From Macrostomum lignano (taxonomy: Eukaryota), in NCBI GenBank assembly GCA_002269645.1, contig NIVC01000986.1, forward strand, positions 62,001 through 126,000: a stretch of 64,000 nt of DNA. Direction: 5' to 3'. The notes under the pieces are model-generated. The model made no database searches. It saw only the letters and a program-made list of their open reading frames with translations, and was not told the origin of the DNA. The first letter of the stretch is position 1. Each line of letters begins with the position of its first letter. A program made the position numbers and the translations under genes. Shown piece by piece: positions 1 through 64,000 of this stretch.

Positions 1-3000
1 TCCCGCTGATCATCTCGGCGTGGATGCAGCCCACAGCCCACACGTCCAGAGTCGAGGAGTACTTGGTGCTGCCGAGCAGGACTTCCGGCGGCCGGTACCA
101 CAGCGTGACGATCTCGGAGCTGTAGGTCTTGCTGGGCACGGTCTGGGCGCGGGCCAGGCCGAAGTCTGCCAGCTTGAGCTCGCCGATGGCCGAGATCAGC
201 AGGTTCTGCGGCTTCAGGTCTCGGTGAAGGATTTTCTGCTTATGGCAGAACTCCAGGCCTCGGAGCAGTTGGAATAGAAACAGCTGTGGGGGAATGAGGA
301 GTAATATGAGCCAGTGAGCTTGGGTCGGTGGCATCGAAGGAATCCGATTGGCTGGGAAGGCTGGGGTTGGTAGCAGCAAAATAATCCGATTGGCTGGGGA
401 GGCTGGGGTTGGTAGCAGTGAAGGAATCCGATTGGCTGGGGAGGCTGTGGCAGTAAAGGACTCCGATTGGCTGGGGAGGCTGGGGTTGGTAGCAGTGAAG
501 GAATCCGATTGGCTGGGGAGGCTGTGGCAGTAAAGGACTCCGATTGGCTGGGAGGCTGTCTGAATTTAGTTACGTAAATAAAATAATCAAACCAATCTAC
601 CAGCAGCCCTACCTTGACATTGTGAGAACGCAGGCCTCCCGGATGCTTCTCCAAGTACTTGCTCAAATCCAGAGGCTGTAACCATAGTTGGAAGGCAATA
701 CAAAAAACTACAAGCAATTCATAAAAAACTCAGTTCTATAGAGTCCTATCAGGTAACTTTTACTCACCACATATTCAAAGACAAAGGTAAGGCTGTTCTC
801 GGTGTGAATAATATCGTGCAGGGTCACAATGTTGGCATGTTTCAGGCCCTTGAGAAGCGAGGCTGCAGAGGCAGGGTTTGGAGTGGCATCGCATACAGTT
901 GCAAATACTAAAGCTACGATGAAGGCTGCAGCGCTCACCTTCTCTGATCGCGGTGAACGGCGTGCCCTCCTCGTGCTGCAGCCGAATGTCCTTCAGCGCC
1001 ACAATGGAGTTGGTGACGCTGCGCGTTGGAGGGGGTTTGAAATTGGTTAGCAGAGGGAGCTGCATGGCAGGCTGGAAGCCAGCTTTTATGAGCCTATCAG
1101 GTTAGATTTTAGGCTTAGAGAATGGCCAGCAAATATGAAGCCTGATAAGCTGCAAAGAGTCGTGCCGCTGATCTCTGAACACCTTTCTCATCCTCAGTCA
1201 GTCAGGTGCACACTGCGCCTGGGGGTTGTCAATCATATCGGGTGTGCTGCTAGGGAAAGCTGCGCTCCAAGACTTAAGAAGCCACCAGGCCCCAAGCACT
1301 CACTGTGAGAAGCCACCAGGCCCCACAAACTCACTGTGAGAAGCCACCAGGCCCCACAAACTCACTGAGAAGCCACCAGGCCCCACAAACTCACTGTGAG
1401 AAGCCCTTGTACACCGTAGCGTAGCTGCCCTCGCCCAGCGCCTCCAGCTTTTGGTAGGAGGCCGACCTGCCAAACGACAGGCCCTGCCGCATGGCCTGCC
1501 CGACACCGCCGATGCCGCTGCCGGCGCCGCCACCGGCGCCATAGTCCACGCCGTCAAAGAAGCCTTCAGATTTTGGCCTGTTGGCTTTCTTCTGCTTTTT
1601 AGTCAGCTGCTGTTGCTGCTGCTTCAGGCCGCGCATTGAGCTGGACGGCTGCAGGCCAGCGGCTGGCACTGCAGCGGCGGCTTCTTGCTGCTGCTTCTGC
1701 TGTTGCGGCTGCTGCTGCTGCTGCGGCTGTTGCTGCTTGCTGGTCACATTGCCAGTGGAATGGTGGCGCCGCATCAGACCGTTGCGTATGGAGAATGCTG
1801 GGAGGAGCAGCGGGGAGTGACAGCTTTCAGATCCCACAACCATTGCAACCTGCCTGCCCAACCGGGATTGCAGCTGTTAAAAACGCAGGCAATACTACTC
1901 AAAACAGTAGGCTAACTCACTCTTGAAGAACCGTTTCTGCTTCTCAATGTACTGGTCGCGCATTTCCTGCGTCAGCACTTTCTCCTGGCCGCCGCCCGCC
2001 GCCGCTGCTGACCCGGCCGCCCTGCCACCGCCCGGCGGATCGCCGCTGCCGCCGTTCGCCTGCGACACCTGCAGCGGATAAGTGGGAGAAATATTCCAAT
2101 TGGGAAACGGACTATGGGAAAAAACTACGGAATTCCTTTTAAATACGGAATTTTATTCTGAAAAATCTCTCAACTAAGGAAAAGTTTGAAAACTCCCTAA
2201 TTGAAAATAGGGTTGTAGATGGAGATCTAAAGAGCAGGGAAATCTCCTAAATTGGGAAATGGATTAACGAAATCTCCCCAAATTGGACAATGGATTAACG
2301 AAATCTCCCCAAATTGGGAAATGGATCATTGGAAATCTCCCAAATCGGAAAATGGATTAATGAACTCTCCTAAATTGGGAAATAGATTAATGAAATTCTC
2401 CAAATTAGGAAATGGATTCATTAAAATCGCCCAAACTAAATGGATTTTGGAAATTAGCAGATGGACAGAAATGAAAAGAAAGCCAGCCTGGCTACAGATT
2501 CAGAGATCGGGTTCAGAAGCAGCTGGCGCGCATTGCCATTGCAGTTTAGCCCGCATGCCCCGAAGGCTCCCTCGGCAAAGAACTCAGTCAGTCTCTGTAG
2601 AATTTGAAAGGAAAATCAAGTGAGGCCGGCTGAATGCTGGCGGATTGGCCTGCGGGCTCTCAGCTGCAAGAAGCTGAGCACAGCCGGCTTGCACTACCAG
2701 CTTCATCCGGATCGCCAGCCCCCCGATAAGAGGCAGTCAAAGCGGGACCGTCCCTACTGCCAGCGGGGATCAGGGGGGGGGGCAATTGAGAGGGAATGAG
2801 GAAAATGCCAGTGCCAAGTGTCTCGCTGACAGCTCGCTAAAGCAGTGCACTTGAAAAACGAACAAAGTCCTCGAAACGTCACCCATCATCAATTAGGCGG
2901 CTGAGCAGCGCCCCGAATCCCCTGACCGCATAAAAGGACAAACGAAGGCCAAGCGAGATGCACTTCAAGACAGTTGATTAAAGCAAAGCGAGCCAAAGCT

Positions 3001-6000
3001 GATAGATTGCTGGCAACGGTGGCGAGAGCCGCCACAAAGGCGGAGACAATGCGGGCCGGCCAACTGCTACAATTGGCAGAGCGGAACGAGGCCGACAGGA
3101 TCATCTTTCAATGCAACAAGGCTGGCCGGGGGCGCTCGTATCTGTTCATCTCTCTGCCCGGATGCCCCGCACGCACTGCCAGCATGCGGGCCGCCACTCA
3201 GCCTTGTTCGCCCAAGCCAGCCACCCCGCCCTGCGCTGCCGCCCGGGCGCGAACAAGCCGCCGCCGCCACCTGGAGATTGCGCACTCGCTGCTACTGCAG
3301 CGGCCAAGCCCCGCTGGGACTGGGAGGTCGCAGCCCCCCCAGCCCGCAGCGTTTTCACGTCCGCGCCTAGAGGCAGGGCGGGTCAAGCTCGCAAAGATGG
3401 GGCACAGGCGGGCACTGCTGCCTCCAGCCGAACCTTCCCAAGCCCCAATTGCCCAGCGTAGCCGCGAACTGCTGCGACTTTATTTATAGCAGATCGGCAT
3501 TTGCACCGGGCGCGGCCGGGGGGGGGGGCAGCGGAACGAATTCGAACCGAATTCCAAGGCTCTGCCCGGCCCACTGCACAGTCCAAAATAGAGAATGCTA
3601 GTTGCCAACAAGGAATAACTCAGCCAGGGAAGATCGATGTGAAACTCCTCGTGTGGGAGAATCCGGCCGGCCTAAAAGCGATTTCGTCACCGCTGGCTGT
3701 CAGGTGTCCCACCCTGAGCGCGGGATTCCTGCAGCATCCGGCAGGCAAGCAGGGGAGGTGGAACGCGGCGGCATGGAGGGGGTGGGGGACAGAGGCTCAG
3801 CCTCGGCTCGGTTGTAATTAGTGAAAGCCATAAGAAAAAATTCCTAATGAATTCGGCAGCCACTGGGAAGCCGGACTTATGAATATAAAATGGGACCTGG
3901 GAGCGGGCGGGGACCAGGGCGGCCTCACAGAAGCAGCAAAACAGCAAGAAAACTTATTAGATTTTTCCAACAGGCACGCGAGAAAGCAGAAAATAAACGC
4001 CGCCTCAGAAGCCACAGCCCGGAACGCGGCAGAGGCCGGGGCGAATGAAATTATTCTGAGCAGGGGAGGAAGGGGAGAAAGTAGTGCCGGCCAGAGCTGA
4101 TCAAGTTCTGCAGCAGGCGGACCAGATGCTGGGAATTCAAGGGCGCCCGGCCGCTCCCAGACCCCCCTGTTGCTGGGGAAATTGTATCTGGGCCCCGCGG
4201 GATTTTTGAGGAGATCGGAGGGAACAAAAAGCTGCAGTTTGCGGCCATTCATCATGAGAGAGGAGACAGGAAGGAGGCGAGACTGCGCATATGAATGGCA
4301 GCGGGGCGCATATGAATAATAGTAGCGGCAGTTAAATAGAGCCGCAATCGCACGCATTAGCCCATCCCGCCAGATCGCTGCACCGTGTCCCCCTGTCCGT
4401 CAAAAAATTGGATTAGCCCGGCGCCCCATGGAGCGGACCTGATTAGCGCTTGGCTTCCCAACGAGACGGGCGGAGCAGCTATGGAGAATGAACTCCCCAC
4501 GCCTTCCCCAAGGCGGATTAATGCGGGGGCGTATCAGAAGAGACAAGAGCGATATGAGTGACAAAAGTGCGCGCTAATCCCCTGGTGATACAGTTCTAAT
4601 CCCAGCTCGAGCTCGGCTGAGTGCTTTGAGAGCTCAGGATCGAGCTGGGGACACTTTGAGCTGCCCCGGCGATTTCAGGCGGAATTAAAAGAAGCAGAGC
4701 AAGCAGAGAGCACAGGACAGCTCATAGAGTTCGTGCTGAGAATTAGTTTTGATTATTACTGATCGGCTACCGATATGTGCTGATCGGCTACCGATTTGTA
4801 CTGATCGGCTACCGATATTCGCTGATCGGCTACCGATATGCACTGATCGGCTACCGATATGTGCTGATCGGCTACCGATATTCGCTGATCGGCTACCGAT
4901 ATGTGCTGATCGGCTACCGATATTCGCTGATCGGCTACCGATATGCAATGATCGGCTACCGATATGTGCTGATCGGCTACCGATATTCGCTGATCGGCTA
5001 CCGATATGCAATGATCGGCTACCGATATGTGCTGATCGGCTACCGATATTCGCTGATCGGCTACCGATATGCAATGATCGGCTACCGATATGCACTGATC
5101 GGCTACCGATATGTGTTGATCGGCTACCGATATGTGTTGATCGGCTACCGATATGTGCTGATCGGCTACCGATATGTGCTGATCGGCTAGTTTAAGAAAA
5201 GTACACTGAAATAATTTACAACAGTTGAAAACAATGGACTGCAAACATTAAAGTGCACGGTGCAGACGAAACTCGCATAAACTGCAGATCGGACAGAATT
5301 GGCTTCATGGACTGCTTGCGAATGCAGGACGGGCAGGGGGACTGGCCGAGCAAGCGGGGCCGGTGAAGCCCGATAAACAAACAGCCGTGTAAACAGAGCC
5401 ACCTTCGCGACCTCCCCGCCCTGCCGGACAGTCAGTGAGGGGCAGGCGGTGTCGCGCCGCTCGCACACAAGAAATCCCAAAGCGATCGGGGATTAAGCTG
5501 CGGGGCGAGGCGCTGAGACCGGCGGACAGGGAGGAGGAAGAAATGAGAGAATTTTGCCTTCGAGCCGAGGCCGAGCTCCGCGAGCCCCCCCCCCCGCCCG
5601 CCAGGCCAGCCTAAGCCGGGCCCAAAGGCAGTAAAAACCGGCACGCAGAGGAAAACTGAGATGGGGGGGCGGATTTGAAACAAGCAGAAGGCGGATGCGC
5701 TTCTCGCCCAGCTGTGCCGAGGGCAGAAGAAGTCGCTTATGACGGGACGCCCCTGAGCGGCAATTTCCTAGCATGCCACGGGCTGCCGCAGCTGGGCCGC
5801 CTGCTGATTACAGGCTGCGTCTGCCGCTTTGAGAATGACGCAAATTGGGAAACTCTTGCGAGTTGAGTGGGCATGGGGACTGGTCAGCTGACATGGGGAC
5901 TGGTCAGCTGACATGGGGACTGGTCAGCTGACATGGGGACTGGTCAGCTGACATGGGGACTGGTCAGCTGACATGGGGACTGATCAGCTGACATGGGGAC

Positions 6001-7694
6001 TGGTCAGCTGACATGGGGACTGATCAGCTGACATGGGGACTGGTCAGCTGACATGGGGACTGGTCAGCTGACATGGGGACTGGTCAGCTGACATGGGGAC
6101 TGGTCAGCTGACATGGGGACAGGTCTCGCATGCTGGCGCAAGGCAACTCACCCCGAACATGGAGCCGTGCAGGGCAGACGTGGATCCATTGGCCTGCAGC
6201 TGTTGTGACGGCGGGTCATTTTGCAGCAGTGCTGGCGGTGATGAGGAGGAGTTTGAAATAGTTGATGCACGAATAACTGTTTAACTGCTTTACAGATGGT
6301 TAAGGGTTCAAGCAGAGCTACATGAATTTTTATATTGGGTACACAATCTCCTTCAGTAAGAATTACAATTACGAATCCCATTTATAAACTCTAATCCACT
6401 CACACAGCTTGGAGAAGGACAGGGAGATGCGGGAGCGCAGACTCCTCAGCCGGTCCCGGCTCGAAGCGGTCCTGGCCACGGAGGCGGCGGCCTGCTGCTG
6501 CTGCTCGTGACAGCCTGAGTGGCGAGCGGGGAGCAATTCGGGATGTGAATCTCAATGGGATTTTAACAAAGTTAAACAAAGTTTTTCAAGAGTTACCTGT
6601 CGTGTGGAGTTAAGAGACTGCAATTTTAATTTTTTTATAACGAAACTGCAGTGTAGCAAGCCAACAGCCCCCATGGCGATCATATCCAATATCGCAGTGG
6701 TGAGCACTGAGCACACACAGAGCACTCCAATATCGCAGTGGTAAGCACTGAGCACACAGAGCACTCCAATATCGCAGTGGTGAGCACTGAGCACACAGAG
6801 CACTCCAATATCGCAGTGGTGAGCACTGAGCACACAGAGCACTCCAATATCGCAGTGGTGAGCACTGAGCACACAGAGCACTCCAATATCGCAGTGGTGA
6901 GCACTGAGCACACACAGAGCACTCCAATATCGCAGTGGTGAGCACTGAGCACACACAGAGCACTCCAATATTGCAGTGGTGAGCACTGAGCACACACAGA
7001 GTACTCCAACATCGCAGTGGTGAGCACTGAGCACACACAGAGTACTCCAATATCGCAGTGGTGAGCACTGAGCACACACAGAGCACTCCAACATCGCAGT
7101 GGTGAGCACTGAGCACACACAGAGTACTCCAATATCGCAGTGGTGAGCACTGAGCACACACAGAGTACTCCAATATCGCAGTGGTGAGCACTGAGCACAC
7201 AGAAAGCACTCACCCATCTCAGGCACAGCCAGCGGAGCAGCTCCTGTTGCCATGGAAACGGCGCCAATGCCGAGCTGCGCCTCGTTCATCGACTGAACCA
7301 TGAGGTCGTCGCCGGGCCGCTGCGGGCAGCACCGATGGTGGCCGCCTTCGCCACCGCCGACAGCCGCACCTGCAGCCAGGTAGGCGGCGTAGCCGGGCGG
7401 CAGGTTCAGCACCTCGCTGCGTGGCCGCGGCGGCTTGCCCAGGCGGAGCAGCGAGAAGCGGCTCTTCGCCGTCGCCTGCGACTGCTGGTGATAAAGAGGC
7501 TGCTGGTGAAGCTGCAGGCCGCCGCTGGTCCCGGCTACGGCGGCCTCGCTGGCGGCGGTGGCGAGAGCAGTGCTGGCGGAGCGGGCGATGCCGTTGGCAC
7601 CCGAGAAGCCGGGATAGCGCTGGTCGGAGGGCAGCTGCGCTTCGGCCTCGTAACCATAGTAACCGCTGAGATGCTTGGTGCCGTGATGAGTCAT
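1..7694 (-). CDS. CDK14: PFTAIRE-type cyclin-dependent kinase (CDK14/CDK15/Eip63E-like), 3' end outside the window
   Basis: Exons 7694-7214, 6514-6404, 6276-6152, 2068-1921, 1797-1395, 1018-939, 862-768, 675-613 and 283-<1, all GT-AG and phase-consistent. Motifs: [73 protein letters not shown]. The three 5' exons rest on splice phase, not homology. Confidence 0.93.
338..552. repeat. 36/42-bp minisatellite in CDK14 intron 8
   Basis: Core aatccgattggctggggaggctg repeated about 6 times. Confidence 0.85.
1278..1402. repeat. 31-bp tandem repeat copying the CDK14 exon 5 end and donor site
   Basis: gaagccaccaggccccacaaactcactgtga x4; donor copies (actcac) at 1298, 1329, 1360 and 1389. Confidence 0.9.
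2240..2430. repeat. Degenerate ~30-bp tandem repeat
   Basis: aattgggaaatggattaacgaaatctccc-like units, about 6 copies. Confidence 0.65.
4757..5188. repeat. 21-bp minisatellite with an internal hairpin (atcgg-cta-ccgat)
   Basis: tgatcggctaccgatatgtgc, about 20 copies. Confidence 0.95.
5870..6120. repeat. 20-bp minisatellite
   Basis: acatggggactggtcagctg, about 12 copies, starting about 30 nt inside CDK14 intron 3. Confidence 0.95.
6683..7200. repeat. 39/41-bp minisatellite in CDK14 intron 1
   Basis: ccaatatcgcagtggtgagcactgagcacacagagcact, about 13 copies, abutting the donor. Confidence 0.95.
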
Positions 7695-8851
7695 GCCGAA
7701 CTAGGCGGGCAGAGGTGCGATAGTGGGATAGCTGGGCTCGGATGGCAGCTCAGCCGCTCTTAGATGCCCAGTGTGCGAGTGGCTTGCATTTCCTCTGCTG
7801 TCTGCTTTGGGGAGCTGCAGTAGATAACCTGGAAATGTTGCGCGGTTCAATGTAGCCAATGCGCTGCAGTTATGCACAGGAAATCAGAAAGAACAAAAAA
7901 GACACCATGGGAACGCGAACTTGTTTTTATGATAAACAATGAAAAAATGTGCTCAAGTGTTGCTTTAAAGGCTCTTTTAGTTAGAATTGGCTCAAGTTTT
8001 TGTTATAAAAAATATTTAAATATAACTAACTGCCAAGGCTTGAATAACTCAATAAAACTCAATACCAAACCTATACTAAAAGAATGCTATTATACCAATA
8101 CTTAGAGAGCTAAGACAACTACAGCTAAGGAATAAATCTAAAACAATAATTAATGGGTTCTGTTTAAGTACAGTACCTTGAAAGTGCACTTTTATCTAGC
8201 ATTGCTAATCATATTGTTTCTTCTTATGTTGTATTAAGTTACAGGGGCATGTAGCTACAGGGGGCATATAGTTACAGCATAGGTCTATATTCTACATGTT
8301 GCATAAAGTTATAGAGGACATAGTTATAGGTACAATCACTGATTTGTTCATAATTATTAGTTATTATAAATTCTTATACTTGCTTTTTATTCCAACTAGA
8401 CTCTATTTGAAGCAGCTACAATTAGTAGTGATCAGCCTCTTAATGCAGCTACAATATCCATTAAACCAGCCTCTAATCTGGCTGGGATTTCAATTGACTC
8501 AGCTTCTGCAACTTAGAATGCAGAATAGTTAATTAGCTAAAACCAGCTACAAATTAGCTAACTAGTGCTAAAGCTCAATGTAGCAAGCTTTAGCTATTAG
8601 GTGATGTGCAACACATGATCAAAAAGCAAAATTATTCTGACTTGCAAGTTGCAATCTAACATGCTTGCTAAGGATTTATCGAATGTCGAAAATGTTAAGC
8701 TTGGCAATGATATATTGCAACTATATTATGCTTCTGCAATTATAAATTGCAATCTGGACTGGATCTAGACTGCTTGGCTAGAGCAGTATCAATTGCATCA
8801 TGGCTAGAAGACTCATGTCAATTAGCAAAGAATGCCAGATAGACAAGTTGA

Positions 8852-9012
8852 GTGATTTCTTGTCACAGGATCACTGAGATCGGATCAATTTGAGATTTCT
8901 TGTCACAGGATCACTGAGATCAGATCAATTTGAGATTTCTTGTCATAGGATCACTGAGATCAGATCAATTTGAGATTTCTTGTCACAGGATCACTGAGAT
9001 TGGATCAATTTG
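8852..9012. repeat. 40-bp tandem repeat x4
   Basis: gatttcttgtcacaggatcactgagatcagatcaatttga at 8854, 8894, 8934 and 8974. Confidence 0.9.
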
Positions 9013-9511
9013 ATTGTTGAGCAAAACAAGAGGGTCTCTGCATAAAGATCAAAGAAAGATATTATCTTGACACAATGATGCACTTGCATTCTTTTTTGGG
9101 CTTGACACTTAGCTGAGCTCTGCTCTACAGAATTGAATTTTTATTTCTTTGAATTTGAGAACCAAATCAAGAGGCTTATAAAACATATTGCAAGGTAGCC
9201 AAGAAGCCATACAATGTTGATCTGCATGACAAATTAGACATTGAGCCATTGAAGAGAAGTCAAAGAGCTATACAAGTTCATCGAAAACACTTCTTGAAAG
9301 GCAGCAGAACTAATTGCCATGGACCCAGATAGTCTATCAATCCCATTGGCTCTCAAAGCAGCATTTTTATCTAAGCCAAATAGAAATGCTAGCCAACCAG
9401 ATGTTGTAAACAATGCAACAATTGCTAAAGCTAAATCAGAAACTATACCCCCATAAAAAAGGGATAGACCACCATAGTGCAGAAGGATAGGTATAAAATA
9501 GAAATCATATA

Positions 9512-10297
9512 GGCTCATTCCATATAAGCATGGTCATAACATGACAGGCTATTTTTACTTATAAAATGAAATATAATAATAGAATATACTAAACCAATAT
9601 TTTAAATGAAAGATAATTTTGTCAAAAATATTTTTATAGAGTTTCATGTAGATATCATCATTAGTATAGATGCTATTAAACCTTGAATGGCACTTATGGT
9701 CGTAACAACAGGATTTTTGACATATAGAAACTAAAAGGTAAAAGTCTTATAACATTTTTATTTTTGATATTTTGCAATACATTTTTTAAAATTTGACTAA
9801 GAACATCTTTAGTAATCATACTCTTTGTAGAATATATAAACTCAAAAAGGCAACAAAGATACAAAAGAAAAGGCAGCCTTATGGTCGTAACATTATGGTC
9901 GTAACATATTTTTTTTCTGTCAATTCAGTAACTTTGAGGTACCAATATATTAAAAATATAATAGATTATTTGGTCACCAATACTTTTATCTGATGATGCA
10001 AGTACTATACTTTTATCTATAGTTTGTTTCAACCTTCCAAAGCTTTCTATTTGTTTTTAAAAGGTACACAAACTTAATGATGTCTTTTGCTTAGAAAAAT
10101 GTCTAAATTTTTACAAAAATGACTTTTTGCCACTTGATAGCATACTAATCTAACATTTTATCATTCATTTATTCTTAGATTGTAGATATTACACATAAAA
10201 AACATTTGGTAAAAAAATTGGCTGATAAGGCAATGGCAAGCAAAAATATTGACTTTTTTCTATTTTCCAAAAATGTCCATCTTATATGGAATGAGCC
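9512..10297. mobile_element. Non-autonomous TIR element (MITE), 786 bp
   Basis: Perfect 17-bp TIR ggctcattccatataag (9512-9528) / cttatatggaatgagcc (10281-10297), with TATA on both sides. AT-rich non-coding interior with ttatggtcgtaaca three times (9694, 9879, 9893). Confidence 0.8.
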
Positions 10298-11866
10298 TAT
10301 ACCAAGGCTAGGTATAGTATATATTGTATATCATTCATTTTTACTACAGGGCCTTTCATCATACATATTATAACATTATATATGTTGGCCACACTATTGT
10401 ACATTATATGCATAGTGCATTCACAGGTTCACAATAAGACTATGAATTTATAAGTGGCTACATTACTACTATTTATATTACTTGAAGTTGTAGTCAATAT
10501 AATAGTATGTTATATGATATTTAATAATTATATTAGAATGCTCATTAAAAACAAAATTTACAATATGCTTTTAATGTTTTTTCTACAGTTTAAGTATAAA
10601 AAACTGTACAATACAATAGTTTTTAAAACCTTGCTGCAATAAAACATAAAATTTATATTTTTAGGCCAAGCAAATATATATTGATGTACCTTTTATTTTA
10701 GTCTTTACTTTATATAATGATTTTTTAATTTAATCAACACTTAATTTATCTGTATACCAACTTCTATGCTTTTCTTGGAATGTGTTATATTTCTTGGGTA
10801 TAGTTTCTAAATGCTAACTTTTGTTTTGGTAAGAATATACTTTGCTATAAAATTTTCTATTTCAAAAAAATTGAAAGAGAATATAGGTAAAATTTATCTT
10901 ATTTAAACAATCCTGCTGTCCACAGTAAACATTTAACAACTTTTGCAACAATCCTATAATGTAGGAATAAAAAAATAAAAATAAATAATATCTAATTATA
11001 TTGGCATTGCAGTTTATAGTGACTTTTTGCCAAAACTAACTAGGGGGCATAACCATTTTTGTTCAATTTAAAAAAAGATATGCTATGCAGAACTTCAAAA
11101 GCACCCATTTTAATGTACTTTGCAAAGATTTTTAAAGCTCTAACATTAACTCTAAGTAGGCCTTAATATTATACTAAACTAAAGCAAAAATTAATATAGC
11201 CTAATAATAGGCCTATATAAATATAAAAATCTAAGATTCTTGATTTAAAGATTGAAATCAAGAGAACTAGGCCTAGTTCATTAATAATTGTATCAATAAT
11301 CATATCAAAATTTTAAGTAGAATATACTCATGAGTCATAAATGCCTCGAACCTGTCAACCTGATCCAGCCAACCAACCAGGTGATGCTACAATATTACAG
11401 TATTATTCATATTTAGATCGGGTCCAGGGGCAAGGCTGGAGCTCTAAACCAACTTAGTAATTTTATCAAAGCTGTCACTTACGCCACTTACCACTAGATC
11501 CGCGTACTGTACTAAACTACGCCTACTACTAACAACAAATGGTACAACAACACGATTATTTCAACAATTTATAACGGATATTTCGGTAATTTCGTTTATT
11601 TTAACGGTAACTTTCCTTCAGTCGTACATCTCTGCATTTATGTTTACTTTTTTAATGCGCTTTAAAAATTTACATTATTCTTTTTGAGTGACCTATCTTT
11701 TGTTTTTCAACCAAACGATTTGCAAACATAGCATACAGCTTTGTTTTAACCAGTTATTTTTCACCGGCTTGTAGCATTAGAGCTACATACAGTGGTATAT
11801 AGTGGTCCTTGGCCTCTGCTAAAACGCAGCTAAAGTTTAACTTTAACTCGATTATGGCATATGCTA

Positions 11867-11893
11867 GACTGACTGACTGACGGACTGACTGTT

Positions 11894-11925
<32 letters not shown>

Positions 11926-11946
11926 TGACTGACTGACTGACTGACT

Positions 11947-11989
<43 letters not shown>

Positions 11990-12235
11990 TGACTGACTGA
12001 CTGACTGACTGACTGACTGACTGACTGACTGACTGACTGACTGACTGACTGACTGACTGACTGACTGACTGACTGACTGACTGACTGACTGACTGACTGA
12101 CTGACTGACTGACTGACTGACTGACTGACTGACTGACTGACTGACTGACTGACTGACTGACTGACTGACTGACTGACTGACTGACTGACTGACTGACTGA
12201 CTGACTGACTGACTGACTGACTGACTGACTGACTG
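11867..12235. repeat. (GACT)n microsatellite
   Basis: About 90 nearly perfect units. Confidence 0.98.
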
Positions 12236-12319
12236 AAATGATTAAGACATTACAACAAAGCTTTTTTGGATGCTAGCATTGCCCAAAGAGCTGGTAATAA
12301 GCTGCAATGCTATATCACA

Positions 12320-12325
12320 TTTATT
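12320..12325 (-). terminator. Polyadenylation signal AATAAA of the peptide gene
   Basis: tttatt on the plus strand, about 60 nt past the stop codon at 12384. Confidence 0.5.
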
Positions 12326-12383
12326 CAGAGTCAAAGAAGCTTATTGACTCTATAGTTAATTTGAAAGCGAGGCTGCCGCTCGA

Positions 12384-12554
12384 TCATAGCATGCAGCCGC
12401 CCTGACCAACGCAGAAGCCGAGATTGCACACGTTTTCAGGCTCTCCAACACAGCTGCCATCGTCACTCTCAGCGTCGCAGCTGCAGTCGCCAGCCGCCAG
12501 TTGCGCGGCGCCTACCAGAACCAGAGCGACGAGAAGCATCAGAAGTCTCAGCAT
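12384..12554 (-). CDS. Small secreted cysteine-rich peptide precursor, 56 aa, no family recognised
   Basis: Manual translation: MLRLLMLLVALVLVGAAQLAAG-DCSCDAESDDGSCVGEPENVCNLGFCVGQGGCML*. Hydrophobic leader, 6 Cys, GCC-ATG context, AATAAA at 12325-12320. Below the apparent ~60-aa floor of the ORF track. Confidence 0.72.
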   Translation of the reverse strand: MLRLLMLLVALVLVGAAQLAAGDCSCDAESDDGSCVGEPENVCNLGFCVGQGGCML

Positions 12555-14639
12555 GGCTCGGCTTGTTGAAGGAGTTTGATCGAATCTTTAAATGAAAGTA
12601 TTGAAAATCGCGAGTTACAGAAAGCTCGGAGGTGTGAATCGAACTCAATAAATGTAAAAGAGAGTCCGGAAGCCTTCATAGGGGCGGGGGCGGGCGGCGA
12701 GGACTTTTATGGCTCTGTGTTTTTGGTAGCTGTCGAAATGATCGTCAGGCTTCTGCATACTGGTACTCTCCGGCGAATCGACGTTGTCAGCTAGGAGCGG
12801 CTTTCTTCTGAAGCGGAAATTTTCATTGCTGTGCCGCCGAGTTGACTTCACCACTTTTATTTCGCCTGTCTGCTGGGATTGTTTTGCACCCGTCACTAAT
12901 TGTTGACTTCATTTTTTCCACACACAAGTTGCCTCAAACGGCACAAGATTGCGTCCGCCCCAATTTTTCCTAACTTTCTTTAAGTTTCTTTCAGTTTTCT
13001 CAAAGAAAACTTCTGATTTGCTGTGTTCAAGTCGCATTTTGTCAGAGCACGTTTATTGCAAAAGCAAACTCTCAGACTCGAAGTCTACCATAGCGTTTAG
13101 GGAGATCCTTTGCCATGACTAAAGCCTAGCTGCTTTAGAGGTTTCGAAACCGCTCGTATTTAGGATTTGTCAACATATTGCTCCATCAAATTGAAAGTCT
13201 GTGACACGAGAAGCCCAATTGGCCCTCGCCGGCGGCTGAATGGCCCACTAGCAAGCACAGCTGGATGTCTTGGGCCTGCACCGCCACCCCCTTTTATAGA
13301 CACTATGATGACGAAAAGCTCTTAACTGTCGTTTTCAGTGGCTTGCGAAGTGATAAGCTGGAAGGCGAGAAAGGGCAATTTTTATTTTTGCTCAAACAAA
13401 TCTTAAATGAGCGCGATAGAGGCATGGGATGTGCGTACAGAGACAGTCACAGAGGCATGGAGGTTCAAGCGTTGAATAATGAGCGTACAGCGTGAGACAA
13501 TGCACGTTTAGTCAACATCTCCTAGGAAAACTCGGTAACAAAGTAATCCAATTAAAAGCAGCTCAATTTGACCTTGATTTTGGGATGTACAAGTATTGAA
13601 AAAAATATTTTTCTCCATCCTTTTGCACACATAGACTAAAACAGCCTGACTAGTTGGACAGCAAAGTCCGATTCCATTTTGACAGTTGCTTCAAAACTGA
13701 CACTCTGGTTTGTGTACCCAAAAGGTCCGCTTCAGTTTTGACAACTCCTAATCAAAATTAAACAGTCACTGCATCCTTAATAAGTCCGTTACTCTGGATT
13801 AAGTCAACTGCCCCTAAGCTGAACTGCAAAGAGCAATATTCTGTTTCCCCAGCGCAGCTCCGAAATAGTTGAATCTGAAAGATGGCCGCATTTGAGTCTG
13901 AGGATTTTTAGTTCGCATTCCAGAAACTCACGTAAGTACATCTACATCTACCAGCAGCTGGTAAAAGTGGTCTTTATAGTCAAGAAAAACTCGGTTTGTC
14001 ACGGCTGCTAAGGGCGAGATCAATTTATGTATGTCTACAAAGAATTTTAAAGCTGCTTAGCCCGCTTACTATTAGTAGAGCCTTGCAGTATGGACTCCTA
14101 ATGTTATACTGAAGTAAAAATACCAACTAATAAACGTGTTCAAGTGTTTTTGCATGCTAAATTGTTGAAACAGAACACAAACGATGGTTGCAAAGTGAGG
14201 GGCACGGGGTCGCATTGAGAATTGCTTTTATTTATTTAGACTTTCACAAGCCTCGCCAGGGTCTGCAAGCATCTGCATCATTTTGAGTTCATCGAGCTGG
14301 CATGATTGAGCAGCCAATCGCGTGTGGGGAAAAGCAGAGCTGCGGCAGATCGCCAGCTTTTGCAGGTTTTGTTTGCTCATCGGACGGGAATGCGCTCACG
14401 GAGAAAGGCAATGCTCCCCTTGTCTCTGCCACCGAGGTTCGACTCTTGACTGTTGCTGGAAGGCGATTGACGGTGAAATTTCTGCCAAAGTGGACCAAAA
14501 GGTGGCGGAAAATTTTGGGTTGCTCACGAGTCACTTCCAGGGAGATTTGAAGCTGCGGAGATTTTGGAGGGGACCCTCAGGGGAAACCTCGGCGGGAATC
14601 TCTGGACAATTTTCAGGGAGACTTCATATGCAGATTCTC

Positions 14640-16335
14640 GGCGTACATTCCCAGTGAACATTCCCGGTGCAGATCCCTGGTGTAGATTCCCGGTGTAGAT
14701 TCCTGGTGCAGATCCCTGGTGTAGATTCCCGGTGTAGATTCCCGGTGTAGATTCCCGGTGTAGATTCCCGGTGTAGATTCCCAGTGAACATTCCCGGTGT
14801 AGATTCCCGGTGTAGATTCCCAGTGTAGATTCCCGGTGTAGATTCCCAGTGAACATTCCTGGTGTAGATCCCTGGTGTAGATTCCCGGTGTAGATTCCCG
14901 GTGTAGATTCCCAGTGTAGATTCCCGGTGTAAATTCCCGGTGTAGATTTCTGGTGTAGATTTCTGGTGTAGATTCCCAGTGTAGATTCCCAGTGTAGATT
15001 CCCAGTGTAGATTCCCGGTGCAGATTACCGGTGTAGATTACCGGTGTAGATTCCCAGTGAACATTCCTTGTGTAGTTCCCTGGTGTACATTCCCGGTGTA
15101 GATTCCCTGTGTAGATTCCCAGTGAACATTCCTTGTGTAGATTCCCAGTGTAGATTCCCGGTGTAAATTCCCGGTGTAGATTTCTGGTGTAGATTCCCAG
15201 TGTAGATTCCCGGTGCAGATTACCGGTGCAGATTACCGGTGCAGATTACCGGTGTAGATTACCGGTGTAGATTTCCGGTCTAGATTCCCGATGTAGATTT
15301 CCGGTGTAGATTCCCAGTGTAGATTCCCGGTGTAGATTCCCAGTGTAGATTCTCGGTGTAAATTCCCGGTGTAGATTCTCGGTGTAGATTCCCTGTGTAG
15401 ATTCCCAGTGAACATTCCTTGTGTAGTTCCCTGGTGTACATTCCCGGTGTAGATTCCCTGTGTAGATTCCCAGTGAACATTCCTTGTGTAGATTCCCGGT
15501 GTAGATTCCCAGTGTAGATTCCCGGTGTAAATTCCCGGTGTAAATTCCCGGTGTAGATTACCGGTGTAGATTCCCGGTGTAGATTCCCGAGGTAGATTTC
15601 TGGTGTAGATTCCCAGTGTAGATTCCCGGTGCAGATTACCGGTGTAGATTACCGGTGTAGATTACCGGTGTAGATTACCGGTGTAGATTTCCGGTGTAGA
15701 TTTCCGGTGTAGATTCCCGGTGCAGATTACCGGTGTAGATTACCGGTGTAGATTCCCGGTGTAGATTCCCTGTGAACATTCCTTGTGTAGTTCCCTGGTG
15801 TAGATTCCCGGTGTAGATTCCCGGTGTAGATTCCCGGTGTAGATTCCCGGTGTAGATTCCCGATGTAAATTCCCGGTGTAGATTCCCGGTGTAGATTCCC
15901 GGTGTAAATTCCCGGTGTAAATTCCCGGTGTAGATTACCGGTGTAGATTCCCGGTGTAGATTCCCGAGGTAGATTTCTGGTGTAGATTCCCAGTGTAGAT
16001 TCCCGGTGCAGATTACCGGTGTAGATTACCGGTGTAGATTACCGGTGTAGATTACCGGTGTAGATTTCCGGTGTAGATTTCCGGTGTAGATTCCCGGTGC
16101 AGATTACCGGTGTAGATTACCGGTGTAGATTCCCGGTGTAGATTCCCTGTGAACATTCCTTGTGTAGTTCCCTGGTGTAGATTCCCGGTGTAGATTCCCG
16201 GTGTAGATTCCCGGTGTAGATTCCCGGTGTAGATTCCCGATGTAAATTCCCGGTGTAGATTCCCGGTGTAGATTCCCGGTGTAGATTCCCGGTGTAGATT
16301 CCCGATGTAAATTCCCGGTGTAGATTCCCAGTGAA
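14640..16335. repeat. 13-bp satellite (gtgtagattcccg) with degenerate flanks
   Basis: About 130 units with internal block duplications; decayed copies on both sides. Confidence 0.95.
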
Positions 16336-16870
16336 GATTCCTGCTGTAGATTTCTGATGTGGCATCCTGGTGTAAATTTACGGGAAAGATACCTGGCAAA
16401 GCTTGCCTTGCAACTTTCCTGTCGGGTTACTGGTGTAAAGTTCAAGAGAAGATTTCGGTGTTAGATTCCTGTGGGAGATTCCCTTATGCGTAGTTTCCAT
16501 GGGGACTTCCAAGAAACCACTTGAAGAGCTGGAGAACTTGAGGCTTCTATTGAAATTTTGTAATTTTTTCATGGGTTTATTGATACCTGAAGTTGTGGAA
16601 TTTCTGTTCCAGATCAAGGTTTCACAGAAAGAATTGAATAAGTTTCTGTTTGGATGCAAAAGTTCACACCTTTTACGAGCTTATCGACCCCCCTAAAGTT
16701 GCTCAGACTTCCCCCTGGAAACAGCTTGGGCTGGGCTGAATTTCCCTGCCCGGCTTGACTTTCACTGCCAGGCGGCCAGGCCGTTCGCTCTCTGCCACCA
16801 GCCACCCCCTCCCCAACAGATCCGTCCGCCATCTGGGCGACAGCAGTTGACAGCGGGCCGCGGACCCACC

Positions 16871-18890
<2,020 letters not shown>

Positions 18891-20104
18891 AGATCGCCGC
18901 AGCTCAGGCCGGTCATGTGACAATTGGATCCGGGTCCGCTCTGCAGGAGGCGGTTCCCAATGCCCCATGCCCCACCACACTTCCAGTCGCTACAATTTTG
19001 CGTCCTCAAAGCCAGTCGCGGCGAAGCCATAAAGAGTTCCAAAAGTTAGCGAAGCGGTTCCGGCCGCCCCAGAATGGGAGATTCTTCCCGCTCGGCGGGG
19101 ATCATCAGGCGGCGGATTCCCCAGGCGTCGTAAAGAAGTCCTGCCGGGCGCCAGCTGCGCAGCGGGCCCGCAGCCGGCAGTCGCAGGGAATTCAATCAGG
19201 CGAAGTCGGCCGCTATTAGTGAAATTGCGTTGGTTTAGCGGCCGGAACTGACCGGTCTTTGTCCGGGGCTCCGGCAGCTTTGAGTGCAGGAAGCCCGACA
19301 GCCCGCATCGCCATGGAGACTCGCTGATGAGAACTCGCTGCCCTCCCAGCAGAGCAAAGTCAGGCGTGGAAGCCGGGCTAATTTATGCACGGGAGGGGGC
19401 CGCCAGTTGCATTAATTAAGCTGGACACGGAGGGAGAAGTTTGTGCAGGGGCCGCCTGCAGCTTCACTGACTCTGCCGTGCCGCGGTCTCGTGCCGCTGG
19501 CCAAGCTCTGCGGCGAATGTTTTCCTGCCGGATGCTGCCGAGCTCGACTGGACGCATTTTTTAGACTTTAGGGAGTTTTATTGGTTAGACCGGAAGCTTC
19601 ACAAGTTCGAATGGAGCTTTTTACCACTCTTTGACAGATTTTAAAAGGAGATTTGGTTAATTATACCCGATGCCCGGCAGGGAGTCTTTACTACTGGAAA
19701 TGCCATTATACGCCCGCAATTATCAATATTCCAATTCGTTCTGGGGGCATGCAGATCTACTGCGAGCTTGCACCGGGAATTAGCGAGCTCTGTAAAAAGC
19801 TTCCCGAGCACCGCGAGCTGCGGTGCTGAGCCGCACAGGCTGGTGCAGGGTGAAATTAGACTGGCAGCAGTTCAATGCTGGCACAGGCTAAACTGCCGCG
19901 GCTCCCAGCCGCTCCCTGCGGGACATGCAGCGATTCATCACTGGAGCCGGGGCGGCCGTGGCAGGTAGGCGTGACCTGAGCTCTGAGCTGCACGGGTGGC
20001 CCGCTGGCCTCCTCCGGGTTTAAAACACGCCTGTTTATCAGCCGTATCCATGGTTACTCAGCTATAGATGCTTTCTCAAAAGCCGAATGATTCTTCAACT
20101 GCTC

Positions 20105-21245
20105 AGACAGCGGTCTGTCACAGGCTGTTTTCAAACAGCGGTCTGTCACAGGCTGTGTCTCAGACAGTAGGATGTCACAGGCTGTGTCTCGGACAGTAGG
20201 ATGTCACAGGCTGTGTCTCGGACAGTAGGATGTCACAGGCTGTGTCTCGGACAGTAGGATGTCACAGGCTGTGTCTCGGACAGTAGGATGTCACAGGCTG
20301 TGTCTCAGACAGTGGTCTGTCACAGGCTGTGTCTCAGACAGTAGGATGTCACAGGCTGTGTCTCAGACAGTGGTCTGTCACTGGCTGTGTCTCAGACAGT
20401 AGGATGTCACAGGCTGTCTCAGACAGTGGTCTGTCACAGGCTGTGTCTCAGACAGTAGGATGTCACTGGCTGTGTCTCAGACAGCGGTCTGTCACTGGCT
20501 ATGTCTCAGACAGTAGGATGTCACTGGCTGTGTCTCAGACAGTAGGATGTCACTGGCTGTGTCCCAGACAGTGGTCTGTCATTGGCTGTGTCTCAGACAG
20601 TGGTCTGTCACTGGCTGTGTCTCAGACAGTGGTCTGTCACTGGCTGTGTCTCAGACAGTAGGATGTCACAGGCTGTCTCAGACAGTGGTCTGTCACAGGC
20701 TGTGTCTCAGACAGTAGGATGTCACTGGCTGTGTCTCAGACAGCGGTCTGTCACTGGCTGTGTCTCAGACAGTAGGATGTCACTAGCTGTGTCTCAGACA
20801 GTAGGATGTCACTCGCTGTGTCTCAGACAGTGGTCTGTCATTGGCTGTGTCTCAGACAGTGGTCTGTCACTGGCTGTGTCTCAGACAGCGGTCTGTTACT
20901 GGCTGTGTCTCACACAGCGGTCTGTCACTAGCTGTGTCTCAGACAGCGGTCTGTCACTGGCTGTGTCTCAGACAGTAGTAGGATGTCACAGGCTGTGTCT
21001 CAGACAGCGGTCTCAGACAGTAGGATATCACTGGCTGTGTCTCAGACAGTAGGATGTCACAGGCTGTGTCTCAGACAGAAGGATGTCCCTGGCTGTGTCT
21101 CAGACAGTAGGATGTCCCTGGCTGTGTCTCAGACAGTAGGATGTCCCTGGCTGTGTCTCAGACAGTAGGATGTCAGCGGCTGTGTCTCAGATAGTAGGAT
21201 GTCCCTGGCTGTGTCTCAGACAGTAGGATGTCCCTGGCTGTGTCG
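20105..21245 (+). repeat. 29-bp satellite, left arm
   Basis: gctgtgtctcagacagtaggatgtcacag and variants. Confidence 0.95.
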
Positions 21246-21849
21246 CAGACAAAGCATTTGTGGGTCATCAACAGCACTCAAGGGCGTCAAGATGTTCAGC
21301 AACATTTACCGAAAATGTCAACTTGTCGCAGACAAAGCATTTGTGGGTCGTCAACAGCACTTAAGGGCGTCAAGATGTTCAGCAACTTTTACCGAAAATG
21401 TCAACTTGTTTATTGACCAAACAACTCCAATCCAAAAAGTTCTCAGAGGTTTCCCAAAGCTTTCCGAGTTGCTATAAAAGGTGAAGTCTGACCTCTCCTC
21501 TCACAGGATGCTGGAGTTAAAATTTCGCGCTCTCGCATGCTCGTGTTTTGCACGACTGTCCACCGCTGCTGCGGCTAATGCCAGCCAGCTGGTAAAGTGC
21601 AGCAGACCGAATACTCCTGCAGTCATTGGCAGTCGTCACGGCCTGTGCACTGCAGGGGGCAGCCCGTTGATTGGCTGCTGCTCACGGCCCGGGCAGGCCT
21701 GCATGTCCAGGCCAAATATAGGCAGCCACAGCCACAGCGAGAGGCGGAGGACACAGCCGAGGCTTTCCTAACTGGGCTGCCGCCTGACCCAGCCGGGCAC
21801 AGCAAAGAACAGCTCGCTTCGGCGCAGACTTGGTGAACAGCTGCCCGCT

Positions 21850-23030
21850 GAGACACAACCAGTGACAGACCGCTGTCTGAGACACAACCAGTGACAGACC
21901 GCTGTCTGACACAGCCAGTGACATCCTACTGTCTGAGACCGCTGTCTGAGACACAGCCAGTGACAGACCGCTGTCTGAAACACAGCCAGTGACATCCTAC
22001 TGTCTGAGACCGCTGTCTGAGACACAGCCAGTGACATCCTACTGTCTGAGACACAGCCAGTGACATCCTACTGTCTGAGACACAGCCAGGGACATCCTAC
22101 TGTCTGAAACACAGCCAGGGACATCCTACTGTCTGAGACACAGCCAGGGACATCCTACTATCTGAGACACAGCCAGTGACATCCTACTGTCTGAGACACA
22201 GCCAGGGATATCCTACTGTCTGAGACACAGCCAGGGACATCCTACTGTCTAAGACACAGCCAGGGACATCCTACTGTCTGAGACACAGCCAGGGACATCC
22301 TACTGTCTGAGACACAGCCAGGGACATCCTACTGTCTGAGACACAGCCAGTGACATCCTACTGTCTGAGACACAGCCAGGGATATCCTACTGTCTGAGAC
22401 ACAGCCAGGGACACCCTACTGTCTAAGACACAGCCAGGGACATCCTACTGTCTGAGACACAGCCAGGGACATCCTACTATCTGAGACACAGCCAGGGACA
22501 TCCTACTGTCTGGGACACAGCCAGGGACATCCTACTGTCTGAGACACAGCCAGGGACATCCTACTGCCCGAGACACAGCCTGTGACAGCCTACTGTCTGA
22601 GACACAGCCAGGGACATCCTACTGTCTGAGACACAGCCAGGGACATCCTACTATCTGAGACACAGCCAGGGACATCCTACTGTCTGGGACACAGCCAGGG
22701 ACATCCTACTGTCTGAGACACAGCCAGGGACATCCTACTGTCCGAGACACAGCCTGTGACAGCCTACTGTCTGAGACACAGCCAGTGAAAGGCCGCTGTC
22801 TGAGACACAGCCAGTGACAGACCGCTGTCTGAGACACAGCCAGTGACAGACCGCTGTCTGAGACACAGCCAGTGGCAGCCCGCTGTCTGAGACACAGCCA
22901 GTGAAAGGCCGCTGTCTGAGACACAGCCAGTGACAGACCGCTGTCTGAGACACAGCCAGTGGCAGACCGCTGTCTGAGACACAGCCAGTGACAGCCCGCT
23001 GTCTGAGACACAGCCACAGCCAGTGACAGT
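21850..23030 (-). repeat. Same 29-bp satellite in inverted orientation, right arm
   Basis: ctgtctgagacacagccagtgacatccta is the reverse complement of the left-arm unit. Confidence 0.95.
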
Positions 23031-23056
23031 CTCTTACTCATCACAACTGTTTTTGG

Positions 23057-30447
<7,391 letters not shown>

Positions 30448-30576
30448 ATGCGCGGGGGCAGAGCTGACTCAGTCCGACTCTCACGCGACGACCCCGGTTT
30501 CGATTCCGTGCGCGGCCGCATTAATTTGGGGCTCGTGAGCACAAAAATTCGCCTGTGGGTTTCCGTGCGATTCGCA

Positions 30577-30815
30577 GCCGTGAGTGCCAACCCCCAAGGC
30601 ACAGAGAGTGTACATGCCCGAAGACTAGAGTCACGGCCGTGAGTGCCAACCCCCAAGGCACAGAGAGTGTACATGCCCGAAGACTAGAGTCACGGCCGTG
30701 AGTGCCAACCCCCCAAGGCACAGAGAGTGTACATGCCCGAAGACTAGAGTCACGGCCGTGAGTGCCAACCCCCAAGGCACAGAGAGTGTACATGCCCGAA
30801 GACTAGAGTCACGGC
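30577..30815. repeat. 59-bp tandem repeat x4
   Basis: gccgtgagtgccaacccccaaggcacagagagtgtacatgcccgaagactagagtcacg at 30577, 30636, 30695 and 30755. Confidence 0.93.
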
Positions 30816-31745
30816 CGCTGTAAAACCTGTGTGAGCGTGTTTATGACTGCATGCCTGTGTGCAGCGCTTGCATGCGCTCAGCAGTCAGCGGAATGGGCCG
30901 AATTCCCTTAGCGCTAAATATTTTAATTGCTATTGCTGAATGCACATCGCTACATTAATGCTAACCTGCTGCTCGCAGACCTCGGCTGTGGGCCGCCGTG
31001 AGAAGCAGCAATTGATGGCCGCTTAAAATCAGCAGCAAATTGGGCTGGGCGTGGAGCGCTTCTCTAACAATTGCGAAGTTTCTGCTCCTAAAAGCAAAGA
31101 AAAAGTGTAAGCCCTATAGGCTCAGCTGGAGCAGTCTATCGATTGCTGCTCTTGGCGGGTCTGCAGCCAGCCCAAAGCCAGGCTGCCAGATGCTCCAACA
31201 AGCTCAAATAAAGAGCGAACAAAACAAACCGGGTAAGAATTGCAGTGGCTGCAGGGAATGCCGCAAATGCTGCTTCAAACTCGCGCCAGAGCAATGCTGC
31301 TGCTCCCCGCTGAATGTACTTTTTCTGCGCTTAGTCGATATGAAAAACCTAGCGCGAGTCCCAAGCGTTCTCTCACCTGCAGCCGATCTGCAATCGTTTG
31401 TTTATGCGCGTGAAAACTTCAAGTTCACCGCCCCAACTGTGTACAGCAAGGCTAACTGAGATTTTGCAATGCACCCTCAATGTTGTTTTGTCACCGATTT
31501 AAATCCCCGGCATATCAAATACCACTGCTGCGACTAATTATTTATTAATTATCAGTGCGATGCGAATCACCCACGCATATCGACCAGTCAGTGCCTGATC
31601 TTCTTCTCATTTCTGTACATCATGACTTCTGAGACAGGCCGCGGGACCGGATGGCCACGGATTTCTAGAGTTAAACGAAGCAGTTCCGAGTCCGGAGCCA
31701 AGTTATGCTATTGGCCACCGTCAGGATGAGCAATTGAGGTGGCAA

Positions 31746-32106
31746 CTCAGTAACTGAGGATCTGGGAAGGAGGCAGCTCAGTAACTGAGGATCTGGGAAG
31801 GAGGCAGCTCAGTAACTGAGGATCTGGGAAGGAGGCAGCTCAGTAACTGAGGATCTGGGAAGGAGGCAGCTCAGTAACTGAGGATCTGGGAAGGAGACAG
31901 CTCAGTAACTGAGGATCTGGGAAGGAGGCAGCTCAGTAACTGAGGATCTGGGAAGGAGGCAGCTCAGTAACTGAGGATCTGGGAAGGAGGCAGCTCAGTA
32001 ACTGAGGATCTGGGAAGGAGGCAGCTCAGTAACTGAGGATCTGGGAAGGAGGCAGCTCAGTAACTGAGGATCTGGGAAGGAGGCAGCTCAGTAACTGAGG
32101 ATCTGG
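31746..32106. repeat. 31-bp minisatellite with the palindrome ctcagt-a-actgag
   Basis: cagctcagtaactgaggatctgggaaggagg, about 11.5 copies. Confidence 0.95.
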
Positions 32107-32871
32107 CAGTTCGGCTTGAGTCGAATAGCAAACCATGCTCTTTGAGAGATGCAGCCCCCCCCCCCCCGAATCCCTGTTTATTCTCCCACTGAGGTATCGA
32201 GTTTTTGGCTGCCAATCCCGCAGCCGCCGGCCGCTTGAGGCAGGAGGCCCGGATGGCCGGCCAGGGAGCGCCGAGGACAAGTGGGATAAGCGGGGGAAAA
32301 CTCCCCATAGAAGAGAGGAGTTGGCGATGAGGGGGGGTGTTATCGGGATAAGGACCTGCCGAGCAGCAGATGGCGCGGCTCTCACGGGCAAAATTAATGA
32401 GGCAGCTGAGGCTGGGATGAAGGGACAGCGGGGGCATCTACTGGCGGCCCGGCAACAGGGGGGCTGCGGCTCATTCTCCTCTGCTGAGCAGCTGCTCGGC
32501 CGCTAATTCCCCATCGCCACAAGACTGTAGAGGGCAAAATGGCTTGGATTTGTCTAGTGAGCCCATCAAGCCACGCGCATTTATCCCGCATCCCAGGCCC
32601 CGGATATTTCAGCTGAAGAAAAAGCAGCGATTTTTATTATCAGTCGGAGTGAAGGACTTTCCGCCGCTGCTGCCCCGCCCTCCCAGTTCGATTAATCGAT
32701 GCGGGGCTCCCCGAGCGCTGCTGCGAGACCTCGGCGGCCATGGATTCGCGTGGGATTTCAGCCCAGCGGCCGGATACGCCGCAGCACGTTCAGCGCCTCT
32801 TAAGCGGCGGCACCCCTTGGCGCGCTCGATTCAGGACTTTCGGGGCCGCCTCCATCTTGAGGCTATCCTCA

Positions 32872-34806
32872 ATACCTGCTGTGAGCTGAGGCCATTCTCA
32901 TGCAATCCCTGCTGTGAGCTGAGGCCATTCTCAATACCTGCTGTGAGCTGAGGCCATTCTCAATACCTGCTGTGAGCTGAGGCCATTCTCAATCCCTGCT
33001 GTGAGCTGAGGCCATTCTCAATCCCTGCTGTGAGCTGAGGCCATCCTCAATACCTGCTGTGAGCTGAGGCCATTCTCATGCAATCCCTGCTGTGAGCTGA
33101 GGCCATCCTCAATACCTGCTGTGAGCTGAGGCCATCCTCAATACCTGCTGTGAGCTGAGGCCATTCTCATGCAATCCCTGCTGTGAGCTGAGGCCATCCT
33201 CAATACCTGCTGTGAGCTGAGGCCATTCTCATGCAATCCCTGCTGTGAGCTGAGGCCATCCTCAATACCTGCTGTGAGCTGAGGCCATTCTCAATCCCTG
33301 CTGTGAGCTGAGGCCATTCTCAATCCCTGCTGTGAGCTGAGGCCATTCTCAATCCCTGCTGTAAGCTGAGGCCATTCTCAATCCCTGCTGTGAGCTGAGG
33401 CCATTCTCAATCCCTGCTGTGAGCTGAGGCCATTCTCAATCCCTGCTGTGAGCTGAGGCCATTCTCATGCAATCCCTGCTGTGAGCTGAGGCCATTCTCA
33501 TGCAATCCCTGCTGTGAGCTGAGGCCATCCTCAATACCTGCTGTGAGCTGAGGCCATTCTCATGCAATCCCTGCTGTGAGCTGAGGCCATCCTCAATACC
33601 TGCTGTGAGCTGAGGCCATTCTCAATCCCTGCTGTGAGCTGAGGCCATTCTCAATCCCTGCTGTGAGCTGAGGCCATTCTCAATCCCTGCTGTAAGCTGA
33701 GGCCATTCTCAATCCCTGCTGTGAGCTGAGGCCATTCTCAATCCCTGCTGTGAGCTGAGGCCATTCTCAATCCCTGCTGTGAGCTGAGGCCATTCTCAAC
33801 CCCTGCTGTGAGCTGAGGCCATTCTCAACCCCTGCTGTGAGCTGAGGCCATTCTCAACCCCTGCTGTGAGCTGAGGCCATTCTCATGCAATCCCTGCTGT
33901 GAGCTGAGGCCATCCTCAATACCTGCTGTGAGCTGAGGCCATTCTCATGCAATCCCTGCTGTGAGCTGAGGCCATCCTCAATACCTGCTGTGAGCTGAGG
34001 CCATTCTCAATCCCTGCTGTGAGCTGAGGCCATTCTCAATCCCTGCTGTGAGCTGAGGCCATTCTCAATCCCTGCTGTAAGCTGAGGCCATTCTCAATCC
34101 CTGCTGTGAGCTGAGGCCATTCTCAATCCCTGCTGTGAGCTGAGGCCATTCTCAATCCCTGCTGTGAGCTGAGGCCATTCTCATGCAATCCCTGCTGTGA
34201 GCTGAGGCCATTCTCATGCAATCCCTGCTGTGAGCTGAGGCCATCCTCAATACCTGCTGTGAGCTGAGGCCATTCTCATGCAATCCCTGCTGTGAGCTGA
34301 GGCCATCCTCAATACCTGCTGTGAGCTGAGGCCATTCTCAATCCCTGCTGTGAGCTGAGGCCATTCTCAATCCCTGCTGTGAGCTGAGGCCATTCTCAAT
34401 CCCTGCTGTAAGCTGAGGCCATTCTCAATCCCTGCTGTGAGCTGAGGCCATTCTCAATCCCTGCTGTGAGCTGAGGCCATTCTCAATCCCTGCTGTGAGC
34501 TGAGGCCATTCTCAACCCCTGCTGTGAGCTGAGGCCATTCTCAACCCCTGCTGTGAGCTGAGGCCATTCTCAATCCCTGCTGTGAGCTGAGGCCATTCTC
34601 AACCCCTGCTGTGAGCTGAGGCCATTCTCAACCCCTGCTGTGAGCTGAGGCCATTCTCAACCCCTGCTGTGAGCTGAGGCCATTCTCAACCCCTGCTGTG
34701 AGCTGAGGCCATTCTCAACCCCTGCTGTGAGCTGAGGCCATTCTCAACCCCTGCTGTGAGCTGAGGCCATTCTCAACCCCTGCTGTGAGCTGAGGCCATT
34801 CTCAAC
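32872..34806. repeat. 28/31-bp satellite with higher-order structure
   Basis: cctgctgtgagctgaggccattctcaat, about 67 copies. Confidence 0.96.
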
Positions 34807-35857
34807 CGCTGCCAACCTGAAGGCAACCGTGAGGCCGCAGCAGGGTGAGCAAGTGCAAATGAGGCCACTCCAATCAATGCGAGTTCAGTTGGATTCCAGT
34901 TGCTAGGAACAAATTAGAAACCGTGCCCGCCTCTGGTGTATCTGCATGCGCAATCAGAAGTGATGCAGCCATTGATAGAAAATTACAGGATTGAGATCAG
35001 GACAGAGATTAGCATGAAGGTAAAAATTGGACAAGCAACATAAAGCTGAGAGCCTGAACAACACGCGCTGGTGACAAAATGAAGGAGTTGTACATGCAAG
35101 CATTGGGATTTAGTGAGATACCAAAACGGTAATTGGCACGATTAATCAAGTAAATGGTTAAGTACTGCATATTTTAATTCATAGATTCATAGACAGGCCG
35201 AGTGCGAGCGGTTTTCAATCAAGAAACGGCAAACAGTCTGCGAAGGGCCCGGGGTCTCGCGTTCTGGCAATTGGCGACAGAAAATTGCTCAAGGCTTCAC
35301 AATAACTTCTGTGAAAAATACAGGGCTGCAATTGTGCGGGTGTTAGGGACATTCGACACACGGGTCTGGGAGGCTGGCAGTAGCCCAGTAACCGAGGGTA
35401 TGGGAGGCTGGCCCTGCAGCTGAGGGTATGGGAGGCTGGCCCTGCAGCTAAGGGTATGGGAGGCTGCAGCTGAGGGTATGGGAAAGTAACAGCTCAACAA
35501 CTGAGGATCTCAGCTTTTAGAAGATCAGAAGAAACCGTACCAATATTTCGGAGTACTTCGCAGCACATTTGACAGTTTCAACTAAACAGTGCCAGACACC
35601 GGGCTCAGAGACGCAAGCTTGGCAAGGAGCCAGCGCAGGTGTGGAGTGCGACGGAATCAGTAACAGGTAAGAAATTGAGAATAATAGAAAGACCATTTTA
35701 GTATTCAAAAATAAAATTGTCAAAATCACGAATAACGACTAAGCATTAGTTTGGAAAAATTCCTATTGGAGTCTCGGCGGCAGCGCAAATCAAAAACTTT
35801 AAGTCCCAGGCTCACAGGGCCGCTCTTTGCTTTCGATAGACAGGGTTGCTATGAACA

Positions 35858-36200
35858 TTTTAGTAAAACAGGGTTGCTCTGGACGCTATCGTGAGACAGG
35901 GTTGCTATGGACGCTTTCGTGAGACAGGGTTGCTATGGACGCTTTCATGAGACAGGGTTGCTATGGACGCTTTCATGAGACAGGGTTGCTATGGACGCTT
36001 TCGTGAGACAGGGTTGCTATGGACGCTTTCGTGAGACAGGGTTGCTATGGACGCTTTCGTGAGACAGGGTTGCTATGGACGCTTTCGTGAGACAGAGTTG
36101 CTATGGACGCTTTCATGAGACAGGGTTGCTATGGACGCTTTCATGAGACAGGGTTGCTATGGACGCTTTCGTGAGACAGGGTTGCTATAAACGCTTTCGC
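35858..36200. repeat. 28-bp minisatellite just past the ABCC10 stop
   Basis: gacagggttgctatggacgctttcgtga, about 12 copies. Confidence 0.93.
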
Positions 36201-36231
36201 ACAAGAGAGGTTGAACCCAGCCTAGTCCTGG

Positions 36232-57843
<21,612 letters not shown>

Positions 57844-57904
57844 GTCAGGATTGTGGAAGAGCTGTCAGCGGGCTGGCGGGTCTGACATCTGACAGCTGAA
57901 ACTG

Positions 57905-58950
57905 AGGGAGCGGAGAGCAGATGCAGGGACTGATCAGGGGGTGGAGAGGCAGATTCAGGGACTGATCAGGGAGCGGAGAGCAGATGCAGGGACTGATCAG
58001 GGAGCGGAGAGCAGATTCAGGGACTGATCAGGGAGCGGAGAGGCAGATGCAGGGACTGATCAGGGGGCGGAGAGGCAGATTCAGGGACTGATCAGGGAGC
58101 GGAGAGGCAGATGCAGGGACTGATCAGGGGGCGGAGAGGCAGATGCAGGGACTGATCAGGGAGCGGAGAGCAGATGCAGGGACTGATCAGGGGGCGGAGA
58201 GGCAGATTAAGGGACTGATCAGGGAGCGGAGAATAAAAAAATGCAGCGACTGATCAGGGACTGATCAGGGAGCGGAGAGCAGATTCAGGGACTGATCAGG
58301 GAGCGGAGAGCAGATTCAGGGACTGATCAGGGAGCGGAGAGCAGATGCAGGGACTGAGTAGGGGGCGGAGAGGCAGATGCAGGGACTGATCAGGGAGCGG
58401 AGAGCAGATGCAGGGACTGATCAGGGGGCGGAGAGGCAGATTCAAGGACTGATCAGGGGGCGGAGAGGCAGATGCAGGGACTGAGTAGGGGGCGGAGAGG
58501 CAGATGCAGGGACTGATCAGGGGGCGGAGAGGCAGATGCAGGGACTGATCAGGGAGCGGAGAGCAGATGCAGGGACTGATCAGGGGGCGGAGAGGCAGAT
58601 TCAAGGACTGATCAGGGGGCGGAGAGGCAGATGCAGGGACTGAGTAGGGGGCGGAGAGGCAGATGCAGGGACTGATCAGGGGGCGGAGAGGCAGATGCAG
58701 GGACTGATCAGGGGGCGGAGAGGCAGATGCAGGGACTGATCAGGGAGCGGAGAGCTGATGCAGGGACTGATCAGGGAGCGGAGAGCAGATGCAGGGACTG
58801 ATCAGGGGGCGGAGAGGCAGATTCAAGGACTGATCAGGGGGCGGAGAGGCAGATGCAGGGACTGAGTAGGGGGCGGAGAGGCAGATGCAGGGACTGATCA
58901 GGGGGCGGAGAGGCAGATGCAGGGACTGATCAGGGGGCGGAGAGGCAGGC
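57905..58950. repeat. 31/32-bp minisatellite carrying GC boxes, directly upstream of the ABCC10 ATG
   Basis: gcagatgcagggactgatcagggggcggagag, about 32 copies; many contain GGGGCGGAG. Confidence 0.95.
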
Positions 58951-59492
58951 TCAGAAGGCCCAAAAACGAGGAAAGTGTCATCATTACAAGAAGAGGTGCT
59001 GGCTGAACGCAAGATCCAGCGCAAATAAGCAAAGCCAAAGCCGCGGTTCAGCTGTGAAATGAGCTGTAAAATTGAAAAAATTGCCCCTGTATAATTGGCG
59101 CCCACAGCAAACATGAAGCAGGCATGGAGAACAGAAGCGAAGCGACATGAAAGCGGGCAGAGGGCGGGCCGTCACCCACAAAGCACACAGAGAAAGAGCG
59201 GAGCAAGCAGCCGGCTAGCAGACTGGCGCCGAGACTTGATTTGATCAAAAATCACCATTGACGGTAAAACGGTAAAAAAATCAATATTTACCGTTGATAA
59301 AAAAAACAACACCTGTAATAAATACTATTAAAACGCAAGAGTAAGAAGAGCTAACTGAGGGTTTTTTCCTTAATGCTCATAGGCACAGTTTATCCTTATC
59401 AGTAGGAGTGTCAGGACATTTCTATACCCACAGGGTGTAAAAATTGTTGGTTGCACATTTGCATTCAAGACCTACACTGCTTCTTTCAAATA

Positions 59493-59498
59493 TTTATT
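59493..59498 (-). terminator. Candidate polyadenylation signal of GGPS1
   Basis: AATAAA on the minus strand about 190 nt past the GGPS1 stop. Confidence 0.4.
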
Positions 59499-59684
59499 CC
59501 TGACTTTGCCTGGATAATGTTCGGGTGGTAAAAATCCCAGCATAAACATTGGCAACTGAGTGCTAATCCTATGATGGCCTTCTCAACCATGCATTCTTCA
59601 ATTCCCCCTTTATTAGCTCTAAGAAACCCCATAGCTGCAAGGAACTCCAGAGTCTGGATAGGAAGCGCTCGGAGAGCTCCATCA

Positions 59685-61721
59685 TCACGCATTAGCATAC
59701 AGCTTAGCCAGCTCAAGAACGAGCTCCCTGAGAAGCGCATTGTCCGGGCTGAGCGAGTCCAGCAGCTGCATCAGCTGGGCCTCCAGCTGCCGGAGGAACT
59801 GCACCGTGTGGTCCAGGGCGCCCAGGCTGCGCAGGTGCCTGACGCAGAACTTTTTCACTTCAACATCGCGAGTTCGCTGACGCAGCACCGACGAGATTTG
59901 ATCGTCGTCAGGGCAGTTCTGGATGGCCCACACGATCGGGTAGCTGTACTTGCCCTCCGTCAGGTCCTCGCAGAACGACTTGTTGTCATGGTACTCCTCC
60001 GACATCAGGTTCGCGAAGTCGTCACGGACCTGGGGAGATGTTCCATTTCAAATGGTGAGCGTCCGGGAAGGCTGCTTCACCCACATACTGGTACACCTGG
60101 AAGAGCACTCCCAGCCCAGTCTCACCTGGAAGAACACACTCCCAGCCCAGTCTCAACTGGAAGAACACACTCCCAGCCCAGTCTCACCTGGAAGAACACA
60201 CTCCCAGCCCAGTCTCAATTGTAAGAACACACTCCCAGCCCAGTCTCACCTGGAAGAACACAATCCCAGCCCAGTCTCACCTGGAAAAACACACTCCCAG
60301 CCCAGTCTCACCTGGAAAAACACCCCCAGCAGGTCGGCCATGCGCAGCAGGTCGGTCTCCCTGGCCGCGCCGCAATCGCCAGAGAAGAGGCACATGAGGC
60401 GGATGCCCAGGCCAAAGAGGCCGCCAGTCTTCATGCGCACCATCTCCTGGTACTGCTCCAGGGTGGGGCAGGTGTAGGTGTCCCGCCAGTACAGGTCGAG
60501 TCCCTGGCCGCGGTGCAGCACCAGCATCTGGTCAGTGAAGACGCGCGGCACCCGGCTGTCGGGCAGGCGCAGCGCGGTGTCCAGCGCCTTGAAGTACATG
60601 TAGCAGGCGCTGTTCAGGGAGAGCGGCAGGCCGAACACGTGATGGGCGACGGGCACGCCGCGGCGCAGCTCGGAGCTGTCTTCGATGTCGTCAATTCTGA
60701 GCGCGAGTTGCAATTTAGTCACTCAGTTTATAATAGTGAAGCCCGTAACAGTGATCCGCAGCTATGCATTCTGCTGACCCCTGAGCCCACATGTGCACGT
60801 AAGGCTAAGATGTCAAGGCTTACGGGGATTGCTGAGATGTCGAGGCTTACTGTGATTAGGGGGATTGCTGAGATGTCGAGGCTTACTGTGATTAGGGGAA
60901 TTGCTGAGATGTCGAGGCTTACTGTGATTAGGGGAATTGCTGAGATGTCGAGGCTTACTGTGATTAGGGGAATTGCTGAGATGTCGAGGCTTACTGTGAT
61001 TAGGGGAATTGCTGAGATGTCGAGGCTTACTGTGATTAGGGGAATTGCTGAGATGTCGAGGCTTACTGTGATTAGGGGAATTGCTGAGATGTCGAGGCTT
61101 ACTGTGATTGGGGGAATTGCTGAGATGTCGAGGCTGACAGGGGAGAATCGATGTGGTATTGAGGCTAAGGGGGGATTGCTGATATCAAGGGTGAGAGGTC
61201 AGAAGCTACATGTAGGAGTATTTTATTCAATTTTTTCATTCCATTCTTTGTTGGCTCCCCAAGGGGGGCGCTGATTGCTAGTTTTTGCTAGATGCCAATG
61301 TACGCAATATGCGCCTTAGAGGTTAGTCCCAAGCAAGTTTTTGTGCAAGAGTCCTAAATTAAATAATTTGCTTTGGCGTAGAGCTACTTTGGCCTCCACA
61401 ACAAAAAAGAATAACAGCTTCATCACAGAGCAGACTCACATCAGAGAGGAATTGTGCAGCATCTCAGCGATCTCCGAGATCACCGACATAACTTCTTCGC
61501 TTACATTCAACCAGTGATTAAAGGCCTGAAATTGAAGTTAAAAAATCCAGTAATAAAAGCAGGGGCTGTTTTCTTAGCTAAAAGTGAAATACAATTGTTA
61601 CAATTATCAGCAAACTTACTTTGAAGAGCTTGCCTCGAATCTGCTTGCCACCAGCCTGGCAAATGTAGTTGTATGGTCCATTAAGGGCCTTATTCATGTG
61701 GTAGTCCAGACTCTGTGCCAT
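59685..61721 (-). CDS. GGPS1: Geranylgeranyl pyrophosphate synthase (305 aa)
   Basis: Exons 61721-61620, 61525-61440, 60696-60312 and 60029-59685, in frame. Motifs: GKQIRGKLFKAFNHWL, MLHNSSLIIDDIEDSSELRRG (first Asp-rich motif), GQGLDLYWRD, KTGGLF, FQVRDDFANL (second Asp-rich motif), EDLTEGKYSYP. Confidence 0.96.
60085..60320 (-). repeat. 31-bp repeat copying the GGPS1 exon 3 end and donor site
   Basis: cccagcccagtctcacctggaagaacacact, about 7 copies; on the minus strand TTCCAG|GTGAGA. Confidence 0.93.
60825..61135. repeat. 36-bp minisatellite, GGPS1 intron 2
   Basis: gctgagatgtcgaggcttactgtgattaggggaatt, about 8.5 copies. Confidence 0.95.
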
Positions 61722-63692
61722 TGTGGTTTCAGGCTTAACTGAAAATATGCAATTTATTCATTAGATACTACAAAATAGCTAAGGGACACTAAATATTAAG
61801 TTAAACCATAAGTCGCCTATCTACGAAAGATAATGCAAAATTTTTGGACTATTGCTTGCCCTGAATACAAGTCTTCTCTGATTAGGCTGCAACTTGAAAT
61901 TATCAAATAATGAACTACATTTTACTATGCTGTACATCTGAACATGTTTGTTTAAAGTTATCAATGATTAGAAATAACTGGGTTATGGTTGCTAAACATG
62001 ATTTTTCACAGCTACCAATTACTGTCATTGTCCCTTATGCTACCAGATGTGCTTATAGGTTGATTAGCTACTGGTGCATTCCAGCATTTTTCCTAACTTA
62101 TACTCAAGCCTTAGTAGCTAGATCAAGAAACATCAGCAACATTGGTGACAAGTTGATTATGTAATGTTTGATCAAGAGCATGAATACCAAATGTAAGGCA
62201 CCACCTTATCAAAAGTCTACATTACTATTTTATCCTATCATTGGCATCCCATGATAAAATGGCATTGACTTTTCTTAGACCCAAAATTTAAGAGCTAAAA
62301 GATTTGTTGGTCATCCCTTCACTTTTTAACTTTTGGATAAATTTATAGCTAGGCTAGTTATAAACAGATTTTAGAAGAATTAGATGCAATTTGTACATAG
62401 GGCAAGCAATAGTCTTAATATTTTTATTAGTCTAGAAACTTTTGGAATATACCTTGTACCAAAATGTCAAATGTTTTAAATTAGTAATTATAAATTTCCT
62501 ACTAATTTTTGAAGTCACGTTCACTATGAATAATACTTGAAAAACATAGTAACTGCTCAATCAACAAAACAATCATATACATAACAATCTCTTTAGCTTC
62601 TAAAGCATAAAAACCTAGTTTAATAGAACATTAAAAATTATTAAAAGTGCAATTTGGATTTACAAAACTTTGTCCAGTGAAACAATATTAACTAAGTTTT
62701 AAATTTTCTTGGTTACTTGTTTGAATGGTTAATGATAAAAATAATTTTTATTTTCTATGAAAATTTTTATTTCTAGTTAAAATACTACTTCTTAAACTAG
62801 AGACAATTTGTCTAAAGGGCATAATATTTTGTTAACAAAAAATAAATTTATACAGTCTCTTAATTCAATTTTGCATATTTTTTTGCCATTTATTATGCTA
62901 ATCAGTTCAATTTAAAATTAAATTAGTCAAGTTCTTTTTTGTCATTGTAAGTGTTAATTATATAAATTACTTTAATTAATAACTTTTACAGAAGACATTT
63001 CTTTACTTTAAAGACTTATCAAAATTTAAATTCGAAATATCATGCAACATTGCTTTTAAGTTAGTTTTTGTTCATATTCACGTGAATTAGCAAGTCTCTA
63101 GTAATTAATAATCTAATTATTAGTCAGAATTAAGAATGAGCAAAGTTCACTATTCAGTTCAGTTTAAATTTAGGTCGATCATGACATGATAAAAAGCTAC
63201 AAAATTAAATACCTAGTTAAGTTATTTAAAGGTACACTATCTAAACAACACAAATTATGCTTAGGAATTATGTTTTTAGAAGAATGCAACAAAATTAGAC
63301 TGTTTCGTCCTCTGCATATGCCATAATTTAACAGATAACATTTGCTTCGTGGAAAACCTGGAATTTAAAATGTAAATGCTTCGTATACCTACTACAACAA
63401 AAACATTTTTATTGAAATTCTGTTTTATTTTTAAAAGAAGTTTTTCTTTTCAGTTTCAACCAAAGATTAAGTAAAAAATTCATTCTCTGACTTAAAATTA
63501 TTTGAATAGTAAATTGATAGTAAGAAAGTCAAATCAAATATTTAATTGTAAATGGCTAAGAAATATCAATTGTGTGCAAGTAATATTCAAACAACTTAGC
63601 TTACTTGCTCTATTGTATAACCAATTATTATATTTTTTCAGCTCTTGGACTAAGAATTAGCTTTTTAAACTGGGAAAACTTGTAGAAGAGAC

Positions 63693-63876
63693 ATGGTATG
63701 CGATAAATGTAAGTTTAGACTTAAAAAACTCAATATAATCTTTTAGATTTTTAGGTAGGCCTCTCAAATCGATGCAAGAAGAACAAAGGTATTTTCTTGT
63801 GGTTTTTTAGGTGAGAAGAAACTTGGCAAGGTGGTCACCCCTGATGTTTGGAAGGCTGGAGCAAGAAATACTACTG
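63693..63876 (+). CDS. CRIPT: Cysteine-rich PDZ-binding protein CRIPT, first two coding exons (rest beyond the window)
   Basis: Exon 63693-63708 (ATG GTA TGC GAT AAA T|GTAAGT) plus exon 63811-63876 gives MVCDKCEKKLGKVVTPDVWKAGARNTT, matching the conserved CRIPT N-terminus MVCEKCEKKLG..ITPD.WK.GARNTT. Confidence 0.9.
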
Positions 63877-64000
63877 GTAAGATTTCTTAAAACTGGTTTG
63901 ATTTTTGTCAAAATGTTAATTGCTTTAAGCTGGGTGACACTTGTGTGTGCAAGCCAATTGCAACCAAATCTATCTGGAATGTATTATAGTATGAGTATTA

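Follow-up and report, generated by a model that had tools for sequence, protein, structure and literature searches.

A probable single-exon gene for a secreted six-cysteine mini-protein of a Macrostomum-only family

Among the closest described systems, defensins are small secreted peptides with six cysteines and three disulfides, features that are present in, or predicted for, the peptide considered here. EGF-like domains carry the frame C-x(4-7)-C-x(3-5)-C-x(8-12)-C-x-C-x8-C in one domain. The Macrostomum peptide precursor is single-exon and has no pro-region, unlike conotoxin precursors, in which both a pro-region and introns occur. Macrostomum, a small diatom-feeding flatworm, is not known to have a venom apparatus; it is a model genus for regeneration, bioadhesion and sexual conflict. 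Genes for very short secreted peptides are systematically under-annotated and often belong to lineage-specific biology (defence, venom, mating conflict, signalling). In the literature, no paper was found that reports a comparable family of disulfide-rich or antimicrobial peptides from Macrostomum.

In the window (the whole 64-kb stretch of DNA that was analysed), an ORF of 171 nt including the TGA is located on the minus strand at 12554..12384, and its translation is MLRLLMLLVALVLVGAAQLAAGDCSCDAESDDGSCVGEPENVCNLGFCVGQGGCML (56 aa). The original prediction of this ORF, with a signal-like leader and a 34-aa mature part, was borne out exactly. The 22 codons of the putative signal peptide (MLRLLMLLVALVLVGAAQLAAG) occupy 12489..12554 on the minus strand. 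The description of this leader as a textbook one agreed with a heuristic signal-peptide rule, which it passed, with an AlphaFold helix over residues 2-19, and with the conservation of the leader in the homologues. The mature-peptide codons (12387..12488, minus strand) encode a scaffold, C-S-C ... C ... C ..G.C ... QGGC, whose intervening loops are hypervariable. The Cys spacing expected after the proposed A-A-G cleavage site (C-x-C-x8-C-x7-C-x4-C-x5-C) was reproduced in the window peptide, as was the charge of its mature part, which has seven Asp/Glu and no Lys, Arg or His. The favourable start context also held (gagCCATGc, with G at -3). The TGA stop (12384..12386, minus strand) lies two codons past the last Cys, as it does in every family member.

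The window contains 151 ATG-ORFs of 40-150 aa, two of which passed a crude signal-peptide rule; only the ORF at 12554-12384 combined this with at least six cysteines in even number. In an order-3 Markov simulation a comparable ORF appeared in 0.5-2.5% of 64-kb windows, so that the ORF alone is weak evidence. Such an ORF is rare per window, yet many are expected in a genome of hundreds of megabases, and the observation became significant only after homologues turned up. GC content peaks locally over the ORF (0.57-0.60 versus ~0.38-0.47 in the flanks). The GC3 of the ORF is 0.63, within the range of all three family members (0.63-0.65), while the ABCC exons nearby have a far higher GC3 (0.88-0.94). 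The exact window protein had no record among the called genes in the gene-position collection searched, and no match was obtained either in a word-index protein search with the window peptide or in an Rfam search of the window.

An exhaustive phmmer (HMMER) search of 1.84 billion representatives returned two short proteins that aligned end to end with the window peptide (E 5.6e-5 and 2.7e-4, with 54-57% identity), and when a profile was run against 5.8 billion proteins it returned the same two homologues only (E 1.4e-25). Both are hypothetical proteins of M. lignano, namely BOX15_Mlig013770g1 (PAA93506.1, 56 aa) and BOX15_Mlig020725g1-3 (PAA58764.1, PAA49576.1 and PAA47085.1); the true start of the Mlig020725 proteins is Met30, giving 53 aa. 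Amino-acid identity between the window peptide and these homologues was 50-57%. The three Mlig020725 copies, whose mature peptides are identical, are syntenic: each is flanked by an F-box/LRR gene on one side and a kinase gene on the other. Transcriptome assemblies, RNA-seq and experimentally obtained poly(A) data underlie the Mlig_3_7 gene models (PMC5730564). The coding sequences of the homologues are contiguous on the genome, indicating that the gene is single-exon.

The original prediction had named the lack of any orthologue or paralogue keeping the leader and the cysteines as a finding that would tell against it; Mlig013770g1 and Mlig020725g1-3 keep both. The proposal of a lineage-specific gene for a secreted, disulfide-rich peptide is likewise supported, by homologues found in Macrostomum only and by their transcript-based annotation. 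So far, the family appears to be very small and restricted to Macrostomum, comprising the window copy, Mlig013770 and the three Mlig020725 homeologues, that is, three loci and five copies, with one copy per locus in the 137 kb examined. No paralogue or second cassette copy was detected by tblastn and blastn in the window or the four M. lignano loci, and the conserved leader DNA had no match in the metagenomes scanned. The Mlig013770 and Mlig020725 identifiers occurred in no full text searched and in none of the searched supplements of PMC5730564, PMC5816591, PMC5946080 and PMC12896417. They were also absent from the portion of the PMC7336406 supplements that was covered, including the covered part of the positional RNA-seq tables, and the M. 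lignano relatives were missing from the list of in-situ-tested transcripts in that paper.

Conservation within the family was uneven. The leader pattern MLR[LF]LMLL.AL.LV..A.Q.A is present in the window copy, and 14 leader positions are invariant. The cysteine arrangement C-S-C / C / C / (G)x-C / QGGC was invariant in the three-way alignments; across the family 23 positions are invariant, including all six Cys, CSC and QGGC, within a frame of varying loops (C-x-C-x6-8-C-x5-7-C-x2-4-C-x5-7-C). Coding lengths were 171, 171 and 162 nt, every length difference being a multiple of three. The coding frame contained no stops in all three copies, and the two other sense frames contained three each. 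At equal composition, an open frame with at least six cysteines would arise in any one copy with a probability of 1e-5 to 2e-4.

Compared with the homologues, nucleotide identity was 83-87% in the leader and 41-55% in the mature codons, which are the least conserved part of the cassette. Elsewhere it was 72-81% in the block that follows the AATAAA, 59-75% in the UTRs and 35-48% far upstream; between the window and one M. lignano locus (L001), non-coding identity downstream of the AATAAA was 81-86%. Estimates of dN, obtained like dN/dS from 18-34 codons and a hand-made alignment, were 0.12-0.18 for the leader, 0.43-0.66 for the mature region and 0 for the scaffold, with a loop pN of 0.53-0.71. 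The loops thus diverge faster than the non-coding flanks, and the scaffold residues (six Cys, Ser, Gly and QGG) do not vary. This pattern suggests diversifying selection on the inter-cysteine loops, although with so few codons and a hand-made alignment it does not demonstrate it. A count of charged residues confined strong acidity to the window copy, the net charge being ~-7 in the window peptide, ~-3 in Mlig013770 and ~0 in Mlig020725.

The homology extends well outside the coding sequence, beginning ~160 nt before the ATG and reaching a (TCAG)n microsatellite that the loci have in common. By pairwise BLAST and DNA alignment, the CATAAA motif, GGCTTCCGGA, the TATA-like box, the AATAAA, the 3' block and the (TCAG)n array of this cassette are all present in the window, each on the minus strand. 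The CATAAA motif (12706..12711) was invariant in the three-way DNA alignment and marks the upstream edge of the M. lignano homology, identity dropping to 35-48% beyond it. The promoter block GAAGGCTTCCGGACTCT (12661..12677) contains GGCTTCCGGA, which is invariant in three loci; judged by the motif alone, its CTTCCGG core may be ETS-like. The TATA-like element CATTTATT (12647..12654) aligned with CATTTAAG in both M. lignano loci, the family form being CATTTA(A/T). In L002 the transcript-derived model starts (at L002:10001) ~31 nt past the beginning of this element. The putative 5'UTR (12555..12625) aligned with the 5' end of the Mlig020725 model (60-74% nucleotide identity), and by this homology transcription would start near 12625. 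A GC box and a TTTAAA had been put forward as promoter elements, and both are present, but neither was conserved as such in the three-way alignment. The GC-rich box (12681..12699) occurs in the window copy only, the aligned positions in L001 and L002 not being GC boxes, and the TTTAAA (12587..12592) falls by homology inside the 5'UTR.

Downstream, the predicted AATAAA polyadenylation signal was found at 12320..12325 (minus strand), 58 nt past the stop. It is kept in all three loci, and the 3'UTR from the stop to the AATAAA is 59-75% identical. It is followed by the block AGCATTGCAGCTT..ACCAGCTCTTTG.GCAATGCT..CATCC (12245..12319, minus strand; 72-81% identity), which probably represents the cleavage site with a downstream element, or else merely part of the duplicated cassette. 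A GCATTGC/GCAATGC hairpin after the AATAAA was dropped as a feature, its folding being no better than that of shuffled sequence (z -0.5 to +0.4). The (TCAG)n microsatellite (11867..12236, minus strand; GACT x92 on the plus strand) closes the homology unit in every locus, and an array lies at the equivalent site in L001, L002, L003 and L004. Beyond it the window had no homology to the M. lignano loci, and tblastx revealed no synteny with them, the genomic neighbourhoods being different. Around the cassette no terminal inverted repeats and no obvious target-site duplications were found. The window also shares minisatellite families with the M. lignano loci, which together with the 81-86% non-coding identity to L001 points to a Macrostomum source, M. 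lignano or a close relative. The layout would accordingly comprise a promoter at ~12711-12626, a transcript from ~12625 to ~12300 and the CDS at 12554-12384, all on the minus strand.

AlphaFold models, which rest on three sequences, consisted of the leader helix and a small beta-rich core, with moderate confidence (pLDDT 71-75). The window peptide had no match in Pfam; two M. lignano members gave a sub-threshold Defensin_propep match (E 0.039) in the signal-like region. A sequence profile search of the PDB returned noise only (E ~0.9), and Foldseek found no match in the PDB for this short, moderately confident model. A match to P0121 was rejected as spurious, since it is a bacterial DUF11 protein with five repeats, of which only 19-27 aa resemble the peptide (hhalign probability 5%). 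DUF11 (PF01345) is an Ig-like repeat of ~110 aa, which the window peptide does not resemble in kind.

Taken together, these data make it highly probable that the small ORF is a genuine gene, compact and single-exon, whose product is a disulfide-bonded mini-protein that is secreted and belongs to a family so far found in Macrostomum only. The best-surviving alternative, which we regard as unlikely, is that the family is real and the window copy is a silent or decaying paralogue, unexpressed or becoming a pseudogene. The missing record of the exact product among called genes would fit such a paralogue, as would the altered TATA-like element (CATTTATT versus CATTTAAG), the copy-specific GC box inserted in the promoter, and an extreme acidity found in no other family member. 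However, the ORF, its start context, the scaffold residues, the stop and the AATAAA are all intact, and the missing record may reflect the coverage of the collection, from which two other window ORFs were likewise absent.

It is still less probable that the ORF is no host gene with a stable place but is carried along in a short cassette of mobile or repeat type that extends from the promoter to the (TCAG)n array and is spread by transposition or microsatellite-mediated ectopic recombination, with its conservation due to recent copying and not to selection. The sharp edges of the homology (~-160 nt to the microsatellite), the lack of synteny outside it, and non-coding parts that are 72-81% identical next to unalignable flanks are as such spread would leave them, and the microsatellite tail with a small hairpin in front of it resembles the way in which some LINE/SINE elements terminate at the 3' end. 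Yet only three loci with five copies are known, one per locus; neither terminal inverted repeats nor obvious target-site duplications accompany them, and the hairpin is no better than shuffles. Moreover, the homology takes in ~90 nt upstream of the putative transcription start, which would not be copied by retroposition. Recent copying would have left the mature region as similar as the flanks, but it is the most diverged part and is still in frame, which requires selection on the protein.

That the ORF is a non-coding chance ORF in CTG/GCTGC-rich DNA, its leader and cysteines a compositional accident, would suit the hundreds of such ORFs expected in a large genome from the simulation, a GC3 unlike that of the adjoining ABCC exons and the lack of a Pfam match, but this is effectively refuted by homologues that are transcript-derived gene models, by three diverged copies that keep the frame, the length (with in-frame differences), six Cys, CSC, QGGC and the stop position, and by loops that are more diverged than the non-coding flanks.

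If the ORF is the secreted-peptide gene that it appears to be, a cleavable N-terminal signal peptide would direct the precursor into the ER, where signal peptidase would cleave after Ala-Ala-Gly22; there would be neither a propeptide nor a dibasic processing site. The 34-aa product is modelled as a small beta-rich mini-protein, with three predicted disulfides on a scaffold formed by the N-terminal C-S-C, three central cysteines and the C-terminal Q-G-G-C plus two residues. The secreted peptide would work outside the cell, its inter-cysteine loops contacting some target. We infer secretion, the cleavage site, the disulfides, the fold, expression of the window copy and this extracellular binding role from the features described above. 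The family probably spread by copying of the promoter-to-microsatellite cassette, with the leader, the scaffold and the non-coding parts kept, and loop sequence, loop length and net charge free to change.

Such a conservation pattern is as expected for an arms-race effector in defence or reproduction. The functions first suggested (antimicrobial, toxin, seminal or adhesive factor) are candidates. As to function, defence or surface secretion is our tentative first choice; reproduction-related secretion is a possibility that ranks closely after it, and signalling or some other role is less likely. With a net charge of ~-7, the window copy is a poor candidate for the membrane-active mode of action of classical cationic antimicrobials. 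In a bolder and rather unlikely version, the family would form a hypervariable effector system of the conotoxin style in a free-living, non-venomous flatworm, with an undescribed disulfide fold carried on a self-contained cassette that is copied around Macrostomum genomes and has mature codons under diversifying selection. Its copies, strongly acidic here and neutral elsewhere, would each act on an extracellular target of their own, for instance microbes or the tissues of the mating partner.

A 56-codon ORF picked by eye has in this way become a member of a conserved, previously undescribed orphan family, although the type of gene is itself familiar. Protocols for transgenesis, RNAi and in situ hybridization work in M. 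lignano, which makes the ~160 bp promoter and the peptide directly testable. If the loops are under diversifying selection, the family offers a compact system for the tolerance of a three-disulfide scaffold to complete loop replacement; if they are not, it is one more orphan secreted peptide family.

Compared with its M. lignano homologues, the window gene shares the leader, the CSC start, the order of the cysteines, QGGC-x2-stop, a single-exon CDS, the promoter blocks, the AATAAA, the 3' block and the (TCAG)n array, and differs from them in loop lengths, net charge and genomic neighbourhood. Outside the family, the claim that the cysteine spacing fits no known frame was supported, no curated family matching it. 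The alpha-defensin frame (C-x-C-x4-C-x9-C-x9-CC) and anionic propeptide (Pfam Defensin_1 and Defensin_propep) are both absent, the window peptide having no CC pair. It also contains neither the beta-defensin frame C-x6-C-x4-C-x9-C-x6-CC nor the CxxxC...CxC of CS-alpha-beta peptides, with no Pfam or Foldseek match to either. Defensins are cationic, whereas the window peptide is anionic. Of the knottin framework (C-C-CC-C-C, with knotted 1-4, 2-5, 3-6 connectivity), the adjacent CC pair is missing at the sequence level, and the Foldseek search of the PDB with the short, moderately confident model returned no match. The C-x-C-x8-C of the window peptide is identical to C4-x-C5-x8-C6, with which EGF-like domains end, and its C-x4-C-x5-C resembles their start; however, the order is permuted, x8 becomes x6 in both relatives, and there was no Pfam EGF match at E<=10. 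With the conotoxin superfamilies and frog-skin precursors there is no similarity in sequence or framework, and what is shared is the evolutionary mode, in which the leader and UTRs are conserved, the Cys codons are invariant and the loops evolve fast.

The minus-strand ORF at 12554..12384 of the window comprises 56 codons and a TGA stop. It encodes the leader MLRLLMLLVALVLVGAAQLAAG and, after it, 34 residues whose cysteines follow C-x-C-x8-C-x7-C-x4-C-x5-C and which include seven Asp/Glu but nothing basic. Position -3 of the start context is a G, and an AATAAA (12325-12320, minus strand) lies 58 nt past the stop. On the ORF, leader, cysteine spacing and charge count, the original prediction agreed exactly with the sequence. 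GC content has a local peak at the ORF (~0.60, versus ~0.38-0.47 in the flanks). The window holds 151 ATG-ORFs of 40-150 aa, two of which passed a crude signal-peptide rule; of these two, the peptide ORF alone had six or more Cys, in an even number, beyond residue 20. In order-3 Markov simulations using three different training sets, a comparable ORF occurred in 0.5-2.5% of 64-kb windows. Taken alone, the ORF barely exceeds chance: though rare in any one window, such ORFs should recur many times over several hundred Mb of genome.

Pfam, a word-index protein search and an exact-product look-up gave no match for the window peptide, but phmmer, run exhaustively on 1.84 billion cluster representatives, gave three. 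Two of these, aligning with it end to end, are Macrostomum lignano proteins of assembly GCA_002269645.1: BOX15_Mlig013770g1 (P0123, 56 aa) and BOX15_Mlig020725g1 (P0122, 82 aa, labelled 'partial'), the latter with two more copies, g2 and g3. The first 29 residues of P0122 are translated 5'UTR, so the actual Mlig020725 product begins at Met30 and has 53 aa. The NCBI models PAA58764.1, PAA49576.1 and PAA47085.1 (at 10001-10249, 10001-10249 and 2730-2975 of L002, L003 and L004, the loci of the three copies) were annotated as 81-82-aa 'partial' proteins because a 5'UTR lacking an in-frame stop was translated. The third match, the bacterial DUF11 surface protein P0121, was discarded. The stretch GSCVGEPENVCNLG (window 12387-12470) resembles a GSC.G.P..VCNLG motif repeated in P0121, but the likeness covers only 19-27 residues (hhalign probability 5%), and the misleading E of 2.7e-5 arose because five DUF11 repeats were summed.

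A three-sequence profile run against 5.8 billion proteins found only the Mlig013770 and Mlig020725 proteins (E 1.4e-25), indicating a very small family, so far confined to the flatworm genus Macrostomum, as expected of the lineage-specific peptide originally proposed. The paralogues, Mlig013770g1 and Mlig020725g1-3, keep the leader and six Cys. RNA-seq together with transcriptome assemblies (StringTie, TACO and de novo assembly) underlies the Mlig_3_7 annotation, whose gene boundaries were placed using data on trans-splicing and poly(A) sites (PMC5730564), so that Mlig013770 and Mlig020725 exist as transcripts. Their CDS are unbroken on the genome, which supports the proposed single-exon structure. 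At two of its three loci, Mlig020725 has an F-box/LRR gene on one side and a protein-kinase gene on the other; at the third, the contig begins too near the gene for an upstream neighbour to be visible. The three copies have the same neighbourhood and identical mature peptides, which fits homeologues of a neopolyploid genome. Neither relative appears in the PMC7336406 compilation of in-situ-tested transcripts, which takes in the prostate-limited seminal-fluid candidates of PMC5977470.

The DNA common to the window, the Mlig013770 locus (L001) and L002 is one block, the cassette, reaching from ~160 nt 5' of the start codon as far as a (TCAG)n microsatellite (window 11867-12236) found downstream of the gene in every locus. 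Beyond it, no DNA could be aligned between the window and the M. lignano loci, and tblastx found no neighbouring genes in common. The window gene is therefore a paralogue at another locus, and neither M. lignano gene is its positional orthologue. The three-way DNA alignment contains, on the minus strand, a CATAAA (12711-12706), GAAGGCTTCCGGACTCT (12677-12661), whose core CTTCCGG is ETS-like, and a TATA-like CATTTA(A/T) (12654-12647). The leader, mature region, stop, AATAAA and a 75-nt post-AATAAA block complete the cassette. In L002 the TATA-like element begins ~31 nt 5' of where the transcript-derived model starts, which places the window transcription start near 12625. The GC-rich box (12699-12681) and TTTAAA (12592-12587, both minus strand) of the predicted promoter context are present in the window; neither is conserved, and by homology TTTAAA falls within the 5'UTR. 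Nucleotide identity was 35-48% far upstream, 55-73% in the proximal promoter, 60-74% in the 5'UTR, 83-87% in the leader, 41-55% in the mature codons, 59-75% in the 3'UTR and 72-81% in the post-AATAAA block; window non-coding DNA 3' of AATAAA was 81-86% identical to the Mlig013770 locus. A GCATTGC/GCAATGC hairpin after AATAAA was dropped as a feature, since it folded no better than shuffled sequence.

The TATA-like box is altered in the window copy, and its product was absent from the exact-product look-up; it is possible that this paralogue is silent. Sharp homology edges and a microsatellite tail suggest that the cassette might be mobile. Against this stand its low copy number, the inclusion of promoter sequence and the finding of no terminal inverted repeats or target-site duplications around it. 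The weightiest objection is that the mature region is hyper-divergent yet preserves its frame.

The three CDS measure 171, 171 and 162 nt, and every length difference is a multiple of three. None of the three copies has a stop in the coding frame, and the other two sense frames have three each. When each mature region was shuffled, only 1e-5 to 2e-4 of the shuffles gave an open frame containing six or more Cys. With frame, stop position and cysteines all kept at 41-55% identity, a non-coding reading is unreasonable, and a chance ORF is effectively excluded. GC3 of the window ORF is 0.63, versus 0.88-0.94 in the exons of a neighbouring ABCC-type transporter; all three family members show 0.63-0.65, versus 0.70-0.81 in adjacent M. 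lignano exons, so that low GC3 is a family trait and not a sign of non-coding DNA.

Micro- and minisatellites are extremely abundant in the window, which is eukaryotic and gave no Rfam match. The ABCC/MRP-like gene is multi-exon, on the minus strand at 36235-57843 (pieces 57843-57145, 56583-56188, 51046-50555, 47019-46828, 44601-44356 and 36747-36235), with introns packed with long minisatellite arrays (e.g. a 20-mer x223 at 51068-55534). Among the database matches listed, none exceeds 47% identity to its NBD2 exon; the best is from the fluke Opisthorchis, ahead of a metagenome protein, with spiders and a tick after that. Minisatellites at 60820-61135 and 31737-32106 have relatives at L001 10690-10760 and L002 877-1509; one family common to the window and the M. 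lignano loci has a unit containing GCTGAGATGTCRAGGCT, and another window minisatellite is a 31-mer array ~74% identical to an L002 array. These kinships, and the 81-86% non-coding identity to the Mlig013770 locus, point to Macrostomum as the source of the window, whether M. lignano or a near relation. A duplicated segment (16703-17098, 17605-18359, 18341-19042) adjoins two (ATAG)n arrays and contains two ORFs with a common 43-residue stretch in their C-terminal part and a 273-bp unit x2.8. Like the peptide cassette, it is unique sequence copied along with a tetranucleotide microsatellite. Perfect 21-nt inverted repeats TATAGGCTCATTCCATATAAG at 9508-9528 and 10281-10301, 752 nt apart in a 30%-GC block (8-12 kb), may mark a small terminal-inverted-repeat (MITE-like) element. 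At ~13220-13310 (minus strand), ~700 nt 5' of the peptide gene, TATAAAAG clusters with a CCAAT motif and a G-rich box in what resembles a further promoter, linked to no ORF or homologue.

In the three-sequence alignment, the leader invariants are M1, L2, R3, L5, M6, L7, L8, A10, L11, L13, V14, A16, Q18 and A20. The mature part retains an N-terminal C-S-C, three more Cys, a Gly preceding the fifth Cys, and Q-G-G-C with exactly two residues before the stop, giving the framework C-x-C-x(6-8)-C-x(5-7)-C-x(2-4)-C-x(5-7)-C-x2, in which the inter-cysteine segments vary in both sequence and length. By charged-residue count, the net charge is ~-7 in the window copy and ~-3 and ~0 in the others; strong acidity thus holds for the window copy but not as a family feature. 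Nei-Gojobori estimates from a hand-made codon alignment gave dN 0.12-0.18 and dS 0.17-0.45 for the leader, dN 0.43-0.66 and dS 0.63-0.85 for the mature region (dN/dS 0.58-1.06), dN 0 and dS 0.20-0.92 for invariant scaffold codons, and pN 0.53-0.71 and dS 0.73-1.30 for the loops; as counts are small and loop alignment uncertain, the dN/dS values are no proof of positive selection. Qualitatively, it is clear that the scaffold is unchanged and that divergence in the loops exceeds that of the non-coding DNA around them.

AlphaFold, given the three-sequence alignment, predicted for the full precursor (mean pLDDT 71) a leader helix spanning residues 2-19 together with a small beta-rich core, and strands 12-14, 25-27 and 31-33 with a short helix 18-21 for the mature peptide alone (pLDDT 75). 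Foldseek found no match to the predicted structure in the PDB, and a profile search of PDB sequences returned only noise. Two relatives had a sub-threshold Pfam match to the alpha-defensin propeptide model (E 0.039) in the signal-like region.

The homologues, conserved leader and cysteines, and frame support adding the window gene to a genus-restricted, hitherto undescribed family of putatively secreted six-cysteine peptides, and so the core of the original prediction. The signal peptide would direct the precursor, which has no propeptide or dibasic site, to the ER, with cleavage predicted after A-A-G in the window copy; the relatives carry A-Q-A or A-A-A at that position. Oxidative folding would then yield a three-disulfide mini-protein for secretion, whose variable loops on a fixed scaffold could bind an extracellular target. 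The way the family has evolved suggests an arms race, whether in defence or in reproduction, and the strong negative charge of the window copy argues against a classical cationic membrane-disrupting antimicrobial.

The cysteine frame, described as unfamiliar at the outset, differs from those of alpha-, beta- and CS-alpha-beta defensins and does not match the knottin C-C-CC-C-C frame. The C-x-C-x8-C of the window peptide is like the end of an EGF domain, but the likeness is not kept in the relatives. With none of these frames fitting, no Pfam match above threshold and no PDB or Foldseek match, the peptides are treated as an orphan family. The gene is of a familiar kind; the family itself was previously undescribed. 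The same pattern of fast loops on a fixed scaffold is found in the conotoxin superfamilies and other toxin and host-defence peptide families.
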